Source: Candidatus Woesearchaeota archaeon | GTDB taxonomy: Archaea; Nanobdellota; Nanobdellia; Woesearchaeales; JAGVZT01 | DNA length: 64,000 nucleotides | Assembly (NCBI GenBank): GCA_018263355.1 | Contig: JAANXH010000054.1 | Location: 2,779 to 66,778 of the forward strand | Reading direction: 5' to 3' | Part shown: one piece after another, positions 1 through 64,000 of the stretch | Layout: every line of letters begins with the position of its first letter | Numbering within the stretch: position 1 is the first letter of the stretch | Made by a program: the position numbers and the translations under genes | The notes under the pieces: generated by a model | The model's database searches: none | What the model saw: the letters and a program-made list of their open reading frames with translations, nothing else | What the model was told of the DNA's origin: nothing

Positions 1-260
1 ACAATAAGTGCTCTTCCATTTTCCGAGTTGATTTTTTGTCCTAAAGATGGATCAAAACTTTGACAAACTGGGTCACATTTATTTAAGTATTTAGCTTGAT
101 TTATAAGTGGAGGAAGAATGATTGAACCAACATAAATATTAATTCCAAAAAGTATAGTCATTGCTAAGCGTCTAATATTATGAGGTGTCAATTTTGATTC
201 CAAATTAGATCCCATATTTTTTTCTACAAGACCTGTTAAACATTTTTTAAGCTCACCCAT
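1..260 (-). CDS. partial ORF (N-terminus at 260, runs off window start), hypothetical protein
   Basis: ATG at 260-258 on minus strand; open frame MGELKKCLTGLVEKN... to window edge; not in ORF track because incomplete. Confidence 0.3.
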   Translation of the reverse strand, partial: MGELKKCLTGLVEKNMGSNLESKLTPHNIRRLAMTILFGINIYVGSIILPPLINQAKYLNKCDPVCQSFDPSLGQKINSENGRALI

Positions 261-429
261 ATTAAAAAATGTAATGCGTAAGTATTTAAATGTTTCGGTT
301 TTTACCACTGGACGATGGTAATAAATCGAGGTTCCCGAAAAAGTTCGAAAATATTCCAAGATTTATACTGTTACGTATAAAAAGGCACAGTTGACGCACT
401 TATTTCTAAGCAAATAGAATTTAGAGCAA

Positions 430-2580
430 CTAAGTAACATTGATGATCATTGAAGCAGTAAGATTAAACATAATTGTAACTATGGTTGCAATAGCAATAT
501 ACAAAAGAGTGCTGCCTTTCATGTTCTTACCTACCATATACTTCTCATTTAATTTATCAGAACCATTTTCAATACCATTTGCCATCACACTAAGAATATA
601 AACAATCTGAATAACATACAGCCCAACTACTATCTGGAAAAAATAAGTAGGAATACCTTGTTTAAATAATTCTGGCATGCTTGATACACCAACGGCCTCT
701 GAACCTTCTAATCCACCTAATTCTCCGCCTAGTTTGCTAATAATCGCAGATATCATAGATGTAATCCCCACAACAATCCCCGCAATAGCTGGAGCTAAAA
801 AACTTATCTGAGATTTCATGGATGATAAAATATCAGATAATAAATCTTTTAATCGCTCATTTACTCTATGAATCTCCTTAATATATTGTGAAACATTAAT
901 TAATGCCTGAGAACAGATTTTTGGCCCCTTTCTAGAGCTTTGCATTAAGACTTTCATTGAACTTTCAATAATCTTGCTTGGAAAATAGATCAAAGCTCCA
1001 TGCCTGTTATTAAAAATAGCTTGTCTTAAACTCATACCCATTTTTGTAATATTATTTGAAACAACAGCAAAAAACTCTCCTGTTTTTGTACCTGATAAAA
1101 CTTTTGCAACCTTTCCAAATGCTATTTCAATTGGAAGCCCATCTCCTATTCTGTTTCCAAGCTGAAAAAGACCAGAAGCAAACTCTTTTTCCAGATCCTT
1201 AGCTTCATTTCTCTTTTTAATCAGCTTTTTTGATTTTATAGTAAAGTAAATATGCAGACCAATACCTATAGCTAAAGGCACAAACATACTAATAACAGCT
1301 GCACCCAGCCCAAATGGACCAAGCTTTTTAGTCGAATTTGAATCAGTAATCATGTATCTCATGAGACAATATCTTCTCTTGCAAGGACTAGACTCATCAA
1401 TTATTGGGCTTAACCCAATATCAAAATCTGGACTAATAGCATGAATTAATAAAGGAGAAATTCCAATCAAAAACAAAAATCCCCCAATAATTAAAGTAAT
1501 TGTTATTGGTTTTATCTTAATCTCAAATTTTCCAATTTTGATTAGAAACTTCTTATATTTTTCTAAATCAGGAGTATGTAGTGAGATATCTGTATCACCA
1601 TAACCAGTTGGTCTTTGTGAGAGAATATTTTTACCCATAAAATATACCATGATAGGTAAGATAAAATTATAAAGAAAAGAAATATGATACCACCTCACAT
1701 TACCCATAAAACTAACAATTAAAGGTAAGATAATCATACCCAAAATAGGTAAAATCACACCCATCATATGCAGCATAGTGATAGGATTCTTAAGATTATG
1801 AGTATAATGCAGCATCTTTTCATAAGTTTCGGATAGCATCACTTCTAAGGCTTTATCAACAAAAACCAATCTCCTTGTTTCAGAAGGTTCAAGCAAAGAA
1901 GCTTCTAGTAGATGAAAAGCTTCAATAAATTCAATATTCCACTTTCTCCAACTTTCAAGGTAAGAATCAAGACTTTCTTTAATTGATTCATATTCTTCAG
2001 TTTCAACATCCCACAAAACTTTTTTCAGATCTAAGGATAACGGAGGAGCAGTATGGTCTGCTGCAAACTCTATTGCGTTTTCAAGATTAGATGTATGTCT
2101 CATATAAGTTGCGACATAGAAAATACATTGTACCATCTGATTTGATGCTTTCAGCCTCCAGTTGTTTGCAAAATACTGAGGTAATTTATCAAAAATAATT
2201 AGTCCCATTAAACCAGTAGTTAAAAATAAAATTAACATAAAAAAGGAATTCAAAATAACCAATCCAATAACTGCACCAAGAAATACACTGGCAATAGCCC
2301 AAACAATTGAAAAACTAAACGCACCTGCAGGTGTAACATTAAGATGACTAATCCTTAAGTTTTCCTTCATAACCTTAGCTTTTTTAGGATCAGGTTTAAC
2401 ATTAAGATATTTAGCACTAAAATTACATGCTTTTTCATAAAGACTTAAGTGGTTTGGAAGATTCTCTCTTCTAAACTGCATATACTCATGAGATCTGACG
2501 ACCTCTTGTTCAGTATCTTCTTTAAGGTGTCTTTTCTTATATCTGTTTATTTCTTGTCTGAGCTGTTCTTCATCTAACAC
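430..2580 (-). CDS. large polytopic membrane protein, possibly FlaJ/TadC-like pilus/archaellum platform protein (weak)
   Basis: 716 aa, multiple hydrophobic helices in N-terminal, middle and C-terminal blocks; no sharp motif. Confidence 0.5.
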   Translation of the reverse strand: MLDEEQLRQEINRYKKRHLKEDTEQEVVRSHEYMQFRRENLPNHLSLYEKACNFSAKYLNVKPDPKKAKVMKENLRISHLNVTPAGAFSFSIVWAIASVFLGAVIGLVILNSFFMLILFLTTGLMGLIIFDKLPQYFANNWRLKASNQMVQCIFYVATYMRHTSNLENAIEFAADHTAPPLSLDLKKVLWDVETEEYESIKESLDSYLESWRKWNIEFIEAFHLLEASLLEPSETRRLVFVDKALEVMLSETYEKMLHYTHNLKNPITMLHMMGVILPILGMIILPLIVSFMGNVRWYHISFLYNFILPIMVYFMGKNILSQRPTGYGDTDISLHTPDLEKYKKFLIKIGKFEIKIKPITITLIIGGFLFLIGISPLLIHAISPDFDIGLSPIIDESSPCKRRYCLMRYMITDSNSTKKLGPFGLGAAVISMFVPLAIGIGLHIYFTIKSKKLIKKRNEAKDLEKEFASGLFQLGNRIGDGLPIEIAFGKVAKVLSGTKTGEFFAVVSNNITKMGMSLRQAIFNNRHGALIYFPSKIIESSMKVLMQSSRKGPKICSQALINVSQYIKEIHRVNERLKDLLSDILSSMKSQISFLAPAIAGIVVGITSMISAIISKLGGELGGLEGSEAVGVSSMPELFKQGIPTYFFQIVVGLYVIQIVYILSVMANGIENGSDKLNEKYMVGKNMKGSTLLYIAIATIVTIMFNLTASMIINVT

Positions 2581-2653
2581 CTTATTCCCTCTTTTTAAAT
2601 AAGAATGTGAAAAATTAATATATAAATGTTGTGAAATAAAATAGTCTAGGTGT

Positions 2654-3844
2654 TTGGAAAAAATGGTTTTATCAAAAAACTATTTAAACCAATTCACTAA
2701 AACAAAATACATGAAGAAAATCCTTTGGGTTATAATCCTGATATTGAGTATCCAGATATGTTATTCCCTAGGTGTTGGACCAGCTTTTAACACATTAGAA
2801 TATAAGCCAGATACTGTCCAAAGTGGATATCTAAAAGTATATAACACAGAGGACAAAGATCTATATGTATTGTTAAATGTAGATGGGGCATTAAAAGACT
2901 ATATTGTTCTAGATCAAACACAAGTAAATGTTAAGCCAAATGAAGATTTTAAAAGAATATACTATCATGTAGAACACCCTGAGCTAGAGCCTGGATCATA
3001 CCCAACTAGAATCAAAATAATTGAAACTCCTCCTGATGTGGGAGGAGAATCAGTAATTACAGCAGCTTTGGGAGTTTCCCACAAAATTGCTTTAAATGTT
3101 CCAGCATTTGGAAAATATCTTAGAATAGATTTTTCAATTCAAGATAAGTTTCTAAAAATAACTCTTGATAATATTGGAGAGGAAAAAGTTGATCAAGCAG
3201 ACATTGTTTTTACTCTAACAGATGAAAAACAAGAACTAGTTTATGAAGACTCAGCTTCAAATATTGCAGTTGGACAAACAGCAACAGTTACCAGAAACCT
3301 GCAAAAAATCCAGGATGGAGTATATCAGGCAAAGTTAGATATAACATACGATCAAGTAAATAAAGTAATTGAAAAACAAGTTGCTATAGGTCAAATTCTT
3401 GTAACTATTAACAGTATGCAGATAGCAGACTTTGAGCTTGGAGACATTGCAAAAATTGACCTGGAAGTAGAAAATCAATGGAATCGTGACCTAGATAATC
3501 TAAACCTTGAAATGGAGGTTGTAAAAAACAACAGAGTTCATGGTTCATATAGGTCAGAAGATTTTAACTTAAAAGCCAAGTCCAAAAAGAATATTTCCAC
3601 GTATTGGGATACACAAGGAAAACCTTTGGGCGACTATGATGCACACTTTACAGTAAACTATGCTGGTCAAAGAACAGAGAAAAGTTTTGTACTAACATTG
3701 CAAGAACAAGGAATTATAACTAAGGCAAAGAAATTCAACTGGATCTTGCCTATTAGTATAATTGCCGTAATCTTACTGGTTGTTGCAATATTATTGCTGT
3801 TAAGATACATAAAGCAAAGAAAAGATCCTGTGGTTTTACATTAA
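2654..3844 (+). CDS. secreted/surface protein with N-terminal signal-anchor and C-terminal TM anchor plus basic tail
   Basis: N-term KKILWVIILILSIQICYS; C-term ILPISIIAVILLVVAILLLLRYIKQRKD. Confidence 0.6.
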   Translation: MEKMVLSKNYLNQFTKTKYMKKILWVIILILSIQICYSLGVGPAFNTLEYKPDTVQSGYLKVYNTEDKDLYVLLNVDGALKDYIVLDQTQVNVKPNEDFKRIYYHVEHPELEPGSYPTRIKIIETPPDVGGESVITAALGVSHKIALNVPAFGKYLRIDFSIQDKFLKITLDNIGEEKVDQADIVFTLTDEKQELVYEDSASNIAVGQTATVTRNLQKIQDGVYQAKLDITYDQVNKVIEKQVAIGQILVTINSMQIADFELGDIAKIDLEVENQWNRDLDNLNLEMEVVKNNRVHGSYRSEDFNLKAKSKKNISTYWDTQGKPLGDYDAHFTVNYAGQRTEKSFVLTLQEQGIITKAKKFNWILPISIIAVILLVVAILLLLRYIKQRKDPVVLH

Positions 3845-3856
3845 TCTTAAAATGTA

Positions 3857-4162
3857 TCATTGATTCTTCTTATGTGAGAATTCAACAAATCTGAGTATGT
3901 TTTCGTTTGTATAATATTTGTAATAAAGCCTGAATGAATCAAGATATACTTCTTGTTCACCTTTCCTGCTGTATCTCATTGGTTTACCAACACTAGGATT
4001 TTTGACAATCTTTAGAATCTGTTTGAAAAGTCTTAATTTTTTCTGTTTATCTTTGATTTTACTTATTTGTTTGTTAAATTCATGAGAAAAACGTAGTTTA
4101 ATTTCAGATTGGTCTGCAGTTTCAATGATCTTATTTTTTAAATCTTTAAGATTTTTCTTCAT
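3857..4162 (-). CDS. RelE/ParE-like toxin (type II TA)
   Basis: C-terminal GKPMRYSRKGEQEVYLDSFRLYYKYY..ILRFVEFSHKK resembles RelE/ParE core; 4-nt overlap with upstream antitoxin gene. Confidence 0.55.
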   Translation of the reverse strand: MKKNLKDLKNKIIETADQSEIKLRFSHEFNKQISKIKDKQKKLRLFKQILKIVKNPSVGKPMRYSRKGEQEVYLDSFRLYYKYYTNENILRFVEFSHKKNQ

Positions 4163-4434
4163 AGAACATCTTTTGCGTCTAGCTCTTTTCCATTTTCCAT
4201 CTCACTGAGAATCTTATCATGTTTCATTGCTCTAATAAAATCTTCGGCATATGTGCTTTTTTCCCTTTTAATGTTTAAAATGTCTTTTACCGGCTTAAGT
4301 ACAATCTCATCATCCTCTGACATAACCACTAATTGAGCATCTTTAACTAGCCCAAGTTTTTTACGAATATTATTTGGGATTACAATCTGACCTTTTGTAC
4401 TCATTTTTGCTAATCCAATTTCCAATTTTCTCAC
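4159..4434 (-). CDS. AbrB/SpoVT(MazE)-family antitoxin
   Basis: KGQIVIPNNIRKKLGL swapped-hairpin motif; 91 aa; overlaps toxin gene start. Confidence 0.6.
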   Translation of the reverse strand: MRKLEIGLAKMSTKGQIVIPNNIRKKLGLVKDAQLVVMSEDDEIVLKPVKDILNIKREKSTYAEDFIRAMKHDKILSEMENGKELDAKDVL

Positions 4435-4493
4435 CTAAAGTAAGAAAAGTAAGAATGTTTATATAATTTGTGTTTTTATAGTAAAAAATAACG

Positions 4494-4612
4494 AAAAAGT
4501 GGCACAGAGGCGTTAATACCCTACATCATGTCACTAACGTTCCTGACCTTAAGCATAGCTTAAGGCTTTGGTGTAGGGATTAGCCTCTGTTTTTGACCGC
4601 CACTTTTTCGGA
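4494..4612. repeat. structured repeat family B, copy 1 (nested inverted repeats AAAAAGTGG..CAGAGGC..core..GCCTCTG..CCACTTTTT)
   Basis: near-identical core catcatgtcactaacgttcctgacNttaagcatagcttaaggcttt shared with 33850-34007; compensatory pair ccctaca/tgtaggg vs ccccaca/tgtgggg. Confidence 0.6.
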
Positions 4613-4639
4613 ACAACAAAATCTCTGATTTTGTGTCCA

Positions 4640-4690
4640 GGAAATCAAAGATTTCCTTGAATTGAAAATCCCGCAAAGCGTGATTTTCAA
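4640..4690. repeat. hairpin module X (ggaaatcaaagatttcc + gaaaatc..gattttc) adjacent to family B
   Basis: reverse complement of 33783-33839; same ggaaatc-N-gatttcc hairpin recurs at 6150, 12470, 12592, 12850. Confidence 0.4.
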
Positions 4691-4786
4691 TAACAAAGTA
4701 CAGGAAGTATTAAACAGCCCATCGCATCCATCTTTTTAAAGAAAAGCTGGACCAAAAACAGGAAGGTTTTCTCACTTAGTAGCCAA

Positions 4787-5986
4787 CTACATCAAAAAAT
4801 AAGATAATACAGGAAGTATTAAGCACCCCATGGCGTGATTTCTTCCAATATCTTTTAATGGAGCAATCAACCCGATAGCAGCACCAGTAATTAAGACTAT
4901 TATTCCTATTGGTCCATTTAACACTAAGCTCATAATAAATATCAAACTAATAACTGAGATAACTAATCTTTTGTAATTAACTTTTACAATCAAGTTGGAA
5001 AATATTTTGGAAAACCATAAAGTGAGTAAAACTGATACTGAGCCTGCAATTAAAAAAACAAAAATCAAGATTAAAAAAGAATTCAAGTCAATTTCCATTA
5101 ATTTTGAAATAACAACTATAGTGCCGTCTTTTGCTTTATCCAAAGTATAAAATGTAACTAAAGAAAACACAACACTCATTGTTCCCATAGCACCAACTAA
5201 AGCTAAATACCCTTTATCTTTAACATCTCTTACAATCTGGTTGCTTATCACTGCTCCCTGAGCTGGCCCTAATCCTGGAAAAAATTGAATAAAAAAAACT
5301 GCTATACTGCTTCCTAAAATAGCCTTAACCAAATCTTTAATCTTGAGATCAATTCTTGATTCAATCTTCTGCTTTGGAATTTTTGTATTTTCATAATAAC
5401 TTAAGATTAAACCAGAAACACCAAATAAACCAGATAACATTGGAAACAAAGGCTCTTTGAAATTTGGAATAGAGAACACAACCAATCCCAAAGTGCCAGA
5501 AAGCATAAATAAAATAAAACTCCATAGTTTCTTTTGTTCTTTTAAAATCATATAAATCATTAAAACCAACAGTAAGTATCCAACATAAGGTTTTAGAAAA
5601 TTATAGACTTTTGTAGCAATTAGCATAAAAACAGGAATTAGCACAATCGCAACCAATAAACCAATATATGTTCCTAGAATTGTAATTTTAACAGCCTGAT
5701 AACCTTCACCTTTTAAAAGCATTTTCTGACCTGGCAGCACAGATAAAGCATTCTCATTTTCCGGAGCACCCAAATAAATTGAAGGAATAGTGTCAAGAAA
5801 AGAATGCACCACGCTAAGTGAAATGATAAATGCAGCAAGTGATAGAGGAGACATAAACCCTAGCAACCAAGGGGACAGAGCAAACATAGCAGTTGCAACT
5901 AAGTTAACATGAATTCCAGGTATTATGCCTGTGATGATACCGCAGGACACGCCAACTAATAATGCTATAAGTATCTCAATAAACAT
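4787..5986 (-). CDS. polytopic membrane protein, TctA/DUF112-like transporter (tentative)
   Basis: 399 aa, about 10 TM segments, Gly/Pro-rich N-terminal helices IITGIIPGIHVNLVATAM. Confidence 0.45.
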   Translation of the reverse strand: MFIEILIALLVGVSCGIITGIIPGIHVNLVATAMFALSPWLLGFMSPLSLAAFIISLSVVHSFLDTIPSIYLGAPENENALSVLPGQKMLLKGEGYQAVKITILGTYIGLLVAIVLIPVFMLIATKVYNFLKPYVGYLLLVLMIYMILKEQKKLWSFILFMLSGTLGLVVFSIPNFKEPLFPMLSGLFGVSGLILSYYENTKIPKQKIESRIDLKIKDLVKAILGSSIAVFFIQFFPGLGPAQGAVISNQIVRDVKDKGYLALVGAMGTMSVVFSLVTFYTLDKAKDGTIVVISKLMEIDLNSFLILIFVFLIAGSVSVLLTLWFSKIFSNLIVKVNYKRLVISVISLIFIMSLVLNGPIGIIVLITGAAIGLIAPLKDIGRNHAMGCLILPVLSYFLM

Positions 5987-6002
5987 ATTGTGCGGTGCGG
6001 GC

Positions 6003-6202
6003 GGGACTCTCCAAGCCAGGGGCCAAACTTATTTGAACCAGCATGGAACTGAGAGTTCCACCTGAGTGTGCAAAAATCACTGATTTTTGAACACTTGAAA
6101 ACCTATGGTTTTCACGTGCATCAATCAGGCGCAATACCTGATTACACAGAAATCAAAGATTTATGTGTTAGGAAATCTCGGATTTCCTTTATGCGACCGC
6201 AC
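6003..6202 (-). ncRNA. candidate structured RNA or heavily interrupted tRNA-like gene
   Basis: GC-rich island in 500-nt intergenic gap; terminal 11-bp pairing GTGCagtGGTGCGG / CCGCACCGCAC; ends ..gagagtCCCGCCCGCACCG like the tRNA 3' exons found elsewhere; no clean cloverleaf found by eye. Confidence 0.2.
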
Positions 6203-6489
6203 CACTGCACAACGAAACACTCAAAAACTCCAATCTCTTCCTATAAACTTAACTGGGAGTTTCACTTGGGTTTATGTGACTCTTTGTTTCTTTTTTCCTA
6301 ATATCTATAAGAAATCCAGAGATGTAGATTTATATGCTTTGACTACAAAAAAGCAAAATACTTGCGAGAATTTGGAAATAAATCTTGATTTTTCATATTA
6401 ATAAGATTAATCTAAGTTTTCTTGGAGATCTTACGAATAATAAAAAAGAATTAATGTTTACCTGTTGATTTTTCCTTGATCTAATAATT

Positions 6490-6894
6490 CTATGAAAAAA
6501 ACTTCTCAACAGTAGCTTTAAGCTTATCACTTATTGGTTCAGGTAAACCCTCCCGAGAAATCCATCTGTACTCAGAATGCTCTTTTTCAGACAATTTAAT
6601 CTCATTATCTCCAACTATCTTTAAAATAAAATCAATTTCAATATTGTGCTCAGTATTATCATTAAATTCATTAGTGCTATGCCAAACATTATAAGCTCTT
6701 ACAACCTCAACATCTAGATTTGTCTCTTCCTTAACTTCTCTTATAATGGTCTTATTTGGATCTTCACCAAATTCAACTTTGCCTCCAGGCAAGTCAAAAT
6801 AACCTGGAAGAAATCTCTTTTGAGCAGTTCTCTTAAGCATCAATATTTTTCCATCCCTGCAAACAATTCCACCAACCAAAACTCTAGTTTTCAT
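6490..6894 (-). CDS. NUDIX hydrolase
   Basis: Nudix box GGKVEFGEDPNKTIIREVKEETNL. Confidence 0.8.
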   Translation of the reverse strand: MKTRVLVGGIVCRDGKILMLKRTAQKRFLPGYFDLPGGKVEFGEDPNKTIIREVKEETNLDVEVVRAYNVWHSTNEFNDNTEHNIEIDFILKIVGDNEIKLSEKEHSEYRWISREGLPEPISDKLKATVEKFFS

Positions 6895-7718
6895 AATTCA
6901 AAAACCTCCAGATCTTTTGCAACGCAAACATTGCCTTTGTAATACTCCTTGACTTCTTTTACCATGCTCTTCATATCTTGTTCAATATTACTGTAATCTT
7001 TAAAATGCATATGTGTTAAAATTGTCTTTTTAGCATTAACCTTTGACGCAATCTCTCCAACATCAACAGCGTCTGAATGCCCATGATTTTTTGCTGGGTC
7101 CTTATTTCTTACTGAAAAACATTCATGAATAAGTAAATCACAATTCATACCATGCTCAACTAATCCAGAGCAAGGTTTAGTATCACCTGAAAAAACAATT
7201 TTCTTATTATTAATATTAAAAACAAACCCCAGACCATCATCTCCCGGATAATTCTTATGCTCTGCCCTAAATGCAACAACTTCAGCATTATCAAAAATAT
7301 TTAGTTTAGAACCCGGCTCAAGCACAATCCATCTAATCTTAATTCTTTTCAGCATATAACTAAAACCTGTACTTTCAATCAGCTTAAGCATATTTTCCTT
7401 AGTACATTTGGAGCAATATATTTTGGTAGGATTTTTTTTTCTTGTAGGACCTTGATCAGAAAGCAAATACAATAATCCAAATGAATGGTCTGGATGTCTG
7501 TGTGATAAAAAAACATGATCAATTGGTTTAGGATTTTTTGAAAATTGTGGAGATAAACCAATTTTGTAAAGCTGCCTTAATAACTCAGCACCTCCACAAC
7601 AATCAATTAACATCAAGTTATCCTTGTCTTCTAACAAAATTCCGGTGTTTACTTTAATTGGACTTAAACATATTCCTGTTCCTAAGAATGTTAATTCCAT
7701 ACTAAAAAAAGAAATCAA
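6891..7718 (-). CDS. metallo-beta-lactamase fold hydrolase, RNase Z-like
   Basis: LTFLGTG N-terminus, HRHPDHSFGL (HxHxDH) motif; 4-nt overlap with NUDIX gene. Confidence 0.55.
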   Translation of the reverse strand: MISFFSMELTFLGTGICLSPIKVNTGILLEDKDNLMLIDCCGGAELLRQLYKIGLSPQFSKNPKPIDHVFLSHRHPDHSFGLLYLLSDQGPTRKKNPTKIYCSKCTKENMLKLIESTGFSYMLKRIKIRWIVLEPGSKLNIFDNAEVVAFRAEHKNYPGDDGLGFVFNINNKKIVFSGDTKPCSGLVEHGMNCDLLIHECFSVRNKDPAKNHGHSDAVDVGEIASKVNAKKTILTHMHFKDYSNIEQDMKSMVKEVKEYYKGNVCVAKDLEVFEL

Positions 7719-7736
7719 TTATATAATAAATCTTTC

Positions 7737-8639
7737 CTAAACATTTATAGCCATCAATGCTCCGTTCATATCAAAAGTATTATCCATTATTATGTATAAA
7801 TACATCAAAATCCAAAACTGGTCTTTCTTACTTTTTTCAAGCATATCTTTAACTTTATCTCTTAGATCATATCTTTTCTTGCCAAACTTTGCAAGTTTAT
7901 TAGAATCATATTTGTAAAACAACTCATAAAACTGATTGTAAAACTCATTAATCTCTTTATAAATTTGTTTAGTGCTATCACTTAAAGCAATTCCTTGCTC
8001 TGCATGTTTGCAAATATCTCTATAAGAATCACCAATTCTTTCAAGCTGCTCAACAATATAATACAGTCCAGGAGTTTTTTTAAACTCAGAATAACCATAT
8101 TTATTTAATATCCTTCTACAAAAATCAGCATACTTATTTACATCCTTATCCATAAATGAGATTGTTTTAAGCCAACCCTTATCTTGTTTTTCTAATGCTT
8201 CTAAACTCTGTTCTGCCATTTGGTTAATTATTAAAAATATTCTTCTAAGCATTGTGTCAAATTCATCTGGATCAATACTAGATATCTTCTTTATCTGAAA
8301 TTGGTTCTTGCCTTGGTATACTACTTCAAAACCAATAAACTCTTCTCTAATGACTTCCTGGGCAGCTTCAAGCTCCTTTGGTTCAAACTCAACATCAACT
8401 AAATCATATCCTGCTTTATAGGTTGCTCCAAGTATTCTTTTAACCATAGGATCCATATCAACAATACTAATACTGGTCTTTTCACTAGATATAGATTTTT
8501 TTGAGCCAACTATTATTTGATTACCTTTTTCTTCCAGCAATATGTTATCCCCCTTCTTAATATTGTATTTTTTAACCCATTTGCTTGGCAAAGAAACCAC
8601 TAAAGTGCTTCCTGCCAGCTGAATTGCTTTTCTTTTCAT
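7737..8639 (-). CDS. regulator with N-terminal AbrB/SpoVT-like domain and PhoU-like helical domain (tentative)
   Basis: N-term KRKAIQLAGSTLVVSLPSKWVKKYNIKKGDNI; helical C-terminal repeats. Confidence 0.4.
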   Translation of the reverse strand: MKRKAIQLAGSTLVVSLPSKWVKKYNIKKGDNILLEEKGNQIIVGSKKSISSEKTSISIVDMDPMVKRILGATYKAGYDLVDVEFEPKELEAAQEVIREEFIGFEVVYQGKNQFQIKKISSIDPDEFDTMLRRIFLIINQMAEQSLEALEKQDKGWLKTISFMDKDVNKYADFCRRILNKYGYSEFKKTPGLYYIVEQLERIGDSYRDICKHAEQGIALSDSTKQIYKEINEFYNQFYELFYKYDSNKLAKFGKKRYDLRDKVKDMLEKSKKDQFWILMYLYIIMDNTFDMNGALMAINV

Positions 8640-8748
8640 GAACTCACCTATATATTTAATGCTTTTTTATATATTTATATATCTGTATATAAGGTATATG
8701 CTAAAATTATATATAAATCTTTTGGCTAGGATATAATTAGGTGATTAC
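8640..8748. promoter_or_regulatory. divergent intergenic region with multiple TATA-like boxes
   Basis: ttttttatatatttatatatctgtatataaggtatatg between divergently transcribed genes. Confidence 0.3.
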
Positions 8749-9213
8749 ATGGTTGACAAAAAAGAGTATATGATATTTAGCCACCTTAGAAACGATGGGA
8801 GGCAAACCTTAACAAATATGAGTAAAAAAACAAGCATTCCAATAAGCACAATATATGATAAACTTAAGCTTCATGATGGAGATCTAATAAAAAAACACAC
8901 TTGTTTATTAGATTTTCAAAAACTAGGCTTTACTACAATAGCCCATGTTTTAATAAATGTTGAAAAATCTCAAAAACAAGAGCTTAGAAACTTTTTGGCT
9001 AAGCATATGAATGTTAATACAGTAAGTAGGGTCAATAATAATTTTGATTTTTTAGTTGAAGTAATTTTCAAAGGTTTAGGAGAAATGGAAGATTTTATGG
9101 ATAATCTAGAAGAAACATTTCCAATAAACCAAAAACAAGTTTTTTATGAGATTGAGCAGATAAAAAAAGAAGGATTCATGGACGATCCAGAAATCCTTGA
9201 CGTAATTGTTTAA
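8749..9213 (+). CDS. Lrp/AsnC-family transcription regulator
   Basis: N-terminal HTH (DGRQTLTNMSKKTSIPISTIYDKLKLH) plus C-terminal RAM-like domain, 154 aa. Confidence 0.6.
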   Translation: MVDKKEYMIFSHLRNDGRQTLTNMSKKTSIPISTIYDKLKLHDGDLIKKHTCLLDFQKLGFTTIAHVLINVEKSQKQELRNFLAKHMNVNTVSRVNNNFDFLVEVIFKGLGEMEDFMDNLEETFPINQKQVFYEIEQIKKEGFMDDPEILDVIV

Positions 9214-9283
9214 TATTGGTGGTTCAATGAAATAAAACTGGACGTTGAATCACAGGAATATCTTAATCCAGATTACTTTACTT

Positions 9284-9523
9284 CTATTTAACCAAATCTT
9301 CAATAGGTTTATCTTGTTTCTCAGATTCTTTCATTAATTCTTCAGCTTCTTGTTCAAGATCAACACCTAATTCTTTTAGACCTTTGATATGCATCTGCAT
9401 CAACTGTTCAACAATCTGCAAAATACGATGCATCTCCTGCCTTTCCTTAACTAATGTTGATAATGCTCCCTTATGAAAACCAACTTGTTCATCTTTACTC
9501 GCTTCTTTTTCCATAATTATCAC
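9284..9523 (-). CDS. small coiled-coil hypothetical protein
   Basis: 79 aa, charged/helical. Confidence 0.4.
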   Translation of the reverse strand: MIIMEKEASKDEQVGFHKGALSTLVKERQEMHRILQIVEQLMQMHIKGLKELGVDLEQEAEELMKESEKQDKPIEDLVK

Positions 9524-9567
9524 CTATGCATTAAACAAAAATAATTTGTTTATATCTCTTTTGGTAT

Positions 9568-10320
9568 TTACATCATGTCACAAAAATATTGTGCAGTTTG
9601 ATTCTCTGCTGCGAATGAAATTCCATCCTCTACCAGTTTATTATTATCACATTTATATATTCTTGCTAGAACTTCTCTGCTGGAGTAATTGTTTGGTAAA
9701 CCTCTTCTTATTGTTTTTGCTGCTGTTTCAGGATCGCTAATTTCAGCCTGCACTATTCTTGTAAGAGTTGTTATAATATTAATCCTGTTGCTGTCAGCCT
9801 GCTCACCTTTTGGTAAATAACCAACTTTTGCAGCAATAAAATCAACTGGATCTGGAACAGAAATTGTCCCTTCTGCAAGATTTATTTGTCTTGCTCTTTC
9901 AAAGAAATCAGGACAAATAATATAATCTCCAAAATGAATAGTTGGTTTGACAGTTTTTGGATACCAGATATCTAATTCAGCCACTTCATCTCCATTCAAA
10001 AATTCTGCAGATGCTTTGTCCTCTCCACCATAACCATTGGCTAGTGTAGATTGTCTAAAATTTGTAACATATCTAATAAGAGAACCTAATGATTGTTCGT
10101 CTTTAAGTATTAAATCAAGGTCTGGTGTTCCATCTGGATTTGGAATATAATTAACGCCTGTTTGTAAAGCTAAAGCTAATACTCCAAATTCATCAACAGA
10201 TATCATATTTTCACATAATGCATGCAAATAATTTGATACTTCTAAAACATTAGCAACATCGGGTCTATTTTCTCTTAAACTAGTCATAACAGAATCCATA
10301 GTTAAATTTGTTTTTCCCAT
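9568..10320 (-). CDS. hypothetical protein
   Basis: 250 aa complete ORF, no motif recognised. Confidence 0.5.
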   Translation of the reverse strand: MGKTNLTMDSVMTSLRENRPDVANVLEVSNYLHALCENMISVDEFGVLALALQTGVNYIPNPDGTPDLDLILKDEQSLGSLIRYVTNFRQSTLANGYGGEDKASAEFLNGDEVAELDIWYPKTVKPTIHFGDYIICPDFFERARQINLAEGTISVPDPVDFIAAKVGYLPKGEQADSNRINIITTLTRIVQAEISDPETAAKTIRRGLPNNYSSREVLARIYKCDNNKLVEDGISFAAENQTAQYFCDMM

Positions 10321-10421
10321 ATATAAGTGAACTTACAACTCATATATAAATCTTACCAATTACACTACTTTAAAGTAATATCAACCTCAGATTTTTATAC
10401 TACTGGTATTTTCTATAGAAT

Positions 10422-11288
10422 ATGCAGGAGTTATACATAAAAAACAACAATCTCATACCAGAAAATGAATGGAGATCTATGATTAACAGATTGCAAAATG
10501 AAAAACCAACTAAACAAGTAAAACAAGCACTAATTGATGCAGTAAATCAAAGAGCAAAACAAAAAGTTGGTTTGCTATTTTCAGGAGGAGTTGATTCCAC
10601 AGTTCTAGCTTTAATCTTAAAACAATTAAATATTGATTTCAAATGTTTTGCAATTGGAATTAGAGGATCAAAAGATGTACAAAAGGCTGAAAAAATTGCA
10701 CAAAAACATAATCTTGACCTAAAAATAAAATACTACACACTAAAACAAATCCAAAAAACAGTTAAAAAAATAGTAAAGATATTTGAAACTTCTAACTATA
10801 TTAGAATAAGTGTTGGGACTGTTGTGTATGAAGCTGCTAAGTTTGCAAAACAAGAAGGTTATTCAAACATATTAACTGGCCTTGGTTCAGAAGAAATATT
10901 TGGTGGATATAGGCGTCATAAAGAATCTGATAATATTAATAAAGAATGCTGGCGAGGTCTCACTGATGTTATCTGGAGAAGAGACTTGCAAAGGGATGTA
11001 AAAATAGCTCAGGAATTGAGCATTGAGTTTAAAACACCTTTTTTGGACAAAGAACTAATTAAATCTGCAATGAGTATTCCTGGAAAAGAAAAAGTAAAAA
11101 ACAAAATATCAAAAATACCTTTAAGACAAATAGCTTTAGAACTGGGGCTTGAAAAAAAATATGCAATGAGAAAAAAAATAGCAGCACAATATGGCTCAGG
11201 CTTTGATAAAGCAATAGAAAAAATAGCTAAAATCAAAGGATTCAAGTATAAATCAGACTACATAGCTGAAGTTCTATCTAAGATTTAG
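10422..11288 (+). CDS. PP-loop ATP pyrophosphatase, asparagine-synthetase C-terminal-domain-like
   Basis: SGGVDS PP-loop; RRDLQRDVKIAQELSIEFKTPFLDKEL resembles AsnB C-domain; no glutaminase domain. Confidence 0.6.
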   Translation: MQELYIKNNNLIPENEWRSMINRLQNEKPTKQVKQALIDAVNQRAKQKVGLLFSGGVDSTVLALILKQLNIDFKCFAIGIRGSKDVQKAEKIAQKHNLDLKIKYYTLKQIQKTVKKIVKIFETSNYIRISVGTVVYEAAKFAKQEGYSNILTGLGSEEIFGGYRRHKESDNINKECWRGLTDVIWRRDLQRDVKIAQELSIEFKTPFLDKELIKSAMSIPGKEKVKNKISKIPLRQIALELGLEKKYAMRKKIAAQYGSGFDKAIEKIAKIKGFKYKSDYIAEVLSKI

Positions 11289-12359
11289 CTCAACAATATC
11301 TTTATCCTTAACCTCATAATCCAGACTTCTTATTTTTAGTCCAGGATACTTTGCACTGCCCCATATACGTGCATACTTGAACTTTGCAACAAAATCTTTG
11401 TGCAGTTTTTTGCAAATATCTTTTATAGTACCACCCTGTTCAATAATCAAAGCTTCATCCATATCAGGCTCTTTTCCAGGCTGTTTGCAATAAATTCTTA
11501 TTATTCCAAGTTTGCTGAAAATCAATTCCTTAAGCTCATCCAGGTTCTTATCCTCTTGTGCAGAAATAAATAAATCAGGTTTGATATCTTTTTTGAGTCT
11601 TTTAATCTCTTTTTTATCAAGCAAATCCTTTTTATTAATAACAATTAATGCAGGAACATAAACCTTATTATCTTCTAAAACATCTATTAATTGGTCTTCA
11701 TTAATCTTATCTCTAATAAGCACATCTCCATTGGTAATCTTAAACTCTCTTAGAATTCCAATAATTGTCTCTTTTTTAATATCCAGCTTTACAGTAGAAC
11801 TAAGATCTATGCCTCCTCTAGACTTTTTATCAATCTTAACATAAGGTTTTCTAGAATTTGCCCTAATTCCAATATTATACATCTCTTTTTTAATAATATC
11901 AAGATGCTCTGGTTTTGTTCCATCAAGCACTATAACAATAAGGTCAGCAATTCTTAAAACAGAAAATATCTCCCTTCCTCTGCCCTTACCTTTAGATGCA
12001 CCCTCAATAATACCTGGCACATCTAATATCTGAATATCTGCCCCCTGGTATTCTAAAGCACCAGGAATAACATCTAGAGTGGTAAAATCATAAGCACCGA
12101 CTTTGGACTCTGCATTTGTTAAACTGTTAATAAGAGTAGATTTACCAACAGAAGGAAAACCAACTAAAACAACAGTTGCATCACCTGTTTTTTTAACAGA
12201 ATAACCAGTGCCTTTAGCACCAGAACCAGAAGAACTCTCATCTCTTAATCTTGCAAGCTTTGCTTTCAATAATCCAATATGGTGCTGAGTAGCCTTGTTA
12301 TATTTAGTTTTCTTAAGTTCATCCTCAATTTCTTTGATTTTGTCCTCAGTAGATCCCAT
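11274..12359 (-). CDS. DRG/Obg-family GTPase with C-terminal TGS domain
   Basis: G1 GFPSVGKST, G3 DVPG, G4 NKKD, TGS-like C-terminus IRIYCKQPGKEPD. Confidence 0.85.
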   Translation of the reverse strand: MGSTEDKIKEIEDELKKTKYNKATQHHIGLLKAKLARLRDESSSGSGAKGTGYSVKKTGDATVVLVGFPSVGKSTLINSLTNAESKVGAYDFTTLDVIPGALEYQGADIQILDVPGIIEGASKGKGRGREIFSVLRIADLIVIVLDGTKPEHLDIIKKEMYNIGIRANSRKPYVKIDKKSRGGIDLSSTVKLDIKKETIIGILREFKITNGDVLIRDKINEDQLIDVLEDNKVYVPALIVINKKDLLDKKEIKRLKKDIKPDLFISAQEDKNLDELKELIFSKLGIIRIYCKQPGKEPDMDEALIIEQGGTIKDICKKLHKDFVAKFKYARIWGSAKYPGLKIRSLDYEVKDKDIVELNLR

Positions 12360-12407
12360 AACTAAATGGAGAATAGATTTATTTAAAAGATTTATGTATA
12401 AGATATA

Positions 12408-12688
12408 TTACTCAGAATGCGTTGGGTCTAAATCCCCTGGCTGTCGGGAAGCATAGCTTCCTGAGCATGATCAGAAATCATAGATTTCTGACATTTAGCC
12501 CGTAGCATTATGAGTCTGAAAATCTGCTTATCAAAGTGAAGAGCGTAAAAGCTCCCACCTCTCAGAAATTTTAAATTTCTGATGATGGTTGCCAGAGCAA
12601 CCTATGAATGTTAATGAATATGATCAGAAAACTTTGTTTTCCGACATTTAGGTGGGAGATAAGATCTGAACAGCAGATTTTCTTTATA
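12408..12688. repeat. structured repeat family A, copy 1 (expanded by internal insertions)
   Basis: shares ttactcagaatgcgttgggtctaaa..gagtctgaaaatctgcttatcaaagtgaagagcgtaaaagc..ctgaacagcagattttcttta with 23741-23927 and 28964-29104; stem ctcccacct/aggtgggag covaries with cccccacct/aggtggggg. Confidence 0.7.
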
Positions 12689-12696
12689 AAATAAAA

Positions 12697-12982
12697 TGGG
12701 CTCAGAGGGACTTTCATAAACATTTAATTAAGCTAACCAAAGTTTTAACAATGCATTTGATTGTGTCGTGGTAATTTTGTGTTGATTATTCACCACGTAA
12801 AGGGACTTCAAGTCCCTTATGTTTTGGTCAAACCCAAGGAAAACATAGTTTTCCTGGCACAGGAAATTTTTGATTTCCCGGTGTTTTCTTAAAAGTTTGA
12901 TTTGAACCCTCGACCTATTAACCCAGTTTTAATAACTGTCTGGTTAAGAGCCAGTTGCTCTACCTAGCTAAGCTATGAGCCC
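12697..12982 (-). tRNA. intron-containing tRNA, anticodon CTT (Lys) inferred; about 190-nt intron after the T-loop plus extra insert 3' of anticodon arm
   Basis: 5' exon GGGCTCA ta GCTT AGCTAGGTA GAGC..CTGG CTCTTAA CCAG..GAGGG TTCAAAT; 3' exon CCCTC TGAGCCC A at 12697-12709 exactly complements T-stem and acceptor (12-nt match). Confidence 0.4.
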
Positions 12983-13034
12983 ACTTTTAGTTAATGAAAA
13001 AGAGGCAAATAAAAGGTTATAAATCTTTTGGAAT

Positions 13035-15770
13035 CTACCTTGCATAGCTTTCTAATTCTGCACTGTTTCCATTAAACACATTCGCATCAACCCTTCCACC
13101 AATACCACTGACAGAACTATGAGAATTAATTTGCCAAAAATCCCATTTGCTCCAAGTATTTGGAACCATTGGACAATCAGTCTCCCAATGAGCTACCCAT
13201 AAAGGATATTCTGAAAATTCATCAGAACCAATACTTCCCCACATTCCAGGGCTTGTATAAATCATTGGTTTTATTCCAGTTCTATCCTCTACAGTTTCCA
13301 AGAATAATGCCAGATTTTCCTGCCATTGTGATGCAGGAGCATCTCTTGAAGCTTGACTGTAAAACTCTACATCAGCAACAGGAGGCAGTTCCCCATAGTC
13401 AGAACCCATAACATTAACAAAATGTTCAGCTTGTGCTCTACCATTAACATGAGGTAAGAAAAAGTGATAAGCTCCTCTTAGAATTCCATTAGATTCAGCT
13501 TCTTGCCAATTTGTTGCAAACGTATTATCAGTAAAATCATTTCCTTCTGTAGCTTTCATAAATGCAAACTCTATTCTATCTGCAGCAACAGCACTCCAAT
13601 CAATAGCATCATTATGATGAGATATATCAATACCCTTTGCTCTGTCTGTTTCAGCACAAAGTTCTGTGTTTCCAATTCCTGAAAAACTACTTGAAGCACT
13701 GCCAGAACTTCCAGAAGTGCCTTGTCCAAAACTTTGTGCAGGTGTTCCATCAGGATTACAACCAGCACCATCAATTCCACCTTCTTTAAACTGCCAGAAT
13801 CTCATATAAAATCCATCTGGGTATTCATCTGTTGTAACCAAAATCCAACAATCTCCATTATTTAACGCTGAGCCAATGACCAATAATTCGGTGTCTGAAG
13901 AGAATTGCATACCATTTTTGTATTGCATACATGGATAATCTCCATAATAATCACACCATTCCAATGTTCTGGTATCTGTTTGTTTTTCAATGGTAAAACT
14001 TTTTCCCATAAAATCTTCTTCAAAGTTTTCTGGGCAGGTAGGATATTCTGTAGGTATACTATCTCCACAATCAACATTAGTTCCTCTAACTGGGCCTAGT
14101 GGATTAGGTCCTGGTGGAACATCTTCTACTGGAACCCAGATATAGTATGTTATTGTTTCAGTTTCATATTCAACAGTGTGCTCTATACATTCTGCCATTT
14201 CTGTTTCCCAAGGATCACAATCAGGACAAAGCTTAGGTACTTCACGTGCGGGCTCTCCAACATCTTCAGATTCACAAAGTAGATAAGATTCCTCAAGATT
14301 TACTCCAAATCCACTGAAAGTAAACTCTATTCCAAACTTTAGGCAAGCATCTTTAGGTTCATCTAGGTTTCCTGCACTTGAATCATAGGGTTGTGTTGCA
14401 TCTTGAAAATCACTTAGATCAATTAAACACCAATCATCACTATCTGGAGTACAAACAGCATTTAGAACCATATCTTCATCACCAGATATATCGTTATCTG
14501 TATCTGTCCATCCAATTACAGGATCTCTATCTTCTCTAGTCCATATACAAGAGTCTCCTTTATCCGCAAATATTACCTGATTGTCATTTCTGTATCGTTC
14601 AAACTCATATCTGTCATAATAAAAATAATCCTCTGTACAATCACAATCACTTGTTGATCCTACATCATCGCAAGTCCCAGTGCAATCTCCATTACAGCTA
14701 CTGCAACTACTGACTGGTCTGGTTCCTTTTGTAGGTCCTTCACAAGTATCTCCTTCTCCTTCACCAACATCCTGATCAATATCTGATGACTGAATATATA
14801 ATTCTCCAGGAATCTCTGAAGGAGGATCGGGAGGACGTTCTGTCCAACCACCACACACTTGACAATCTTCAGTAATTATATTATCAATCTGTAAAACACT
14901 TGCATCATCTTCTTCTGTACATCTTAGCATTACTCCAAAAGGTGTAAAGTGTGTAGTTCTAGCTCTTATCACATTATTTTCCTCATCTACTTCTGAGGAT
15001 TCTAATGATACCCAAATATCTAAATCTTTATTATAATATCCTAATGTTAAATTCCCTTCACCAATAGTTGAAGGCACATCTTTTTGATGATAATTAATAA
15101 CTAATTCTACTGGATTTGAAAACTCTGCACCATCTGGCAATCCTCTGTATGCTAGCTTGCTCTTCCGATCTAAATTAGATAAATCATCAAACTCTCTGTC
15201 AAGTACTTCTATTCCTACTTCATCTGATCCACTTAGAGTTGTGCCAGGAGGTACAATAATCTGAAAATTACTATCTGAGGAAGTAATTAGTGTTTCTTGT
15301 GAAGTTTTAATTTTTTCAAATGTTTTTCTAGGTAGCACATAGTTTTGCTCCTTAAATTTTATAGTTGCATCTTGTTTTGTAAGTTCAATTGGAAATTGTA
15401 AATTTACATCAACTGTTTCCTCATTAATATTGGCCTGAACAGTAACTTCTCCTTCTTTGACTTCATATCCCTGTTCTATATATGAGGGAAGACCTTTTGT
15501 GCATCCAAGTATATTGCGAGACACATAATGTTCTATCCAGTCTTCTGAAACATCTTCATCAATACCATATGAAACCATTGCATCATTTGAGACTAATTCA
15601 AGACAAGATCCCATAAAATAATTCAATGATTCCTGTGTTTTTTTTGTATCGCTGATTTTTGGAAAATTCGGCTCTCCTTGACTTTTAGAAATTAAAAAAA
15701 AAGTACTAACTCCAACAATTAAAACAATACCTACAATAAGAAAAATACTAATTTGTGATTTTGAACCCAT
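13035..15770 (-). CDS. giant membrane-anchored cysteine-rich surface protein with C-terminal GH25 muramidase domain
   Basis: N-terminal TM SIFLIVGIVLIVGVSTFF; paralog of 15839-18217 over about 650 aa; C-terminal GIDISHHNDAIDWSAVAADRIEFAFMKATEGNDFTDNTFATNWQEAESNGILRGAYHFF (GH25). Confidence 0.8.
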   Translation of the reverse strand: MGSKSQISIFLIVGIVLIVGVSTFFLISKSQGEPNFPKISDTKKTQESLNYFMGSCLELVSNDAMVSYGIDEDVSEDWIEHYVSRNILGCTKGLPSYIEQGYEVKEGEVTVQANINEETVDVNLQFPIELTKQDATIKFKEQNYVLPRKTFEKIKTSQETLITSSDSNFQIIVPPGTTLSGSDEVGIEVLDREFDDLSNLDRKSKLAYRGLPDGAEFSNPVELVINYHQKDVPSTIGEGNLTLGYYNKDLDIWVSLESSEVDEENNVIRARTTHFTPFGVMLRCTEEDDASVLQIDNIITEDCQVCGGWTERPPDPPSEIPGELYIQSSDIDQDVGEGEGDTCEGPTKGTRPVSSCSSCNGDCTGTCDDVGSTSDCDCTEDYFYYDRYEFERYRNDNQVIFADKGDSCIWTREDRDPVIGWTDTDNDISGDEDMVLNAVCTPDSDDWCLIDLSDFQDATQPYDSSAGNLDEPKDACLKFGIEFTFSGFGVNLEESYLLCESEDVGEPAREVPKLCPDCDPWETEMAECIEHTVEYETETITYYIWVPVEDVPPGPNPLGPVRGTNVDCGDSIPTEYPTCPENFEEDFMGKSFTIEKQTDTRTLEWCDYYGDYPCMQYKNGMQFSSDTELLVIGSALNNGDCWILVTTDEYPDGFYMRFWQFKEGGIDGAGCNPDGTPAQSFGQGTSGSSGSASSSFSGIGNTELCAETDRAKGIDISHHNDAIDWSAVAADRIEFAFMKATEGNDFTDNTFATNWQEAESNGILRGAYHFFLPHVNGRAQAEHFVNVMGSDYGELPPVADVEFYSQASRDAPASQWQENLALFLETVEDRTGIKPMIYTSPGMWGSIGSDEFSEYPLWVAHWETDCPMVPNTWSKWDFWQINSHSSVSGIGGRVDANVFNGNSAELESYAR

Positions 15771-15838
15771 AATAATACCTCCTTTTTTAATTTACTACAT
15801 AAAACTATTAATAAATCTTTCTTAAACTAGATATTATA

Positions 15839-18217
15839 CTAAGGTAACACACATTGGTTATTTTCACAAATCTTGTCTGTATAAAACCCACCTAATCCTT
15901 GATTTTCAATACTGCAATCTGTTTCCGAAATATCTCCAATACAACGCTGACTTGGAAGAGATATACTGCAGCAACCCAGCATAGAGTTTTCACATTCAGG
16001 TACTTCACTGCATTTCTTTCCCTCTTGAAATCCATTACTGCACTCACTTTCTATTGTGTATTCACATGTATCACAGCATCCCATTATCTTATCTGTGCAA
16101 ACCTCAAGATCTGTGCAGCTCTCATCTGGATAAGGACTAGTTAAACTTCCTTCACATTCACTGCTTTCATGATACTCAAAACATCCATCTCCAAAACTAA
16201 ACATCTTAACACAGCATCCGTTATCTTCAGCTGTACCAAAAGCCTGATCCTCTCTTATCCAGAAATCTAATTTCCAAGTTGTTCCATCTAAAGTAACTTG
16301 ATCCTGTGCTTCAACTAATAACCAACATATCTCATCAACAATTGCAGACCCAACAATAATTAATTCTGTTTTAGAGTTGTATGAAGCCCAGCTCTTATAC
16401 TGCATCTGAGGATAATCACCATATCTATCATCAAAATCATCTCTGCTTCTTGTGTCAAGCTCTTTCTCAGTTGTAAAAACTAATCCTTCATATTTTTCTT
16501 TATAATTCTCACAAGGAGGATTGCTTCCCAGTGTGCCACCAGTATAAGTATTAACATTAATTCTATCTTGCATATTCTCTGTTGTGCCATCATTAATTTG
16601 AGCATCTGCTTGAGCTACCCAAACACATTCATCAGGCACAACATTACAAACACAATCAGACATAATAGTTTCTCTGGGGTTACCTCCAATTATTGGCATT
16701 TCTTGTGATTCATCGTCTGATTCACAAACATAATAAGAACCCTTTTCTTGAATACCAAATCCACTATACTGAACAGTTGAGCCTTGTTTTAATTCAGCAT
16801 CCTCTCCATCATTTTTTGCCACTAATTTATATGATAAAATATTGTCTTTTAATTCTTCACCTTCAATTAGACACGTGTCATCTTCCCCAGATAAACAATT
16901 TGAGAAAATAACAATATCCTTGTTAATATCAGAAGGATCTGAACTAGGATTATTTGAATCAAATATTGCTATCTGAACATCTTCTTCTTCATCTTCTTCC
17001 CAAATACAAGAATTACCTTTTTCTGCATAGGTTATCTGTATATCTCTTTCTCCTTCAAAATTCTCATTATCATAATAATAGTAATATGAATTACATTCAC
17101 AGGTTTCTGGAGTTCCAGAGCAAAGGCATTCTGCTGGACAAGAAGGACAGTTATCAACTTCATATAATACCTCTTCTCGACCTAAGCAGGATTCTAAAGG
17201 ATCTCCTAAACCCTGGTCTTTTACAATATCTACTGCTTCAATAAACAGTTTATCCTCCCTTCCACCAGGAACCTCTCCAAACTCCCAACCCTCAGCTGTT
17301 TCACAATCTTCTTTTACTGCTAAATGTATGTAGTTTTCAGTAATATCGTCTTTTTCAGTACATCTAATAACAATTGCATAAGGGGTAAAATGATCTGTTT
17401 CTGCTACAAGTTTGTTTTCTTCTGTATCAACTTCTGTTGGAAGAGCAAGCCATACACCAGATTCATCATCATAATAAGCAATTTTTAAGGACTCTTCATC
17501 TACAGTTGAAGGCACTTCATAATCATTATACAGCATGTTTAATTCAACAGGTTCTGAAAACCGTGCTCCATGCGGCATTGCAGAAAAAACAAGCATATTC
17601 ATAACAACATTATTTTTCAGATTATTAAACTCTCTATCCAGAACTTTTACTCCAACCTTTTGATCAGCACTAGTTAATTGTGTTCCTGGTTGTATTATCA
17701 TCTGAAACTCTTGATGTGGGGATGTGATTAATGTTTCTTCATATTGCTTAATTTCTTCCCATTTAATTCTCGACAACTGATAGTTTTGTTTTTTAAACTT
17801 GATAGTAGAATCCCCTTTAACCATTGTTATGGGATATTCTAGGTCCACCAATAATGCTTTTTCTTTTATCTCAACATCAACCTCAATCTCTCCTGTGGTA
17901 ATATCAAAGCCCAAATCTCTAAACATATTAAGATTATCTGTACACTCTGCAAGATTCTCTTTGATTTGGTTCTCAATCAGCCCATCACTTACCCCAGGAC
18001 GTAGTCCATAATCATGCACCCCTTGGTTAGCAGTATCTTCTAAGCAAGATCGTATCAAAAAATTCAATGAATCTTGATTACCTTTAAGATTAATAGTTCC
18101 TTCTAGATCTGGATTAACTACTCCTTGTGTTTTATTAAATAATATCAGAGTAATTGAAACAAGAAAAATTAATCCAATTATTAGAAATACAGTTATTTCA
18201 CCTTTTTTGTTATGCAT
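15839..18217 (-). CDS. giant membrane-anchored cysteine-rich surface protein, paralog of the upstream gene, with Cys-rich C-terminal repeats instead of GH25
   Basis: shared blocks FKKQNY, HFTP(F/Y), RCTE(E/K)DD, SGFG, YGDYPxMQYK; C-terminal CCDTCEY..GCCSIS. Confidence 0.8.
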   Translation of the reverse strand: MHNKKGEITVFLIIGLIFLVSITLILFNKTQGVVNPDLEGTINLKGNQDSLNFLIRSCLEDTANQGVHDYGLRPGVSDGLIENQIKENLAECTDNLNMFRDLGFDITTGEIEVDVEIKEKALLVDLEYPITMVKGDSTIKFKKQNYQLSRIKWEEIKQYEETLITSPHQEFQMIIQPGTQLTSADQKVGVKVLDREFNNLKNNVVMNMLVFSAMPHGARFSEPVELNMLYNDYEVPSTVDEESLKIAYYDDESGVWLALPTEVDTEENKLVAETDHFTPYAIVIRCTEKDDITENYIHLAVKEDCETAEGWEFGEVPGGREDKLFIEAVDIVKDQGLGDPLESCLGREEVLYEVDNCPSCPAECLCSGTPETCECNSYYYYYDNENFEGERDIQITYAEKGNSCIWEEDEEEDVQIAIFDSNNPSSDPSDINKDIVIFSNCLSGEDDTCLIEGEELKDNILSYKLVAKNDGEDAELKQGSTVQYSGFGIQEKGSYYVCESDDESQEMPIIGGNPRETIMSDCVCNVVPDECVWVAQADAQINDGTTENMQDRINVNTYTGGTLGSNPPCENYKEKYEGLVFTTEKELDTRSRDDFDDRYGDYPQMQYKSWASYNSKTELIIVGSAIVDEICWLLVEAQDQVTLDGTTWKLDFWIREDQAFGTAEDNGCCVKMFSFGDGCFEYHESSECEGSLTSPYPDESCTDLEVCTDKIMGCCDTCEYTIESECSNGFQEGKKCSEVPECENSMLGCCSISLPSQRCIGDISETDCSIENQGLGGFYTDKICENNQCVLP

Positions 18218-18269
18218 ATATAAATATTCTCATGAATCTTATTTAAATAATTTATGGAAAAAAAGAAAG

Positions 18270-18468
18270 AGCGGGAGGAGGGACTTTCAATACCTTTTTC
18301 CAAAGTGGATTCGACGTAGTCGAAGACACCTGCTTTTGGTGCAACTTTTAAGCGAAGCGGTAAAAGGTGCATTTGAACCCTCGGATCGTCGGGATCTATC
18401 AGTCATAGCAAAAATGCTCTTCATCCCGTTGCAGCCGACTGCCTTAAACCGGACTTGGCCACTCCCGC
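18270..18468 (-). tRNA. tRNA-Cys (anticodon GCA) with canonical 37/38 intron (about 35 nt) and a second about 88-nt intron after the T-loop
   Basis: GCGGGAG tg GCC AAGTCCGGTTTAA GGC a GTCGG CTGCAA [intron] c CCGAC GATCC GAGGG TTCAAAT [intron] CCCTC CTCCCGC T; all four stems pair. Confidence 0.55.
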
Positions 18469-18472
18469 AATA

Positions 18473-18730
18473 TGGACCCGAAGGGACTTTCGACAATCCT
18501 AAAACCAACTCGTACCGTGGTTATTTAGTTTTCATATCTTCCACGTCAAGGGGCTTAGGCCCCTTATGTTTTGGTCGAGCTTTTTTTAAAAGATCGATTC
18601 GAACCCTTGATCTACAGCTGTCTGTAATCGCGGATTTCCGAGCAAATCTCGGTTCCCTCAATCTTAGAAGGCTGTCGCCTTATTTGCCCAAACCTTTATT
18701 CAAAGTTCACCAGGCTAGGCTACGGGTCCA
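18473..18730 (-). tRNA. tRNA with anticodon TCT (Arg) inferred; D-loop, 37/38 and T-loop introns
   Basis: GGACCCG ta GCCT AGCCTGGT[insert]AGGC g ACAGC CTTCTA[intron]a GCTGT AGATC AAGGG TTCGAAT [intron 18486-18596] CCCTT CGGGTCC A. Confidence 0.4.
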
Positions 18731-18825
18731 TATAGATTAGTGCTTTTATATAATATATAAATTTTTCTTATAGAAACACCACTTTTATCAAAACCTTTAA
18801 AAAAAACCACATTCTCCTAAAATAT

Positions 18826-19563
18826 ATGGTCAAATATGTATTTTATACAGAAAAAGGAAAAAGATTCTATTCTAAGGATGGAAAAGATATGCATACTCAA
18901 TATGGATACCTAACATCAGAAGATATCAAGAAGGCAAAATTTGGGCAAACATTAGAAACAAACACAGGAAAAAAAATGTCCAAGATAAAACCTAGTTTTA
19001 TGGATGTTTACACTAGGATTAAAAGAGGGGCTCAAATAATTCCACTAAAAGATATTGGGGTTATATTAACAGAAACAGGAATCAACAACAAAAGCAAAAT
19101 TGTGGATGCTGGCGCAGGCTCAGGTGGGCTTGCATGTTTCTTAGCAAACATTGCAAAACAAGTTACAACATATGATATTCGGGAGGATTTTATAAAAATA
19201 GTTGAGAAAAACAAAAAACTTCTAAACTTAAAAAATCTAAGAATAAAGAAGGGAAGCGTTTACGAGAAAATTGATGAGAAAAATATTGACCTAATAACTC
19301 TAGACTTGCCTGAGCCATGGAAAGCAGTAGAAAACGCTTCTAAATCTTTGGAAGTTGGAGGCTATATTATGTCATACTCACCATGTATACCACAGGTTAT
19401 GGACTTTGTAGAAGAAGTTAACAAGCATAATGAGTTATTATTCATAAAAACTATTGAAATAATAGAAAGAAAATGGGATATTAACAAAAGAAAAGTTAGG
19501 CCAAAAACTCAGACCATTGGCCACAGTGGGTTTATGACATTTGTAAGAAAAATAAAAAACTGA
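18826..19563 (+). CDS. trmI: tRNA (adenine-N1)-methyltransferase TrmI/Gcd14-like, SAM-dependent
   Basis: VDAGAGSGGLACFLA SAM motif; architecture typical of TrmI; TGA stop. Confidence 0.7.
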   Translation: MVKYVFYTEKGKRFYSKDGKDMHTQYGYLTSEDIKKAKFGQTLETNTGKKMSKIKPSFMDVYTRIKRGAQIIPLKDIGVILTETGINNKSKIVDAGAGSGGLACFLANIAKQVTTYDIREDFIKIVEKNKKLLNLKNLRIKKGSVYEKIDEKNIDLITLDLPEPWKAVENASKSLEVGGYIMSYSPCIPQVMDFVEEVNKHNELLFIKTIEIIERKWDINKRKVRPKTQTIGHSGFMTFVRKIKN

Positions 19564-19564
19564 A

Positions 19565-20761
19565 TTAACAAACATCTTTCTTAACTATATCTCCTGGCAG
19601 AGTTGATTTGTTAGGCCAGATCTTTCTTCCTGGATAAATCATTGTATTAATTCCAGTATTTACATTATCACCAATACATGCGCCCAACTTGCGCCTGCCA
19701 GAATCAACCTTTTTACCATTAATAATTGTCATGTTGTTTTTACCATCATGTCTATAATCAGCAGTAACTGTTCCATAGGCAATATTGACATTTTCTCCAA
19801 CAACAGAATGACCAAGATACGATTCGTGTTTTGCAGTAACATTATCCATCAAAACAGCATCAATTATTTCAGCTCGTGTTCGTACATTATCCATAATAAT
19901 AGTATCTTTCCTCAAATAAGCATTAGGTCCAATCTCACAATTCTTTCCAATAAAAACAGGACCTTCAATATAAGTTCCAGATTTAATAACAGAACCTTCA
20001 CCTAAAACTAAAACTCCCTTAACAGTAACATTCTTTTCAATATCTCCTTTAATATCTCTTTTTAATTGATTTAGCATAAAAACATTAGCTTCAAGATAAT
20101 TCCACCAATAAGCAATCGGTAACCAATAATGAGCCTCAACCACCTTAACTTTATCTAATAAAGTTACAGCATCAGTCAATTCATACTCTCCTCTTTCTGA
20201 TTTATCAAGTTTTTCAATAACTTTGAAAATTTCTTTATCCAGTATAAAACATCCAATATTTGCAAGATCAGAAACAAATTCTTTTGGTTTTTCAACAATC
20301 TTTTTAAGATAATCTTCTTGTTCAAGCAATAATACTCCGAATTTTGAAGGATTATCTGTTTTCTTTGCAAGCATACCATAATCATGTTCCAATAATTTCT
20401 CAATATCAAGTTTAGAATAAAGATCATCTCCGTTTAGCAATAGAAATTTATTGTCAATAAATTCCTGTGCTGCCAACAGTGCATGAGCAGTACCTCTCTG
20501 CTGTTTTTGTTCAGCATACTTTAATTTAATACCTTTATAGTCTTCTCCAAGATAATCAATTATCTGCTCTTTTTTGTAACCAACAACAATAATAACTTCT
20601 TCAACAATACCTGCAAGCTGATCAAGACTGTGTTCAATTAAAGTCTTATCTAGGATTTTTAATAAAGGTTTTGGGGTTGTAATTGTAATAGGATAAGTTC
20701 TTGTTGACTTTCCAGCTGCTAAGATAACTGCCTGCATTTTAACCAATCTCTTTTTTAACAA
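19565..20761 (-). CDS. glmU: bifunctional sugar-1-phosphate nucleotidyltransferase/acetyltransferase, GlmU-like
   Basis: N-terminal MQAVILAAGKSTR nucleotidyltransferase signature, C-terminal hexapeptide (left-handed beta-helix) repeats; overlaps glmM. Confidence 0.75.
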   Translation of the reverse strand: MLKKRLVKMQAVILAAGKSTRTYPITITTPKPLLKILDKTLIEHSLDQLAGIVEEVIIVVGYKKEQIIDYLGEDYKGIKLKYAEQKQQRGTAHALLAAQEFIDNKFLLLNGDDLYSKLDIEKLLEHDYGMLAKKTDNPSKFGVLLLEQEDYLKKIVEKPKEFVSDLANIGCFILDKEIFKVIEKLDKSERGEYELTDAVTLLDKVKVVEAHYWLPIAYWWNYLEANVFMLNQLKRDIKGDIEKNVTVKGVLVLGEGSVIKSGTYIEGPVFIGKNCEIGPNAYLRKDTIIMDNVRTRAEIIDAVLMDNVTAKHESYLGHSVVGENVNIAYGTVTADYRHDGKNNMTIINGKKVDSGRRKLGACIGDNVNTGINTMIYPGRKIWPNKSTLPGDIVKKDVC

Positions 20762-22088
20762 TATCTGCTAACTCTTTTGCCATATCTGCAATCAATGCTT
20801 TATCTTCACTTTCTATCATTATCCTTAATATATTTTGTGTTCCAGAATATCTGATCAGTGTTCTTCCACTGTCACCTAATTTTGATTCAACACTTTTTAT
20901 TGCTCTATTAAAACCATTAATTTTACTAAAATCAGGTTTAGAATTAACATCTACATTAATTAATTTTTGAGGAAATTTTTTCATACAACTAGATAAATCA
21001 GATAAAGTTCTACCAGATTTTTTCATTATTCTAAGAATTTTTAAACTTGCAATAGTACCATCTCCAGTCATAGAATAATCAAAGAAAATAATATGTCCAG
21101 ACTGCTCACCACCTAAATTATAACCTTTTTTGAGCATCTCATCTATCACATACCTATCTCCATTTTTAACTCTAACAACCCTGCCGCCTGCTTGTTTGAT
21201 TGCTTTATCTAAACCAAGGTTTGAATAACCAGTCACAACTAAACTATCTTTCTTTAGTTCTCCTTTTTTTAGCATATTCAGTGCAGCAATGCACAATATC
21301 TGGTCTCCGTCAACTACTTTTCCATTTTCATCAACCATAATTACCCTGTCAGCATCCCCATCTAATGCTAATCCTAAATCTGCTTTTTCCTCAACAACAA
21401 TCCTACTAATCAATTCTGGATGAGTTGCACCACAGCCTTTGTTAATATTTAATCCATCTGGTTTGTTATTTAGCACCAAAACATTAGCACCAAGTTCTCT
21501 GAGAATTTTTGGGGCAATTTTGTAAGCTGCGCCATTAGCACAATCTAACACAATTTTCATACCTTTAAGTGAAATATTATTAACAGTACTTTTTGCAAAC
21601 TCAATATACCTGCCAAGAGCATCATCAATTCTATAAGCTTTACCAACTTGATTACCATTAACACTATACTCTGTCATATCTGAAAAAAACAGTTTTTCAA
21701 TCTCTTCTTCAACCTCATCAGATAATTTTAAGCCCGCAGCAGAAAAAAACTTAATCCCATTATCCTGGGCAGGATTATGAGAAGCACTAATAACAATTCC
21801 AGCATCAGCAGCAAATGACTTAACTAGATGAGCTACAGCAGGGGTAGGCATTGGACCTACAAGCATTACTTCTCCTCCAACTGAGACTATTCCAGACATC
21901 AAAGCAGTCTCAACCATATAGCCAGACAATCTAGTATCTTTACCAATAATAAATCTTGGTCTTTTCTTTCCATTCTTTAGCACAATTGCTGCAGCCTTAC
22001 CTAACTTAACACAAGCCTCTGGAGTAATAGGATACTTGTTAGCAGTACCTCTTACTCCATCTGTTCCAAAAAGTATTCTTTTGCTCAT
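20739..22088 (-). CDS. glmM: phosphoglucosamine mutase / phosphohexomutase
   Basis: GTDGVRG N-terminus; active-site SASHNPAQDNGIKFF. Confidence 0.85.
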   Translation of the reverse strand: MSKRILFGTDGVRGTANKYPITPEACVKLGKAAAIVLKNGKKRPRFIIGKDTRLSGYMVETALMSGIVSVGGEVMLVGPMPTPAVAHLVKSFAADAGIVISASHNPAQDNGIKFFSAAGLKLSDEVEEEIEKLFFSDMTEYSVNGNQVGKAYRIDDALGRYIEFAKSTVNNISLKGMKIVLDCANGAAYKIAPKILRELGANVLVLNNKPDGLNINKGCGATHPELISRIVVEEKADLGLALDGDADRVIMVDENGKVVDGDQILCIAALNMLKKGELKKDSLVVTGYSNLGLDKAIKQAGGRVVRVKNGDRYVIDEMLKKGYNLGGEQSGHIIFFDYSMTGDGTIASLKILRIMKKSGRTLSDLSSCMKKFPQKLINVDVNSKPDFSKINGFNRAIKSVESKLGDSGRTLIRYSGTQNILRIMIESEDKALIADMAKELADIVKKEIG

Positions 22089-22146
22089 TTAACAGTCACG
22101 CTCTTTGCTAAGCACACTCACTTTGTTCCTAGCTTATCAAAATAAG

Positions 22147-24078
22147 TTACTTCACGGTAACTGATTTTGCTAAGTTTCTGGGTTTGTCAGGATCTTTACC
22201 TAATTTTTTTGCTAGGTAATAAGCAAGCAATTGCATTGGTACAACATTTGCAATAGGTGAAGCATACCCACAGTCAGGAACCTTAATCCATTGATCAAAA
22301 ACTTCATTATCTTTTGGACTTACACCAATAATATGACCTCCTCTTGCTTTAACCTCTGCCGCGCTACTTAAAACAGCCATTTTATGTTCATCCTCTCCCA
22401 CAATAGCAATGCAAGGAGTAGCCTCTTCAATCAATGCAATTACACCATGCTTGAGTTCACCGCATGCAAAACCTTCTGCATGAATATAACTAATTTCTTT
22501 TATTTTCAAAGCTGATTCTAAAGCAATAGGATAATTAACACCCTTGCCAATAACATAAATGTGTTTCTTATTTTTTAGCTGATCTGCAATACGTTCAACA
22601 TTATTTAAAAAATCCTTATTAAGTAATTCTTTAATATTCTCTGCAGTATTTAGGATTAATTTTTTGCCCATTTCTTGCTTTCCTGCTAAAGTATAAGCCA
22701 GCATCAATAAAATTGCAATCTGTGAGGTAAATGCTTTTGTTGAAACAACAGAAATTTCTGGACCAGCATTCATTAGAATAGGATAATCTGAAATTCTGGT
22801 CAAACTTGAACCCATTACATTAACAATACTGGCTACTTTGGAATTATGTTTTTTTGCAGTCTCAACAGCATCTAGTGTGTCAGCAGTCTCACCACTTTGG
22901 CTAACTGCTATAACCAAGCTTTTGTCAGTAAGAAAATGTTGGTGATCAGAAAACTCGGAGCCTACTAAAAAATTAATATGTTTTTTGGCAATCTTAGAAA
23001 AATAATATGTGCCAAGTAATGCAGCATAACTTGCAGTACCGCATCCAATCAAAAAACTTCCATAAGCCTTATCAATAACTTTAGCCAGTTTTTTAACTTT
23101 TATACTATCCTGGACTGCAGAATCTTCTATAGTATCTGGTTGCTGCATTATTTCTTTGATTGTGTAGTTCTCGTAATCTCCCTTCTGTGCCTGCTCAACA
23201 TCCCAGTTAACAATTTCAATATCTTTCCTAATCTCCTTTCCAGTATTATCAAAAAACTCAATATTATTATTGATTTCTACACCTTCATCATTATCCAAAA
23301 AAACAATTTTGTTTGTATGCTCAATAAATGCAGGAATATCTGAAGCAATAAAATGACCCTTATCAGAAACACCAACAACAATTGGTGCACCCTTTCTAAT
23401 AGCAAACAATTTTTCACTAGGTTTATGAAATAACACAATTGCATTTCTTCCTTGAATAATATTACCAAGTTTGATTAAAGCGTTTCTTACCCCTAAAGAG
23501 CTATGCTCTTCAAGAAAATGAGCAATCACTTCTGTATCAGTATCAGATATAAATTTATGTTCTGAAAGTGTTTTTTTAATTTCCTGATAATTTTCAATAA
23601 TCCCATTGTGCACAACAATCATATCTTGGTTACAATCAGTTTGTGGATGAGCATTGTTCATAGTAACAGACCCATGTGTGGCCCATCTTGTGTGCCCTAA
23701 TGCAATATTACTTTTATCAAGTTTAACATCTGGATTAAAATTACTCAAAATGTCCAAGGGTCTAAAGCCCCGCCCTTTAGGGCGAGGACTTTTGAGTCTG
23801 AAAATCTGCGTGTCGAAGTGAAGAGCGTAAAAGCCCCCACCTTCAGGTGGGGGAATCAGTTGCCAGAGCAACTCAGAAACGAAGCAAAGCGAAGTGAGAT
23901 TAGCTCTGAACAGCAGATTCTCTTTACCTATCTTCCCTACTTTCTTGATTAGCTGCAGATCATTATCAAAAGTTGCAATTCCCCAAGAATCATAACCCCT
24001 GTACTCTAATCTTTTCAAACCTTCAATAACAATATCTGTTGCATTACCTTTTCCTTTATATGCTATTATACCACACAT
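22147..24078 (-). CDS. glmS: glutamine--fructose-6-phosphate aminotransferase (GlmS) carrying an about 62-aa in-frame insertion from repeat family A
   Basis: MCGI N-terminal nucleophile, HTRWATHG, two SIS domains, C-terminal KSVTV; insertion between GKIGKENL and LGHTRWATHG. Confidence 0.85.
   Translation of the reverse strand: MCGIIAYKGKGNATDIVIEGLKRLEYRGYDSWGIATFDNDLQLIKKVGKIGKENLLFRANLTSLCFVSELLWQLIPPPEGGGFYALHFDTQIFRLKSPRPKGRGFRPLDILSNFNPDVKLDKSNIALGHTRWATHGSVTMNNAHPQTDCNQDMIVVHNGIIENYQEIKKTLSEHKFISDTDTEVIAHFLEEHSSLGVRNALIKLGNIIQGRNAIVLFHKPSEKLFAIRKGAPIVVGVSDKGHFIASDIPAFIEHTNKIVFLDNDEGVEINNNIEFFDNTGKEIRKDIEIVNWDVEQAQKGDYENYTIKEIMQQPDTIEDSAVQDSIKVKKLAKVIDKAYGSFLIGCGTASYAALLGTYYFSKIAKKHINFLVGSEFSDHQHFLTDKSLVIAVSQSGETADTLDAVETAKKHNSKVASIVNVMGSSLTRISDYPILMNAGPEISVVSTKAFTSQIAILLMLAYTLAGKQEMGKKLILNTAENIKELLNKDFLNNVERIADQLKNKKHIYVIGKGVNYPIALESALKIKEISYIHAEGFACGELKHGVIALIEEATPCIAIVGEDEHKMAVLSSAAEVKARGGHIIGVSPKDNEVFDQWIKVPDCGYASPIANVVPMQLLAYYLAKKLGKDPDKPRNLAKSVTVK
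23741..23927. repeat. structured repeat family A, copy 2, inside glmS coding sequence (reverse orientation to gene, no stop codons in gene frame)
   Basis: ttactcaaaatgtccaagggtctaaagcccc..gagtctgaaaatctgc..gtgaagagcgtaaaagcccccaccttcaggtggggg..ctgaacagcagattctctttac. Confidence 0.7.
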
Positions 24079-24171
24079 AATTCAGTAAAACTCAAAGCTA
24101 TTTATAAGTATAACTAAAATTTTAATAAAACCATTATAAAAATATTTTTAATAGTTCATGTTTAGCAAAAT

Positions 24172-25146
24172 TTAAGTTATAGATTTAATATAAGCCTCAA
24201 TAATAACAAAAAACACATAAAGTAAAATCAAAGATATACCTTCTTTCCAGCTAATCCCTTTTTCAGATTCAGCAAAAGTCATGAAAATAAATGAAATAAG
24301 CACCATAAACAAAGCTCCTGAAAAAAACAGGATAAAATTTGCTTTAATTGGGGATATAAGAGCTGTTACACCCAAAACTAAGGTTGAGTTTGAAATAACA
24401 CTTCCAATCAAGTCACCAATCGCCAGCTCTTCGTGTTTTTCTAAAACAGCTTTTGACTCAAAAATCAATTCAGGAAGACTAGTTCCAAAAGAAACAATAA
24501 ATATTCCCACAAGAATCGGTGGTAAAAATAATTCAATCGAGATTTTAGTCCCAAACTCAACTACAAAATCAGCACTTATCATTAGAACAATAATACTTAT
24601 TACAGCTACAACCAGCCAACGAACAGCTTCAATCTTTTTTACTTCATTCATCTTCTTGCTGAATCTTCTTTCTTGTTTAAGCATCTGCCAAATATACAGG
24701 CCAAAAACCCCAAGAAGAATAACTCCATCTATTCTGCCTAGTTTTTCATCTATCATTAGAAGAATCGGCAATATAACCATTCCAAGCATATAAAAAATAT
24801 CTTTTTTGATCAACTTGCTTTTTATTTTAATACCTCTGGCAAGTAAAGTTACTATTCCAATAACTATTGTAAGATCTAAAATATTAGACCCAATAACATT
24901 ACCTAAAGCTAATGCAGAATTATTTTCAATACCAGAGGTAATACCAACAAACAGCTCAGGAAGAGAAGTAGAGATAGCCATTATAATAAAACCTATTGCA
25001 AACTCATTTAGACCAACAAATGCAGAAATCTTAGATAAAGCTCTAACTAATAAACTGCTGCTTTTTACTAACACAAAACAAGATATTAATAACAATACAA
25101 GATGCAGCACTAACATATTACTTTTCTCCTTTAAATCTATACACAA
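24172..25146 (-). CDS. Na+/Ca2+ exchanger (CaCA) family membrane protein
   Basis: two alpha-repeats GNVIGSNILDL and GTSLPE in separate TM halves. Confidence 0.75.
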   Translation of the reverse strand: MCIDLKEKSNMLVLHLVLLLISCFVLVKSSSLLVRALSKISAFVGLNEFAIGFIIMAISTSLPELFVGITSGIENNSALALGNVIGSNILDLTIVIGIVTLLARGIKIKSKLIKKDIFYMLGMVILPILLMIDEKLGRIDGVILLGVFGLYIWQMLKQERRFSKKMNEVKKIEAVRWLVVAVISIIVLMISADFVVEFGTKISIELFLPPILVGIFIVSFGTSLPELIFESKAVLEKHEELAIGDLIGSVISNSTLVLGVTALISPIKANFILFFSGALFMVLISFIFMTFAESEKGISWKEGISLILLYVFFVIIEAYIKSIT

Positions 25147-25336
25147 ATATTTTTTTGTATACTGTTCCTACTTTTGACATTTTGTTTTTGAATTTTACAA
25201 GGTTAGACTTTCTTAGTCTTCTCAAAGATGCAAGTACTGAGCCCATGGACACATTTAGTTTCTTGGATATCTCTTTAGCATTAAGCCACTTGCCTTTGGA
25301 CTTTTTAAGAAGACTAACTATATCTCTTTGACCCAT
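25118..25336 (-). CDS. small winged-helix DNA-binding protein
   Basis: 72 aa; LNAKEISKKLNVSMGSVLASLRRLRKSNLV HTH-like. Confidence 0.45.
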   Translation of the reverse strand: MGQRDIVSLLKKSKGKWLNAKEISKKLNVSMGSVLASLRRLRKSNLVKFKNKMSKVGTVYKKIFVYRFKGEK

Positions 25337-25378
25337 ACTCCCAAAATATAAAAAACAGTTTATAAATGTTTTGATGGG

Positions 25379-25705
25379 CTACTTTTTTATAAGAATATCT
25401 TCTGCTTTTTCTTTCATCCATTTTCCCAAATCCTTCCTATTAACTGTAATTATTAAGGGTTTATCTTCTTCAATAAGAATCTGATTTTTTGGAGAACGGA
25501 TAACGATTCTATTAAATTCTCGTTGGTAAATATCTTCTGGGATTCCAACATTTAGATCTTTTATGGTTAACCCTCCTGCGCAAACCTTTTTCCCAATTAC
25601 TTTGTTTTTCTCAAAAACTCCAACTTCTTTTCCATTTTTGGCCAGAATTTCTGCACATTTTAACCCAGCAGGCCCGGCTCCGACAATTACAGCATCATAT
25701 TTCAT
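25379..25705 (-). pseudogene. N-terminal fragment (108 aa) of an FAD-dependent oxidoreductase (geranylgeranyl-reductase-like); probable gene remnant
   Basis: MKYDAVIVGAGPAGL dinucleotide-binding motif but only 108 aa versus about 390 expected. Confidence 0.45.
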
Positions 25706-25721
25706 TTCTTTTTTTAGTCTT

Positions 25722-26078
25722 TTATTTATTCCACTTATCGTAAAAATAAAGTAAAGTATGGGAAAATCTGTTTAGGAAAACACTGGCAAATCCCCAAAGA
25801 GGAAATAGCCAGATAGGAATTCCAAGAAAATCTGGGTTAGCATATTGCCAAACACCAACATAGATGCAAATCATCTCTGCTACAGGTCCGCAAACAGCAG
25901 CAACCACAAACAGCATAACATCCTGTTTAGTGTGCCAGATTTGAATGGCAATTCCCCATCCAACTAGCAACATCAATAAAGCATTAACATTATTTTCCCA
26001 GAAAACAACCACCACCAAAACAGCAAATGCAAACAACACTAACTCAAACATCAACTCTCTTTTTAACCTTTTTTCCAT
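25722..26078 (-). CDS. small membrane protein, hypothetical
   Basis: 118 aa, 3-4 hydrophobic helices. Confidence 0.4.
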   Translation of the reverse strand: MEKRLKRELMFELVLFAFAVLVVVVFWENNVNALLMLLVGWGIAIQIWHTKQDVMLFVVAAVCGPVAEMICIYVGVWQYANPDFLGIPIWLFPLWGFASVFLNRFSHTLLYFYDKWNK

Positions 26079-27499
26079 TTTTTTATCAACTCAGCAATCT
26101 TTTTTCCTTCAGCTTTTCCCCTAAACTTCTTCATAGCAATCCCCATCAAAGCTCCCATTGAAAGATCAGGTTTAGACTCCACAATCTTTTTTAATTCCTG
26201 CTCAAGTTTTTTATCAGACATTGTTTCATATTTTGAAATATCTATTTTTTTCCCTTTTGAAACCTCAACAAGAATCTCAAAAACAGCTTCCTCTGCAATT
26301 TTATCTTTATCTAAAGAAGAAAAAAGCTTTTCTAATACTTCTTTTCCATAATTTGGCTCAACATTATATCTTTTCTTGATATCTTTTTGAGAATTAATTA
26401 AGGTAGCAGCAATAAATGTAGGATCAAGATTCTTAAACTTTCTAAACTCTTTAAACATCTTAAGTTTCTTTTCTTTAACAAGTGTTGATGCAATCTCTTT
26501 GCTAATCCCAAGCTCTTTAAGATCTTCAATCTTTTCAGTAATCAGCTTTGGAACCTCAACATTTTTATCAGGTCTAATCGGAGGAATATCTGTTTCAGGA
26601 TACATTCTTGCAGAACCAGGAATAGGTCTTAAAAAAATAGTACTCAAATCATCTTCTGCTTTTCTAACATCCTTGCTAACTTTCTTGCCCTGTTTGATCA
26701 GTCTTTGCTGCCTTTTAATCTCTTTATCAATTATCTTTGGCATAGACTTTAAATCCTGAAAACCCTTAATCTCAACTCTGGCACCTTTTTTAATTGATAA
26801 ATTTACATCTTGTCTAATAGTTCCTAAACCTCTTTTTACTTTAGTTGACCTTAAAATCATTCCTAGCTTTGCTGCAACCTCTTTGGCATGCTCAGGATCT
26901 TTTATAGATGCATCAGTTGCAATCTCAACTAAAGGAATTCCTAATCTAGAAAGATTATAAACATCAAACTTTTTAGTTCTTTTAACAATTTTGGCAGCAT
27001 CTTCTTCAAGACATATCAAATCAATCTTAACTTTGCCTTTTGAAGTCTTAATAAAACCATTTCTTGCAATGAGCGCTGTCCTTTGAAAAGCCGAGGTATT
27101 AGAACCATCAACAATTGTTTTTCTCATAACCTGAATCTCATCAACAATCTCTGCATTTAACAATTTTGCAACAATAAGAGCAACCTTCAATGCTTGTGTA
27201 TTTATTGGATGTGGTGGTTCTTCATCAAGCTCAACTAAACAAGAAGATTCCTTAAAATATTGATATTCAAAATATTTTTTCTTACTCATTTCATGCTTTG
27301 CAGCAATATCCACATCTCCTGTTTCTCCTGCAGCAGCCCACAAATATCTCTTAACAGTCTTGTCAGGCTTTCCATCAACAATATTGCTTGGACATTCACA
27401 AAATAATTTATGAGTGTCAAGCTGCTGATGAATTTCGATCCCACACTTAAATCCTAATTTTTTATAGTCCATTTTAAAATAAGAATGACTTAGCATCAC
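26063..27499 (-). CDS. gatE: Glu-tRNA(Gln) amidotransferase subunit E
   Basis: MDYKKLGFKCGIEIHQQLDTHKLFCECPS N-terminus typical of GatE; adjacent to gatD. Confidence 0.85.
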   Translation of the reverse strand: MMLSHSYFKMDYKKLGFKCGIEIHQQLDTHKLFCECPSNIVDGKPDKTVKRYLWAAAGETGDVDIAAKHEMSKKKYFEYQYFKESSCLVELDEEPPHPINTQALKVALIVAKLLNAEIVDEIQVMRKTIVDGSNTSAFQRTALIARNGFIKTSKGKVKIDLICLEEDAAKIVKRTKKFDVYNLSRLGIPLVEIATDASIKDPEHAKEVAAKLGMILRSTKVKRGLGTIRQDVNLSIKKGARVEIKGFQDLKSMPKIIDKEIKRQQRLIKQGKKVSKDVRKAEDDLSTIFLRPIPGSARMYPETDIPPIRPDKNVEVPKLITEKIEDLKELGISKEIASTLVKEKKLKMFKEFRKFKNLDPTFIAATLINSQKDIKKRYNVEPNYGKEVLEKLFSSLDKDKIAEEAVFEILVEVSKGKKIDISKYETMSDKKLEQELKKIVESKPDLSMGALMGIAMKKFRGKAEGKKIAELIKKWKKG

Positions 27500-28784
27500 T
27501 TCTTTTAGTAATCTCTCCCCTTAGATTTTTAATCATCATCTCTTTTGCTTTTTCACAATCCTTTGTCTGCCCCAAAACCCAGCCTAATTTTACATAAGCA
27601 ACCTCAGGCAGCATATCACTCGGCAGTTTTTCACCATAAATCATACCAGTATCATGAGCAAGTCTTAAATTTCTATAAACAAAAGGATGAATTCTTCCAT
27701 AAAGTGTGGTGGAAGCCATAACCACAACCAAACCCTTATCAATTGCTTTTTTAATATAAGGTATCCATGACATTTTTTTGTTAAATTTACCAGCTTTTGT
27801 ACCAGATTCTCCTGTAGGCACATGTCCTAATGCTGTACCTTCAATAACTAACCCTTTATATCCATTTTTAATATACCAATCAATAATACTGGGATCAGAA
27901 CCAGGAAAGACTTTGACAATAGCAACCTTTTTTTCAAACTTGGTTTTTGCAACCACTTTTTTATCAGATCTTTTATCAAAATTTTCATTAATTATCTTGA
28001 TTTTACCATCAGTCCAAATTTTTGCTAAAGGCAATTCATTAATTGGTCTGAAAGCATCTCTTCTTGAAGTGTGCATCTTCCTGCACTTTGTTCCCCTGAT
28101 AGCATAACAAAACTCATCTGAAGAAGAGCCATGCATCACAATAGCAACTCCTGCAAAATCAGATTTGCAAAAATGTGCTGCACAAATCAAATTCATCTTG
28201 CCATCAAAACTACCTCTGTCAGGAGAGCGCTGAGCACCAACCACTGCTACAGGTTTATTTAAATCTTCAAGCATAAAAGATAACACAGCACTAGTATAAT
28301 GTAATGTGTCAGTTCCGTGAGTTAAAATAACTCCTTGTGCACCAGAGTTTAATTCATCTGCAATTAATTTTGCCAGTTTTTTGTAATTATCAATAGACAT
28401 ATCTTCACTGGCTGTTGTAAAAGGAGATAAAGTTTTGATATTAATTATATTTGCAAGCTTTGGAGTGGTTGCTAAAATCTCTTCAGGAGTCCTGCACATA
28501 AAAACCCCTCCTGTTTTATAATCCACATGTGTTCCAATAGTGCCCCCTGTTGCAATAAAAGTCACTTTAGGAAGGTCTTTTTTTTGTTTTACTTTTTTTG
28601 TTTTAATCTTTCCAATACCTTTCCCAGACTTAATCTTTTTTATTTTAACTACTTTTTTCTTATCAATGCCCATATTATACCCGTTTTTGAGTTTAATCAC
28701 AACAAAACTACCCTGTTGAGGCATGAGAATTCCTTTTATTGTCTCTTTTTTAGTTTTAACCTGAACATGATCTCCTGGTTTCAT
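27474..28784 (-). CDS. gatD: Glu-tRNA(Gln) amidotransferase subunit D (asparaginase-like)
   Basis: N-terminal MKPGDHVQVK..; asparaginase domain GGTIG..VILTHGTDTLHYTSAVLSFML. Confidence 0.85.
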   Translation of the reverse strand: MKPGDHVQVKTKKETIKGILMPQQGSFVVIKLKNGYNMGIDKKKVVKIKKIKSGKGIGKIKTKKVKQKKDLPKVTFIATGGTIGTHVDYKTGGVFMCRTPEEILATTPKLANIINIKTLSPFTTASEDMSIDNYKKLAKLIADELNSGAQGVILTHGTDTLHYTSAVLSFMLEDLNKPVAVVGAQRSPDRGSFDGKMNLICAAHFCKSDFAGVAIVMHGSSSDEFCYAIRGTKCRKMHTSRRDAFRPINELPLAKIWTDGKIKIINENFDKRSDKKVVAKTKFEKKVAIVKVFPGSDPSIIDWYIKNGYKGLVIEGTALGHVPTGESGTKAGKFNKKMSWIPYIKKAIDKGLVVVMASTTLYGRIHPFVYRNLRLAHDTGMIYGEKLPSDMLPEVAYVKLGWVLGQTKDCEKAKEMMIKNLRGEITKRSDAKSFLF

Positions 28785-28832
28785 ACATAACCTATCTTTT
28801 AAAACTTATATAAATTTTACTATAAAGGCCAA

Positions 28833-28952
28833 TTTCAACTACTATGTGTTAGCATAATGCATGATTTAAGTGAAGGAGACAATCAGTTAAAAGTCAGGTT
28901 TTAACTCTTGCTTTAGCAAGTATGAAACGAGTAGTTTCTTTAGAGAACTTTG
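28833..28952. repeat. partial or rearranged copy of repeat family E in gatDE leader
   Basis: tcaactactatgtgttagc..tgatttaagtgaaggagacaa and tttagagaactttg match the two ends of the E element. Confidence 0.4.
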
Positions 28953-28963
28953 AAATACCCATT

Positions 28964-29104
28964 TTACTCAGAATGCGTTGGGTCTAAAGCCCCGGGCTTT
29001 AGCCCGCAGCATTATGAGTCTGAAAATCTGCTTATCAAAGTGAAGAGCGTAAAAGCCCCCTCCTTTAGGTGGGGGATCAGCTCTGAACAGCAGATTTTCT
29101 TTAC
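28964..29104. repeat. structured repeat family A, copy 3 (compact form)
   Basis: ttactcagaatgcgttgggtctaaagccccgggctttagccc..gagtctgaaaatctgcttatcaaagtgaagagcgtaaaagccccctcctttaggtggggg..ctgaacagcagattttctttac. Confidence 0.7.
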
Positions 29105-29201
29105 TTCAAAAAATATATTATGAAACTATTTTATGATTTCAATATTCTCAATAAAAACAAATAAATACTTTACCCAAATAATCAAAAACAGGTGATAATT
29201 A

Positions 29202-29525
29202 ATGAAAAATAAAGAAGTAAAAGTCAAATGTTTCAAATGCGGAAATAAATACCTGACTAGCCAGATGAGATATGATCCAACTAATCCGAAAAACATTGTT
29301 TGCATGAGCTGTTTAGACAGAAAATCACAGCCATCAAAAAAACAAAAACAAGAAAAGAAACCAGAGAACATTAGATATTACTGTGTTAAATGTAATTTTA
29401 AGTTTCTAAGAAAAAAATCTCAAAAAATTACCTCCTGTCCATATTGTGGAAAACAAGGAACATTAACAACAAAAACAGATGCAAACTCTCTTCTTAAAAC
29501 AGCAGGACAGGAATTTAAACCTTAA
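29202..29525 (+). CDS. small lysine-rich double zinc-ribbon protein
   Basis: CFKCGN..CMSCLD and CVKCNF..CPYCGK CxxC pairs. Confidence 0.45.
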   Translation: MKNKEVKVKCFKCGNKYLTSQMRYDPTNPKNIVCMSCLDRKSQPSKKQKQEKKPENIRYYCVKCNFKFLRKKSQKITSCPYCGKQGTLTTKTDANSLLKTAGQEFKP

Positions 29526-29647
29526 TCTAGTCACAGATTGATGTTTTAGAGAGTAAAAATATTTAAATACATATAACTTCAAATTAGATTAAAGTCTTAA
29601 CAACTTATATTAAAAGCAAAAGTTTACCAAAAAAATAGGTGATATAA

Positions 29648-31738
29648 ATGAGAAAATCAGAAAAAACTTTTATTATAATTAACATAGTTTGTTTATTATT
29701 TGCAGCAGCTGTAATAATAAATGGGCTAGTGCAAAAACCAGTTTATACAAATCCAGGAACATATAATCAATTATCTTTTGATCCAGACAGTCCAGTAAAA
29801 ACTAAACAATTTGATTCTGTTCAAGATTATCAGGATTTTATCAGTAATAGCGGAGGCCAAAGTTCCTCATATTATGGTGCTAGAACATTGGGGGTTGCAC
29901 AAGATAGTGCTGGGATGATGGTAGAATCTGCTGCAAAAATAGAGTCTGCTCCAAGCGCAGGTGGATCAGATTACTCAGAAACAAATGTGCAGGTTGAAAA
30001 TGTAGATGAAGGAGATGTAATAAAAACCGACGGAGAATATATATACACAATTTCAGACAATACCTTGTTTATTGTAAAAGCATATCCAGGACAAGAAGCA
30101 GAAGTAGTATTTTCAGAAAAACTAGACAATAAGCCAACTGGCATGTTTATTAAAGGAAATAAGTTAGCTGTTTTTGGACAATTTAATAATATAGAATATT
30201 TTAAAAAAATAGATTTTCGGCCAAAGTACGGCATGACTTATCTTAACATATATGATACAACTGACAAATCAGACCCAGAACTAGTAAAGGAATTCAAATT
30301 TGAAGGATCTTATTTTAATTCAAGAATGATTCAGGATGATATGTATCTAATAGTAAGAACCAGACCATATTATAGAGATGCGTTTCCAACACCTCTAATG
30401 ATAGAAGGTGAAAGAAAAATTGGCATGCCAGTGAGTGATATTCATTATTATAACATCCCATACAATAATCCACAATTAGTAACAGTTTATTCTGTTGATA
30501 TTGATGATAATGAGGCAGTAGATTCTGCAGCAGTAGCTGTTGAGTATGGTCAAAACATGTACATGTCAGAGAATAATATCTTCATAACATACACAGAAAG
30601 AATTAATGAATACGAGATTCAACAAGAAATAGTAATGGATTTAATGCAAGACAAGCTTACAGATGCTGACAAACAAGTAGTGGAAAAAATAAAAGCAACA
30701 GATAACCAAGTATTAAGTCAAAGAGAAAAACAGCAAAAAATCATGCAGATATATGAATCCTATGTTTATTACCTTGATCAGGAGGAACAAGACGAACTGC
30801 AAGATAAGGCAGAATTAATGCTAAAAAACAAGCTTGAAAAATATAAGCACTTAGAGTTCACGGTTATTAACAAAATAGAAGCTGATAATGGCCAAGTCAA
30901 GGTAGGTTCAAACGGAAAAGTACCTGGACAAATTATCAACCAATTCTCAATGGATGAAAATGATAATGTGTTTAGAATAGCAACTACCATAAACTCAAGA
31001 TGGTCAAGATTTGACAAACAAAGAACACAGTCAACAAACAATGTATATGCATTAAATCAGAATCTTGATATAATCGGTGAACTAGAAGGGCTTGCACCTG
31101 GAGAAAGAATTTACTCAACCAGATTTATGCATGACAGACTCTACATGGTAACATTTAAGCAAGTTGATCCATTCTTTGTTATAGACTTGAGTAATCCAAG
31201 AGATATTGAGCAATTGGGTAAACTAAAAATACCTGGATTTTCAAGATATCTTCACCCTTATGATGAGGACACAATAATTGGGATTGGTCAGGAGGCAACA
31301 GAAACAGGCAGAACAACTGGATTGAAAATATCTTTATTTGATGTTAGTGATGTTGAAAACCCAGAGGAAATAGCCAAATTTGTAACAGAAGAAAGATATG
31401 CAAGATCCACTGCATTGTATGAGCACAAAGCATTCTTGTTTTCAAAAGAAAAAGAGCTTTTGGTAATCCCTGCATATAGTTATAATTACAAAGACAGTGA
31501 AGGTTACAATGGGGCTTTTGTTTTTGACATAACCAAAGACAATATTGAACTTAGAGGTCTAATTGACCATTCACAAGGTTCAGGCAGACACTATCGTCCA
31601 AGTGTTGAAAGAAGTCTGTATATTGAGGAACTGCTGTATACTAAATCACCAACATTGCTGAGAATAAATCAACTAGAAGATTTAAGTTCAGTAAAATCAG
31701 TTAAGCTTGAGCAAGAGTCAGACATCAAGGTCTATTGA
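29648..31738 (+). CDS. secreted beta-propeller domain protein (tentative family assignment)
   Basis: signal-anchor IINIVCLLFAAAVIING; YSTRFMHDRLYMVTFKQVDPFFVIDLSNPRDIEQLGKLKIPGFSRYLHPYDEDTIIGIGQEA block. Confidence 0.55.
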   Translation: MRKSEKTFIIINIVCLLFAAAVIINGLVQKPVYTNPGTYNQLSFDPDSPVKTKQFDSVQDYQDFISNSGGQSSSYYGARTLGVAQDSAGMMVESAAKIESAPSAGGSDYSETNVQVENVDEGDVIKTDGEYIYTISDNTLFIVKAYPGQEAEVVFSEKLDNKPTGMFIKGNKLAVFGQFNNIEYFKKIDFRPKYGMTYLNIYDTTDKSDPELVKEFKFEGSYFNSRMIQDDMYLIVRTRPYYRDAFPTPLMIEGERKIGMPVSDIHYYNIPYNNPQLVTVYSVDIDDNEAVDSAAVAVEYGQNMYMSENNIFITYTERINEYEIQQEIVMDLMQDKLTDADKQVVEKIKATDNQVLSQREKQQKIMQIYESYVYYLDQEEQDELQDKAELMLKNKLEKYKHLEFTVINKIEADNGQVKVGSNGKVPGQIINQFSMDENDNVFRIATTINSRWSRFDKQRTQSTNNVYALNQNLDIIGELEGLAPGERIYSTRFMHDRLYMVTFKQVDPFFVIDLSNPRDIEQLGKLKIPGFSRYLHPYDEDTIIGIGQEATETGRTTGLKISLFDVSDVENPEEIAKFVTEERYARSTALYEHKAFLFSKEKELLVIPAYSYNYKDSEGYNGAFVFDITKDNIELRGLIDHSQGSGRHYRPSVERSLYIEELLYTKSPTLLRINQLEDLSSVKSVKLEQESDIKVY

Positions 31739-32890
31739 TGTCTCTCTTATCATCAGGATTAATCCTGTTGAAACAAATACAGATGCAGCTATTCCCACGC
31801 TGCCTGGAAAAGAATAATTAATAAGCAATCCTCCAATTAAAGGTCCAATAATTTGGGAAATACTAGCAAGAGAACTTGCTACCCCCATTATTGTTCCTTG
31901 TTCTTTTTTTGATACTAATCTTGAAATCTTTCCATTAAATAAAGGTCTTGAAAGTCCAGTGCCAACTGCAAACAGAGTAATAAAACCATAATACATAATT
32001 GTGCTTGAAATAAATGGTGTAGATAATAAACCAACCAGCATCAAAGTTACTGATGCATAATGCAACATCCTTTCTCCAATTTTATCAATTAAAATTCCAA
32101 GGAAAATTCCTCTTAATACAATACTTATTCCTCCCACATAGGCCAGTAACCAGCCCATATCAACTGCAGTAAATCCTAGCTGTCTTTCAGCATACATTGC
32201 AGAACTGCTAACCCAAATAACATGAGCCATAAAATATGTGAAAGCTTGCATTAATACCTGAGTTATACCAGGTTTTTTAAAATACTTAATATAATCCTGA
32301 AAATGAAATATCTTAAAATCAAATTCAAGATCTTTTCTGGATTTAACTGTTTCAGGAAGCAACAAATATGTTAAAATAATGGTTACTAAAGATATTGCAG
32401 CTGCAGCTAAAGCTGGATACATATAACCAAATCCAGACAACCAGCCTCCAATTGCAGGTCCAAACAAGAACCCCACCCCAAATGCAACTCCGCTTATTCC
32501 AAAGATCTTACTTCTGTTTTTTTCTGAAGAAATATCACTTAAATAAGCCTGAGCAATAGTAAAATTACTTCCAACTAATCCATCAATGACCCTTGATAAT
32601 AAAATCATCCAATAAGTTCCTGAAAATGCTAGTACAATAAAACTAACAAAAGTTGAAAACTGTGAAATAATTAGCATAGGTCTTCTTCCAAAATAATCAC
32701 TTAGCCTGCCCATAAAAGGAGCAGAAACAAACTGACATATTGAAAATACAGCAAGAATTATCCCAACAAAAAACGGACTTGCACCCAATTCCTGGGCAAA
32801 AAAAGGAAGATATGGTAAAACTAAGGAAAATCCTAGCACTTCTGTGACTAAAATAAGAAAAATGATTATCTTATGTTTTGTGTATTTCAT
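31718..32890 (-). CDS. MFS transporter
   Basis: MFS motif A GRLSDYFGRRPMLIIS; 12 TM layout. Confidence 0.85.
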   Translation of the reverse strand: MKYTKHKIIIFLILVTEVLGFSLVLPYLPFFAQELGASPFFVGIILAVFSICQFVSAPFMGRLSDYFGRRPMLIISQFSTFVSFIVLAFSGTYWMILLSRVIDGLVGSNFTIAQAYLSDISSEKNRSKIFGISGVAFGVGFLFGPAIGGWLSGFGYMYPALAAAAISLVTIILTYLLLPETVKSRKDLEFDFKIFHFQDYIKYFKKPGITQVLMQAFTYFMAHVIWVSSSAMYAERQLGFTAVDMGWLLAYVGGISIVLRGIFLGILIDKIGERMLHYASVTLMLVGLLSTPFISSTIMYYGFITLFAVGTGLSRPLFNGKISRLVSKKEQGTIMGVASSLASISQIIGPLIGGLLINYSFPGSVGIAASVFVSTGLILMIRETSIDLDV

Positions 32891-32934
32891 TAATATTGCA
32901 AGTAAGTGTTTACTTTTAAATTTAATTATTGAGA

Positions 32935-33120
32935 GGCAAAGTCACTGATCTGTGTTAGCTCCATAAATGCCTGATTTAAGTGAAGGAGACAACGATGATC
33001 GTAAGAGTCAGTGGGGGAACAGTTTGCCTTCTGTAAATAAAACTTAATGCAATATGAATGGGTTTTAGCAAACTGGCGACTGAACCTGCAATGTGGGGCT
33101 AACATTAACTTGACTTCGCC
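32935..33120. repeat. repeat family E, copy 1: about 186-nt element bounded by 13-bp terminal inverted repeats (ggcaaagtcaNtg / cNttgacttcgcc), MITE-like, in MFS gene leader
   Basis: about 90% identical to reverse complement of 42022-42210; shared context continues to caatattaATGAAA start. Confidence 0.6.
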
Positions 33121-33138
33121 TTATTGAGAAATATTAAC

Positions 33139-33555
33139 TTATTTTTTAGACTTTTTTCTTTTCTTAGGTTTTGCCTTATGGTTTTGTTTTGCTTTATGAT
33201 AAATAATACCTATTGCAATAATTGTAAGACAAAGGGCAATTAACAAAGGAATATTTGGGCTGCGAGCAGGTTTTTCAATATTAGGTGTTTTAAAATCTCC
33301 AACATCAGGAACATTAACATAGTATTCATACTCTTTACTGCAATCTTTTTTATGAGCACAAACCCCAAAACCTTTTTTATCACAGCAAACCTGGTCTGGA
33401 GCACAATCTGTATTAAATTTGCAAAACTCCTGACAATCCCCATCACAGTGCATAGTTTGAACAACTCTTCCTGTAACAGAACTGCCCAAAAAGTATAAAG
33501 TAATAGACAAAGTAATAATAAACAATGATACAAAAACAGCCTCTTTTCTTTGCAT
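33139..33555 (-). CDS. small membrane-anchored cysteine-rich protein with polybasic C-terminal tail
   Basis: N- and C-terminal TM; CDGDCQEFCKFNTDCAPDQVCCDKKGFGVCAHKKDC; tail KPKKRKKSKK. Confidence 0.6.
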   Translation of the reverse strand: MQRKEAVFVSLFIITLSITLYFLGSSVTGRVVQTMHCDGDCQEFCKFNTDCAPDQVCCDKKGFGVCAHKKDCSKEYEYYVNVPDVGDFKTPNIEKPARSPNIPLLIALCLTIIAIGIIYHKAKQNHKAKPKKRKKSKK

Positions 33556-33782
33556 ACTCTTTTATTTAAACTATTTACTTAAAAACTTTTCTATTAAGAT
33601 TCAGGCAGTGATACAATCTAGATTAATGAAGCGAGATCTACTTTTCGTTATTTGAAAATTTTACAGGTTTAATATGTCTGAAAAATGTTGTTTTTCTGAT
33701 CATCTCAGAAATCTTCAATTTCTAAGACCTCACATAATATCACTTAGGTTCCTAACTTTCAGCGTAGCTGAAAGCTTCAGTG

Positions 33783-33839
33783 TGAAATTTTCAATTCAAG
33801 GAAATCTTTGATTTCCTGAAAAGAAAATGTTTCACATTT
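33783..33839. repeat. hairpin module X, inverted copy, adjacent to family B copy 2
   Basis: gattttcaattcaaggaaatctttgatttcctg is reverse complement of 4640-4672. Confidence 0.4.
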
Positions 33840-33849
33840 TCAAGTTCCG

Positions 33850-34007
33850 AAAAAGTGGTAGTCAAAGCAGAGGCGACAATACCCCACATCATGTCACTAA
33901 CGTTCCTGACATTAAGCATAGCTTAAGGCTTTATTGTGGGGATTGGTTGGAAAGCGAAGCTTTACAACTCACTGAACACAGTGACCGTGAGCCTCTGCAC
34001 CACTTTT
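33850..34007. repeat. structured repeat family B, copy 2
   Basis: same core and nested stems as 4494-4612, with compensatory substitutions. Confidence 0.6.
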
Positions 34008-34015
34008 TAGTTATT

Positions 34016-34381
34016 TTATTCAATTACGTCGACTTCAAAAGTTCTAGAACTATCATCAATCTTGAGTTTTTTACCTTCATAAGAGATAGTAGTTAAATTT
34101 TTTTGATTAGTAACATTGGAGGTTTTTTTGTTTTGGTCAAGCCAATTAGAGTCTAAAATCTGACCCTCTTCACATTTGTTCTTACATGTGGCCTTTTCAT
34201 TAAAATAACAGCAAATCTCTTTGTCAATACAATCTTTATCTGACCAACAATAAGTTGGACCCCAAAAACCGCCAGCTGCCGCACCAGTGATGTTTGGTTT
34301 TTTGATTGTTGAATAAGAAAGTGCACCGATAAATATACCAATTATAAAAATTGCAAAAATTATGATAAAAATTCTTTCCAT
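34016..34381 (-). CDS. small membrane-anchored cysteine-rich protein, paralog of 33139-33555 (start moved to MERIFIIIF)
   Basis: shared spacing DC-x3-(V/I)CC-x5/6-C-x2-K-x-C: CWSDKDCIDKEICCYFNEKATCKNKC. Confidence 0.5.
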   Translation of the reverse strand: MERIFIIIFAIFIIGIFIGALSYSTIKKPNITGAAAGGFWGPTYCWSDKDCIDKEICCYFNEKATCKNKCEEGQILDSNWLDQNKKTSNVTNQKNLTTISYEGKKLKIDDSSRTFEVDVIE

Positions 34382-34425
34382 ACCACTAAATAGATTGATT
34401 AGTTTTATTAATATTTCGCAAAAAG

Positions 34426-35472
34426 CTATAAGAACGCATTGAACAGATATGATAAGGCTAGAATCTGAGGTACAGTAATAACTGGAACCCATATAGCAGT
34501 TTTTTTCCCAATAGTGCTCCATATAAGTCCTATCTCAGTATAATCTGTTGCAACTCCAGCTAGTAAAAAAGTAAAACTATTTCCAAAAGCACCTGTTTGA
34601 TTAAACAACTCAAAAGCTAAAACAGCACTTCCTTCAGAACAAACTTCAATAATTGTTGCAAAAACTAAGGTAATAAATAAACCAAGTAAGCTAGGGCCCA
34701 TATATTTCATAAAATAATGTTGTGGAACATATACGCGAGCAATGCTTGCAATAATCATGCCAACAAGAATCCACCAAGCCATCATCTTAGCAAGAGCCCA
34801 AGAACCTTTTAATATTCCATACAAATCTTTTTTTGAGAACCTGTAATCTTTATACTTTTTCCTAAAATCATCCTTAATTGAAAAGCTTTTTTTGATATTT
34901 ATTGTGTGAGGGTTCTTTTCAATCATACCTTTTTTGTCAAGCAATCTAAAAACTAACCCTGTATTAATTGCAATAATAATTGCAGAAATAATCAAAATAT
35001 AGGCTTTATACCCAAAAAAACTAAAAAACAAAATAGTTATTGGCAGGTTTGCCCAAGGAGAAGCTAACAGCAATGCAACAACAGCAGGAATAGATGCACC
35101 TTTTTTATACAGTTGCATAGCAATAGCTAAAATGCCATGCGAGCATGCACTCATTAAAAAACCAAAGCCTACAGCATAAAGCAAACCTCTTTTTTTATGA
35201 GTTGACAAAAATTTAGATATCCATTCTCTTGGAACAAAATGATCAATAATCCCACCAATCAATAAACCAATTAAAACAGCCCACCAGAGTTTCTTGAGAT
35301 AATCAACAAAAGCTGTATTTAGATTCGATAAGCCAGGAATTAAATAACTTGCAATAATTAATAATATTGTAATAATCCCAACAACATACAATCTTTCTTT
35401 GTACCAAGGAGTGTGTCCACCTCTAACAGCACAACTTACACAACCACTGCACTTTTCTACAGTATCTGTCAT
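34426..35472 (-). CDS. DUF318/YraQ-like permease with N-terminal CxxC (tentative)
   Basis: N-term CSGCVSCAVRGGH then about 8 TM segments. Confidence 0.5.
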   Translation of the reverse strand: MTDTVEKCSGCVSCAVRGGHTPWYKERLYVVGIITILLIIASYLIPGLSNLNTAFVDYLKKLWWAVLIGLLIGGIIDHFVPREWISKFLSTHKKRGLLYAVGFGFLMSACSHGILAIAMQLYKKGASIPAVVALLLASPWANLPITILFFSFFGYKAYILIISAIIIAINTGLVFRLLDKKGMIEKNPHTINIKKSFSIKDDFRKKYKDYRFSKKDLYGILKGSWALAKMMAWWILVGMIIASIARVYVPQHYFMKYMGPSLLGLFITLVFATIIEVCSEGSAVLAFELFNQTGAFGNSFTFLLAGVATDYTEIGLIWSTIGKKTAIWVPVITVPQILALSYLFNAFL

Positions 35473-35516
35473 AAAGACTTATAAAAATGGATTCTATATA
35501 AATATTAAGTTTAAGC

Positions 35517-37700
35517 CTAGATTTTCTTGGACTTTAAAAGTAAAGAATTACTAACAACACTTACAGAGCTCATTGCCATTGCAGCGCCAGCAATCATTGG
35601 GCTTAATAGCCAGCCAGTAATAGGATAAAGCAGACCTGCTGCAATAGGAATCCCAAGAGTGTTGTAAAACAAAGCCCAAAACATATTTTGCCGGATCTTA
35701 TTCATGGTAATTTTACTTAATCTGATTGCCCTAACAACATCCATAGGATCATCTCGCATTAAAACAATGTCTCCAGTTTCCATTGCAACATCAGTTCCAG
35801 AACCCATAGCAATCCCAACATCTGCCTGAGCAAGAGCAGGAGCATCATTAATTCCATCCCCAACCATCGCAACTTTAAACCCTTTTTTCTGTAATTTCTT
35901 TACATGATTTACTTTGTCTTCTGGTAGAACTTGTGCAAAAACATGGTTAATGCCAGCTTGCTTAGCAATCGCCTCTGCAGTTCTCTTGTTGTCTCCTGTA
36001 ATCATATAGACAAAGATCTTCATTCTTTGCAAAGCTCTAACTGCACTTGCTGAACTGTCCTTAATCTTATCTGCAACAGCAACAATTCCAATTAATTTTT
36101 TGTTGTTTCCAAGCATCATCACAGTCTTTCCCTGATCTTCAAGCTTATTAATCAATTCAATACTCTTTTTAAGTTCAATTTTATTTTCAGACATTAGTTT
36201 TTGATTTCCAAAATAGTATCTTTTTCTGCCAACTTTAGCAGTTATTCCATGTCCAGGAATTGCCTTAAAACCAGTAACCTTTTTTATCTTAACTTTATTC
36301 TCCTTTGCATACTTGACAATAGATTCTGCTAATGGATGTTCACTTGATTTTTCAATGCTTACTGCAATTTCAATCAAATCCATCTCACTTGTTTTACTCA
36401 CAGAAACAACATCTGTCACTTCTGGTTCTCCTTTAGTAATTGTGCCTGTTTTGTCAAGAACAACAGCATTCACCGTATGAGCTATCTCTAAAGCTTCTCC
36501 ACCTTTTATCAAAATCCCTTTTTTTGCACCTTTTCCTGTGCCAACCATAATAGCAGTAGGAGTAGCCAGTCCTAAAGCACAAGGACATGCAATAACTAAA
36601 ACCGCAACACTTGCAACCAATGCAAATCTAAACTCAGAACCAACCACAAAAAACCACACAACAAAGGTAAATAATGCAATAACTAAAACTGTAGGGACAA
36701 AATAAGCTGCAACAGAATCTGCAAACCTTTGAATTGGTGCTTTGCTTCCCTGCGCATCCTCAATTAATTTAATGATCTGTGAAAGAGTTGTATCTGCACC
36801 AACTTTTGTTGCCTTGAACTTAAAACTACCATGTTTATTTATTGTTCCGCTAATAACTTTATCTTTTTCCTTTTTCAAAACAGGAATACTCTCACCAGTA
36901 ACCATGCTTTCATCAATAGACGTACTTCCTTCAATAATCTGACCATCAACAGGGACTTTTCCACCAGGTTTGACTACAACTATATCTCCAACAATTACCT
37001 GATCAATATCTATCTTAACTTCTTTATTATTTCTAATTACAATTGCTTTTTTTGGTCTTAATCCAATCAGTTTTTTAATTGCTTGGCTTGTCTTGCCTTT
37101 GGCTCTTGCTTCTAGTAAATTTCCAAATATTACTATTGTAATCAAAACAGCGCTAGCTTCAAAATAAACATGTCCTTGTCCACTTAAAACAACAAAAACA
37201 CTGTAAAAATAAGCAGCAGAAGTACCCATTACAACTAATGTGTCCATATTTGCACTCTTTGCTTTTAAAGCCATAAATGCACTTTTATACATTGGCCAGC
37301 CAACAATAAACTGTACAGGTGTTGCAAGCAGCAACATGATAATATCTTGATAAGGAACAGGATCTTTCATGAAAAACATACCAAGAACAAAAACAGGAAA
37401 TGCGAAAACAAAACTAAAATAAAACTGTTTTTTTATCTTGTCAATCTTTTTTCTCTGTTTTTCTAATTCATCCCTGAAATCTTTTCCTTGAGACACCTTT
37501 GCTTCATAACCTTTGCTCTTTACAGCTTTAATTAGCAATTTTACATTAGTAATTTTTTCATCATACTCAATAGTGGCTTTATTTGTTGTAAGATTAACAT
37601 TTGCTTTTTTTACTCCAGAAAGCTTGTCTAAAGCTTTGTTAATTAAAGTAGAACAACTAGCACAATGCATACCTTTTATATCAAGAGTAGTTTTTTTCAT
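35517..37700 (-). CDS. copA: copper-translocating P1B-type ATPase
   Basis: N-terminal HMA GMHCASC; TM CPC (ACPCALG); DKTGT; GDGINDAPAL. Confidence 0.9.
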   Translation of the reverse strand: MKKTTLDIKGMHCASCSTLINKALDKLSGVKKANVNLTTNKATIEYDEKITNVKLLIKAVKSKGYEAKVSQGKDFRDELEKQRKKIDKIKKQFYFSFVFAFPVFVLGMFFMKDPVPYQDIIMLLLATPVQFIVGWPMYKSAFMALKAKSANMDTLVVMGTSAAYFYSVFVVLSGQGHVYFEASAVLITIVIFGNLLEARAKGKTSQAIKKLIGLRPKKAIVIRNNKEVKIDIDQVIVGDIVVVKPGGKVPVDGQIIEGSTSIDESMVTGESIPVLKKEKDKVISGTINKHGSFKFKATKVGADTTLSQIIKLIEDAQGSKAPIQRFADSVAAYFVPTVLVIALFTFVVWFFVVGSEFRFALVASVAVLVIACPCALGLATPTAIMVGTGKGAKKGILIKGGEALEIAHTVNAVVLDKTGTITKGEPEVTDVVSVSKTSEMDLIEIAVSIEKSSEHPLAESIVKYAKENKVKIKKVTGFKAIPGHGITAKVGRKRYYFGNQKLMSENKIELKKSIELINKLEDQGKTVMMLGNNKKLIGIVAVADKIKDSSASAVRALQRMKIFVYMITGDNKRTAEAIAKQAGINHVFAQVLPEDKVNHVKKLQKKGFKVAMVGDGINDAPALAQADVGIAMGSGTDVAMETGDIVLMRDDPMDVVRAIRLSKITMNKIRQNMFWALFYNTLGIPIAAGLLYPITGWLLSPMIAGAAMAMSSVSVVSNSLLLKSKKI

Positions 37701-38068
37701 TCTTTCACTTCTTTAAAATTTTCAGTATCACAAAACGCCTGCTCTGTTGATGCGCATTGCCCTTCCTTAACACCTCTCTGACATTGAGGACATACTTTAT
37801 CAAACTCACCAGCTGCAATCATATCATCACATTTGCAGGTTCCATCATCCCAAATCCAGCTACCCATAAAACACATTGTACAAGGAGGATTAATGCAGCA
37901 TCTATAATCTCCTTGATGGGCCATCTTTAAAATTAACTCATCTCGTTTTTCAAGCAAATCTTTGCGTTGATTATCCAAAGTCTTAAGAGATGAGTAATTA
38001 TAACCCAAAACAAAAACTGCTACTACTAATATTATCAATCGAAGATATTTAAATCTTTTATTTAACAT
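37697..38068 (-). CDS. membrane-anchored cysteine-rich putative metal-binding protein
   Basis: N-terminal TM; CCINPPCTMCFMG..CKCDD..CPQCQ..C; start overlaps copA by 4 nt. Confidence 0.5.
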   Translation of the reverse strand: MLNKRFKYLRLIILVVAVFVLGYNYSSLKTLDNQRKDLLEKRDELILKMAHQGDYRCCINPPCTMCFMGSWIWDDGTCKCDDMIAAGEFDKVCPQCQRGVKEGQCASTEQAFCDTENFKEVKE

Positions 38069-38405
38069 CTAAATCACATCCAGTAATTGTAGCTAATTTT
38101 GCTAAGGGCTGTTCTCCAGTATATGCTTTTTCATTTATAATCCAAGTAGGATAACCTTTTATATTATTTCTCAGACAAACATCTTTTTGTTTGTCACAAT
38201 CAACAAAATCAACAAACTTGAATGAATTGCCAAATTCTGCTTTTTGATTCTGGCAATGACTGCACCACTCTGTTCCATACATCACTGCACCTTTATCGGA
38301 TAAACATTTTGCAAATCCGTCAAGATCAGCTGGCCCAATTTTTGATCTTCCTGAACAACCAACCAATAAAAAAACAAAAAACAAGCAAACAAGTTTAGGG
38401 TTCAT
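38058..38405 (-). CDS. thioredoxin/glutaredoxin-like lipoprotein
   Basis: lipobox LLVGCSG; WCSHCQ active site. Confidence 0.65.
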   Translation of the reverse strand: MNPKLVCLFFVFLLVGCSGRSKIGPADLDGFAKCLSDKGAVMYGTEWCSHCQNQKAEFGNSFKFVDFVDCDKQKDVCLRNNIKGYPTWIINEKAYTGEQPLAKLATITGCDLDVK

Positions 38406-39169
38406 CTTGCAAGCGCCTCCTCAATCTCATTCTTAAACACTCCAAAGGGCTGTGCACCAGATACTAATTTTCCATTAATAATAAATCCAGGAGTTCCTGT
38501 GATTCCTACTTGTTTTCCTGCCTGCATATCTGTCGCTACTTCTGAAGCCATTTTTCCAGAGTCTAAGCATGAGTTAAACTTTTTTGTGTTAAGATTAATC
38601 TCTGTTGCATATGTTTTAAATAAAGAAACTCCACTCTCAACTCCACCTTCAAATAGTTTGTCGTGCATTTCCCAGTATTTTCCCTGTTCTCCAGCACATT
38701 CTGCTGCTTCTGCAGCTTTTTGCGCATTTGCATGAAAGTTTAGTGGAAAATCTCTGTAGATAAATTTCACTTTTCCTGTGTCTATGTAATCTTTCTGTAT
38801 TTGTGGTAATGTCTGGCTATAAAATCTTGCACAGAACGGACACTCAAAGTCACTCCATTCAACAATTGTCACAAGTGCGTTCTCATCTCCTTTTACTGCA
38901 TCATCATCTAGCAGCTTTGCCATGTCAAGTGTTGGTGCACTTGGTGCTTGTGCATCTTCCCTCGGCTTTGCCTGCTGAGCCTCATCTGCCTGCAAAACAC
39001 CATTATTAGCTTCACTTTTAGTTTTAAACCCACCAGTAAATATAGACACTAAAAGCAACACTGCTAAAACACCAGATACTGCTTTCCAAAGTGTTATTTT
39101 ACTAAGAGTAATACTTACAGATTCATGGTCTGCACCATGGGCTTTATGTTTTCTTTTTTTACTTTTCAT
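38402..39169 (-). CDS. DsbA-like thiol:disulfide oxidoreductase, membrane anchored
   Basis: ECPFCARF CxxC in thioredoxin fold, N-terminal TM. Confidence 0.7.
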   Translation of the reverse strand: MKSKKRKHKAHGADHESVSITLSKITLWKAVSGVLAVLLLVSIFTGGFKTKSEANNGVLQADEAQQAKPREDAQAPSAPTLDMAKLLDDDAVKGDENALVTIVEWSDFECPFCARFYSQTLPQIQKDYIDTGKVKFIYRDFPLNFHANAQKAAEAAECAGEQGKYWEMHDKLFEGGVESGVSLFKTYATEINLNTKKFNSCLDSGKMASEVATDMQAGKQVGITGTPGFIINGKLVSGAQPFGVFKNEIEEALAR

Positions 39170-39597
39170 ATAAACCTCCTCCTTCCTTCTTGAATATCTT
39201 TAATTTCAATTATCACATTATTTCCTTTAACTTCATGTGGAAGGTAGCTTGGCCAGCACCCATATCCCTTATTTTTTGTACCCAGCCCATCAATCTTGAA
39301 AACTCTACCACAATTCCTACATTTGATGTCTTCTCCTACCTGTTGGTAGCCCTTGTATCCACCACACACATCACAAGCATCAAAGGCAGTTCTTGGCTCA
39401 CCATCTGAGCCTAGTACTGCAAAATACTTGATATTCACTCCACCATCGTCATACTCATAAAACTTAACCTCTTCAGATAATTCGTCCAGAGGAATTTTGA
39501 TGTACTCTTCGTTATTTACAGTTTTTCCTGTAATTGTGCAGCCTGTTGCAATTATTAAACTCATTAAAAACATCATAAAAATAATTTTTTGTCTCAT
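39166..39597 (-). CDS. cysteine-rich lipoprotein, DUF2318-like putative metal-binding protein (start moved to MRQKIIF)
   Basis: lipobox IIATGCT; AFDACDVCGG..CRNCG motif pair. Confidence 0.5.
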   Translation of the reverse strand: MRQKIIFMMFLMSLIIATGCTITGKTVNNEEYIKIPLDELSEEVKFYEYDDGGVNIKYFAVLGSDGEPRTAFDACDVCGGYKGYQQVGEDIKCRNCGRVFKIDGLGTKNKGYGCWPSYLPHEVKGNNVIIEIKDIQEGRRRFI

Positions 39598-39599
39598 TT

Positions 39600-41078
39600 T
39601 TAACCTCCACATCCGCATGTTCCACCTGTTGCTGCACCACAAGTTGATGAGCCACAACTTCCTCCACAGCTTCCTCTTTTTTGTGCAGGAGCATTATCTA
39701 TCTCTTCTTGGACTGCCTGTTTATCATTAAGATCAATATCTTCTTTAACAATAAATGTGCCAGGAATCATACCCATCCAGCAGCTCCACCTAATATTGCC
39801 CTCCTTGTCAGGTGTAAATTCAATAACTTGTTCTCCCTGCTTTATATCAAACTCAAGACCATATTTTGGTACTTGTATTGCATTATTGCATCCATTTATC
39901 TCTTTTCCATCAATAATCCATTTAACAGGAACTCCTTTTTTCAAAACAAAAGTGTCTGGTTCCCATCCATATCTATTAACTTCCATTCTTATTTCTTGGT
40001 AACCATTGTTTAACACAACTCCATCAAGGTCAACAGAATTCTCAGTACCAAGTGCAGTTGCATAACCCACAATTGATGTGAAATCAAAACCAGTTCCAGT
40101 CAAAACCAATCCATTATTAATCATAACCAAACCTAGAATGATTACAATCGCTCCAGATGCTTTCAATATCTTGTGGGTCATCTTATTTGAGATATAACTT
40201 GTAAGATAACCAAACCCAAGCATAACTGGAAGTGTTCCAAGCCCGAACACAAGTAATAACTTTGCACCTTCAATAAAGCTTCCTGTTCCAGCAGCCATAA
40301 TATAAATTGCCTGCAAAGGTCCGCATGCAAGCATTAGTCCATTTAGTAAACCAATAACTAAAGGATTTGAACTTTTAGACTTCTTTTTAATAGCAAATTT
40401 TGCTAAAAATTCTGGTGTCTTAAACTGTATTTTTCTTAAAACAGGAAAAATATTTAGCATTTTTAATCCATATAAGACCAAGAATAGTCCAGCAAACAAA
40501 CCTATTAATCCTCGCATTAAAGGGGTAAAAGCAACAACTGCTCCAATTAAACCAAATACAGCTCCAATTATAGTATATGAGATTGTTTTACCAAGCCCAT
40601 ACATCAAATGTGATTTATGAGATGTTTTTCCTTCTTTTGCATCTTTTGCAGTATATCCAACAACAAACCCACCGCACATACCAACACAATGAAAACCAGT
40701 AAGCAGTCCAACAATAAATAATAATCCATAACCCATACCCTGGCTTATCTCTGGAAGCTGAATAGAGTCAACAAAACCTAATAAAAAATAGCCCGCAATA
40801 ATCACACCAATAATTGCAAAAATCCAGCCAAACCCCTTTTTAGATTTTTCCTCTGACTCATCTAAAATAAAACATTCATAATTTTTCTCCTCAATCTTGC
40901 TTAAAATATCATCAATATTTGTTTTTGCAGTGTCAAAACTAACATATCCAACCTCTGTTGAAAAATCAAATGTTACTTTTTTAACACCTTTAACCTTTAA
41001 AGCCTGCTTTTTAATAATTTTAGCACAATTATCACAAGTTGTACCTTCTGCAATAAATCCTTTCTTTTCAATAGCCAT
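39600..41078 (-). CDS. fusion protein: HMA metal-binding domain + DsbD_2/CcdA-like membrane domain + cupredoxin-like domain + Gly/Cys-rich tail (start moved to MAIEKKGF; upstream in-frame extension lies in repeat D)
   Basis: TCDNCAKIIKK (HMA); TM HCVGMCGG; IRWSCWMGMIPGTF cupredoxin-like; tail GSCGGSCGSSTCG; GGAGGT 8 nt upstream of ATG at 41078. Confidence 0.7.
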   Translation of the reverse strand: MAIEKKGFIAEGTTCDNCAKIIKKQALKVKGVKKVTFDFSTEVGYVSFDTAKTNIDDILSKIEEKNYECFILDESEEKSKKGFGWIFAIIGVIIAGYFLLGFVDSIQLPEISQGMGYGLLFIVGLLTGFHCVGMCGGFVVGYTAKDAKEGKTSHKSHLMYGLGKTISYTIIGAVFGLIGAVVAFTPLMRGLIGLFAGLFLVLYGLKMLNIFPVLRKIQFKTPEFLAKFAIKKKSKSSNPLVIGLLNGLMLACGPLQAIYIMAAGTGSFIEGAKLLLVFGLGTLPVMLGFGYLTSYISNKMTHKILKASGAIVIILGLVMINNGLVLTGTGFDFTSIVGYATALGTENSVDLDGVVLNNGYQEIRMEVNRYGWEPDTFVLKKGVPVKWIIDGKEINGCNNAIQVPKYGLEFDIKQGEQVIEFTPDKEGNIRWSCWMGMIPGTFIVKEDIDLNDKQAVQEEIDNAPAQKRGSCGGSCGSSTCGAATGGTCGCGG

Positions 41079-41097
41079 ATTTTCTACCTCCAAAATT

Positions 41098-41267
41098 TGG
41101 CCAGTGCTACAAATGGACTGATAGTGGTCAAAATTCGTCTGTGCCGTGGATGACATGAAATGACTTTTTTGTTATTCATGGCGGGGCCAGACGTAGTTTT
41201 TCTGCAGGAAAAACAGAGTAGGATTTTGAACCATATTAGTCACTCTGATACACTGCCAAAATTTGTA
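41098..41267 (-). promoter_or_regulatory. repeat family D copy 1: about 170-nt structured leader element immediately 5' of the HMA-DsbD_2 gene
   Basis: about 90% identical to 61399-61556 with compensatory changes (gccgtgg/tcatggc vs gccatgg/tcgtggc; GGCAGTG/CACTGGCC vs GGCGGTG/CACTGCC). Confidence 0.55.
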
Positions 41268-41421
41268 TCCTTAATTGTGATTGCCATTCTAAGAGGAAAT
41301 CTAAGCATTTATTTATTCCTTAGCTAAGCAAATTTACCCTTCTAACCGTTTAAAACAAATAAATAATTGTCCAAGAACGTTTAAAGACAAATTTTATATA
41401 GGTGTAAGGTAATTTCAAATT

Positions 41422-41964
41422 ATGAAACAAAAGCAGATAAGTACAATAATTATCATCCTCGGCATAGTTTTTGCAGCAGTGATATATAGTGTTAAGGTAA
41501 GAGAAGACAATTATATTGCAAATATTGTTGATGAAACAGGCTCTTGTTATTTATCAGATGGTACATGTCTGCACAAAGATAGAAACATAACAACATATTT
41601 GATTGGAGGTGCTGTCTCTGTTGCAATGCTATTTTTTGGATTATATCTGAGATTTATTGATAAAACTCAGGAATTCTTAGAAAAACACCAAAAACAAGTA
41701 TCAAAAGCACTTTCTAAAGCAAAAAAAGAGGAAAGGAAGAAAGATGAGTTCCAAGCATTCTTGGCAGGGTTTGAAGAGGACGAACAAAAGATCCTTAAAG
41801 CAGTAAAAGATCAGGAAGGCATAAAGCAATCTACTCTCCGCTACAAAACAAATCTATCTAAAACTGCAGTCTCTTTAATTCTCAAATCATTAGAAGAAAA
41901 AGGTTTTGTGAGCAGAAAACCAAGTGGTAAGACAAAAGAAGTTTATCTGGTTAAGAAATTCTAA
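41422..41964 (+). CDS. membrane-anchored winged-helix (MarR-like) transcription regulator
   Basis: N-terminal TM; C-terminal KAVKDQEGIKQSTLRYKTNLSKTAVSLILKSLEEKGFVSRK. Confidence 0.5.
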   Translation: MKQKQISTIIIILGIVFAAVIYSVKVREDNYIANIVDETGSCYLSDGTCLHKDRNITTYLIGGAVSVAMLFFGLYLRFIDKTQEFLEKHQKQVSKALSKAKKEERKKDEFQAFLAGFEEDEQKILKAVKDQEGIKQSTLRYKTNLSKTAVSLILKSLEEKGFVSRKPSGKTKEVYLVKKF

Positions 41965-42021
41965 AACTATCAACTTGGTCACTAATCAAGTCAGCACACT
42001 GCTAAGCAGTTAAAAGTTCTC

Positions 42022-42210
42022 GGCAAAGTCAACTTAATTGTGGAAAGCCCCATAATACCGGTTCAGTCGCCAGTTTGCTAAACTCTCCTTGATATTGTAT
42101 TAAGTCATATTAATAGACGGCAAACTGTTCCCACTGACTCTTACGATCATCGTTGTCTCCTTCACTTAACTCAGGCATTAATGGAGCTAACACAGAGTAG
42201 TTGACTTTGC
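42022..42210. repeat. repeat family E, copy 2: MITE-like element with perfect 13-bp terminal inverted repeats ggcaaagtcaact/agttgactttgcc, in EamA gene leader
   Basis: inverted copy of 32935-33120; same orientation relative to downstream gene as copy 1. Confidence 0.6.
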
Positions 42211-42267
42211 CAAAGTTCTCTAATTTTACCAATAAATTTATTAACAATAATCTTTTGTACAATATTA

Positions 42268-43125
42268 ATGAAACTCAATAAAAAATTATTATATGTTGCA
42301 ATTTTTTCAATCAGCTGGGCATTTGTTATTACAATAAACAAGCATGGCTTGAACTTAGGAACAAAACCTTTTCAATATACAGCACAAACCAATTTCATAA
42401 CAGCAATAATTCTTTCTCTTTTAGTTTTCTTTACAAAAAAACAAGAATTTGCAAAAATTGATAAAAATCTAATCTTAAAGATGATAGCAATAGGATTGTG
42501 TGTTGGTATTGCATACATAACAGGAATTTACGGCCTAAAATTAACATCTTCCATAAACTATGGATTTGTAATTAAAAGCGCAATGATTTTCACAATTATT
42601 CAGGCATATATTTTTCTAAAAGAAAAACTTACAAAACAAAAAATTCTGTTATTAATAGTATTTACAATTGGTGCTTATCTGGTTACAACTGCTGGTAAAT
42701 TATTAATACCTAAACCAGGTGACTTGTTAACTATGGTTGCAGCGCTTGGTTTTAGCAGTGCCAACATTATCCAGAAAAAACTAACAAAGGAAATTGATCC
42801 AGTACTGATTACCTGGGCAAGAATCACCTTTGCATTTTTGACAGTTGCAATTGCATCATTAGTAATTGGAAAAAACATATTTGAGATAATTGCGCCAGTT
42901 CATGTCATTGCAGTAGGGTTTTTATCTGTAATTCTAGTAATTTATCTTGTAAAAACATTATCTGTTGCAAGCGCATCTTATCTAACAATGACGTCAATGA
43001 TAACCCCATTTTTAGTTACAATATTTGGACTAGTTTTTCTAAAAGAAACAATAAACATATTCCAGATAATCGGTGGAATTTTGATTATAGGTTGTGGTGT
43101 ATTGGTACATAAGCTAGATATGTAG
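42268..43125 (+). CDS. EamA/DMT-family transporter
   Basis: 285 aa, 10 TM, two EamA-like halves. Confidence 0.75.
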   Translation: MKLNKKLLYVAIFSISWAFVITINKHGLNLGTKPFQYTAQTNFITAIILSLLVFFTKKQEFAKIDKNLILKMIAIGLCVGIAYITGIYGLKLTSSINYGFVIKSAMIFTIIQAYIFLKEKLTKQKILLLIVFTIGAYLVTTAGKLLIPKPGDLLTMVAALGFSSANIIQKKLTKEIDPVLITWARITFAFLTVAIASLVIGKNIFEIIAPVHVIAVGFLSVILVIYLVKTLSVASASYLTMTSMITPFLVTIFGLVFLKETINIFQIIGGILIIGCGVLVHKLDM

Positions 43126-43140
43126 TTTTTAAAGAATAAA

Positions 43141-46100
43141 TTATTTCAATGTACCATCCAATGGACTTATCTGACTAGCAATAACTTCTAAATTATTGCC
43201 TTGAGAATCAATTTTAACAAGCTGATCATCTAGAACATAAACAATATCTCCATTTGGAGTCCACACTGGATTCTTTTCTATAATCTCTGGACTATTTGTT
43301 AGATTTGTTAAGGTTTGTGATTCTAAATCATAAATCATAACATCAGTATTTGCAAACAAAATTTTACCTTGGTCCAAAGAAACACCTCCCAAGTACATCT
43401 CATCAAGATAATTTTGAGTTAAATTTTCAATACCTAAATTATCAGTATCAACCAGGTAAATTTCAAAATCTTTCTCTGGGTTATTCAAATCCATATCAGA
43501 CCTAAGTAAAATCTGATTGTCAGAAATCCACAATAGTTCATATTCTTCATCAATCTCTGAATTTAAAATAGGTTGAATATCATCAAAATCACTATCAGCC
43601 AAATAAAGATCAGTATCACCATCTTTATCAGAAACAAATGCAATCTTTTTTCCATTAGGAGATAAACTAAACAAAAGGTCAGAAGATATTTTTGGTCCTA
43701 TTGCAAAATCTGACCCATCCATATCAAACGTACCTACCATTGTTCCTAAAGACCTATCTATTTCTCCATCAGTATCTTTATATGGGGCAGCAAAAGCAAT
43801 TTTTTTACTATCCAAAGCCCATACTGGATAATAATTACTAAAGTCCATTCCTCCAGGAGGTGGCAAAAAATCATTGATTTTTAAACTATAAATCAATACT
43901 AAACCTCTGTTCTTTCCTGGATCCTTATGAAAGGCAATTTTTTTCCCATCAGGACTCCAAATAGGTCTTGAAAAATTCTCATAATCACATATTTCTTCTA
44001 TTGTTCCAGTTTCCAAATCAAGAACTTGCCAGGAATCTGGACTTTTTTCAAACACAATTTTTTTTCTATCTGGAGACCAGGAAAAATCTATATCAAATAT
44101 ATCTAAGGAATAATTCACCTCTGAGCCCTCAACAATAAACAGCTTTAGTTCTTGGTCTTGCTTGCCAACAAATGCAAAATTATCCTCTCGTTCTTCTTCT
44201 AAAAAAACCTGGTTGCTTGTCTGGACAACATTTTCCTTTGTTAAGTTATTGTAACCCAGAATTGTGGCCAGAACAACACCTCCAATTACTGCTATGCTAA
44301 CTCCTGTTGTCAACAAAGAAGAAAGATTTGATTCTTTTGCAGTAGAAATTTCAGGCTTCATTCTTTGTGTTGGTTTAGTATTTTCAATAATTTTTTGTTC
44401 AATTGATTCTAGGTCAAGTAATATTTGTTCTAGGTTTTTATTTTCTTTTGATTCATTGATTAGAAAATTAACATGATCCCTTGCTCGCTCAAAATGATAA
44501 GCCTGCTCACTTTGGTTTTGCATATCTTTTGACTTGGAAAAGTCTCTGGCTCTGTATCCTATTAATTCAAGATGTCTTTGCACTGCTGCCTGTCTGTACA
44601 GCAAGTAAAAGTTTTCAAAATCAAATTGCTTTCCAGATTCAGTTTCAACAAAACCAACATAATCATTTAAAAATTCTTTAACTTGGTCATCATTAAAACA
44701 ATTAACAAACTCTAAAATATTTACCAGCTCTAACTGGGTTGGCATTAATCTTAAACCTTCAAAATCAATAGCACCTAATTCTTTGCTTTTGTTAACAACC
44801 CAGTTTCTAAGATTAGAATCTTTATATAATGCTCTTTCAGCACTGACAAGGCTATGATTAATATATTCATATACAGATAAAAATTTGTTTTTTAAACTAA
44901 GATCATCAAAACCATAATAATCTTCTAGTTGACCAAAAAACACATCATCAATTCTATTTGTAAAATATTCTGAGCCACTTGGTCCCAAATTGCTTATTTT
45001 TGATTCATTTCTTCTAGTATAATAAATCTCATAAATCGGATCACTAATATTAATTTCATCTGTAATATTCTGAGCATCTAGTTGGATAAGAGCTAAAGTT
45101 TCCAGTGCTTGTTTTGTTAAATCTTGTGTTAACTCTCCTTTCATAGCTAAAGAATACAAAGTCTCATTTCCAGAATGCTCAGATAAAAAATAGAATAAAT
45201 CATCATGCTCAACAAAGGAAAGAGGATTTGCAATTCTATTTCCAAGCCTCTCTCTAAAATAAGTTGTTGCATTAAACTCTTCTTGTAATTGTTGTGCATT
45301 AGTTCCTCTTTTAAAAATCAGGCTTTTTTGTAAAAATTCAGAAGCAGCATAAGTCATTACTTCATTTCTGCTTTCACCAATAATTTCAAATGCTTCTTGA
45401 TCATCTAGTACCATACTAGTAATTGTCTCAAACTCAAAATCAGCTCTGTTATTTAATCCTATTCCCTGACAAAAATTAGCATATAATAAGTGGTACTCAA
45501 CATTTTCAGGATTATTAGAAAGCAGAATCTTAAGATTAAGATCTGCAAGAGAATACTCTCTGTTTTTTGCAGAATGTACAAAAGACTTAAAATTATTTAA
45601 ACCAAGCATACCGTAAATAATATTATTCTTAAACCAAGTAAATGCTCTAATTGGATTAATCTTTTTTAGGCTTGAGAAAACTAAATCAAAAGGATTTGTA
45701 TAATCTCTCCTTTTTGCAGGCATTTTTGCAGCTTGTGCAAATTCCATTAAAGCATCTCCAGTCTTGTCGGCTTTAAGATACAGTTTTCCTAATTTTGTGT
45801 GATTTGCAATTTCATTTTCTATTGTTGTTGGAACTTGCATAATCTGATTCATATGTTCAATTGCCCTTGAGTGATTATTAAATAAACTATTTACTTTGGA
45901 CAAAAGATTATGTTTGACCAAAAATAAACTGTCTGTGTGCAGAAACCAGGATAATGCACTTGTTCCTAGATAGGATAAAGTAGATATAGCTAAAGACTGT
46001 AAGCATGTTCTAAAAGCAAGCAAGCCCAAATTAGCATCTGCTATGCCCCAGGTACTTGCATAATTATTCCAAAGATATGCAAAACTACCTACTCCACTAA

Positions 46101-46752
46101 CTCCTGCTACAACCTCAGGATGTTCAAAAACCCAATTGTATAAACCTTTAAATAAATTTGGTTCGTGTTCATTTTGTTCTCTATATTGCTTAAAACCTCT
46201 TTTAAGAAGTTCATTGTTCCTTGCAAAATGAGCTGATAAAGTTCCAGCAGCATAAGCTGGGAATGTAAAAGCAAACAACAATGTTGGGTCAAATTTAAGT
46301 GTTGGATCAATATCATTAAGAAAAGCAAACCAGGAGAGATGAGATGCTATTCCAACAAGTTTTGGATTATTTATTAAAGCAAGTTTTGCTTTTTGAAAAA
46401 TACCTTCTCCCTCAGGTTCAATTCTTTGCATTTTGTCCCATCCATAGTCTTTTAATAAAGAGAAACCCAGACTTTGGCCATAATAAGACCATAAAAATGT
46501 ATTAATCATTGTTTCTAAGTCAGGATCAGTTCCAAAAATAAATGGTGTATAAGTAGTTGCTAAGGAAGTAATAAGTCCTTGTAGATTTGGGTGTATTTTA
46601 AACAAATAAGCTAAAAATTCTGTTCTATTTTTGTAAGGGACTATGTTCTCAGCCAATTCAGGGTATGATTTCAAATCAGGTAAATCTAAATAATATTCTT
46701 CTAATATACTAAAAATATCTTCTACTTGCTCTTGAGTCTCAGAGCTCATAAC
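43141..46752 (-). CDS. giant single-pass membrane protein: large N-terminal cytoplasmic domain, one TM, C-terminal TolB-like (PD40) beta-propeller (start moved to MVMSSETQ)
   Basis: TM SSLLTTGVSIAVIGGVVLATILGY; PD40-like repeats SWSPDRKKIVF, WSPDGKKIAFH, LSPNGKKIAFVSDKDGDTDLY. Confidence 0.7.
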   Translation of the reverse strand, partial: VMSSETQEQVEDIFSILEEYYLDLPDLKSYPELAENIVPYKNRTEFLAYLFKIHPNLQGLITSLATTYTPFIFGTDPDLETMINTFLWSYYGQSLGFSLLKDYGWDKMQRIEPEGEGIFQKAKLALINNPKLVGIASHLSWFAFLNDIDPTLKFDPTLLFAFTFPAYAAGTLSAHFARNNELLKRGFKQYREQNEHEPNLFKGLYNWVFEHPEVVAGVSGVGSFAYLWNNYASTWGIADANLGLLAFRTCLQSLAISTLSYLGTSALSWFLHTDSLFLVKHNLLSKVNSLFNNHSRAIEHMNQIMQVPTTIENEIANHTKLGKLYLKADKTGDALMEFAQAAKMPAKRRDYTNPFDLVFSSLKKINPIRAFTWFKNNIIYGMLGLNNFKSFVHSAKNREYSLADLNLKILLSNNPENVEYHLLYANFCQGIGLNNRADFEFETITSMVLDDQEAFEIIGESRNEVMTYAASEFLQKSLIFKRGTNAQQLQEEFNATTYFRERLGNRIANPLSFVEHDDLFYFLSEHSGNETLYSLAMKGELTQDLTKQALETLALIQLDAQNITDEINISDPIYEIYYTRRNESKISNLGPSGSEYFTNRIDDVFFGQLEDYYGFDDLSLKNKFLSVYEYINHSLVSAERALYKDSNLRNWVVNKSKELGAIDFEGLRLMPTQLELVNILEFVNCFNDDQVKEFLNDYVGFVETESGKQFDFENFYLLYRQAAVQRHLELIGYRARDFSKSKDMQNQSEQAYHFERARDHVNFLINESKENKNLEQILLDLESIEQKIIENTKPTQRMKPEISTAKESNLSSLLTTGVSIAVIGGVVLATILGYNNLTKENVVQTSNQVFLEEEREDNFAFVGKQDQELKLFIVEGSEVNYSLDIFDIDFSWSPDRKKIVFEKSPDSWQVLDLETGTIEEICDYENFSRPIWSPDGKKIAFHKDPGKNRGLVLIYSLKINDFLPPPGGMDFSNYYPVWALDSKKIAFAAPYKDTDGEIDRSLGTMVGTFDMDGSDFAIGPKISSDLLFSLSPNGKKIAFVSDKDGDTDLYLADSDFDDIQPILNSEIDEEYELLWISDNQILLRSDMDLNNPEKDFEIYLVDTDNLGIENLTQNYLDEMYLGGVSLDQGKILFANTDVMIYDLESQTLTNLTNSPEIIEKNPVWTPNGDIVYVLDDQLVKIDSQGNNLEVIASQISPLDGTLK

Positions 46753-46813
46753 CATCCCCCTGCCAGTAAATATAGTAAAAACATATATAAAACTTTTTGA
46801 TTTTAGGTATTTT

Positions 46814-47191
46814 ATGAAGTTTACAGCATATGGACACCCAAACATAAGATCTACACATAAAAATACACTTGAGTTTACAAAAGATCTGCATCTTACTGTT
46901 AAAGGAGACTGTATTATAGGAGTTAAAGCTGATTTTGCGCTGGAAAAGATCAAACCTCTGCTCAAAAAAAATAAAATCAAGATAATTGTAAAAGTTGAAG
47001 ATCAAACAGTAATATGTAATGCAAATATTAACAAGGATTTTTGTTCAGAACATGAAATTGTGATAAGAAGATCAAACTTTTTGTCAGACAGAACTTTAGG
47101 AATAAAAGCTGACAAAGTTGCAACAGACTTTTTACATATCATTAATAAACTTCAGAATCCTAATCAAAAAATACTAGTTGAAATCATATGA
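46814..47191 (+). CDS. DUF371-like archaeal protein
   Basis: MKFTAYGHPNIRSTHKNTLEFTKD..GDCIIGV; 4-nt overlap with downstream PUA gene. Confidence 0.5.
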   Translation: MKFTAYGHPNIRSTHKNTLEFTKDLHLTVKGDCIIGVKADFALEKIKPLLKKNKIKIIVKVEDQTVICNANINKDFCSEHEIVIRRSNFLSDRTLGIKADKVATDFLHIINKLQNPNQKILVEII

Positions 47192-47631
47192 GAAAAAGGT
47201 TATCAGGAAAAGAAATTAAGGAGCTAAACCCTAAAATTGAGAAATTTGGAGTATCTTATCACAAAAAAGACAATGTTGTGATCTCTGACAGGATATTATT
47301 GTTAGATAATGAACCTCAGTTTTTTTATTATAAAGAGCAGCTAGCCCCAACATTAAAGCTTGAATTAAAAAATCAAATTCTTCCACAAGTAACAATAGAT
47401 ATGCCTGCAGTAAAATTTATTGCTGATGGAGCAGATGTGATGAGACCAGGAATAACACAAGTTGATAAATTTGATAAAAATGATATTGTTGCAATAGTTG
47501 ATGAAACACATCACAAAGCAATAGCTATTGGCAAAGCCAAATTCTCCTCAGAACAAATCAATAAAATGCAAAAAGGAAAAGTAATTGAAAACCTGCATCA
47601 TGTAGGAGATGAGATATGGGATTTTGTATAA
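47188..47631 (+). CDS. PUA-domain protein
   Basis: GADVMRPGI..VAIVDE..AIGKA PUA signature. Confidence 0.6.
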   Translation: MRKRLSGKEIKELNPKIEKFGVSYHKKDNVVISDRILLLDNEPQFFYYKEQLAPTLKLELKNQILPQVTIDMPAVKFIADGADVMRPGITQVDKFDKNDIVAIVDETHHKAIAIGKAKFSSEQINKMQKGKVIENLHHVGDEIWDFV

Positions 47632-47679
47632 TTGAATAATTTAAGATTCTGATTTCTGCATTATAGCTTATTAAATTGA

Positions 47680-48378
47680 TTAATCAAGATCAGATGGAGT
47701 GTATCTTAGGACAGCCACCCAATCTCCAATTATCTGATCAAGGAAAAATCCTTCTTCAATCATGTTTTGAACAAGTTTGTTATTTTTGCCAGCGTACTCT
47801 AATCTAGAATCTTTCTCTCCTATTTTATCATCAAAAAATCTGGTTGTTGTTCCTATGCCTCTCTCTGCTAGGACAAGCTTTCCATGAGGTTTCAAAATTC
47901 TTTGTAATTCCAGTCTAAATGTATTGCTACCCATAATATAATTGCTAAATATATTTTCAAATGGACCTAGCCTACCCATTCCAAAAGCACTTAATACAAC
48001 CATATCAACAGTATTTTCTTTAAGAGGGCAATGGTATGGGAACTCTCCTTGAATTATCTTTATTTGTCCAGGTTCTAATTCTTTTTGCATTTGTTTAGAA
48101 AGATATCCTGATTCTGCATAAATCTCAATCAAATTCTGAATACTTTCTAGTCTGCTATCTAGCTGGATTACAGCATTTCTTCTTTCAGCAACCTTTGCGT
48201 AGTAAGGAATTGCAACACAATCTGCACAGCCTAAGTCAAGGATTGTTAAGTCTTGCAATTCACCAAGGAATTCCACAAATTCTGGATCATATCTCTTTGA
48301 AAAATCATCTTTTTCTTGTTTCAAAGATATTTTCTTGGTATTGGTTGTATCAGAGTACATGATAATAGGTTCCTTCAT
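47680..48378 (-). CDS. SAM-dependent methyltransferase
   Basis: motif I ILDLGCADC. Confidence 0.55.
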   Translation of the reverse strand: MKEPIIMYSDTTNTKKISLKQEKDDFSKRYDPEFVEFLGELQDLTILDLGCADCVAIPYYAKVAERRNAVIQLDSRLESIQNLIEIYAESGYLSKQMQKELEPGQIKIIQGEFPYHCPLKENTVDMVVLSAFGMGRLGPFENIFSNYIMGSNTFRLELQRILKPHGKLVLAERGIGTTTRFFDDKIGEKDSRLEYAGKNNKLVQNMIEEGFFLDQIIGDWVAVLRYTPSDLD

Positions 48379-48787
48379 ATTTTAAAAAAATGTTTTAAGA
48401 TTAATAAATCTTTGCTTTTTTAATCACTATTTAGTTACAAAGTGTTTTGAATATTAAAGTAATATAACATGGTTTAATCTCATAAACATAAGAAATTTAA
48501 ATAACAATAACATATTATATAATGCTAGGTGACTCATTAAACACGTGTTTTAATGGTTCAAGAGAGTATTTATTACATAAATAACACTGATTTTACAAAT
48601 ATAACATTTAATGTGACAAATATCACTAATTACATAGAAAACACAATTCTATATATGATTATTTGAAAGATAGTCATATATAAACAATATATAAAATCAA
48701 TAAATCCGTAATTTGCACATATTTTATCATTCGAAAGTAGTAAGATTTATATATGTGAAAAATCTACCATTTAATAGGTTTTGCAAA

Positions 48788-51184
48788 ATGTTAGAAAAAA
48801 TACTTAATAAATCGTATAAAACAGTAATCTCAGCATTTCCCACACCAAGTAAGGGGAAGCTTCATGCAGGTAATCTGAGAGGTATATTAATTCAAGATTA
48901 TTTAGCAAGGTTTTCTAATCTGGCAGGACAAGATACTTTTTTTCCATTTGGACTTCATCCCACAGGATTTCCAACATTTGGTCATGTTGAAACTGTTTTG
49001 TCTGATCTTGCGTATGGAACAGATGACCTTAGAAGATTTTTTTGGGATTCTGGTGACCTTGATACACTAATAAGACAATTTCCTGATATTATAGATATCT
49101 CGAGAGAGTATGGCGAGTTAAATGCAAAACTGGAAGCAGCTCAAGCTGATTCAGAAGAGATTTTGCATGAATTAGAATTACAAAAAGCAGATTTAATTCA
49201 CCAAGCAGCACTACCTGTTGTAAATTTTGTTGGGTCTAAAATGATTAGAGATCTTGAACTGTACAATGTAGATACCTCTCAGTTTGATGGAACATTTCTT
49301 ACAACAATAACTCCTTGGTATCAAGAATTTACTAAATGGTGGGTTGATAATTTGTATGAAGCTGGATTTATTAATTTTCTTGAGTCAGAAATGGGATATT
49401 GTTCTTTGTGTGATAGAACAAAAGAAGTGACATCTGATATGGATGAAGTTATTGCTGCTAATTTAGATAGCTTAAGAATTATTGGCTCACCAGAAAATAG
49501 AAGATTCAATGGAGATGTATATTGTAAAGTGTCTGGGCATAGAAATCATCTGCTTGATGTTGTCACTTCTGAAGGTTGGAAATTTATATACAATGCAGAA
49601 CTGAAAGGGGGTAAGACTCTTGCAGACTTAACCAGTGAGATGATTAGTCAAAAAGATGTGTTTATTCTGCCTAAAACTTTTCAGAACAGTATTCACTCAC
49701 TTTTTGCTAGCAGAGAACCAAAAAATATTCAAAGAGATTACTGTGAAGGACTTGGAACAGAAAGTAGGTTTTCAGATGAAGAAAATCCAATGGTAATGGG
49801 ACCTTTGATGGATAGTAATGGATACTTTTTCATGTTTGCTGTTGCAAAAGCAATATATTCTGGCTCAATTCCAGCAGACAAAGTTAATGGAGAATTCTTT
49901 GATTATGTATTGAGAACAAATCAGCAGTTAAGACAAAGAGGTTTTAAGGTCAGAAACCTCAAAGGGCGTTTGGAAAGAAAACTAGGAGTAAAAGCCTCAA
50001 CATTAAGTAATGTAAAAGAAGAGTTGCATACTAGGTTCTCTGATTGGATAAACATAATGGGTTGGGATCATAGTCAAGCTCATGCTTTGTTTAGCAATAT
50101 GCAAATTGCAGCCCAGGATCTGGGACACCTTATGCAAAATACCTTGCTTGCTTATGGAACTGTCCAGGATGCAAAAGGCCAAAAAATGGGTAAGTCTCTT
50201 GGTAATGCAGTATCCATTGACCAAATATTAGATATAGCAGAAGATAGGACTTCAATCAGATTCAAAAGATATGGGTTTGATTCTGAAAAAAGTGCAGCAG
50301 ATGTTGCAAGATTATATCTGCTTGGAAAAGAAAATCCTGTTAAGGACTTAAGATTTGATTCACAAGCTCTTGAAAGATTTGGAGAAACATTACTCTGGGT
50401 TATTGACCAATTCGAAACATATAAACCACAAGGAAAATTCCCACATGAAGACAATATTGATATGTGGTTAATGTCTAAAGTAAGAATGAGAATTGAATCT
50501 GTTGCTGAGTTGAACACAGACTTAAAAATCCACAAATCTTATGAAGAACTATTTTTTGACCAGCAAGGACGTATGTTGGATGATATTGCTCAATACCATA
50601 GGATGAAATCTGACTCTGATCTTAAAACAAATAGAGTAATAATTAAAAAGTATTGGCAGGCATTTGCTCAGTTAGCAAGTCCTTTTATACCTTATGTTGC
50701 TGGTCAAATTGGCAGGCAAGTTGGATTAAAACCCAATAACCAAAATAGGCCAGGAGATCTAATCACAGATTTTGAAAGAAACATAGAGCTTGAACAGATT
50801 GTTGATCTGTCAGGAGGTAATTTTAATTATGAAACTATAAGCGCTGAGGATAAAAAGAGATTAGCTCCAGTATGGAGAGACTATGCTGGAGAAGTCGCAA
50901 AACAATTGACAATAAGATTGAGTAAAGAAGTTTTAGGTGAGAGAAAAGAATTACAGCACGTGAATATACGTGTTCAAGATCAAGTAATTGCAGAAATCTT
51001 AGGACAAGAATTAGAGCTTGTTGATGTGTATGATTATTTAAAGCTAACAAGCGGAGCTTCACGTGGTTTAAGAACACACCTGCGTGAAAAAAACCCAGAT
51101 GAAAAATATCCTCACGTTGATTTGATTATTAATGATGTGCCGCAAGGCACAACTTATGAGATTGAGCCAGTCTATGCTAACTGA
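48788..51184 (+). CDS. class I aminoacyl-tRNA synthetase, LeuRS-like, with divergent HIGH motif (start moved to MLEKILNK)
   Basis: FPTPSKGKLHAGNLRG (HIGH-like, second His replaced by Asn); QKMGKSLGN (KMSKS); about 798 aa; TGA stop. Confidence 0.6.
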   Translation: MLEKILNKSYKTVISAFPTPSKGKLHAGNLRGILIQDYLARFSNLAGQDTFFPFGLHPTGFPTFGHVETVLSDLAYGTDDLRRFFWDSGDLDTLIRQFPDIIDISREYGELNAKLEAAQADSEEILHELELQKADLIHQAALPVVNFVGSKMIRDLELYNVDTSQFDGTFLTTITPWYQEFTKWWVDNLYEAGFINFLESEMGYCSLCDRTKEVTSDMDEVIAANLDSLRIIGSPENRRFNGDVYCKVSGHRNHLLDVVTSEGWKFIYNAELKGGKTLADLTSEMISQKDVFILPKTFQNSIHSLFASREPKNIQRDYCEGLGTESRFSDEENPMVMGPLMDSNGYFFMFAVAKAIYSGSIPADKVNGEFFDYVLRTNQQLRQRGFKVRNLKGRLERKLGVKASTLSNVKEELHTRFSDWINIMGWDHSQAHALFSNMQIAAQDLGHLMQNTLLAYGTVQDAKGQKMGKSLGNAVSIDQILDIAEDRTSIRFKRYGFDSEKSAADVARLYLLGKENPVKDLRFDSQALERFGETLLWVIDQFETYKPQGKFPHEDNIDMWLMSKVRMRIESVAELNTDLKIHKSYEELFFDQQGRMLDDIAQYHRMKSDSDLKTNRVIIKKYWQAFAQLASPFIPYVAGQIGRQVGLKPNNQNRPGDLITDFERNIELEQIVDLSGGNFNYETISAEDKKRLAPVWRDYAGEVAKQLTIRLSKEVLGERKELQHVNIRVQDQVIAEILGQELELVDVYDYLKLTSGASRGLRTHLREKNPDEKYPHVDLIINDVPQGTTYEIEPVYAN

Positions 51185-51627
51185 ACTCTTCTAGCCTTTG
51201 GAACATAATTCAAAACCCTATTTCCAATCTGTTTTCCACAGCCCACAAAATCATCTTTATGTTTTATCAAAACAAAAGAATGATTCTTATTTTTAGCTTC
51301 AAGTTCTTCACCATTAAGCCAGCCTTGAAGCTGCCAATCACTAATTTCTAAAATATTTTTTTCAGCCAAAGGCCCAACAATCATAGAACCTTCAATACTA
51401 AGCCTAATCTCATTATTTTTAATATGACCAAAATACATACCCACATTATTTATCCTAAGTTTAGTAAAATCAATTTTTCCTAAAGTTCTGGACACAACAT
51501 AAATCTTGAATTTTTTTTTAAGAAAAGCAAGATTCAAATCAAGCCTCACGCCCCACTGTTTTTCAATAAGATTATTTATCTCTTTTACATCCCTTGTATT
51601 GAGAATTTTATATCTCATATTCCCCAC
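51172..51627 (-). CDS. PUA-like small protein (Nip7-like, tentative)
   Basis: 151 aa; GMYFG..RLSIEG..GCGK..NYVPKARR. Confidence 0.4.
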   Translation of the reverse strand: MGNMRYKILNTRDVKEINNLIEKQWGVRLDLNLAFLKKKFKIYVVSRTLGKIDFTKLRINNVGMYFGHIKNNEIRLSIEGSMIVGPLAEKNILEISDWQLQGWLNGEELEAKNKNHSFVLIKHKDDFVGCGKQIGNRVLNYVPKARRVQLA

Positions 51628-53387
51628 AAAGAATCTTTTTCTCTCATTTTTTTTGCAATTTCTTTTAGCAAACCAATTTGCACTGAGTTAAGATTATTCT
51701 TCAGGCTCTTCATTCTCCTATATTCTTTTTCAGAAACATATGAAAATAAAACATCTCCTTCATTAATCTGTCTTCCAACAGTAACATTTTCAAGAGAAAT
51801 TGCAACCTGCATTCCAGCTTTTGCTTCCTGGATATTTTTCTTTTCATGCTGGATAGTCTTTACATAAGAAAGTGGCTCTGTATTTTTCATTAATTGCTGA
51901 TTTAAAGTAAGCAATCCACTAACAACTTCAACTCCAACAACAGCAGGATTACTCTGCCTAAAAACATAGCCTTTCAATAATCTAATCTTGCATGGGTTAA
52001 CAGCATCAGCCATTTCAGCTGACTTTTTGGCCTCTTTTTCCTTTTTTATCCATTCTTTATAATCAATAATCAGCTTGTAAATAATTGAATCACTAATAAT
52101 TGGTACTTCCAGCTTTTCAGCCAGCTCTTGTGCTTCCTTATTCATCTTAATATTAAATGCAAGCATTATTGCAGTTAAAGGATCAGTTTCCTGATTAGCA
52201 TGTACATCCATGATATCTTTTTTAGTAATCTGTCCAATAGATGCTTTTCTGATTGGGATATCTTCTTTTCCTAGCAAGTTAATCAAAGCTTCAAGAGAAC
52301 CAAGATTATCTGCTTTTACCACAATACCTGCTTGATCAGTTTCAATTAAAACATCATTAACCTCGTTTTTAACCTGTTTTTGTATTTCTTCCAAATCTGC
52401 AGAAGTAGCTTCTCTAAGAGGCATACCAGCAACAACATTGTCCAAATCTGGCGCCACAATCTTTACACCAGTTGCAGCAATAATTTTGTCAACATGCAAA
52501 AACTTTGTTTTCTTATCTCTCATCTCTTCTAAGGGTTTTGGGATAAGCAGTGCTCTAACCTTTGTTGTCAAAGGCTTATTTACACCACCAATAACAATAA
52601 GATCATTTACATTTAGGGTCCCATCATAAATAATTGCATCAGCTGTAACACCCAGTCCTTTTTCTTCTTTAACTTCAAGTATTGTTCCAGATGCAGGACC
52701 CTCAACTTCACACTCTAGACATTGATTAAGATATTTTTGAGACAAACCTGTTAAAACCATAAGCAGTTCAGGAATACCCATCCCAGTCATAGCAGAAACC
52801 GGAACAATCCCAACTTTTTTTGTATAATCATCAACCCTATCAAACCTTTCAGAATCAAAACCATATTCAGCCAGCTTGCCAACAATCTCATAAATCTTCA
52901 TATCAAGTTTTTCTTTAATCTTTGGATATTGGTTATTAATATCTTTCATCAGCTTGCCATGCTTTGGCTGCCATCCAGAAAGCAAATCAAGTTTATTAGC
53001 AGCAATAATAAATGGGGTCTTGGTATTTTTTAAAATCTTAATAGTTTCATGTGTTTGTGGTTTAAAACCATCATTAATATCAATAACAACAACAGCAATA
53101 TCTGCCAGACTTCCTCCTCTTTTTCTCAGACTAGTAAATGCCTCGTGTCCAGGAGTATCAATAAAAAGTAGACCAGGAATAGTAAGTTTCAAATTAAGTT
53201 GTTCAAGTAATTCCCCACATACATTTTGCAAAGTTTCAACTGGAATAATTGATGCTCCTATTGCCTGAGTAATGCCTCCAGATTCTCCCTTCTGGATAGC
53301 AGTACCTCTAATCTTATCCAGCAATAAAGTCTTTCCATGATCCACATGCCCAAGTACTACACATATAGGGCTTCTAATATCTGCCAT
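51615..53387 (-). CDS. infB: translation initiation factor aIF5B (IF2 family GTPase)
   Basis: GHVDHGKTLLLD, DTPGH, NKLD; four-domain length 590 aa. Confidence 0.9.
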   Translation of the reverse strand: MADIRSPICVVLGHVDHGKTLLLDKIRGTAIQKGESGGITQAIGASIIPVETLQNVCGELLEQLNLKLTIPGLLFIDTPGHEAFTSLRKRGGSLADIAVVVIDINDGFKPQTHETIKILKNTKTPFIIAANKLDLLSGWQPKHGKLMKDINNQYPKIKEKLDMKIYEIVGKLAEYGFDSERFDRVDDYTKKVGIVPVSAMTGMGIPELLMVLTGLSQKYLNQCLECEVEGPASGTILEVKEEKGLGVTADAIIYDGTLNVNDLIVIGGVNKPLTTKVRALLIPKPLEEMRDKKTKFLHVDKIIAATGVKIVAPDLDNVVAGMPLREATSADLEEIQKQVKNEVNDVLIETDQAGIVVKADNLGSLEALINLLGKEDIPIRKASIGQITKKDIMDVHANQETDPLTAIMLAFNIKMNKEAQELAEKLEVPIISDSIIYKLIIDYKEWIKKEKEAKKSAEMADAVNPCKIRLLKGYVFRQSNPAVVGVEVVSGLLTLNQQLMKNTEPLSYVKTIQHEKKNIQEAKAGMQVAISLENVTVGRQINEGDVLFSYVSEKEYRRMKSLKNNLNSVQIGLLKEIAKKMREKDSLWGI

Positions 53388-53834
53388 ACTTAGCTAGAAC
53401 TAAAAACCATTTTTAAATCTTATCAAAATAACATGTGCATATTTAATAGATTTGGATTCTAATGATTCGCAACTGAAATTTTTAACAACAACACAGGCAC
53501 AGACGGATTTTTCGTTAAAAAATCCTACTCAGCTACGCTTCGCCTAGCCAATGTTGTTAAAATTTGAATGTTTTAGAAGCTTTAAGGTAGTGTCAACTAG
53601 TGTTGCAGGTTTTTTATTAGCTCCGTGACAAGATGAAGTCGAACAGGTTCCTCTACAAAGTGGAGGGTTCTGTTCGATGGAATAAGACTTTAAAACAAAG
53701 TCTGTCTTTGTCATGGAGGAGATAATAAAACTATTACTTCATAGTTTGACATTGCAGAAAATTCCTTTGCTAGAATACAGGATTATTCATATGATTATAG
53801 AATTAATTAAAAGTATTCATATGTTTTGATGTGA

Positions 53835-53853
53835 GTCCCAGTCCCGGCGTTTT
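53835..53853. repeat. short motif family C copy 1 (gtcccagtcccggcgtttt)
   Basis: 17/19 identical to 56426-56444. Confidence 0.3.
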
Positions 53854-53897
53854 ACTTTCTGTTAAAAACCCTTGAAAAAACAAAACATTTATATAGT

Positions 53898-54518
53898 TTG
53901 GTTACCCAATTGGTAACCATGTATAAAGAAATACCTCAATATGGATTGAGAGCCTATGCAATGTTATTCTCCAAATACGGCTCAAAAGAATCTTTTAGCC
54001 AATCAGAATTGGACTGGATAGTTGGCAAGAGCATGAAAAAAAAGATATTCGCGTTATTATTAAATTCAGGCTGGATCAAAAAAACATCAAGAGCAAAATA
54101 CAAATGCAATGACCCAAGAGAGATAATGAAGGGTTTGTTGGAATTCAAGGTCCCAGAAATCATGAAAAAATCAAAAAGAGATTACGCATTCACAAATTTG
54201 TCTGCTGTAGAGATCTGGTCTGATTACTCATATGTGCAAAGGGGTATGGAAAAATCACCTTATTTTATTAAAGTGTTGAAACATGATTTGGATTATTGGA
54301 AAAATTTCTTCAATAAAAACAATATCCCAAACTATGTTAATAAAGGGTCAACAGTTGGAGAGTATGTGATTTTAGTACCTGCAGAGCAAATTAATGCAAC
54401 AGAAAGGCATGGTTTAAGAGTAGAAAAATTGGGCAACACAATGGAGATTGCCAAATCAAATGAGATATACTTATATGCTTACAACTATATGAGAGAGAAG
54501 TATCATGCTGCAGTTTAG
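53898..54518 (+). CDS. winged-helix protein, possible AbiEi-like partner of the downstream nucleotidyltransferase
   Basis: SQSELDWIVGKSMKKKIFALLLNSGWIKK HTH-like; 14-nt overlap with next gene. Confidence 0.4.
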   Translation: MVTQLVTMYKEIPQYGLRAYAMLFSKYGSKESFSQSELDWIVGKSMKKKIFALLLNSGWIKKTSRAKYKCNDPREIMKGLLEFKVPEIMKKSKRDYAFTNLSAVEIWSDYSYVQRGMEKSPYFIKVLKHDLDYWKNFFNKNNIPNYVNKGSTVGEYVILVPAEQINATERHGLRVEKLGNTMEIAKSNEIYLYAYNYMREKYHAAV

Positions 54519-55182
54519 AGAAAAAGAGATATTTGAATCAATCAAAAAGTTGGGAAAAAACAAATTTGTTATTATTGGGGGCTATGCAGTCAGTGCATAC
54601 ACTTTTCCTAGATTCTCAGTGGATTGTGACATTGTAGTTAAGGAAGAGTCTGAAGCAAAAAGTATAGAGGAATTACTCGTTGATATGCAGTACAAAAAGG
54701 TATCGGATAATTTTAGTGTTCCTTATAAAGGCTATTTTCATAGATTTGAAAAAAAGATTGAACAGGGATTCATCGTAAGCATGGATGTTCTCATCAGGGA
54801 AGTTCTTGACAGGCAGACAAATAGTGTTTTTTCTGCTGCTTGGATTTTTGACAATTCCAGGATAAAAACATTAAGAGGGAAAACCATAACTAAGAAAATA
54901 AAATCCAGGATTATTGACATTGATGCCCTATTTGTCATGAAAATGATAAGCTGCCGTTCAACAGATATAAGAGATTTATTTATGTTGGCTCCTGACTTGG
55001 ACAACCTGGAATGGGTAAAACAGGAGGTTTCAAAAAGGTATGAGCTGACTAGCAGACATATAAAAATAAAAGAAAAAGTGGAATCTAAACAGTTCAGGGA
55101 TGGTCTACAGGGAGTATTTGGACGTATTGATGACGAGCTGTTTGAGAAGCATATGCAAGCGCTTTTAAGTGTGAAAGATTAG
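54505..55182 (+). CDS. nucleotidyltransferase-fold protein, AbiEii/DUF1814-like (tentative)
   Basis: IIGGYAVSAYTFPRFSVDCDIVV matches GG..(n)..RFSxDxD NTase signature. Confidence 0.45.
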   Translation: MLQFREKEIFESIKKLGKNKFVIIGGYAVSAYTFPRFSVDCDIVVKEESEAKSIEELLVDMQYKKVSDNFSVPYKGYFHRFEKKIEQGFIVSMDVLIREVLDRQTNSVFSAAWIFDNSRIKTLRGKTITKKIKSRIIDIDALFVMKMISCRSTDIRDLFMLAPDLDNLEWVKQEVSKRYELTSRHIKIKEKVESKQFRDGLQGVFGRIDDELFEKHMQALLSVKD

Positions 55183-55326
55183 AAGACAAAAAAATTAATG
55201 AAGTAGGCATCAGAAACTGCTTTCTGCATAAGGAGAAAATCAAGATTTTTTCGGAATTGAAAATGCACGGCATTTTGAATAACACGTCCGAGGCGCAGTC
55301 CCACCGTTCTACAACTAAACATTCAA

Positions 55327-56343
55327 TTATGGTGAATACCTTACAATAACTTTCCCAGGATAATCTACTTTTCCCCTAGCCATATCCATTATTAGTTTTG
55401 GAAATTCATGAAATTGAATTTGCTTAGAAATAAGCTTGTTAACAGGTAAATCATCTAATATATTAAAAACACTTTTGAAATCATCTGGTCCACTACCATA
55501 TGCTCCTGTTAAATTAATAATTTTTCCTTTATAATTTATTGTTTTCAATAATTCATTTCTTCTGATTGTATCAATATTCACTTCTGTATCCAGAAATTTG
55601 TGATCTGATCTTGTCCCTCCATACAAATGGATAAAACCATCTGACTTTACACATTCATATGCCATTTTCAAACTTTTTGGTGTAATTATTGTTATTGTAA
55701 CAATCACTATATCAAATTCAAATTTTGAATAATCAGAAAATTTAAAGACCTCATCTTTTTCAAAGATTTTTTGGGCAAATTGAATTCTTCCATCATCAAT
55801 ATTAAATAACTTAACAGATGCACCTTTTCTTTTTGCAAATAAACCTAACATTGTGCCAGCATTTCCAGCACCAATTATAGCAATCTTCTTACTTTTTATG
55901 GGTCCAGTATACCCAATTAACTTTTCCAATGAATGGTAAGTAGCAGATAAAGGTTCCACAAGTATTGTTTTTTGTTTATCTAACTTTCTATCATAAGGAA
56001 TAACTGCTTGTTTTAATATATTTTTGGGAGCTTTGAGAATCATATAGTCTGCAAATCCTGTTGTTCTATTTGGTGTAACATTTGGATTAAAAGTAACCAA
56101 TTGATTCTCTTTAAATCCTGTATCTTTACCTGCAAAAGTAATAATTCCATTAAGCTCATGACCAAATAATGGTCCTCTATCTTCAGCTATATCTCTAGAA
56201 TCTGATACTTCCTTAACATCTGCCCTGCAAATACCAGAAAGAAATATCTTTATGAATATTGTATCCTCATCTGGATTGGGTAAATCATTAATAACAATTT
56301 TCACTTGACCGTTTGTCAATTCAGCTGATTTATATTTAGTCAT
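55327..56343 (-). CDS. zinc-dependent medium-chain dehydrogenase (threonine/sorbitol dehydrogenase-like)
   Basis: GICRADV catalytic Zn region; Rossmann IAIIGAGNAGTML. Confidence 0.65.
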   Translation of the reverse strand: MTKYKSAELTNGQVKIVINDLPNPDEDTIFIKIFLSGICRADVKEVSDSRDIAEDRGPLFGHELNGIITFAGKDTGFKENQLVTFNPNVTPNRTTGFADYMILKAPKNILKQAVIPYDRKLDKQKTILVEPLSATYHSLEKLIGYTGPIKSKKIAIIGAGNAGTMLGLFAKRKGASVKLFNIDDGRIQFAQKIFEKDEVFKFSDYSKFEFDIVIVTITIITPKSLKMAYECVKSDGFIHLYGGTRSDHKFLDTEVNIDTIRRNELLKTINYKGKIINLTGAYGSGPDDFKSVFNILDDLPVNKLISKQIQFHEFPKLIMDMARGKVDYPGKVIVRYSP

Positions 56344-56425
56344 ACTTGACTCATATTAAAGGTAATATAAATACTTAATTATTTATACACTCAACCCCTG
56401 AATTATATTGCAATTAAGAGTACTC

Positions 56426-56444
56426 TTCCAGTCCCAGCGTTTTT
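56426..56444. repeat. short motif family C copy 2 (ttccagtcccagcgttttt)
   Basis: matches 53835-53853. Confidence 0.3.
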
Positions 56445-56612
56445 TTCGGTTTTCAGGCCGTTATTAGCTATTGGCTGTTGGTTTTACTTCCTCCAGTTTA
56501 TGCCAGGACTCTTACTTGCTTTAAGGTCCGTTGGTAAATGAATGTTGTGTAACTGGTAGCATTATGTGTTCTTTAATAATTGATGAGTAAAAGCTAATAA
56601 AAGATGTTGCCA

Positions 56613-57371
56613 TTAAGTTCTTGTGGTAATTTTCATACCATCATAGCGGAAAGTGACAGTGTAACTTCCATTAGGTTCCATTTCCCATTCATTTGGAAGC
56701 TTGCGCTGTAAAAAGTGCTCCTCTACTCTTTTTGCTAAGTTTGGATTATTTTCCTTTACAAAGCTATGATAATTTTCACCAACTTCTCTGCTTGATTGAG
56801 AAATATCACCTGTGACAATATCTAATTGGTCAGGAACAAAACTAATGTAGGCTAACCAGGTAGGAAGCTTCAGACCTGCTTGAACAGCTTTTGCTTTTTG
56901 GGCTTGGTCATATTGACCATCTCTGCAAACTCCTTCAATAACATGATTAAATGCACTTACAGCCTCTATAGGAAAACCAAGAGCCAACCCAATTTCTTCA
57001 TCAGAATCTGCAGTCAGTAATCTTTCAAGAGCAACTTGGTCTGAGCCAATATAAGCTTTATGAAGCATTCTTCTCCAAACCTTATTTACTCTTCCATCTG
57101 AATCATAACCCGTTTGGTCCTTGGATTCAGTCCAATGCTTACTAGCAATTCCATTATTGCCAAGAATTTCCTCAAACTTAACTATAGCATCTGGTCTTGC
57201 ACGATAAAGTTTCATAGGAACTCCAAGTTCTGGTTCTTCAATAAGTTCTGGTTCTTGTCCAATTCTTTGGTCTATGGGGTCAAGTCCTATTATTGCAGCT
57301 GGTTTTAGTCCATTAACTACAAGATATAGATTCAATTCGTCTCTCACAGATAGAATATCTTTGGCTGCCAT
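56613..57371 (-). CDS. hypothetical protein
   Basis: 252 aa complete ORF, no motif recognised; appears locally less AT-rich. Confidence 0.5.
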   Translation of the reverse strand: MAAKDILSVRDELNLYLVVNGLKPAAIIGLDPIDQRIGQEPELIEEPELGVPMKLYRARPDAIVKFEEILGNNGIASKHWTESKDQTGYDSDGRVNKVWRRMLHKAYIGSDQVALERLLTADSDEEIGLALGFPIEAVSAFNHVIEGVCRDGQYDQAQKAKAVQAGLKLPTWLAYISFVPDQLDIVTGDISQSSREVGENYHSFVKENNPNLAKRVEEHFLQRKLPNEWEMEPNGSYTVTFRYDGMKITTRT

Positions 57372-57553
57372 ATAAGCTATTGAGTATTTATTGTTTATAA
57401 ATCTTTCGTTTTTTAACTACTATGTGATGACTACTTACTAGAAAATGTTTTTTATCCATGATATTTCAAAAATATTCACTAATAGACTCTAAGCCTGTGA
57501 CTATTTTAGAGTGGTCAGTTTAACTTATAAACTATTACTTCCAATCAAGATTT

Positions 57554-59284
57554 ATGTTTCAGCAATTTAAGGATAGTTCAGAAAACAAGCACGAATCCAT
57601 AGCATACTTTACAATGGAAATTGGTATAAGCCACAGTGTTCCAACTTATTCTGGTGGATTAGGTGTGCTTGCTGGAGATTTAATGAAAGCATATGCTGAT
57701 CTTAAAATACCAGTTGTTTGCATAACTTTGCTAAATGAAAAAGGATATTTTCACCAAAAAATAGACCCTCAAGGCAATCAGATTGAGGAGCCTGTAAATT
57801 GGAATCCAAGTGATTTCATGGTGCCTCTGCCAAATATTGTAATCATAAACATTGATGGAAGAGAAGTAAAAGTCAAGGCTTGGAAATATCAGGTTCATGG
57901 AATCACTGGCAACAATCTCACTGTATATTTTCTTGATACTAATATTGAGGGAAACTCTGATTATGACAAAACCCTTACTTCTTTTCTGTATGGGGGAGAT
58001 AGAGCATACAGAATCGCACAGGAGATGATTTTAGGTATTGCAGGAGTCAAGATGTTAAGATCATTAGGATACAACATAAAAAAGTATCATATGAATGAGG
58101 GTCATGCATCTCTTCTTGTAATTGAGCTTCTCAAAGAAATGCAAAATCGAGAACTTAGAGATCCTTCTCCAAATGAACTTGAAAAAGTAAAGAGCAAATG
58201 CATCTTTACAACCCATACACCTGTTGCAGCAGGTCATGATCGTTTTGATACAAAACTCTTCAAAACAATTACAAACAACTATGTGCCAGATATAATGCTT
58301 AAAAAAGCACAGCATGATAATCAAGTCAACATGACCTTGTTTGCCCTTAATTACAGTCATTATATTAATGGTGTAGCTAAAAGACATGGCCAAATAACCA
58401 AAAAGATGTTTAGGGGATTTCATGTTGATTCAATAACAAACGGGATTCATCCAGCTACATGGATATCTAAACCTTTTAAGTCAATGTTTGATAAACACAT
58501 TCCGGGCTGGCCTGTTGATCCATTCAGTCTTAGAAATGCACTTTCTATTAAAAAAGATGATTTTTGGAATGCACACCAGCAGGCCAAGAAGCAGTTAATA
58601 GATCAGATAAATACTAGAACAAACAGTGGGTTTGAGTTGACAAGATTCACAATAGGTTATGCAAGAAGATTTACAGAGTACAAAAGACCTTCTTTGCTGC
58701 TTCATGATATTGATTGGCTAAAAGCAATGGCTCAAAGAGTAGGAGATATCCAGATAGTTTTTGCTGGAAAGGCTCACAGCCAAGATACAAGAGGAAAGGA
58801 ATTGATTAGAGAAGTTTTCCAGACTGCCCAGCAAATTAATAGTCAAAATTGTAAGATCAAAATTGCTTTCCTTGAAAATTATAATATCCAGCTTGCCAAA
58901 TTTTTAGTAGCAGGATGTGATGTATGGTTAAACAATCCTCAAAGACCCTATGAAGCCTCAGGCACAAGTGGAATGAAAGCTGCACTTAATGGAGTGCCTC
59001 AAATATCTACTCTTGATGGTTGGTGGCTAGAAGGTCATATTGAAAATGTAACTGGTTGGAGCATTGGTCCTCATCAACAAGACCCAGAATTTAGTAATGA
59101 TTATGATATGAAAGATGAAGTCAAGGACCTTTATGAGAAACTGGAAAAAGTTATTATCCCAACTTTTTATGGGGACAGGGATAAATGGGTAGAGATTATG
59201 AAGCACTGTGTTGCAATTAACGGCAGTTTTTTCAACACTCATAGAATGGCAGAGCAATATATTTCAAACGCTTATATTGATTGA
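57554..59284 (+). CDS. alpha-glucan phosphorylase (GT35), short archaeal form
   Basis: YFTMEIG..YSGGLGVLAGD; PLP site EASGTSGMKAALNG. Confidence 0.85.
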   Translation: MFQQFKDSSENKHESIAYFTMEIGISHSVPTYSGGLGVLAGDLMKAYADLKIPVVCITLLNEKGYFHQKIDPQGNQIEEPVNWNPSDFMVPLPNIVIINIDGREVKVKAWKYQVHGITGNNLTVYFLDTNIEGNSDYDKTLTSFLYGGDRAYRIAQEMILGIAGVKMLRSLGYNIKKYHMNEGHASLLVIELLKEMQNRELRDPSPNELEKVKSKCIFTTHTPVAAGHDRFDTKLFKTITNNYVPDIMLKKAQHDNQVNMTLFALNYSHYINGVAKRHGQITKKMFRGFHVDSITNGIHPATWISKPFKSMFDKHIPGWPVDPFSLRNALSIKKDDFWNAHQQAKKQLIDQINTRTNSGFELTRFTIGYARRFTEYKRPSLLLHDIDWLKAMAQRVGDIQIVFAGKAHSQDTRGKELIREVFQTAQQINSQNCKIKIAFLENYNIQLAKFLVAGCDVWLNNPQRPYEASGTSGMKAALNGVPQISTLDGWWLEGHIENVTGWSIGPHQQDPEFSNDYDMKDEVKDLYEKLEKVIIPTFYGDRDKWVEIMKHCVAINGSFFNTHRMAEQYISNAYID

Positions 59285-59358
59285 TTCTTATTTAGATTTT
59301 GCAAGGTCAGCAAGAGGATTTCAATATAATTTGACTAATAGTTTTGGCCAACAGGCGT

Positions 59359-59817
59359 TCAACCAACAATATCAACAGTCTCAAACATAGACTTTAAGCC
59401 TTTTTTCAAAGACTTTTTATTACAAATCCTATTATGTACATATGGCTTTATAACCCATTTTCTCTGCAGCGAGGATTCTTGATTAAAAAATATCAATTTC
59501 AAATCTGGATTTTTAGATATTTCTTCCCAATCATTTACCAGAGTTTTGAAATTATGTTTTGAATTTATTGCAACAATAATAGGATTTGATTTAAGGCCAG
59601 AAAAATCAACATCTTCTAAATTAACAATAGGATAATAATGCTCTACTTTATCAGACTTATATTTAACAATAATAACACCTTTTTCTTCCAACATCTCTTT
59701 CATCTTTTTATGATAAGCATTAACAAATTTGATATAGTTTTTTACCCATTCAAACACATCTTCTTGCTTCATAAATTGAGAGCATATATTTTTACTTAAA
59801 AACTTTTTGATAATCAT
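59359..59817 (-). CDS. hypothetical protein
   Basis: 152 aa ORF. Confidence 0.45.
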   Translation of the reverse strand: MIIKKFLSKNICSQFMKQEDVFEWVKNYIKFVNAYHKKMKEMLEEKGVIIVKYKSDKVEHYYPIVNLEDVDFSGLKSNPIIVAINSKHNFKTLVNDWEEISKNPDLKLIFFNQESSLQRKWVIKPYVHNRICNKKSLKKGLKSMFETVDIVG

Positions 59818-59855
59818 ATCAAAATTTATATACTCTCAGCTCTTATCTAAAAACT

Positions 59856-61049
59856 ATGAAATTTGCTCACATGGCAGACTGTCATATTGGAAGCTGGTCA
59901 GATCCAAAACTAAGAGAGTTAAGCACTAAAGCTTTTCAAAGAGCAATTGACATTTGTATTGATAAAAAAGTAGAATTTATACTAATCTCTGGAGACTTAT
60001 TTCACACAGCACTTCCTGCAATTGAAAGCTTGAAAGCAGCAGTAGAAAAACTAAAACAAGCCAAAGATAACAATATCAATGTATATGTGTTGGCTGGAAG
60101 CCATGATTATTCTCCAAGTGGAAAAACAATTCTAGAAGTCTTAGACAAAGCGGGAATAATAACAGATATAACCAATAAAAAAACATTTGCAGTTCAGGGC
60201 AGAGCAAAAATCACAGGAATCCATGGCAGGCGAGGATCACTAGAAAAACAAGAATATGATAAACTAAACAAGCAAGAACTTGAAAATGCTTCTGGTTTTA
60301 AGATCTTTATGTTTCACTCAGCAATAAGTGAAATACAAATGTCTGGACTAGATATGATTGAAAAATTATCTATAAAACAATTTCCAAAAAACTTTGATTA
60401 CTATGCAGGTGGTCATGTTCACCAGATAATTGAAAAAAACATTCCTGATTACGGCAAAATAATCTATCCAGGACCAACATTTCCAGATACATTCAAAGAA
60501 CTAGAAGAACTAAAACAAGGAGGATTTTACATAATTGAAAAAAATCCAGAAACAAATCTTCAAACAGAGTATATTCCACTTAATATGTGTAGTGTATTTT
60601 CAATAAACATGGACTGCAACCAAAAAACAAGTGAAGAAGTTAATGCACAGCTAAAAGAACTAGTTTCACAAAAAGAATTTATTCATACTATTGTAACCAT
60701 TAGATTATTTGGCGAACTAAAAACAGGAAAAACATCAGACATTAACTTTAGGTCATTGAGAAAAAATCTTGAAACAAAAGGAGCAATCTCAATTCTAAGA
60801 AACACAAGCAAATTAAGTTCTAAAGAATTTAAAGCAGTCAAGGTAGCCCAAGGTTCTGTTGATGAAGTGGAAAACATGATAATCAAAGAAAACTCAGACC
60901 AAATAAATGTGGAAGATTGGGATCAGCAAACACAGCAGCAAAAAATAGTAGAGCTCATGCAAATTCTCTCACAACAAAGAGCAGATGGAGAGCGGGTTGT
61001 AGATTTTGAAAAAAGAATAACTAAACAAGCTATGCAAATTCTCAAATAA
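59856..61049 (+). CDS. mre11: Mre11/SbcD-like DNA repair metallophosphoesterase
   Basis: FAHMADCHIG, ILISGDLFH, VLAGSHDY phosphoesterase motifs. Confidence 0.75.
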   Translation: MKFAHMADCHIGSWSDPKLRELSTKAFQRAIDICIDKKVEFILISGDLFHTALPAIESLKAAVEKLKQAKDNNINVYVLAGSHDYSPSGKTILEVLDKAGIITDITNKKTFAVQGRAKITGIHGRRGSLEKQEYDKLNKQELENASGFKIFMFHSAISEIQMSGLDMIEKLSIKQFPKNFDYYAGGHVHQIIEKNIPDYGKIIYPGPTFPDTFKELEELKQGGFYIIEKNPETNLQTEYIPLNMCSVFSINMDCNQKTSEEVNAQLKELVSQKEFIHTIVTIRLFGELKTGKTSDINFRSLRKNLETKGAISILRNTSKLSSKEFKAVKVAQGSVDEVENMIIKENSDQINVEDWDQQTQQQKIVELMQILSQQRADGERVVDFEKRITKQAMQILK

Positions 61050-61089
61050 ATTTACTAACTTTGTTTATTTTTTAGCCACTTTTTCTTCT

Positions 61090-61371
61090 TTAAGCAATTT
61101 TTTTGCAATAATAAAACACAACTAATGCAATTATTACAAAATTTATTAGCTCAGCCACAAAAGCACCTCATCCAAGAGAAACAGGTCCTAAAACCAATTT
61201 AGCTGTTTTCCAGTTTCCTCCAGGAATTAGTGGAGTAATAAGTGGCATAATAATATTGTCCACCAATGATTTAACCAAAGCTGTTGCAGCAGCGCCTATT
61301 ATGAATGCAATAGCTAAACCAATAACTTTATACTCTTTTAAAAATTCCAAAAATTCATCTTTAAATCCCAT
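61090..61371 (-). pseudogene. mscL: mscL-like gene with internal in-frame TGA: N-terminal 68 codons, TGA at 61168-61170, then 25 in-frame codons encoding the MscL TM2-like segment
   Basis: MGFKDEFLEFLKEYKVIGLAIAFIIGAAATALVKSLVDNIIMPLI..LGPVSLG * GAFVAELINFVIIALVVFYYCKKIA; both halves MscL-like and in same frame. Confidence 0.45.
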
Positions 61372-61398
61372 ATACTCACCCCATTTAATTCTTAGTTT

Positions 61399-61556
61399 GG
61401 CAGTGTTACAAATAGACTGATGGTGGTCAAAATTCGTCTGTGCCATGGATGACATGAAATAACCTTTTTGTTATTCGTGGCAGGGCCAGACGTAGTTTTT
61501 CTGCAGGAAAAACAGAGTAGGATTTTGAACAATATCAGTCACTCTGATACACCGCC
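61399..61556 (-). promoter_or_regulatory. repeat family D copy 2: structured leader element 5' of mscL
   Basis: see 41098-41267; GGTGAG Shine-Dalgarno-like 5 nt upstream of ATG at 61371. Confidence 0.55.
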
Positions 61557-61649
61557 TTAACTTGACATTGCCTGTCTTATGTATCACTACAAAATGCTAA
61601 AATTTATATATCAGTGTATCTTTTTGTAAACTACAAAAAAGAGGTTATA

Positions 61650-61931
61650 ATGAAAAAACCACTCAAAGAAGTGATAAATGAAGTTAAATATGATGACCTT
61701 ATTAAGCTTAGAAAAGACCTTGAAAAAGGTGGACTGCATACTAAATCTTTGGTTACTCAAAAATTAAAAGACATTGAAATTAATGAAATGAAAGTATGTG
61801 CAACCTGTGGAGTTAGAATTAATCCTTACAAACTAGATGAATATGTTTTATTCTTTGGTCCAAGTGATTTTAAGAAAAAAGGTTATTTTTGTGGCAAAGA
61901 TTGCTTAAAGCATTTTCTAAACAAGCATTGA
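61650..61931 (+). CDS. small zinc-ribbon-like hypothetical protein
   Basis: CATCG..CGKDC cysteine pairs. Confidence 0.4.
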   Translation: MKKPLKEVINEVKYDDLIKLRKDLEKGGLHTKSLVTQKLKDIEINEMKVCATCGVRINPYKLDEYVLFFGPSDFKKKGYFCGKDCLKHFLNKH

Positions 61932-61960
61932 AAAGATTTAAAAGAAAAGTCTTATTAGTT

Positions 61961-62515
61961 ATGAATATGATGGAATATCAGCATGGATTAAAAATCCCAA
62001 AAAATAGAATTGCAGTTCTTATTGGAACAAAAGGAGTTGTTAAGCGTAAGTTAGAGCAAAGCACAAATACAAATATATTTGTTGACTCAGATGAAGGGGA
62101 TGTACTTGTTAAAGGAGAAGATACAATCAAAGTATATCAAGCACAAGAAATTGTAAAAGCAATTGGTAGAGGATTTAATCCAGACACTGCAATGCTGCTC
62201 TTAAAACAAGATTATGGTTTTGATATTCTAAATATTAAAGATTATATAAGTAATCCAAAACAAATCAAGAGATTAAAAGGCAGAGTGATTGGCAGTAAAG
62301 GTAAATCAAGAAGAACTCTTGAAGAGCTAACAAAAACATACATAAGTGTGTACGGTAAAACAATTGGAATAATAGGAGAAGTATCTAATGTTGCATTTGC
62401 AAGAAGAGCAGTTGAAATGCTGCTGGAAGGAAGCATGCATGCAACAGTGTTTAAAATGTTAGAAAAAGCAAGACGTTCAATCAGATTTAAAAAAATAGGT
62501 GGTAAAAATATCTAA
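61961..62515 (+). CDS. KH-domain RNA-binding protein, Dim2/Pno1-like (two KH domains)
   Basis: IGTKGVVKRKLE and IGSKGKSRRTLEE KH GxxG loops. Confidence 0.7.
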   Translation: MNMMEYQHGLKIPKNRIAVLIGTKGVVKRKLEQSTNTNIFVDSDEGDVLVKGEDTIKVYQAQEIVKAIGRGFNPDTAMLLLKQDYGFDILNIKDYISNPKQIKRLKGRVIGSKGKSRRTLEELTKTYISVYGKTIGIIGEVSNVAFARRAVEMLLEGSMHATVFKMLEKARRSIRFKKIGGKNI

Positions 62516-62516
62516 A

Positions 62517-64000
62517 GGTACAATAGCATATGAATTAGCAAAAGGTCAAAGAGATATTAGCATAGCAGAATTTTTTAGCAGGAACAGACATTTATTAGGT
62601 TTTGATAATCCAAAAAAAGCATTACTTACAACCATAAAAGAAGCAGTGGACAATAGTCTTGATGCTTGTGAAGAAGCAGATATTCTTCCTGAAATTGAGA
62701 TTCAGGCAATAGACATGGGAGATGATCGTTTTAAGGTTGTTATTGAAGATAATGGACCAGGAATTGTTAAAAAACAGGTTCCAAAGATTTTTGCAAAACT
62801 TTTATACGGCTCAAAATTTTTTAAGCTTTCACAAAGTAGAGGTCAGCAAGGTATTGGAATAAGTGCTTCTGTAATGTATGGTCAGCTCACAACAGGAAGG
62901 CCGGCAAAAATTATCTCTAAAATTTCAAAAAACGATCCTGCACATTATTATGAGTTAGTGATTGATACTAAAAAGAATAAACCAGATATTATAAAAGATG
63001 AGGTTGTTGAATGGGATAAAAATCGCGGCACAAGAGTTGAAATTGATCTTGAAGCAACTTACAGAAGAGGAAAGAGGAGTGTTGACGCATATCTAAAGTA
63101 TACAGCAGTGGTTAACCCACATGCAACAATAATATACACTTCCCCCAATGCAGAGCAAATAATATTTCCAAGAGTAACAGATAAACTTCCAGAAAAACCA
63201 CAAGAAATCAAGCCGCATCCTCATGGAGTGGAGCTTGGAAGATTAATAAAAATGCTTAACATCACTAAATGCAGAACTATTCAAAGTTTCTTAAAAGGCG
63301 AGTTTTCAAGTGTTGGAGCAGGAACTGCAAAAAAAATATGTGAAAATGCAGCACTCAGACCAAGCAGAACCACAAGCAGATTATCAAGAGAACAGGCAGA
63401 AAAATTACTAAAAGGAATCAAAAAAACTAAAATTATTTCACCGCCTACAAATTGTATTAGTCCTATTGGAGAAAAACTTCTAAAAAAAGGACTAAAAAAA
63501 GAGATAAATGCTGAATTTTATTGTACAGTTACCAGAAGCCCTTCTGTATACAGAGGAAATCCTTTTCTAGTTGAAGTAGGTATTGCTTATGGTGGAGACC
63601 AGCGAGCAGATTCAAAAGCTACCTTAATGAGATATGCAAATAGAGTACCTTTATTATACCAGAAAGGAGCATGTAGCATAACAAAAGCAGCTCGTGAAAC
63701 AAATTGGAGAAGTTATGGTTTAAGCCAAAGTTCTGGGAGCCTGCCAAAAGCTCCAGCAACAATCTTGGTGCACATAGCGTCTGTTTGGGTACCGTTCACA
63801 TCTGAAAGTAAGGAAGCAGTAGCCCATTATCCAGAAATTATCAAAGAAGTTACATTAGCTTTGCAGGAAGCTGGAAGAAAGCTTAAAAAATATGTTAAAA
63901 GAAAGAAAAAAGTCAAAGCAGAAATTAAAAAAAGGGATTTTATCAAAAAATATATCCCCCATATTGGTGGGGCATTAAAAGAACTCAATAATCTTGATGA
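62517..64000 (+). CDS. top6B: DNA topoisomerase VI subunit B (partial, continues past window end)
   Basis: Bergerat ATPase motifs EAVDNSLDA, DNGPGI, GxxGxG-like; no ATG found in frame near start (possible GTG at 62499). Confidence 0.85.

Follow-up and report, generated by a model that had tools for sequence, protein, structure and literature searches.

Family B, nested hairpin repeats of a DPANN archaeon and their possible nature as a mosaic palindromic repeat

Family B is a small, previously undescribed family of nested hairpin repeats in a Candidatus Woesearchaeota archaeon, a DPANN organism of tiny, symbiotic type. It is of the interspersed palindromic repeat kind and is not a member of any named family; no name was assigned because the tested features of REP sequences, bulge–helix–bulge (BHB) introns, C/D and H/ACA sRNAs, riboswitches and Rfam families failed. 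Its copies lie in the window, that is, the whole 64-kb stretch of DNA analysed here, as well as on two contigs of one MAG (L128 and L130) and on one JGI metagenome contig (L142). Family B can tentatively be described, with somewhat less than even confidence, as a lineage-restricted, composite, non-autonomous mosaic palindromic repeat made and rearranged at the DNA level, like REP/BIME or MITEs. This description is drawn from a modular, mobile-like anatomy, nesting in other elements, a patchy distribution, DNA-like pairing, the lack of signs of a dedicated gene, and two ORFs ending at stops at or inside an element border. DPANN genomes are very small and thought to be streamlined, and proliferating nested structured repeats would be unexpected in them, all the more so if linked with long tRNA introns and with an enzyme gene of the essential type that carries an in-frame insertion. 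If the description is true, DPANN archaea would have their first described REP/BIME-like or RPE-like system, and with it a tractable case for the spread and tolerance of short hairpin modules inside RNAs and proteins.

Nested arms and the inverted frame

The window has a GC content of about 33% and encodes archaeal aIF5B; the nearest relatives of its GlmS come from Woesearchaeota and other DPANN or CPR genomes, and Pfam scans of about 50 window ORFs returned ordinary housekeeping and transport genes and no transposase. The window's TctA permease matches at 100% identity a protein of a Candidatus Woesearchaeota MAG, locus tag MAG795_01157, which is encoded on an 86-kb NCBI contig, and DNA of the organism is present in the runs SRR10589499, SRR10589500 and SRR10589507. 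Two structured repeated copies had been proposed in an initial annotation, and both are present (copy 1 at 4494–4608, copy 2 at 33850–34008) with each of their three nested helices in its place. A third copy with a diverged core, absent from that annotation, was found just upstream of copy 2 by pattern search and a repeat finder. The features are as follows (bit scores from module model R1 or model R2).

4494..4608, plus strand: Family B copy 1, 55.8 bits (R1) and 89.5 bits (R2)
4494–4502 / 4600–4608: outer helix P3 of copy 1, AAAAAGTGG / CCACTTTTT
4505–4511 / 4583–4589: helix P2 of copy 1, CAGAGGC / GCCTCTG
4519–4525 / 4572–4578: helix P1 of copy 1, CCCTACA / TGTAGGG
4526–4546 and 4547–4565: conserved loop and apical hairpin of copy 1
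4531..4565, plus strand: core module c1 of copy 1, TCACTAACGTTCCTGA followed by CCTTAAGC-ATA-GCTTAAGG
4486..4502, minus strand: frame end of copy 1, CCACTTTTTCGTTATTT on the gene strand (T5, then T-rich)
4616..4688, plus strand: three AT-rich flank hairpins 3' of copy 1, namely ACAAAATC-tct-GATTTTGT (4616–4634), GGAAATC-aaa-GATTTCC (4640–4656) and GAAAATC...GATTTTC (4664–4688)
33728..33787, plus strand: Family B copy 3, diverged core, 52.0 bits (R1) and 83.2 bits (R2)
33787..33849, plus strand: flank hairpin block 5' of copy 2, an inverted copy of 4592–4669, with GGAAATC-ttt-GATTTCC (33800–33816) and GAAAATG-tttca-CATTTTC
33850..34016 (helices to 34008), plus strand: Family B copy 2, 53.6 bits (R1)
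33850–33858 / 34000–34008: helix P3 of copy 2
33868–33874 / 33991–33997: helix P2 of copy 2
33882–33888 / 33935–33941: helix P1 of copy 2, CCCCACA / TGTGGGG
33894–33928, plus strand: core module of copy 2
34000–34016: frame end of copy 2, CCACTTTTTAGTTATTT
22118..22146, plus strand: possible degenerate module, TCACTTTGTTCC followed by TAGCTTAT-caaa-ATAAGTTA, 20.1 bits, E 3e-4 (R1)

The R1 scan of the window thus returned three strong copies (52–56 bits) and one marginal match at 22118–22146. The core pattern has three matches in the window against 0.22 expected, and the outer-frame pattern has four against 0.00 expected. The units are single or paired, and all lie on one strand. The weak module at 22118–22146 is located in the 58-nt gap between a phosphoglucomutase gene and glmS and is antisense to its flanking genes, as are copies 1–3.

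A shared core of 46 nt had been described; it is common to copies 1 and 2 and was measured as 47 nt with a single mismatch (C4548 vs A33911). Its palindrome CTTAAGC-ata-GCTTAAG is perfect in copy 1 only, since in copy 2 the first C is replaced by A and the outermost pair is A.G. In the third helix, P1, a T-A pair is replaced by C-G, as annotated (CCCTACA/TGTAGGG vs CCCCACA/TGTGGGG). Copy 2 carries extra hairpins of about 45 nt between P1 and P2 (33945–33986), while copy 3 has a 5-bp P1, TCACA/TGTGA, and the hairpin CTTTCAGC-GTA-GCTGAAAG.

The outer frame is asymmetric, the spacing between AAAAAGTGG and CAGAGGC being 2 nt on one side and 9–10 nt on the other. In copy 1, whose frame reads in the minus-strand direction, the long linker lies on the minus strand; in copy 2 it lies on the plus strand, and the core is on the plus strand in both. 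Because the linker switches strand while the orientation of the core is kept, the core of one copy is inverted in its frame compared with the other, as would be expected if inverted arms had recombined. The modules are thus rearranged, as had been proposed, and the inverted frame is part of the modular, mobile-like anatomy that speaks for a mosaic repeat. The flank module is likewise inverted between the copies: 4628–4669 and 33787–33828 are 93% complementary, and 4592–4622 and 33836–33866 are 84% complementary. The hairpin type GGAAATC-NNN-GATTTCC has seven matches in the window (≤2 mismatches) against 0.36 expected; these include one at 6171–6187, near the 6150 position named earlier, and two in a tRNA intron (12838–12854 and 12862–12878), also in agreement with the initial annotation. 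The match at 6171–6187, GGAAATC-tcg-GATTTCC, is one of several AT-rich hairpins in a GC-rich structured region (5988–6210, plus strand) whose ends pair (GTGCGGT... / ...ACCGCAC, then CA); this region has no Rfam match and is possibly a further RNA gene that inserts have interrupted.

The frame terminates as CCACTTTTT-MGTTATTT. In copy 1 the frame end CCACTTTTTCGTTATTT lies immediately upstream of the TATA box of a mazE-like gene, whereas the final base of the frame end of copy 2 is the third base of the TAA stop (34016–34018) of a 168-aa gene. All window copies occupy intergenic gaps separating same-strand genes, and on each strand T5 and then further T-runs come after the long stem (CCACTTTTTCGTTATTTTTT and CCACTTTTTAGTTATTTT). 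It could be supposed from these positions, and from copy 1 stopping just short of the next gene's TATA box, that Family B is primarily selected to terminate transcription in both directions, or to act as an insulator, where genes of a compact genome point the same way. This is quite unlikely, since oligo-T alone is sufficient for archaeal transcription termination, the L142 copy has no T-run after its helix, and the conserved apical loop block, the tandem clusters and the copies in Family A and glmS would be left unexplained. If Family B is a mosaic repeat, its long stem and T5 on both strands may serve as an intergenic terminator or insulator only as a side effect, and the whole element would probably be transcribed only passively along with its neighbours.

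The 35-nt module and its pairing

The common unit of all aligned copies is a 35-nt module and not the 120-nt rod. It consists of TCACT-(N)AC-GTTCC-NNN followed by an 8-bp hairpin, in which the top, AGC-NTA-GCT, is fixed and the lower half is variable. The copies number about 14 in total, come from three sources, and many are non-independent. In nine module copies, 95.8% of the hairpin cells form standard pairs, and this drops to 19–53% when partner columns are shifted; double-sided changes occur in four of the eight hairpin pairs, comprising 10 cells compared with 2.6 in shuffles. The alignment of more copies, which had been set as a test that might refute the covariation, has therefore strengthened it. 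In addition, compensatory pairing is backed by the L142 copy, whose enclosing helix is a perfect 9 bp, CCACCAGTC/GACTGGTGG, with a sequence unrelated to CCCYACA/TGTRGGG; this helix was taken from the minimum-free-energy fold, as R2 did not align the offset P1 of this copy.

All hairpin pairs are Watson–Crick, with G-U in none of 72 cells in the nine copies, and the swaps include transversions (U-A to A-U, C-G to A-U) without intermediates. Folding energies are equal on both strands, and predicted G-U pairs are equally rare on either (7 vs 11 of about 245). Watson–Crick-only covariation without strand bias is also shown by DNA palindromes and is alone no proof of RNA function; palindrome self-correction at the DNA level would give this pairing pattern as its expected outcome. 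The lack of G-U pairs and the equal energies are, therefore, among the grounds for the mosaic-repeat reading.

Meanwhile, Family B could be a structured small non-coding RNA, or an RNA module in longer transcripts, in which a conserved 15-nt unpaired block on a covarying stem is a platform for a protein or nucleic acid and the outer helices pair a 5' A-run with a 3' U-run, protecting the ends. This is a serious alternative, though a doubtful one. The block TCACTNACGTTCCT is invariant or nearly so in module copies c1–c5 and the L142 copy despite changes in the stems, and L142 keeps an enclosing helix even though its sequence is wholly different. The copies form rod-like folds with z-scores of −4.1 to −6.9 against shuffled sequence, T5 follows the outer helix P3, and the core (TCACT strand) is antisense to the flanking genes at six of eight loci. 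Against this, the strand asymmetry of energies and G-U pairs is absent, and the inversion of the core within the frame would make one of the two orientations antisense if the frame carried signals. The window contains no complementary target with up to 3 mismatches, close relatives have no copy, and L128 is without the 5' arms of the outer helices. An archaeal sRNA gene would be expected to have its own BRE/TATA about 26 nt ahead of its 5' end and an oligo-T terminator. TATA-like boxes occur near copy 1 (4459–4467), near the L128 copy and near the L142 copy (~4816–4826), each preceding by about 29 nt the start codon of the neighbouring gene on the opposite strand; they were rejected as sRNA promoter evidence because each fits that adjacent leaderless gene, and no promoter can be assigned to the element itself. 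The discrete RNA gene of about 120 nt proposed in the initial annotation is accordingly unsupported, both by the equal folding and G-U counts of the two strands and by these TATA boxes. If Family B is a functional RNA after all, the invariant 15-nt loop marks a lineage-specific RNA–protein or RNA–RNA interaction.

The marks of known RNA classes were also compared with the element. The CUGA-like CCTGAC is not preceded on its 5' side by a C box (RUGAUGA), and CUGA itself is unconserved (CCTAAC, CCGGAC, CGTTAT); the ACA expected of an H/ACA RNA is missing after P1, and no GA.AG tandem, the mark of a k-turn, flanks the hairpin. Also weighed and dismissed were a k-turn, T-loop mimicry and a trans target within the window. 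A riboswitch or cis-regulatory leader was rejected, as the neighbours are functionally unrelated and the TCACT strand is antisense to the flanking genes.

It is very improbable that the core encodes a micro-peptide, either MLKVRNVSDMM* on the minus strand or MSLTFLTLSIA* on the plus strand. The variable positions of the loop block share one codon phase in c1–c5 and L142, so that the peptides stay similar, and a stop codon falls at the same place in c1, c3 and L142. However, the start codon is missing from c3, c4 and c5, there are 1-nt deletions in c6, c9 and c11, the changes in the hairpin are explained by base pairing, and with only two or three variable positions the phase pattern is not significant. 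A protein-database search with an 89-aa ORF spanning copy 2 returned no candidate.

In the mosaic-repeat reading, the conserved single-stranded block (TCACT-NAC-GTTCC) directly 5' of the hairpin would be a recognition unit. A trans-acting enzyme encoded elsewhere in the genome is hypothesized to recognise block and hairpin on ssDNA and to put or copy the module into unpaired AT-rich sites. Y1/HUH transposases show the same kind of recognition of REPs and of IS200/IS605 ends. Recombination between inverted arms would flip the inner segments, and palindrome self-correction would keep the arms perfectly complementary; in copies 1 and 2, three inverted-repeat arms surround the module, and AT-rich hairpins adjoin it. 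Several results speak against the reading. Neither the 64-kb window nor 25 kb of the other element-bearing loci yielded a transposase, RAYT or integrase, no clean target-site duplication or insertion target was definable for Family B, and no empty-versus-filled orthologous site was obtained. Moreover, a 13–15-nt unpaired block is kept in three organisms while the enclosing helix is wholly changed, and a functional RNA would look alike.

Module inserts in Family A, glmS and tRNA-Lys

Another repeat family, Family A, has three copies in the window (12400–12693, 23742–23927 and 28960–29103, all on the minus strand), each with a two-domain fold and a z-score of about −6.8. The shortest copy is without the module, and a variant of the module is a discrete insert in the other two:

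23858..23897, minus strand: variant module, TCACTTCGCTTTGCTTCGTTTCTG followed by AGTTGC-tctg-GCAACT, inside the Family A element that interrupts glmS
12587..12620, minus strand: degenerate variant module, TTCATTAACATTCATAGGTTGCTCTGGCAACC, in the Family A copy 12400–12693, 7.6 bits only

On L130 a Family A scaffold carries module inserts at several junctions and loops, some in tandem and some reversed. The inserts in Family A are discrete, 35–45 nt long, and located at junctions and loops with the host helices preserved; they show no clear target-site duplication. This nesting in Family A is among the grounds for a mosaic repeat. The same placement in loops and junctions also favours a small RNA, as inserts that always spare the helices of the host element could alternatively mean selection on RNA structure.

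The gene glmS (22147–24078) contains the Family A copy at 23742–23927 on the minus strand as a 186-nt in-frame, stop-free insertion between GKIG and FNPDVKLDKSN, where homologues are contiguous; the intergenic copies 12400–12693 and 28960–29103 are near-identical to it. The insert may be translated or spliced. A tRNA-Lys(CTT), at about 12700–12983 on the minus strand, contains an intron in the anticodon region and a 188-nt T-loop insert of AT-rich hairpins. ARAGORN found no tRNA in the raw window, with or without anticodon-loop introns, and this tRNA was recognised by ARAGORN and Rfam only once the 188-nt insert had been removed by hand. A relative, L138 (~18739–18980), has a tRNA T-loop insert at the same position.

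From these cases, Family B might be thought an RNA-level intervening element akin to the long tRNA introns of the lineage, cut out by the splicing endonuclease, with reverse splicing or intron transposition as its means of spread. AT-rich hairpins of the flank type are found in the T-loop intron of tRNA-Lys, with a similar T-loop intron in the relative, the module-bearing Family A interrupts glmS, and the inserts prefer unpaired loops. A BHB has two 3-nt bulges on opposite strands with a 4-bp helix between them. The transposed BHB tRNA introns of Thermoproteales, reportedly described by Fujishima et al. in 2010, resemble the present case in that archaeal multi-intron tRNAs contain related short structured sequences recurring at several places, but Family B borders are without a visible BHB, its copies are intergenic and its pairing is DNA-symmetric. 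General background on BHB introns has been published (PMC7714728, PMC2738675). On inspection of the folds, no 4-bp central helix was present at Family B borders, and neither the glmS junctions nor the borders of copies 1 and 2 could be drawn as a BHB; P3 and P2 are separated by bulges of 2 nt on one side and 9–10 nt on the other. Copies 1–3 are intergenic with no recognisable interrupted gene, and the glmS insert is in frame and stop-free, which argues for translation over splicing. An intron-like origin is, therefore, distinctly improbable.

The Rickettsia palindromic elements (RPE), reportedly described by Ogata et al. in 2000, are said to lie in frame in protein genes and also in RNA genes and intergenic DNA. 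The 186-nt stop-free insertion in glmS is alike, whereas this in-frame insertion is Family A and not Family B, there is no sequence similarity, and the host belongs to another domain of life. More broadly, it is speculated, with rather little confidence, that the 35-nt module is the unit of an undescribed structure-targeting mobile system in DPANN archaea, which would insert into single-stranded loops (ssDNA or RNA) of structured elements, successive insertions building hairpin-in-loop mosaics in intergenic DNA, long tRNA introns and ORFs without destroying them.

Distribution, known repeats and neighbouring genes

The scan of GTDB species representatives gave ten pattern matches, two with the hairpin, and both of these were in one MAG, "uncultured Methanosarcinales archaeon binchicken_co97_164" (CAYQPU01), on contigs L128 and L130. 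These contigs have 33–35% GC and DPANN-like pilus genes; the contigs may be mislabelled as Methanosarcinales or misbinned, or else the elements may have passed from one lineage to another. The archaeal pilus genes on L128 and L130 resemble those adjoining TctA in Woesearchaeota, and the repeat families are the same as in the window. L128 has one isolated core, whose P1 is 6 bp long and whose two outer helices are represented by their 3' halves alone, and a neighbouring ORF enters the frame-end sequence by three codons, with its stop at L128 789–791. L130 has a 730-nt intergenic cluster of at least 8 modules (~8), six of one orientation and two of the opposite one, interspersed with other motifs. 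The core with only a 3' half-frame, the tandem and two-orientation cluster, and the ORFs ending at stops at or within the element border in L128 and at copy 2 all count towards the mosaic-repeat reading.

In the JGI metagenomes the strict core pattern had no match, and a relaxed pattern had three (L140, L141 and L142). The L141 match is inside a coding sequence and the L140 match is without a proper hairpin; both were treated as chance. L142 (JGI Ga0209541_10020395) holds a genuine copy (45.1 bits) with a 7-bp hairpin and a new covarying pair. This copy lies in an island of 30–34% GC on a contig otherwise of 55–60% GC, and the island looks like an integrated or foreign segment. Besides the Family B-like element, the L142 island (4000–6000) has a weak pair of ParE-like genes and, at 5090–5215 on the minus strand, a tRNA-like sequence that contains inserts.

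No copy was found by BLAST, regex or covariance model at Woesearchaeota loci where TctA is 76–90% identical. Loose and strict patterns gave only chance matches in viral contigs (a phage protein gene and one unrelated contig), and BLAST of copy 1 against plasmid and phage collections gave no match. For Rfam 15, the whole window had no match at the gathering threshold; at E up to 10, both loci stayed at chance level, the best being DUF3800-VIII with 18.4 bits against a cut-off of 40.2, and L128, L130, L141 and L142 gave nothing relevant. The mosaic-repeat reading draws on this patchy distribution, with unrelated gene contexts, TctA relatives without copies and the GC island of L142, and also on the lack of dedicated-gene signs, as there is no Rfam family, the TATA boxes are explained and no downstream gene is conserved.

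REP/BIME sequences of proteobacteria owe their mobility to RAYT (Y1/HUH) transposases and can have terminator or stabiliser roles; their marks are GTAG 5' of an imperfect palindrome, clusters in alternating orientation and a RAYT gene that is usually flanked by REPs. Like them, Family B consists of short extragenic imperfect palindromes with a conserved single-stranded motif beside the hairpin, single or clustered between genes, the L130 cluster having modules in both orientations among other short motifs. Unlike them, its motif is TCACT...GTTCC and not GTAG, its host is a DPANN archaeon, and some modules lie inside another repeat family and, through it, a coding sequence. The tetranucleotide GTAG is absent from the conserved 5' block of Family B, and no PF01797-type (RAYT) protein was found among the scanned ORFs of the 64-kb window and the other loci.

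The ends of IS200/IS605 elements have subterminal hairpins, without terminal inverted repeats or target duplications. MITEs and the IS200/IS605-derived PATE of archaea resemble Family B in being small, non-coding, AT-rich, structured, repeated, nesting and patchy among relatives. In contrast, no parent IS or TnpA/TnpB was seen for Family B, its termini, target site and duplication were not definable, and its 35-nt conserved unit is far below the typical MITE size. For copies 1 and 2, terminal inverted repeats might be seen in the P3 arms AAAAAGTGG/CCACTTTTT, but the sequence common to the window and L128 reaches past these arms (GAAAATTTTACWGGTTTAATA ... AGTTATTT), and L128 is without the 5' arm. 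A motif like ACTTTT(T)CGTTATTT occurs at both borders of copy 1 and of the composite 33640–34016, and it is indistinguishable from a reused terminator-like module.

The neighbours of the element are unrelated to one another (MazE/ParE, TctA, two uncharacterised proteins of 138 and 168 aa, a pilus gene and a radical SAM gene), and no neighbouring or downstream gene is conserved across the element loci. A toxin–antitoxin association was considered, as copy 1 and the L142 copy lie upstream of ParE-like pairs, and was rejected since no relationship between the proteins could be detected and such a pair is absent from the other loci. Shared neighbour proteins were also rejected, the 254-aa and 168-aa ORFs not being homologous.

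Other repeats were observed in the window. The last ~12 codons of TctA and a spacer of about 70 nt are tandemly duplicated downstream of the gene (4689–4725 and 4798–4834), with two units in the window and three in a relative, L134 1690–1975, whose TctA is 90% identical. A repeat of about 160 nt occurs at 32944–33100 and, inverted, at 42046–42201 (94% identical over 72 nt), with a partial copy at 28855–28882; the two copies lie 54–67 nt upstream of transporter genes in the same relative orientation, namely an MFS gene (31718–32890, minus strand) and an EamA gene (42268–43125, plus strand). This repeat has no Rfam match at E up to 5 and is a candidate cis-regulatory leader RNA. Finally, a 169-nt repeat at 41097–41265 and 61396–61564 (91% identical) has terminal inverted repeats, TTTGGC(C)AGTG ... 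CACTGCCAAA, and looks like another MITE-like or structured element family.

Follow-up and report, generated by a model that had tools for sequence, protein, structure and literature searches.

Copy 1 of a short repeat, lying beside a tRNA-Lys gene, raises the question of whether its conserved hairpins are maintained for the sake of an RNA or of the DNA itself. The original prediction favored the former, proposing an RNA-level constraint and a noncoding RNA family or ribozyme-like mobile element. The window (the whole 64-kb stretch of DNA analysed) contains three copies of this repeat, Family A, all on the plus strand. In the three-copy alignment, copy 1, the largest, runs for 280 nt from a conserved TTAC to a terminal TTAT (12408..12687); it had been placed at 12408-12688, where it was indeed found, with the end 1 nt too far to the right. 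Its net inserted DNA is 276 nt, corresponding to 12411-12686 if the cut falls after TTA and to 12412-12687 if it falls after TTAC. Copy 2 (23741..23927, 187 nt) adds a net 183 nt, or 61 codons, inside glmS and contains an extra segment of 46 nt (23855-23900). Copy 3 (28964..29104) is the minimal form of 141 nt (net 137 nt) and is intergenic, its neighbors being gatD on the minus strand and a 107-aa ORF on the plus strand. Elements of 137-276 nt are too short for a transposase; no gene of their own was present, and their open frames represent read-through only. As set out below, Family A probably belongs to the IS200/IS605 family as a non-autonomous member of its IS608-like subgroup, namely a palindrome-associated transposable element (PATE), and copy 1 represents an already described kind of element rather than a novel RNA gene or ribozyme. 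The family statistics are based on three copies, and for this reason none of them is strong.

The prediction that the repeat is mobile was borne out by an empty-site allele at copy 1 and by the insertion of copy 2 into glmS relative to its orthologues. In Logan contig L003, the 3' exon of the tRNA-Lys gene is joined to the upstream region of the DRG gene with exactly 276 nt missing and with a junction that is ambiguous within TTA. The filled allele is present in the window and in contig L001, contig L002 stops exactly at the copy 1 insertion junction, and the haplotypes with and without the element share 99.8% identity. The empty site has the sequence ATATTA|TAAAAT, whereas ATATTAC|AAAAT is expected under the IS608 rule (cut 3' of TTAC, keep TTAC), a departure that counts against the PATE reading. 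Because the empty allele has T where the rule predicts C, the cut may have been made after TTA, a 3-bp TTA target may have been duplicated, or the difference may be a SNP. Since the element ends in TTA(C/T), a target duplication of 3-4 bp would be indistinguishable from none.

A TTA duplication would suit a classical miniature inverted-repeat element mobilized by a DDE transposase of the IS5 / PIF-Harbinger type. At copy 1, the two alleles, filled and empty, differ exactly as a 3-bp duplication of TTA would predict, and TTA is found on both sides of all three copies. However, terminal inverted repeats were not detected above chance: the best 20-nt end-to-end match covered 8-10 of 20 positions, which 131-459 of 500 shuffles also reached. 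The subterminal hairpins are moreover direct rather than inverted, their guide, foot, and loop agree with those at IS608-type ends, and every database match falls at the end of a TnpB element. A DDE element is therefore improbable.

The glmS gene (22147-24078, minus strand) carries copy 2 in frame and free of stop codons, so that GlmS comprises 643 aa compared with 586-591 aa in all close orthologues. The 61-residue insert lies between secondary-structure elements, and the filled glmS allele also occurs in two other samples. The inferred target in glmS, TTAC|C, corresponds to the sequence context preferred by IS608 for integration. At copy 3, the Logan contigs end approximately 30 nt inside the element.

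An intron, either self-splicing or endonuclease-spliced, or a ribozyme-like element removed from RNA, would account for the tolerance of glmS and for the location of copy 1 beside an intron-rich tRNA gene. Copy 2, retained in several samples, splits an apparently essential gene, the tRNA introns of this genome occupy non-canonical positions, and the minus-strand copy starts with GUAAAG, with ...AG ending the sequence shortly after. Against this, the glmS junctions were scanned for a bulge-helix-bulge (a 3-nt bulge on either side of a 4-bp helix, spanning both junctions) and scored 9, a value that 36% of randomly chosen junction pairs equal or exceed, compared with 11 for the 22-nt tRNA-Lys intron used as a control. 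The two element ends fold as separate domains without pairing to each other, the ribozyme and intron families of Rfam gave no match, and Family A is too small for a group I or II intron. An insertion of exactly 61 stop-free codons is what would be expected for read-through translation, and copies 1 and 3 are intergenic. Removal from RNA is thus highly implausible.

The assignment to the IS608-like subgroup was suggested by the ends of the element. The IS608 hairpins consist of CCCCTAGC-TTTA-GCTATGGGG at the right end and CCCCTAGC-TTTTA-GCTATGGGG at the left end, and T9 pairs with A12; the loop tolerates TT or TC, and CT has never been seen. The left guide AAAG immediately precedes the hairpin foot on its 5' side and pairs with the target TTAC, located 19 nt 5' of the foot, and integration occurs 3' of TTAC. 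Like IS608 (ISHp608) and other IS200/IS605 elements, Family A has no inverted terminal repeats and has two imperfect subterminal hairpins on the same strand, which are in direct orientation and alike over guide, arm, and loop (identity 14/17 and 15/18). They share with IS608 the form CCCC plus 4 nt, an 8-nt arm, a TTTA loop, and a G at position 13, together with AAAG 5' of the foot and TTAC at the left junction; the TC loop variant found in Family A also occurs in the natural ends of ISDra2.

In copy 1, the candidate target or left cleavage tetranucleotide TTAC (12408..12411), which is present in 3/3 copies, is followed by the left guide position and the 8-nt 5' arm of hairpin 1, CCCCTGGC (12430..12441), and then by the TTTA loop and the 3' arm GCCCG (12494..12502). 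The right guide AAAG and the 8-nt 5' arm of hairpin 2, CTCCCACC, occupy 12548..12559, the TTTA loop and the 3' arm GGTGGGAG occupy 12647..12658, and the right terminus is CTTTAT (12682..12687), compared with CTTTAC in copies 2 and 3; the last four bases are accordingly TTAT in copy 1 and TTAC in the others. Judged by its letters, AAAG, the IS608 guide for TTAC, is a putative guide before both hairpins in copies 2 and 3, whereas the left guide position of copy 1 reads AAAT. The hairpins are AAAG-CCCCGCCC-TTTA-GGGCG and AAAG-CCCCCACC-TTCA-GGTGGGGG in copy 2, and AAAG-CCCCGGGC-TTTA-GCCCG and AAAG-CCCCCTCC-TTTA-GGTGGGGG in copy 3. Each intact copy has two directly oriented occurrences of the pattern AAAGCCCCnnnnTTYAG, and within the window the motif AAAGCCCCNNNNTTYAG is confined to Family A (5 matches compared with 0.12 expected).

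Several features differ from IS608. The spacing from TTAC to the foot of hairpin 1 is 22-23 nt rather than 19 nt. On the right, the distance from hairpin 2 to the cleavage site ranges from 25 nt in copy 3 to 71 nt in copy 2, compared with 10 nt in IS608, a difference that weighs against the IS608-like assignment. IS608 combines AAAG/TTAC at its left end with GAAT/TCAA at its right end, whereas Family A has AAAG and TTAC at both ends. The minimal form of Family A, 137 nt, contains neither tnpA nor tnpB. Neither gene was found among the 40 ORFs of the window scanned with Pfam, and the Pfam labels of the Logan contigs revealed none further; this, too, counts against the PATE reading. Family A additionally has two long helices (P1 and P2), resides in a DPANN host, and, as its empty allele suggests, may be cut after TTA and not TTAC.

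Sequence searches pointed to the same family of transposons. When 72,556 plasmids were searched with blastn, the only matches covered hairpin 2, and all of them lay at the ends of TnpB elements. In Paraclostridium sordellii pCS1-6, the left end reads CGTAAAA-CCCCCTCC-TTTA-GGTGTGGGG and is located 70 nt upstream of a gene annotated as TnpB, and the right end of the element reads GAAT-CCCCTTGCTTTAGCTATGGGG-AGAATG-TCAA. In Pseudomonas silesiensis pPL1, GAAG-CCCCCTCCTTTAGGTGGGGG-AGGATG-TCAC directly follows a 513-aa ORF that resembles OrfB_IS605 and scores just under the Pfam cut-offs. DNA-pattern scans with AGTGAAGAGCGTAAAAGC of genome and metagenome contig collections, which did not include the source genome, returned unrelated single matches only, and two scans of viral contigs with the Family A pattern returned none. 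A profile of the minus-frame Family A peptide likewise had no match. The plus-frame peptide, compared with 1.8 billion representatives, matched only an unrelated Mib/Herc2-type repeat protein.

Every copy folded much better than its shuffles (z of -4.8 to -8.5, on either strand and with RNA or DNA parameters), supporting the earlier view that this is not a simple DNA repeat: the secondary structure is under functional constraint rather than an accident of simple repetition. The related claim that ends and stems are retained with compensatory changes held in part. Both sides had changed in 3 of 44 pairs, but 26 of 500 column shuffles reached as many, and covariation statistics have no power with three sequences. 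All three compensatory pairs fall within the two TnpA-type hairpins, whose mid-stem varies with compensation. Only one of them is in copy 1, a C-G to T-A change in hairpin 2, in which G-to-A in the 3' arm compensates for C-to-T in the 5' arm. Copy 1 otherwise deviates by three broken pairs, by AAAT for AAAG before hairpin 1, and by T for C at its last base. Across the family, each hairpin keeps its preceding AAAG, its CCCC foot, an arm of 8 nt, and a loop of TTTA or TTCA, and TTA(C) is kept at the two ends of the element, the exceptions being AAAT and TTAT in copy 1.

The proposal of an RNA-level constraint was not supported by this comparison: the conserved features are those by which an IS608-type TnpA recognizes single-stranded DNA, the two strands fold alike, and Rfam returned no family. 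The plus and minus strands did not differ in how well they folded, whether as DNA or as RNA, and counts of G-U versus A-C favored neither strand. With the covariance models of Rfam 15, the window had no match at gathering scores, and only chance-level matches (E up to 10) were obtained around the copies. A covariance model of our own (R1) matched only the three copies in the window and a partial end in contig L001. The structural constraint need not act at the RNA level, and a ribozyme or noncoding RNA gene is not supported.

Family A may nevertheless be or contain a structured RNA of a different sort, in which the right domain (P2, a GUGA/CUGA internal loop, and hairpin 2) would serve as the scaffold of a TnpB omega-RNA, read on the plus strand into the 3' flank and used in trans. 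Such an RNA is compatible with a PATE, to which it would add an RNA-level constraint; indeed, PATEs often encode omega-RNAs that act with the TnpB of another element (PMC10055086). The right domain, about 83 nt long, is well structured and stops 5 nt short of the element boundary, it contains a putative tandem G-A or k-turn-like internal loop (GUGA-AGAGC...GCUCU-GAAC), and it was accompanied by a weak sub-threshold C/D-box match (28 bits, gathering score 48). However, P2 and its inner helix are only broken and never compensated, Rfam contained no matching family, the G-U versus A-C counts are strand-neutral, and TnpB was not found in the window. Furthermore, all three copies are antisense to the genes around them, so that read-through transcription would produce the other strand. 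An omega-RNA is thus rather unlikely. The C/D-box match itself was rejected as a C/D-box sRNA, the order of the boxes not fitting.

Under the preferred reading, that of a PATE, a Y1 (HUH) TnpA encoded elsewhere would bind both subterminal hairpins, each with its 5' guide tetranucleotide, on the single-stranded top strand (plus strand of the window). This TnpA would cut the top strand out as a circle and re-insert it 3' of TTA(C) in single-stranded DNA, with no need for terminal inverted repeats. The circle junction would read ...TTTCTTTA|CTCAGAATG... or ...CTTTAC|TCAGAATG.... In the folds, the 5' strand of P1 (12410..12420, ACTCAGAATGC) pairs with 12505-12515 (GCATTATGAGT) and surrounds hairpin 1, and that of P2 (12518..12527, GAAAATCTGC) pairs with 12673-12682 (GCAGATTTTC) and surrounds the right-hand domain. 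By pairing sequence adjacent to a cleavage site with sequence beside a hairpin, P1 and P2 could bring the distant ends close to guide and hairpin; the two long helices show no compensatory change at all. All three copies lie on the C-rich strand, an orientation that would be unexpected for such a transposon, whose top strand should lie on the lagging-strand template, if GC skew marks the leading strand.

Copy 1 had been described as modular and expandable, with two large insertions inside its conserved hairpins. The insertions are real: once segments of 52 nt and 87 nt are set aside, copy 1 corresponds to the minimal copy of 141 nt. The modular, expandable look is better attributed to a second small repeat nested within the loops of the hairpins. 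Both sit exactly between hairpin-arm position 8 and the TTTA loop, that is, in the apical loop before T9. Insert 1 (12442..12493, plus strand, 52 nt) has the ends TGTCGGGAA...TTTCTGACA, shows no target duplication, and forms two hairpins, GGGAAGC-ATA-GCTTCC and CAGAAATC-ATA-GATTTCTG. Insert 2 (12560..12646, plus strand, 87 nt) has the ends TCTCAGAAA...TTTCCGACA and forms two AT-rich hairpins and a GGTTGCCAGAGCAACC hairpin, the last of which recurs among the 46 extra nucleotides of copy 2. The AT-rich hairpins noted earlier were confirmed at 12472-12490 (CAGAAATC-ATA-GATTTCTG), 12563-12581 (CAGAAATT-TTA-AATTTCTG), and 12625-12643 (CAGAAAAC-TTT-GTTTTCCG). The last 32 nt of insert 1 agree with insert 2 at 25 of 32 positions, the conserved 27-nt 3' part being found within the window only in these two inserts, and the ends of the inserts form an inverted match, TSTCRGRAA...TTYCYGACA (8/14 positions), again with no target duplication. 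The motif GAAAWY-NNN-RWTTTC occurred 9 times in the window compared with 0.57 expected; outside the inserts, the recurring part is a generic AT-rich hairpin only.

Copy 1 would accordingly be a composite in which a second small repeat (52 and 87 nt, with short inverted ends) hit each hairpin loop at the same position. Its two hairpins are interrupted, and yet its gain or precise loss apparently separates haplotypes that differ by only 0.2%. This is awkward for the PATE reading if interrupted hairpins are inactive. We also consider, as a speculative and rather improbable possibility, that the hairpin-pair inserts represent a distinct class of tiny mobile elements that home in on TnpA-recognition hairpins, entering the apical loop invariably between arm position 8 and T9 (3' of CTAAA on the other strand), and leave the composite mobile. 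If the composite is still mobile, the hairpin loops would be genuine expansion sites.

Short hairpin-bearing repeats with comparable properties are known from other organisms. Rickettsia palindromic elements (RPE), reportedly described by Ogata et al. in 2000, are short hairpin-forming repeats that lie in frame in protein genes and are read as an extra peptide, as are the 61 residues of Family A in GlmS. RPE differ in being bacterial, in lacking IS608-type ends, and in having no sequence relation to Family A, of which 1/3 copies lies in a gene. REP/BIME repeats with RAYT (TnpA-REP) resemble Family A as hairpin repeats bound as single-stranded DNA by a Y1 HUH enzyme, with a conserved tetranucleotide beside the hairpin. 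REP are single palindromes of 20-40 nt that usually start with GTAG or CGTC and are clustered, whereas Family A is two-ended with defined junctions.

In archaea, PATEs have near-terminal palindromes, no inverted terminal repeats, and no target duplication (PMC3119063). Those of Haloquadratum walsbyi, and the PATE-like elements of Geobacillus stearothermophilus, are, like Family A, too short for a transposase, with near-terminal palindromes that are mutually alike and IS605-like and with strain-specific presence or absence (PMC3119063, PMC10055086). Family A, which is likened to them by anatomy, differs in having three copies in 64 kb, one of them translated within a housekeeping gene. The nested inserts of copy 1 have a counterpart in the SMR-A repeats of Haloquadratum (HqIRS42/43/55), which measure about 110 bp, have inverted ends and no target duplication, and likewise insert within the near-terminal palindromes of PATEs (PMC3119063). 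This likeness is one of description; the inserts are shorter (52 and 87 nt), their inverted ends are weak, and only two copies are present, both in copy 1.

These results remove a candidate new noncoding RNA or ribozyme from the list and provide a recognition rule: a pair of AAAG-CCCC...TTTA hairpins in direct orientation together with a TTA(C) junction indicates IS608-type single-strand transposon ends. They document non-autonomous elements of IS200/IS605 type, recently active or recently lost, in a genome of the Woesearchaeota (DPANN), where one copy is read through as extra GlmS residues and both recognition hairpins of another were apparently struck by a second repeat, a pattern earlier described in Haloquadratum. 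In practical terms, Family A repeats fragment the short-read assemblies of this organism and lengthen a protein annotation, that of GlmS.

The tRNA-Lys(CTT) gene (12697..12982, minus strand) lies outside the element. ARAGORN recognized it once two introns had been removed, at 12918-12939 (22 nt) and at 12710-12899 (190 nt, in the T-loop). Copy 1 adjoins its 3' exon as predicted, the element ending at 12687 and the tRNA at 12697, with 9 nt between them. A link between copy 1 and the tRNA was considered and set aside; the adjacency looks incidental, because the target in the empty allele is an ordinary T-rich trailer. GAAAWY-NNN-RWTTTC modules are likewise present within the 190-nt intron of the T-loop and in further repeat families of the genome, and might conceivably, as a further part of the same speculation about the inserts, have supplied raw material for the long non-canonical tRNA introns of this DPANN lineage.

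Family A, a structured repeat, was found by repeat finding and alignment in three copies, all on the + strand: copy 1 at 12408-12687, copy 2 at 23741-23927, and copy 3, the minimal form of 141 nt, at 28964-29104. A covariance model made from the copy cores detected no fourth copy in the window. Core identity was 91.6% between copies 1 and 3, 84.5% between copies 2 and 3, and 78.5% between copies 1 and 2. Copy 3 folds into two domains, one per hairpin. In the first, hairpin 1 lies within helix P1 (ACTCAGAATGC/GCATTATGAGT); in the second, helix P2 (GAAAATCTGC/GCAGATTTTC) closes off an internal loop, a 5-bp helix, and hairpin 2. As RNA, this copy has a folding energy of -64 kcal/mol (z = -7.2), and as DNA, -36.5 kcal/mol (z = -7.4); the complementary strand folded equally well.

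The original prediction held that the stems are kept by compensatory change. Three of 44 base pairs were indeed changed on both sides, but the signal was weak, as 26 of 500 shuffles gave as many and only one of the three pairs falls in copy 1. Covariation was seen at mid-stem in the hairpins (GGGC/GCCC to GCCC/GGGC and CCCC/GGGG to CTCC/GGAG), and none was seen in P1 and P2 among the three copies. The guide (the tetranucleotide 5' of the hairpin foot), foot, and loop were invariant in our variation analysis, except for the left guide of copy 1, which reads AAAT instead of AAAG. This pattern of sequence variation fits recognition by shape. The altered guide of copy 1, its last base (T instead of C), and its three broken pairs look like decay.

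Each end of Family A carries one hairpin; the two are on the same strand and paralogous to each other, and no terminal inverted repeats were found in the family. The hairpins read AAAG-CCCCGGGC-TTTA-GCCCG and AAAG-CCCCCTCC-TTTA-GGTGGGGG in copy 3, and AAAG-CCCCGCCC-TTTA-GGGCG and AAAG-CCCCCACC-TTCA-GGTGGGGG in copy 2. TTAC precedes every copy, and the final bases are TTAC (copies 2 and 3) or TTAT (copy 1). As judged from sequence, these features correspond to those of IS608-type ends (IS200/IS605 family). IS608 is cleaved 3' of a TTAC motif located 19 nt 5' of the foot of the left hairpin; its cleavage sites are recognized via the guide directly 5' of the foot (left AAAG, right GAAT), and it integrates 3' of TTAC, with TTAC/C preferred (PMC3201880; PMC5934647). 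Its hairpins are CCCCTAGC-TTTA-GCTATGGGG and CCCCTAGC-TTTTA-GCTATGGGG, with a T9-A12 pair beside a TT loop; TC loops are found in nature, whereas CT loops are not (bioRxiv 10.1101/2024.12.22.630000). Like IS608, Family A has AAAG, a CCCC foot, an 8-nt arm, and TTTA followed by G, and its single loop variant is a TC loop, which is natural in IS608-type hairpins. The left spacing is 22-23 nt (19 nt in IS608). The right cleavage site is much farther from the hairpin than in IS608.

Copy 3 was also used as a blastn query against 72,556 plasmids. All matches were ends of TnpB elements and covered the hairpin 2 region only. In Paraclostridium sordellii pCS1-6, the match corresponds to the left end and lies 70 nt upstream of an annotated TnpB gene, and the right end of the element almost equals that of IS608. 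In Pseudomonas silesiensis pPL1, an OrfB_IS605-like ORF is directly followed by the match, a right end (GAAG-hairpin-AGGATG-TCAC). The end hairpins (L028 2505-2530 and 3866-3903 and L035 2498-2533, in these two plasmid sequences) are almost the same as hairpin 2 of Family A, CCCCCTCC-TTTA-GGTG(T)GGGG, so that this hairpin type spans bacteria and a DPANN archaeon. The matches lend independent support to the assignment of IS608-type ends.

No transposase gene was found within the 64-kb window, and the orientation of Family A relative to GC skew differs from expectation. Gene-less derivatives of this kind are known as palindrome-associated transposable elements (PATEs) in Haloquadratum (PMC3119063) and have been noted in Geobacillus (PMC10055086). 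The best classification of Family A is as an IS608-like PATE that contains nested small repeats.

Family A is a real, mobile, structured repeat, and the predicted mobility was borne out by an empty-site allele of copy 1 and by the presence of copy 2 as extra sequence in glmS relative to orthologues. In a Logan contig (L003, SRR10589504_51749, positions 1-60, compared with 12400-12700 of the window), the tRNA-Lys 3' exon is joined straight to the DRG upstream region (...CCCTCTGAGCCCATTTTATTTTA/TAATATATC..., slash at the junction), and the full 276 nt is absent. Copy 1 is present in another contig of the same organism (L001), and a third (L002) stops exactly at the copy 1 junction, as expected where an assembly graph branches. 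Other Logan contigs break about 30 nt into copies 2 and 3, as short-read assemblies do at multi-copy repeats. Empty and filled haplotypes share 99.8% identity, with 2-5 differing sites in 2.7 kb, and L003 and L001 have three SNPs in common. These data hint at a very recent gain or precise loss of copy 1, though its hairpins are interrupted; alternatively, its presence or absence may be a long-standing polymorphism of a population that recombines. The empty allele reads ATATTA/TAAAAT instead of ATATTAC/AAAAT, a departure from the IS608 TTAC pattern implying cleavage after TTA (element 12411-12686, target WTTA), duplication of TTA, or a SNP. The junction also fits a DDE-type miniature element that duplicates TTA, but the ends of Family A do not; such an origin is improbable.

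Copy 1 was correctly described as carrying large insertions inside the conserved hairpins. It consists of a copy 3-type core with insert 1 (52 nt, 12442-12493) and insert 2 (87 nt, 12560-12646), each placed where the 8-nt 5' arm meets the TTTA loop, at the same position in the two paralogous hairpins. Both begin with T(G/C)TC(G/A)G(G/A)AA and finish with ATGATCAGAAAnC...GnTTTCyGACA (25/32 identical), are built of small hairpins, and caused no duplication. Copy 2 has 46 nt extra 3' of hairpin 2 (23855-23900), including an GTTGCCAGAGCAAC hairpin shared with insert 2. In Haloquadratum, the small mobile repeat SMR-A has inverted ends and inserts without duplication into palindromes close to the termini of PATEs and IS605 elements (PMC3119063). 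The inserts of copy 1 match this pattern in having inverted ends, though weak ones, in lacking a duplication, and in lying inside PATE-type palindromes. The inserts behind the "modular and expandable" description are real, and the expansion is thus most likely the work of another repeat that hit the hairpins.

Copy 2 sits within the glmS ORF (22147-24078, minus strand), which remains open, in frame, and stop-free through it. The insert comprises 61 in-frame codons (183 nt, 23745-23927), and its roughly 60 residues are absent from E. coli GlmS and from the seven closest orthologues of Woesearchaeota type, which are 586-591 aa long and 63-71% identical. Removal of the 183 nt yields KIG-NFNPD-VKL, where orthologues have IG-DFKAEE-VKL. 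The 137 nt of the minimal element are not divisible by three, so only the longer variant keeps the frame. The protein is annotated publicly at 643 aa, and AlphaFold gave pLDDT > 90 nearly everywhere but < 50 for residues 58-116, which were left unstructured between strands 41-47 and 125-131. The low values are expected, since no homologue covers the insert, which in this model is predicted to loop out between secondary-structure elements without disrupting any of them. The filled allele was also found in samples SRR10589499 and SRR10589504, one haplotype with a SNP. A bulge-helix-bulge intron at the glmS junctions was rejected: it scored 9, a value reached by 36% of random pairs, and the genuine 22-nt tRNA intron scored 11.

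As a mechanism, a Y1 (HUH) TnpA transposase encoded elsewhere would bind both hairpins on the single-stranded + strand, excise the element as a circle, and re-insert it next to TTA(C). P1 would form between the bases just 3' of the left cleavage site and a stretch 3' of hairpin 1, and P2 between bases located 5' of the right guide and those just before the right cleavage site. Both helices would thereby draw the distant cleavage sites to the feet of the hairpins, a possible DNA-level reason for their conservation, and bridging by P2 could explain why the 46-nt segment of copy 2 is tolerated inside its loop. PATEs often carry a TnpB guide-RNA scaffold (PMC10055086), and the right half of Family A could have such an RNA role; no positive evidence of one was found in the family, and we consider it unlikely. 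The suggested ribozyme-like nature, or an intron, was rejected, as there was no Rfam match and the two ends of the element do not pair with each other.

The window (G+C 32%, high coding density) comes from a Candidatus Woesearchaeota MAG, a DPANN archaeon, and its GlmS matches an NCBI protein from that group with 100% identity. The surrounding genes are the usual housekeeping set, e.g., DRG GTPase, the glmS-glmM-glmU cluster, gatD/E, and transporters. An ORF of 798 aa (48788-51184, plus strand) resembles class I aminoacyl-tRNA synthetases, with the Pfam tRNA-synt_1 match limited to residues 410-523. Neither ARAGORN nor Rfam detected RNA genes on the unspliced sequence, and the tRNA-Lys(CTT) gene (12697-12982, minus strand), overlooked by ARAGORN and by Rfam at gathering scores, was recognized after removal of two introns at non-canonical positions. 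The 22-nt intron (12918-12939, minus strand, position 42/43) has a good bulge-helix-bulge; the 190-nt intron (12710-12899, minus strand, T-loop) fits only a relaxed motif and is a chain of hairpins, two of them AT-rich GAAAWY-NNN-RWTTTC hairpins. The latter occur nine times in the window, against 0.57 expected (4641, 6172, 12474, 12565, 12627, 12839, 12863, 33708, and 33801), always in non-coding structured regions: the Family A inserts, the tRNA-Lys intron, the Family B loci, and 6146-6192. This last is a 47-nt unit with two hairpins of this type, TTAC before it, and TTTAT at its end.

A second structured family (4499-4610, 33714-33790, and 33857-34000) has nested helices AAAAAGTGG / CAGAGGC / ACCCYACA around the hairpin CCTTAAGC-ATA-GCTTAAGG and is without IS608-type hairpins; a 48-nt internal insertion in the copy at 33857-34000 makes this family "expandable" as well. 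A 169-nt repeat (41097-41265 and 61396-61564, 91% identical) has inverted ends, TTTGGCAGTG...CACTGCCAAA, and resembles a classical miniature inverted-repeat element; five Logan contigs (L023-L027) all break within it, at 61501. A repeat of about 157 nt, with no Rfam match, occurs in opposite orientations 9 kb apart (32944-33100 and 42046-42201; 72 nt at 94%, then 84-89%), and a 28-nt fragment of it (28855-28882) precedes Family A copy 3 by about 80 nt.

Follow-up and report, generated by a model that had tools for sequence, protein, structure and literature searches.

How can a stretch of DNA carry three apparent tRNA genes that standard gene finders do not see? The question arises in a 64-kb window of woesearchaeal DNA (the whole stretch analyzed, 64,000 nucleotides, to whose positions all coordinates refer), in which an earlier note had pieced together three minus-strand tRNA genes by hand. 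ARAGORN on the unspliced window calls no tRNA at any of the three loci, and neither does Rfam at gathering or E-value thresholds; under lax filters the Rfam tRNA model matches only the 5′ exon of the lysine gene, at 20.9 bits, which is below threshold. All three tRNA genes of the window are thus invisible to both tools. Standard finders miss them because each contains two or three introns, including a long one in the T-loop. When the inserts are removed at the sites predicted by bulge-helix-bulge (BHB) motifs, ARAGORN returns perfect cloverleafs of 74, 75, and 76 nt with all stems intact, the expected anticodon loops, and, in tRNA-Cys, U73. Splicing in silico therefore confirms the three minus-strand loci as real tRNA genes, each interrupted by two or three inserts. 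Four sequencing runs each yielded this contig in independent assemblies, and we reject an assembly artefact on this ground. Runs SRR10589498, -499, -504, and -507 contain DNA of this organism.

The bare geometry of the T-loop insert (a T-loop, a 4-bp helix, and 5-bp plus 7-bp complementarity) has four matches in the real window compared with a mean of 2.3 per dinucleotide shuffle, and is not rarer than chance in DNA of 33% GC. Since this test is uninformative, geometric matches were instead spliced and passed to ARAGORN. A tRNA ending at the proposed 3′ end was obtained from three of the four real matches and from none of 265 matches in 100 shuffles.

The layout of the genes is as follows, with exons placed by in-silico splicing.

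12697 to 12982, minus strand: tRNA-Lys(CUU) gene, 286 nt, three exons and two introns, CCA not encoded; predicted product a 74-nt cloverleaf
12940 to 12982, minus strand: Lys exon 1 (nt 1 to 42)
12918 to 12939, minus strand: Lys intron 1, 22 nt at 42/43, with a strict hBHBh′ motif
12901 to 12917, minus strand: Lys exon 2 (nt 43 to 59)
12711 to 12900, minus strand: Lys intron 2, 190 nt at 59/60 in the T-loop, a type-A structured intron
12760 to 12833, minus strand: type-A module core within Lys intron 2 (ACCAAAACAU, hairpin P2, hairpin P3; P2 and P3 covary), 83.4 bits with covariance model R1
12697 to 12710, minus strand: Lys exon 3 (T60, 3′ half of the T-stem, 3′ half of the acceptor, A73)
13017 to 13029, minus strand: putative BRE/TATA-like promoter AAAAGATTTATAA upstream of tRNA-Lys
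12686 to 12696, minus strand: T-run TTTTATTTTAT directly 3′ of tRNA-Lys, a probable terminator
18473 to 18729, minus strand: tRNA-Arg(UCU) gene, 257 nt, four exons and three introns; predicted product a 75-nt cloverleaf
18710 to 18729, minus strand: Arg exon 1 (through G19)
18684 to 18709, minus strand: Arg intron 1, 26 nt in the D-loop after G19, with a BHB motif
18665 to 18683, minus strand: Arg exon 2
18620 to 18664, minus strand: Arg intron 2, 45 nt at canonical 37/38, with a relaxed BHB
18598 to 18619, minus strand: Arg exon 3
18487 to 18597, minus strand: Arg intron 3, 111 nt at 59/60, a type-A structured intron
18509 to 18580, minus strand: type-A module core within Arg intron 3, 89.4 bits with R1, with compensatory changes relative to L015
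18473 to 18486, minus strand: Arg exon 4
18270 to 18468, minus strand: tRNA-Cys(GCA) gene, 199 nt, three exons and two introns, U73 discriminator; predicted product a 76-nt cloverleaf
18429 to 18468, minus strand: Cys exon 1
18394 to 18428, minus strand: Cys intron 1, 35 nt at canonical 37/38, called as an intron by ARAGORN, with a relaxed BHB
18372 to 18393, minus strand: Cys exon 2
18284 to 18371, minus strand: Cys intron 2, 88 nt at 59/60, a type-B structured intron
18270 to 18283, minus strand: Cys exon 3
18752 to 18767, minus strand: putative promoter GAAAAATTTATATA of the Arg-Cys unit, conserved in L015/L017
18256 to 18269, minus strand: T-run CTTTCTTTTTTTCC 3′ of tRNA-Cys, a probable terminator

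All three genes lie where the earlier note had placed them, except that tRNA-Arg starts at 18729 rather than 18730. The complementarity it described between the 3′ exon and the 5′ halves of the acceptor and T-stem contains no mismatch, but this exon measures 14 nt under the BHB rule (T60, 5 nt, 7 nt, and the discriminator) and not 13. Its 37/38 introns in tRNA-Arg and tRNA-Cys are likewise present, as are the further inserts in the D-loop of tRNA-Arg and at 42/43 of tRNA-Lys. The AAAAGATTTATAA motif also occurs about 27 to 35 nt upstream of the Lys orthologue in the relatives L017, L019, L020, L021, and L023. tRNA-Cys begins 4 nt downstream of tRNA-Arg, and the two are probably cotranscribed.

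Another region, 5985 to 6270, was considered as a fourth tRNA, as it carries GGTTCAAAT and acceptor-like ends; it did not resolve as one. Rfam has no match there; when BHB-like inserts were removed in combinations, 0.28% of 150,001 trials led to an ARAGORN call, and the anticodons did not agree with one another.

The junctions have the form expected of archaeal BHB introns, with splice sites in bulges of about 3 nt flanking a 4-bp helix, strict or relaxed. In a local scan, the top-ranking BHB motifs fall on the boundaries whose joining yields a normal tRNA. The motif is strict at the Lys 42/43 intron, where the best-scoring local BHB falls exactly on the boundary (central helix 4, outer 3, inner 5), and at the Arg D-loop intron, which likewise has the best local BHB (central 4, outer 2, inner 7). 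The 59/60 introns have a complete central helix (4/4) and an inner helix that is offset by 0 to 1 nt or mismatched at its start, and the 37/38 introns of tRNA-Arg and tRNA-Cys have relaxed motifs with two to three of the four central pairs. Excision from such relaxed and offset motifs would require an endonuclease of broad specificity.

At 59/60, the exon strand of the central helix is the T-loop itself: T54 to R57 pair with YGAA of the intron, flanked by 3-nt bulges. In Lys intron 2, TTCA (12906 to 12903) pairs with TGAA (12716 to 12713), followed by the 3′ bulge AG/T, the slash marking the splice point. Minimum-energy folds of the T-arm with its intron contain the T-stem, a helix of 4 to 5 bp, and a 3-nt bulge (z = -2.4 to -4.6); that of Arg intron 3 has the T-stem, a TTCG/CGAA helix, and an AGU bulge (z = -4.45), and the RNAalifold consensus includes the T-stem and the central helix. 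Further, R57 covaries with the intron Y (GC in four sequences, AU in two) and matches it in 14 of 14 59/60 introns seen in the window and its relatives. Some relatives have A, C, or G and not T as the first intron base, which sets the site at 59/60, excludes 60/61, and places the insert inside the T-loop, not after it where the earlier note had put it. All three T-loop inserts carry CTTTTA, always 4 nt from the first base of the intron, although the longer cttttaa once read in all of them fails in tRNA-Cys, which has CTTTTAC. Each insert ends in YGAAAG, with T60 next, as had been noticed; this conserved GAAAGT mostly reflects the need to pair with the universal T-loop. Position and T54-R57 pairing are those of a described class of 59/60 T-loop introns (PMC4090602; PMC3239211), supporting the assignment of the insert as an archaeal BHB intron at an already known position. 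Indeed, 59/60 is a listed noncanonical site for archaeal tRNA introns (PMC4090602), and the 59/60 intron of ARMAN-2 tRNA-Cys(GCA) is cleaved in vitro by a broad-specificity endonuclease (PMC3239211), so that calling the arrangement unusual was an overstatement.

Syntenic orthologues that keep the exons occur in six other Woesearchaeota: in six relatives for tRNA-Lys, in L015/L017 and L020 for tRNA-Arg, and in L015, L019, and L020 for tRNA-Cys. Anchoring synteny on the adjoining TrmI gene succeeded only for the closest relative, L015; no tRNA adjoins TrmI in L013 and L016. Between the window and the closest relative, exons of the three genes are identical at 74/75, 73/75, and 72/74 positions (97 to 99%), compared with 76.7%, 77.5%, and 69.3% for the introns, which also differ by large indels, and 76% DNA identity for TrmI. 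This comparison shows the exons to be under purifying selection. The 59/60 site of tRNA-Lys, with 190 nt in the window, holds 146, 30, 29, or 0 nt in orthologues. Where an intron is missing, the sequence equals the predicted junction: at 59/60 in L019 and L023 (Lys) and in L019 (Cys), at Lys 42/43 in L020, L021, L022, and L023, which read contiguously through CCAGTAGGTC or CAGTCGGTC, and at Arg 37/38 in L020, which has contiguous CCTTCTAAGCTGT. Intron-less orthologues therefore match at three of four positions; for the D-loop junction, none of the orthologues examined lacks the intron. The L020 orthologues of tRNA-Arg and tRNA-Cys have hairpin introns of 29 nt and 30 nt at 59/60, and the D-loop intron of the L015 tRNA-Arg is about 115 to 121 nt long and includes the type-A module. 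Together with in-silico splicing and BHB geometry, this presence and absence of inserts supports the original reading of multi-intron tRNA genes with a BHB-like T-loop intron. The series of 0, 29 to 30, 146, and 190 nt at a single orthologous site across seven related genomes is unusually clean natural material on the gain, expansion, and loss of archaeal tRNA introns. The long 59/60 introns probably grew from the 29- to 30-nt hairpin introns.

Judged by sequence, these are very likely functional Lys-CUU, Arg-UCU, and Cys-GCA genes of the Woesearchaeota (DPANN), whose transcripts would each carry two or three BHB introns spliced by proteins. Transcription of each gene or gene pair would start from a BRE/TATA-type promoter. 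All introns of the precursor would be folded with both splice sites in 3-nt bulges beside a 4-bp helix; for the T-loop intron, the exon strand T54-T55-C56-R57 would face the intron strand YGAA followed by the bulge AG/T60, the 5′ bulge would be A58-N59/intron base 1, and a helix between intron bases 2 to 10 (NNNN-CUUUU) and the segment just before YGAA would close the motif. By analogy with established archaeal biology, EndA would cleave both bulges and RtcB would ligate the exons, the intron probably being released as a circle with the junction YGAAAG/UNNNNCUUUU, and RNase P, the CCA-adding enzyme, and T-loop modification enzymes would finish the tRNA. Pfam detects neither an EndA nor an RtcB gene in the window; DPANN EndA enzymes with an L3 loop have been associated with disrupted tRNA genes (PMC5829648). 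Position 59/60 is a hot spot for introns in Woesearchaeales, and a short hairpin intron of 29 to 30 nt could fit any tRNA because its 3′ end need only complement the universal T-loop. In the lineage of the window, the hairpin loop would have been expanded with structured modules, type A in tRNA-Lys and tRNA-Arg and type B in tRNA-Cys. The type-A module is present in the D-loop intron of a close relative as well.

The module first noticed as common to the Lys and Arg genes is recovered by covariance model R1, whose 89.4 and 83.4 bits there compare with at most 16.9 bits elsewhere in the window; its core scores 83 to 90 bits in the Lys T-loop, Arg T-loop, and relative's Arg D-loop introns. R1 does not pick up the type-B introns, which occur in tRNA-Cys, tRNA-Gln, and tRNA-Lys as well as in L007 and L010 genes of unassigned identity. 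Homologous introns thus recur across tRNA species and positions, as in the "transposed" intron families of the Thermoproteales. Hairpins P2 and P3 are 98% paired, and 5 of 12 pairs are altered on both sides, a number reached in 1 of 500 shuffles, with slid controls pairing at 30 to 48%. Across tRNAs and genomes, ACCAAAA(C)A is kept as a single-stranded motif. The 5′ segment can pair with either of two partners but not with both at once, and both pairings covary: it can form a local hairpin, which competes with the BHB-competent fold, or the BHB inner helix. Each of these is specific to its own intron (26 of 32 pairs compared with a derangement mean of 17 to 18, and 0 of 7390 derangements reaching 26), although the covariation statistics are weak because only five to nine related sequences are available. 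To judge from the covarying module and from the segment with two partners, some BHB introns may do more than fill space.

A woesearchaeal family of long (88 to 190 nt), structured 59/60 introns seems to be new. The strict pattern GGTTCRAATNNNNCTTTTAN{68,98}YGAAAGTCC was searched in genome, metagenome, and viral collections, of which the first two do not include the genome of the window. Among 185,579 species genomes it matched one other organism, along with a chance match in Treponema; the metagenome collection yielded one further contig, and the viral contigs had no match. Because the pattern is strict, these counts underestimate the true spread of the family.

A different account of how the introns became long and alike is compatible with BHB splicing and concerns only that origin: the modules may be small MITE-like DNA mobile elements that inserted into the hairpin loops of short BHB introns already in place and would be harmless there because the whole intron is spliced out. 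Such an origin fits the length series at one orthologous site, an indel of about 95 nt that distinguishes the D-loop introns of the window and L015 and coincides exactly with the module, module flanks that are both complementary to the 5′ segment and could be a decayed target duplication, and the presence in the window of another small repeated element in three copies. However, R1, run over about 130 kb, finds no extra or free-standing module beyond those in tRNA introns, terminal inverted repeats were not seen, the two flanking segments are dissimilar beyond the demands of pairing, and P2/P3 pairing is maintained by compensatory changes, which point to selection at the RNA level. We regard this origin as possible, though on balance improbable.

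The modules could instead be functional RNAs hosted by the introns: they might persist as stable circles, bind proteins, serve as guides, or act in cis as a folding switch that times splicing. The paired and doubly changed P2 and P3, the conserved single-stranded motif, and the exclusive partners of the 5′ segment all speak for this reading, as does the precedent of the C/D-box RNA in the haloarchaeal tRNA-Trp intron. It is nonetheless unlikely: C boxes (RUGAUGA) and D boxes (CUGA) occur in no T-loop intron of the window, no Rfam family matches even under lax filters, and the handful of related sequences limits the covariation. Moreover, orthologous tRNAs lack the module, which is therefore dispensable for the tRNA. 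A K-turn was also rejected, its GA dinucleotides not being conserved as judged by eye.

Decaying pseudogenes, or tRNA genes inactivated by insertions that are never removed, would explain why standard tools call nothing at these loci and why the inserts are long for archaeal tRNA introns. Such decay is very hard to reconcile with exons conserved at 97 to 99% against about 69 to 77% for the inserts, perfect stems after splicing, BHB motifs kept by covariation across the exon-intron boundary, a conserved promoter motif, and the retention of the same architecture in a relative with about 80% protein identity. Self-splicing by a group I-like or other ribozyme, as the conserved structured core and the presence of group I introns in archaea, as well as in the tRNA genes of other lineages with reduced genomes (PMC6125680, PMC13011429) might suggest, is the least probable reading, as no Rfam intron (group I or group II) or ribozyme matches at the gathering threshold or E ≤ 10, 88 to 190 nt is far under group I size, 29- to 30-nt introns at the same orthologous site cannot be ribozymes, and every junction has a BHB motif. 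Two further identities were rejected: att-site duplication (inserts of 88 to 190 nt, no integrase, and no intact 3′ end right after the T-loop) and split or permuted genes (all exons are colinear within 199 to 286 nt).

Read as functional genes with BHB introns, the three loci bear on tRNA annotation in this phylum. tRNAscan-SE probably misses them too: in its search for noncanonical introns a candidate is lengthened by no more than 60 nt, and other phyla supplied the training data for its models (PMC8450103). Of 208 complete Nanobdellota genomes surveyed in 2026, just 96 had tRNAs for all 20 amino acids, a shortfall that was tentatively attributed to lost or split genes (10.64898/2026.05.13.725050). 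A long intron at 59/60 that leaves a 3′ exon of 14 nt is a concrete alternative that can be tested. More speculatively, and as a tentative proposal, structured module-bearing BHB introns might be selfish or functional RNA elements whose 3′ ends are preadapted to the universal T-loop (YGAA-AG to T54-R57) or to the D-loop (GGGC to GCCU), and which could hence colonize any tRNA gene, growing from 30-nt hairpins to 190-nt multi-helix RNAs; the bistable 5′ segment may time splicing or stabilize the excised circle, and such introns might explain a good part of the "missing" Nanobdellota tRNAs.

Among known systems, the pre-tRNA-Cys(GCA) of Candidatus Micrarchaeum (ARMAN-2) shares with our genes the DPANN affiliation, the identity of the Cys gene, and the 59/60 position (PMC3239211), as well as a relaxed BHB (hBH-type), the T-loop as exon strand of the central helix, and escape from standard finders. 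Its intron, however, is 13 nt and unstructured, whereas those here are 88 to 190 nt with covarying hairpins, and unlike in ARMAN-2 the same intron family occurs at 59/60 of at least five different tRNAs. The ARMAN-2 enzyme is of the special three-unit epsilon2 type.

In the Thermoproteales, tRNA genes have up to three introns and similar introns are found in different tRNAs (PMC4033280, PMC8450103). The "intron transposition" described there (Sugahara 2008 and Fujishima 2010, as reviewed in PMC4033280, PMC4090602, and PMC8450103) resembles our genes in that a single gene can hold as many as three BHB introns, that these occupy noncanonical sites, 59/60 and the D-loop among them, that intron sequences recur in unrelated tRNAs and at different positions, and that gain is rapid and lineage-specific. 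The Thermoproteales are TACK hyperthermophiles, whereas the present lineage is a mesophilic, AT-rich DPANN, and the reviews, whose descriptions are the basis of the comparison, mention neither a shared three-helix module nor a short-to-long series. The split tRNA genes of Nanoarchaeum equitans (PMC4033280) share the phylum-level neighborhood, invisibility to single-locus finders, and BHB-like joining, but their halves are separate genes joined in trans, whereas here the exons are colinear within 200 to 290 nt and the 3′ exon is 14 nt.

The nuclear tRNA introns of one eukaryotic system resemble those of tRNA-Arg in their distribution over three arms, in BHB-dependent removal, and in the dependence of T-arm modification on intron removal; unlike here, they are short and share no intron family. 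The haloarchaeal tRNA-Trp intron, about 105 nt, carries a C/D-box guide RNA. Like the introns of the window it is long, structured, excised through a BHB, and internally conserved, there because of a function of its own, but it lies at canonical 37/38 and has the C/D boxes that the window introns lack. Introns of the 59/60 kind are thus known in other archaea, and it is the long, shared intron family that appears to be undescribed.

A search of the whole 64 kb (33% GC) with ARAGORN and Rfam returned no tRNA. Nevertheless, the three minus-strand loci proposed as tRNA genes in the earlier note contain all tRNA landmarks, each one interrupted. ARAGORN calls Lys(CUU) and Cys(GCA) once the T-loop insert is taken out, and Arg(UCU) when the D-loop insert is taken out as well. 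The exon and intron coordinates below were checked base by base:

12982-12940, 12917-12901, 12710-12697, minus strand: tRNA-Lys exons; introns of 22 nt at 42/43 and 190 nt at 59/60
18729-18710, 18683-18665, 18619-18598, 18486-18473, minus strand: tRNA-Arg exons; introns of 26 nt in the D-loop after G19, 45 nt at 37/38 and 111 nt at 59/60
18468-18429, 18393-18372, 18283-18270, minus strand: tRNA-Cys exons; introns of 35 nt at 37/38 and 88 nt at 59/60

The canonical 37/38 intron expected in two genes is thus present in Arg and Cys, and the further inserts correspond to the 42/43 intron of Lys and the D-loop intron of Arg. With all inserts removed in silico, the products of 74 (Lys), 75 (Arg), and 76 nt (Cys) have perfect stems throughout, normal D-, anticodon, and T-loops, and 5-nt variable loops; tRNA-Cys has a U73 discriminator.

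The geometry alone, a T-loop with, no more than 400 nt downstream, a segment pairing with the T-loop, the T-stem, and an upstream 7-mer, is not above chance, occurring 4 times in the window versus a mean of 2.3 in dinucleotide-preserving shuffles. Removing the insert and running ARAGORN does separate real loci from chance: a tRNA crossing the junction and ending at the proposed 3' end is called for 3 of 4 real hits versus 0 of 265 shuffled hits.

The strongest part of the evidence is comparative, drawn from DNA around close homologues of the neighboring TrmI and Drg genes. The closest relative (GCA_964419615.1), whose TrmI and Drg proteins are ~80% identical to those of the window, carries all three tRNA genes at the corresponding loci, interrupted at identical positions. 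Exons are nearly invariant between the two (74/75 identical in Arg, 73/75 in Cys, and 72/74 in Lys), while the introns are 76.7%, 77.5%, and 69.3% identical, respectively, with large indels besides substitutions; the TrmI gene, for reference, shows 76% DNA identity. In the syntenic tRNA-Lys of more distant Woesearchaeota (L019 to L023), the inserts are variably present or absent.

Inserts in tRNA-Lys of the window and its relatives
Window: 22 nt at 42/43; 190 nt at 59/60
L017 (closest relative): 22 nt at 42/43; 146 nt at 59/60
L019: 20 nt at 42/43 or other; none at 59/60
L020: 16 nt at about 30/31; none at 59/60
L021: none at 42/43 or other; 29 nt at 59/60
L022: none at 42/43 or other; 30 nt at 59/60
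L023: none at 42/43 or other; none at 59/60

The intron-less versions read ...GGGTTCRAATCCC... and ...CCAGTAGGTCG..., exactly the predicted junctions. Likewise, L020 tRNA-Arg, which has a 29-nt 59/60 intron, lacks the 37/38 intron and is contiguous there (CCTTCTAAGCTGT), matching prediction, and the tRNA-Cys 59/60 intron is 30 nt in L020 and absent from L019. A BRE/TATA-like AAAAGATTTATAA lies ~27 to 35 nt upstream of tRNA-Lys in most of the compared genomes. An assembly artefact does not fit these orthologues, and the same contig was assembled independently from four runs; att-site duplications are equally at odds with the comparative data. Nor do pseudogenes fit the exon and intron identities, the presence and absence of inserts, and the exact junctions.

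Further differences among these loci lie outside the genes themselves. The closest relative has a ~120-nt insertion (GGAAAACACCCCCTCCCTGGCAGCGACGGCCTTGCCAG...; L015 ~620-790, L017 2500-2660) between TrmI and the tRNA-Arg promoter that is missing from the window (18770-18830). In L023 (~2660-3000), the intron-less tRNA-Lys is followed by three tandem ~130-nt units, each starting with the 3' end of that tRNA (CCCCTGGGCTCACATTTTTCC), which resemble a tandem duplication or multiple copies of an attachment site.

[quoted passage not shown] For the Lys 42/43 intron (central helix 4/4, flanks of 3 and 5 bp) and the Arg D-loop intron (4/4, flanks of 2 and 7 bp), the top-scoring BHB is the sole boundary restoring a normal tRNA. 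The 37/38 introns of Arg and Cys have a relaxed motif with 2 to 3 of 4 central pairs. The T-loop introns had been placed after the loop; their site is instead 59/60, inside it, because in several relatives the intron starts with A, C, or G, and the normal TTCRAAT needs T60 from the 3' exon. The proposed BHB-like pairing of the T-loop with the intron 3' end holds, and the arrangement exactly parallels that of the canonical anticodon-loop intron: the T-stem serves as outer helix, T54-R57 pair with a YGAA located six to three bases from the intron end, and the bulges are A58-A59|intron base 1 (5') and A-G|T60 (3'). Minimum-energy folds of T-arm plus intron give this arrangement (z = -4.5 for Arg, -2.4 for Cys, and -4.6 for a foreign tRNA-Gln), and the RNAalifold consensus includes both the T-stem and the central helix, in which R57 and the intron pyrimidine covary. 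In all 14 59/60 introns collected, TGAA always accompanies A57 and CGAA always accompanies G57, and these changes occur even within orthologous tRNA-Lys genes. The shared GAAAGT end is real, but its conservation is therefore largely imposed by the universal T-loop.

Among 185,579 species genomes, a strict pattern (T-loop, 4 N, CTTTTA, 68-98 N, YGAAAGTCC) matched a single other organism, a MAG (CAZKFC01) with such introns in tRNA-Gln, tRNA-Lys, and one more gene; it also matched one further metagenomic contig (OBEQ010495102.1). The MAG contigs (L005, CAZKFC010000003.1; L007, CAZKFC010000011.1; GC 31-37%) are titled 'uncultured Methanosarcinales archaeon', a label that looks wrong, as the CCA-adding enzyme has its closest named relatives in Woesearchaeota and Nanoarchaeota (61-65% identity). 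Both multi-intron tRNA genes of L007 (154-236 and 556-648) are preceded by a diverged copy of their own 5' part (GGGCTCATAGCTCAGCC... and GCCTCTGTGGTGTAG...); alternative 5' exons, remnants of a duplication, and other origins are all conceivable. On the metagenomic contig (47% GC), a multi-insert tRNA-like gene (GGGCCCGTAGCTTAGCCTGG..., 633-760) lies upstream of the 59/60-intron tRNA and has an insert within the T-arm at a different position.

The intron cores are of two types, which differ in the core and have the boundary elements in common. The module noted in two introns is real and corresponds to type A (Lys and Arg), a single-stranded motif ACCAAAACAU followed by two hairpins. In ~130 kb, its covariance model gives 83-90 bits for four introns and never exceeds 17 bits outside them. 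One of the four copies is the D-loop intron of the closest relative's tRNA-Arg, where the window has only the 26-nt hairpin intron. The type-A hairpins are 98% paired across five sequences, with 5 of 12 pairs changed on both sides (reached in 1 of 500 shuffles; slid controls pair at 30-48%), a covariation that from so few sequences is suggestive, not conclusive. Type B occurs in tRNA-Cys of the window and its relative, in the MAG's tRNA-Gln and tRNA-Lys, and in unassigned genes of L007 and the metagenomic contig. Neither type matches an Rfam family, a ribozyme, or a C/D box.

Just after the 5' splice site, a conserved NNNN-CTTTT is complementary to two downstream segments. An internal AAAAG-N'N'N'N' forms a local hairpin (RNAalifold, with the four N positions covarying), and a segment ending 6 to 7 nt from the intron 3' end forms the inner helix completing the BHB. 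NNNN makes 26 of 32 pairs with its own partners of either kind versus a mean of 17-18 when partners are swapped between introns; none of 7390 derangements reaches 26, a figure whose independence is overstated by the relatedness of the introns. The 30-nt L022 intron (C-CAGC-CTTTT-AAAAG-AGA-GGTTG-C-CGAA-AA) appears to be the minimal form, and the long introns look like this hairpin with modules inserted into its loop. The duplicated partner may be a folding switch, a helix spanning the junction of the circularized intron, or a decayed target duplication from insertion at the DNA level.

The window encodes archaeal housekeeping genes (Drg-type GTPase, TrmI, GlmS, GlmM, GlmU, GatD/GatE, and aIF5B), and its TrmI and Drg proteins are identical to NCBI proteins from a Candidatus Woesearchaeota MAG. 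Other features are as follows:

18826-19563, plus strand: TrmI gene, divergent neighbor of the two minus-strand tRNA genes at 18270-18729
22147-24078, minus strand: GlmS ORF, 643 aa
about 12518-12690: inverted-repeat element in the tRNA-Lys/Drg spacer, fold -59.5 kcal/mol, z = -5.1
28961-29103 and 23790-23926: intergenic partial copies of this element, 90-96% identical
5985-6270, minus strand: multi-hairpin region, ~225 nt, -99.2 kcal/mol, z = -5.8

TrmI is a tRNA m1A57/58 methyltransferase gene; its adjacency to the Arg and Cys tRNAs is common only to the closest relative and may be coincidence. The tRNA-Lys/Drg spacer (12360-12696) is ~335 nt versus ~60 nt in L017. Its inverted repeat, with C/D-box-like words and weak Rfam snoRNA matches, is a small repeated element that could be MITE-like or belong to an ncRNA family. 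A copy of the window's small repeated element overlaps the N-terminal extension of GlmS, which is ~40-55 codons longer than relatives (586-605 aa); the true start is probably downstream. The 5985-6270 region is closed by GUGCAGUGGUGCGGUCGC / GCCCGCACCGCAC, includes GGTTCAAAT, ends ...GGAGAGTCCCGCC, and matches nothing in Rfam even at E ≤ 10. It did not resolve as a multi-intron tRNA: when BHB-like inserts were removed by brute force, the ARAGORN calls disagreed with one another. It may be an unrecognized or rearranged structured RNA gene.

The introns pass all tests of the BHB class that sequence can address. Beyond the observed boundaries, motifs, and selection pattern, processing most likely follows established archaeal BHB introns (PMC4090602, PMC5829648, PMC7714728). 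EndA would cut the two bulges, RtcB would ligate the exons, and the introns would be released as circles. Since A58 is part of the precursor's 5' bulge, T-loop modification, including m1A58 by the neighboring TrmI, would come only after splicing. Motifs this relaxed require an enzyme of broad specificity; neither EndA nor RtcB is encoded in the 64-kb window. Kaneta et al. link DPANN α4 enzymes that have an additional L3 loop to disrupted tRNA genes, and explicitly predict that further, as yet unidentified, genes of this kind exist in DPANN (PMC5829648).

The practical consequence may outweigh the mechanism. Such genes escape standard finders (ARAGORN and Rfam here; PMC8450103) and may partly account for the reported incompleteness of tRNA sets in complete Nanobdellota genomes (10.64898/2026.05.13.725050). 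In the literature searched, we found no description of a family of long 59/60 introns specific to DPANN whose multi-helix core covaries, of the same core in a D-loop intron, or of an orthologous series from no intron to 190 nt. By sequence, the T-loop introns of Lys, Arg, and Cys clearly belong to the 59/60 class. The earlier note considered that a conserved T-loop intron in several tRNAs would be unusual, but this class is known from Thermoproteales and from ARMAN-2 tRNA-Cys, whose 13-nt intron is cleaved in vitro (PMC3239211). Three introns per gene and similar introns common to several tRNAs are also already known (PMC4033280, PMC8450103).

Follow-up and report, generated by a model that had tools for sequence, protein, structure and literature searches.

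The structured module shared by two tRNA introns in the DNA analysed here is probably the conserved folded core, or apical domain, of a family of bulge-helix-bulge (BHB) introns. These introns are long (105-190 nt), and the family is probably specific to this lineage and has probably multiplied from tRNA gene to tRNA gene. Copies were found in D-, anticodon- and T-loop introns of six different tRNAs, in this archaeon and in a sister genome. Because of this distribution, a multiplying intron family fits better than the intron-borne functional small RNA that the original prediction had put forward.

Disrupted tRNA Genes in the Window

The window is the whole stretch of 64,000 nt from Candidatus Woesearchaeota archaeon that was analysed, and its G+C content is 33%. 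The TrmI and DRG proteins encoded in it match those of a Candidatus Woesearchaeota metagenome-assembled genome without any difference. The tRNA-Arg(TCT) gene (18473-18729, minus strand) contains three introns: a D-loop intron of 27 nt without the P2 and P3 hairpins of the module (18682-18708), a 37/38 intron (18620-18664) and a T-loop (59/60) intron of 111 nt (18486-18596). When the minus strand was read and spliced in silico, ARAGORN called a 74-nt Arg(tct) cloverleaf. The tRNA-Lys(CTT) gene (12697-12982, minus strand) has two introns, one near 42/43 (12918-12939) and one of 190 nt in the T loop at 59/60 (12710-12899). Its spliced form was called Lys(ctt), and the Rfam tRNA model gave a partial match on the unspliced gene (12918-12982). 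Both long T-loop introns carry the module, with covariance model (CM) scores of 95 bits in Arg and 90.5 bits in Lys.

The tRNA-Cys(GCA) gene (18270-18468, minus strand) has introns at 37/38 and in the T loop, and its spliced form was also called by ARAGORN. The T-loop intron of this gene (18283-18370, minus strand) is a relative of the module introns that is without P2 and P3. A probable tRNA-Ser(TGA) gene, at about 5989-6207 on the minus strand, has a layout like that of the Arg, Cys and Lys genes.

After in-silico intron removal, ARAGORN found that Arg(tct), Lys(ctt), Cys(gca), Glu(ctc), Leu(caa) and Ser(cga) were all canonical. Since the cloverleafs are perfect once the Arg and Lys inserts are removed, these inserts are genuine T-loop introns, located where the original prediction had placed them.

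A 59/60 T-loop intron of 25-190 nt was present in every tRNA gene seen in the window and the sister genome, namely the four window genes (all minus strand) and the genes at the sister loci L003, L004, L005 and L044; each gene has one or two further introns. Neither ARAGORN nor Rfam at the gathering score found an unspliced tRNA gene in the window, and the sister genes likewise escaped standard tRNA finders. The introns explain why such finders report zero tRNAs, and apparent tRNA gaps in such genomes would be artefacts. This is relevant to the tRNAs reported missing from DPANN genomes. Disrupted tRNA genes have been found hidden in DPANN genomes (PMC5829648), and the present genes fit this description.

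Sequence and Fold of the Module

The window contains exactly two copies of the 16-mer GACCAAAACATAAGGG (12814-12829 and 18561-18576, both minus strand), and about 0.8 matches were obtained in shuffled sequences even when three mismatches were tolerated. The 16-mer is followed by AAGGGACUUGAAGUCCCUU in Lys and AAGGGGCCUAAGCCCCUU in Arg, and the differences between them are compensatory: the two versions of the G+C-rich hairpin are GGGAC.../...GUCCC and GGGGC.../...GCCCC. On the 3' side of this hairpin, both introns continue in the same order with UA or GA, CGUGG, an A/U-rich loop of 20-21 nt and CCACG. The 16-mer, the compensatory hairpin and the CGUGG...CCACG hairpin were thus all confirmed as first described.

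The Arg module core (18509-18580, minus strand; fold z −4.5) consists of a closing stem CUCGACC/GGU-A-CGAG, the unpaired AAAACAU, P2 (18548-18565), GA and P3, in which CGUGG (18541-18545) pairs with CCACG (18516-18520). The Lys module (12734-12832, minus strand) is formed in sequence by P1, AACAU, P2, UA, P3, ACA and a P4 hairpin. In P1, UUGACCAAA pairs with UUUGGUUAG; P2 lies at 12800-12818; and P3 is formed by CGUGG (12793-12797) and CCACG (12767-12771), after which ACA and the P4 hairpin follow. An insertion of about 50 nt with two extra hairpins within the 5' arm (12836-12885, minus strand) is specific to Lys and is missing in all seven other copies. The introns and the isolated cores fold far better than shuffled sequences, with z-scores from −3.7 to −5.5 overall and from −3.7 to −5.2 for the 111-nt Arg intron and the cores.

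We then assessed covariation over the eight copies. In the alignment, 94% of the cells were paired and both-sided changes were found in 9 of 22 pairs; none of 500 column shuffles matched the observed covariation, and sliding the partners by 1-3 columns reduced pairing to 28-45%. The shuffle statistics are inflated, since the model was used to fit the alignment and the copies share a common ancestry. The orthologous Arg T-loop intron of the sister genome illustrates this covariation with the window copy. Its closing stem is CUUGACC/GGUACAAG, CGUGG/CCACG is changed to CAUGG/CCAUG in P3, and AAGGGG/CCCCUU is changed to AUGGGA/UCCCAU.

The GACC segment is partnered in every copy. In the Arg T-loop introns its partner is GGU right after P3, and the ortholog has CUUG/CAAG in place of the adjoining CUCG/CGAG. 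For Lys and Leu the partner is UUUGGUU, which lies further downstream, and the corresponding pair in the Arg D-loop copy is AUUAA/UUAAU. That G-U pairs are conserved argues that selection acts at the level of RNA, not DNA.

Some conserved bases are unpaired. AAAACAUA, and ACAC after P3, are near-fixed in six of the eight copies though they are unneeded for pairing. Such near-invariant junction bases are not obviously required by a pure folding scaffold, and they would be compatible with protein binding, mobility or action in trans.

The first nine intron bases follow C-R-A-N-C-UUUU and have two near-equal partners, an internal segment (forming the hairpin P0) and the 3' tail, both of which track the changes of the 9-mer. 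Because the 9-mer pairs about equally well with either, the splicing-competent fold is not the sole plausible fold.

Copies in Other Genomes

We scanned 185,579 species-representative genomes with exact patterns, to which diverged copies are invisible. The module was found three times, in each case in the assembly CAYQPU01. This is a syntenic sister genome, with protein identities to the window of 80% for TrmI and 79% for DRG, and it holds orthologs of the window Arg, Cys and Lys genes. The sister loci were found via homologs of the window TrmI and DRG. The record CAYQPU010000021.1 (GCA_964419615.1; L044) bears the name of an uncultured Methanosarcinales archaeon. This label looks wrong, as the record is syntenic with the Candidatus Woesearchaeota genome and shares about 80% protein identity with it.

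A CM trained on five copies brought the total to eight: the Arg and Lys T-loop copies of the window, plus six copies from the sister genome. The latter lie in the Arg D-loop, Arg T-loop, Lys T-loop, Glu(CTC) D-loop, Leu(CAA) T-loop and Ser(CGA) 37/38 introns, and these hosts were confirmed by in-silico splicing. Together, the eight copies occupy the D-loop, 37/38 and 59/60 sites of six tRNA species, with cores that are 62-93% identical. All of them are sense-oriented and several are present per genome; in about 200 kb covering the window, the sister loci and more distant loci, the CM found no copy outside tRNA introns and none in antisense. The known hosts are two species, by which the breadth and direction of spread are thinly sampled.

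These copies bear on the earlier view that conservation in two independent introns indicates function. The conservation of structure and sequence holds, and extends by covariation to eight copies in two species. The introns are homologous members of one family, and in that sense the two are not independent. The module does recur at other tRNA loci of the kind that had been suggested for a search, the six sister copies being the result.

Several other matches were rejected. Two bacterial matches from the genome scan (L001 and L002) have no tRNA context and lack the remaining module, and were considered as chance, as were all exact-pattern matches in metagenome contigs and viral contigs. Among these were giant-virus tRNA-Gly genes, where the pattern is matched by coincidence across the anticodon arm, variable loop and T stem. 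A weak CM match in the window (4728-4810) proved to be a second, degenerate copy of the 3' end of the ORF at 4787-5986. A tRNA-derived origin of the module was also dropped: the Rfam tRNA model has no match on the module, and the match count equals the chance expectation.

Assemblies from several samples, seven for the window organism and three for its sister species, contained no allele without the intron. The searchable literature yielded no earlier description of the module, nor of any family of structured introns in Woesearchaeota.

Splice Junctions

The T-loop introns here start directly after UUCRAAU and finish with YGAAAGU ahead of the CCC of the T stem. In the MFE structures of the T-loop copies, the T stem is followed by a 3-nt AGU bulge, a helix of 4-5 bp formed by UUCR(A) and (U)YGAA, an A(A)U bulge of 2-3 nt on the opposite side and a long inner stem. 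In the Arg T-loop intron, the AGU bulge is followed by a UUCGA:UCGAA helix, an AU bulge and then a long stem, and this junction is BHB-like. The junction of the D-loop and 37/38 copies looks relaxed. Based on these predicted structures, the T-loop copies match the BHB form recognised by the archaeal splicing endonuclease, and we infer that they are cut at 59/60.

A 59/60 intron has been cleaved in vitro in another DPANN archaeon, ARMAN-2 (Candidatus Micrarchaeum), by the host endonuclease (PMC3239211). The insertion site is identical and the lineage is likewise DPANN. However, the ARMAN-2 intron has 13 nt and a relaxed junction, whereas the present introns reach 190 nt and have an extended stem and a conserved core. 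The two genomes studied here also differ from ARMAN-2 (PMC3239211) in that a 59/60 intron interrupts every tRNA seen.

History of the Copies

We compared the tRNA genes of the window with those of the sister genome. Identity was 97-99% in the tRNA exons and 70-91% in the other introns. The positional orthologs of the module-bearing T-loop introns were 68-71% identical, which places them among the least conserved intron pairs compared. The window Lys T-loop intron is 86% identical to the sister Leu T-loop intron over 140 nt, a match that covers the variable P3 loop, the P4 hairpin and the 3' tail, versus 68% to its positional ortholog. Similarly, the window Arg T-loop core is 75-80% identical to the sister Glu, Leu and Ser copies versus 67% to its own ortholog. 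Such discordance between orthologs and paralogs is not predicted by simple vertical descent, and it points to copying or conversion between tRNA genes after the species split.

The core can also be lost or altered. The sister Arg D-loop intron has 119 nt and the full module, and its window ortholog has 27 nt. The window intron aligns with both ends of the sister intron, which indicates that P2/P3 were lost and the intron was kept; it retains the 5' hairpin arm and the 3' tail and is a deletion derivative. The Cys T-loop intron has the common 5' arm GCACCUUUU...AAAAGUUGC-ACCAAAAG and the CUUUGG 3' partner, with one different inner hairpin. In the sister genome, the Arg and Lys T-loop cores are strongly diverged.

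In more distant Woesearchaeota, the T loop of the DRG-syntenic tRNA-Lys gene is intact in two loci, L048 (66% DRG identity) and L049 (63%), and in L049 the adjoining tRNA-Cys gene also has an intact T loop. At a further locus, L050 (60% DRG identity), the tRNA-Lys gene has a T-loop intron of only 31 nt that is built on a CUUUU/AAAAG hairpin.

A Possible Role for the Core

The role of the core may be explained as follows. [quoted passage not shown] Their 5' 9-mer, C-R-A-N-C-UUUU, would pair with the 3' tail to form a long stem, and this stem would set both splice sites in the bulge, 4-5 bp helix and bulge beside the tRNA's own stem. The compact domain that caps the stem would consist of P2 and P3, joined by the fixed junction nucleotides and closed by the GACC(AA) pairing. 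The main role of the core would then be in cis: a long insert could reach its fold unaided, which would allow the junction to form and the tRNA to mature. The core would travel along when the intron is copied. The family has probably spread to at least six tRNA genes, at sites in the D, anticodon and T loops, and its copies have probably been exchanged between genes since the divergence of the two known hosts, with later decay or core loss.

As far as PMC4090602 and PMC4033280 present it, the occurrence of similar introns in different tRNAs and positions is a published sign of intron transposition in Thermoproteales. The transposed introns of Fujishima et al. (2010), as cited in these two papers, appear to be a like phenomenon, with multiple introns in many tRNAs. 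The host here is a DPANN archaeon (Woesearchaeota), whereas the Thermoproteales hosts are crenarchaeal. To our knowledge, Thermoproteales introns are mostly short and have not been described as having a common covarying multi-hairpin core. In contrast, the present introns have 105-190 nt and a conserved two-hairpin domain, and the discordance between orthologs and paralogs is seen directly across species.

The family would thus give a handle on how archaeal tRNA introns multiply and reach new positions. The Thermoproteales case rests on short, similar sequences. Here the marker is long, recognisable and under structural constraint, and it occupies three tRNA positions in two species, so that the copies can be traced through their history. 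Exchange after speciation and later decay seem evident in the family, and it offers concrete RNAs for work on splicing, circularisation and mobility.

Alternative Explanations

Among the alternatives to a multiplying intron family, the one that survives best is a trans-acting small RNA hosted in the intron, and we consider it unlikely. The RNA would be excised and probably circularised, P2/P3 and the invariant single-stranded ACCAAAACAUA would bind a protein or base-pair with a target, and the tRNA genes would be expression hosts. The covarying stems with fixed unpaired junction nucleotides, and the several copies per genome, all sense, are what such an RNA might show. The core is also near-identical across two species with only about 80% identity in conserved proteins. 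A precedent exists in the guide RNA of the tRNA-Trp intron (PMC4090602). The box C/D RNA in question (Haloferax) is likewise a structured conserved element inside a BHB intron, freed by splicing, but it lies in one tRNA at 37/38 (PMC4090602), whereas the module occurs in many tRNAs at three positions, with no box D and essentially no box C.

The original prediction had raised box C/D or other guide features as a possible mark of function. Box D (CUGA) was found in none of the eight introns. Box C (RUGAUGA) was exact in only one of them and lay outside the conserved core, so that no credible box C exists. We also found no k-turn signature, no guide complementarity and no C/D family match on the module. 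ACA follows P3 in five of the eight copies; nonetheless, none has an H/ACA pocket, P3 being a stem of 5-8 bp with a simple AU-rich loop. Rfam gave nothing on the module even at E < 10 (the inputs were short). When the window was searched for the reverse complement of the conserved single strand, the only exact matches were the antisense of the two introns themselves, and the near-matches are 1-2 bases off.

The behaviour of the copies also argues against a trans-acting RNA. The core was deleted from one intron that persists (Arg D-loop) and is strongly diverged in two sister copies, and the orthologs of module introns are poorly conserved. There is no free-standing copy in the scanned loci, and the module is missing in sampled relatives at 60-70% protein identity. 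The proposal of a functional small RNA in the intron is therefore unsupported by any tested feature.

In eukaryotes, the host introns of snoRNAs and the introns that give rise to tRNA-intron circular RNAs are expression vehicles for stable RNA. By comparison, a stable excised intron that acts in trans is hypothetical here. It is unlikely, in the same measure, that P2/P3 and the invariant ACCAAAACAUA form a new RNA class that promotes its own spread, as a recognition element for reverse splicing or BHB copying, or else a trans-acting, probably circular, small RNA of Woesearchaeota.

We regard as highly improbable a MITE-like DNA transposon with terminal inverted repeats CGATCTTTT...AAAAGATCG, which would insert in tRNA genes and survive only where the RNA is spliceable. 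Mobile elements have been proposed in tRNA intron gain in Caldiarchaeum (PMC3293823), and perfect 9-bp inverted termini do occur in some copies (Glu D-loop, L003; Lys T-loop, L044). However, the inverted termini coincide exactly with the helix required by the BHB junction, and some of their pairs are G-U, which are relevant only in RNA. The internal segment repeats the 3' end like a duplicated target, but no target-site duplications flank the introns, and the 3' end of the Lys intron complements the T loop and is not a repeat of it. A DNA element would also have to be squared with the confinement of all copies, over the roughly 200 kb scanned, to the sense strand of tRNA introns; the sole apparent match elsewhere (4728-4810) is the degenerate duplicate of a gene 3' end.

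That the similarity reflects only shared T-loop splice-junction needs plus chance can be set aside: the ends UUCRAAU/C...YGAAAGU/CCC (slashes, splice sites) are indeed common to every T-loop intron here, with the module or not, but the Cys T-loop intron makes the same junction without P2/P3, and the shared block is intron-internal, spans about 70 nt and includes an exact 16-mer, which together with the D- and anticodon-loop copies already refutes this view.

Four narrower candidates were examined. A group I or group II intron or a small ribozyme was rejected, with no Rfam match at the gathering score or at E < 10 and with lengths of 105-190 nt that are too small. An intron-internal promoter, with CTTTTAAAAAAAG as an archaeal TATA box, was considered since the A/T-rich CUUUUAAAAAAAG resembles such a box; it was rejected because a GC-rich mini-hairpin replaces the A/T loop in four family members while the CUUUU/AAAAG pairing is kept. 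An antisense terminator, formed on the plus strand by P2 and then TATGTTTTGG, was rejected as there is no plus-strand gene of at least 80 codons directly upstream. Mini-ORFs common to the copies were not found.

Other Observations

Another repeated hairpin, AAATC-N3-5-GATTT, occurs at ten sites in the window (4140, 4619, 4642, 6074, 6150, 6173, 12475, 33802, 43868 and 45683) against about one expected from base composition, and also at 59-94 of the sister locus L005. Several of these hairpins lie inside other tRNA introns. In addition, a 71-nt stretch of the D-loop intron is 88.7% identical between the probable tRNA-Ser of the window (6129-6198) and the sister tRNA-Ser(CGA), and by this similarity it looks like a second shared intron unit.

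Two 37/38 introns show motifs worth recording. That of tRNA-Cys (18386-18427) contains GGGAUGAAGAGC...GACUGAUAG, which is loosely C/D-like, and its ortholog has GGGAUAUUGAGC. That of the sister tRNA-Leu(CAA) (L004, about 1700-1745) contains GUGAUGAGG and CCGAUGAUUG, which resemble C/C' boxes.

The non-coding region 4490-4790, for which Rfam gave no match, shows strong folding on either strand (z −7.0 and −6.3) and has a hairpin of about 120 nt at 4492-4610; its segment 4699-4790 repeats, in degenerate form, the 3' end of the ORF next to it (4787-5986). In the interval that separates tRNA-Lys from the DRG GTPase gene, about 125 nt (within 12530-12680) are closed by a 9-bp terminal pairing CTCCCACCT/AGGTGGGAG and give weak, sub-threshold Rfam matches to a C/D snoRNA model (28 bits) and a histone stem-loop model (27.8 bits). 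This segment may be an unannotated small RNA.

Finally, a 911-aa protein is encoded at 13035-15770 on the minus strand. The remainder of this protein has no Pfam match, and its C-terminus is a GH25 muramidase (lysozyme) domain (Pfam E = 6e-44), here in a DPANN archaeon.
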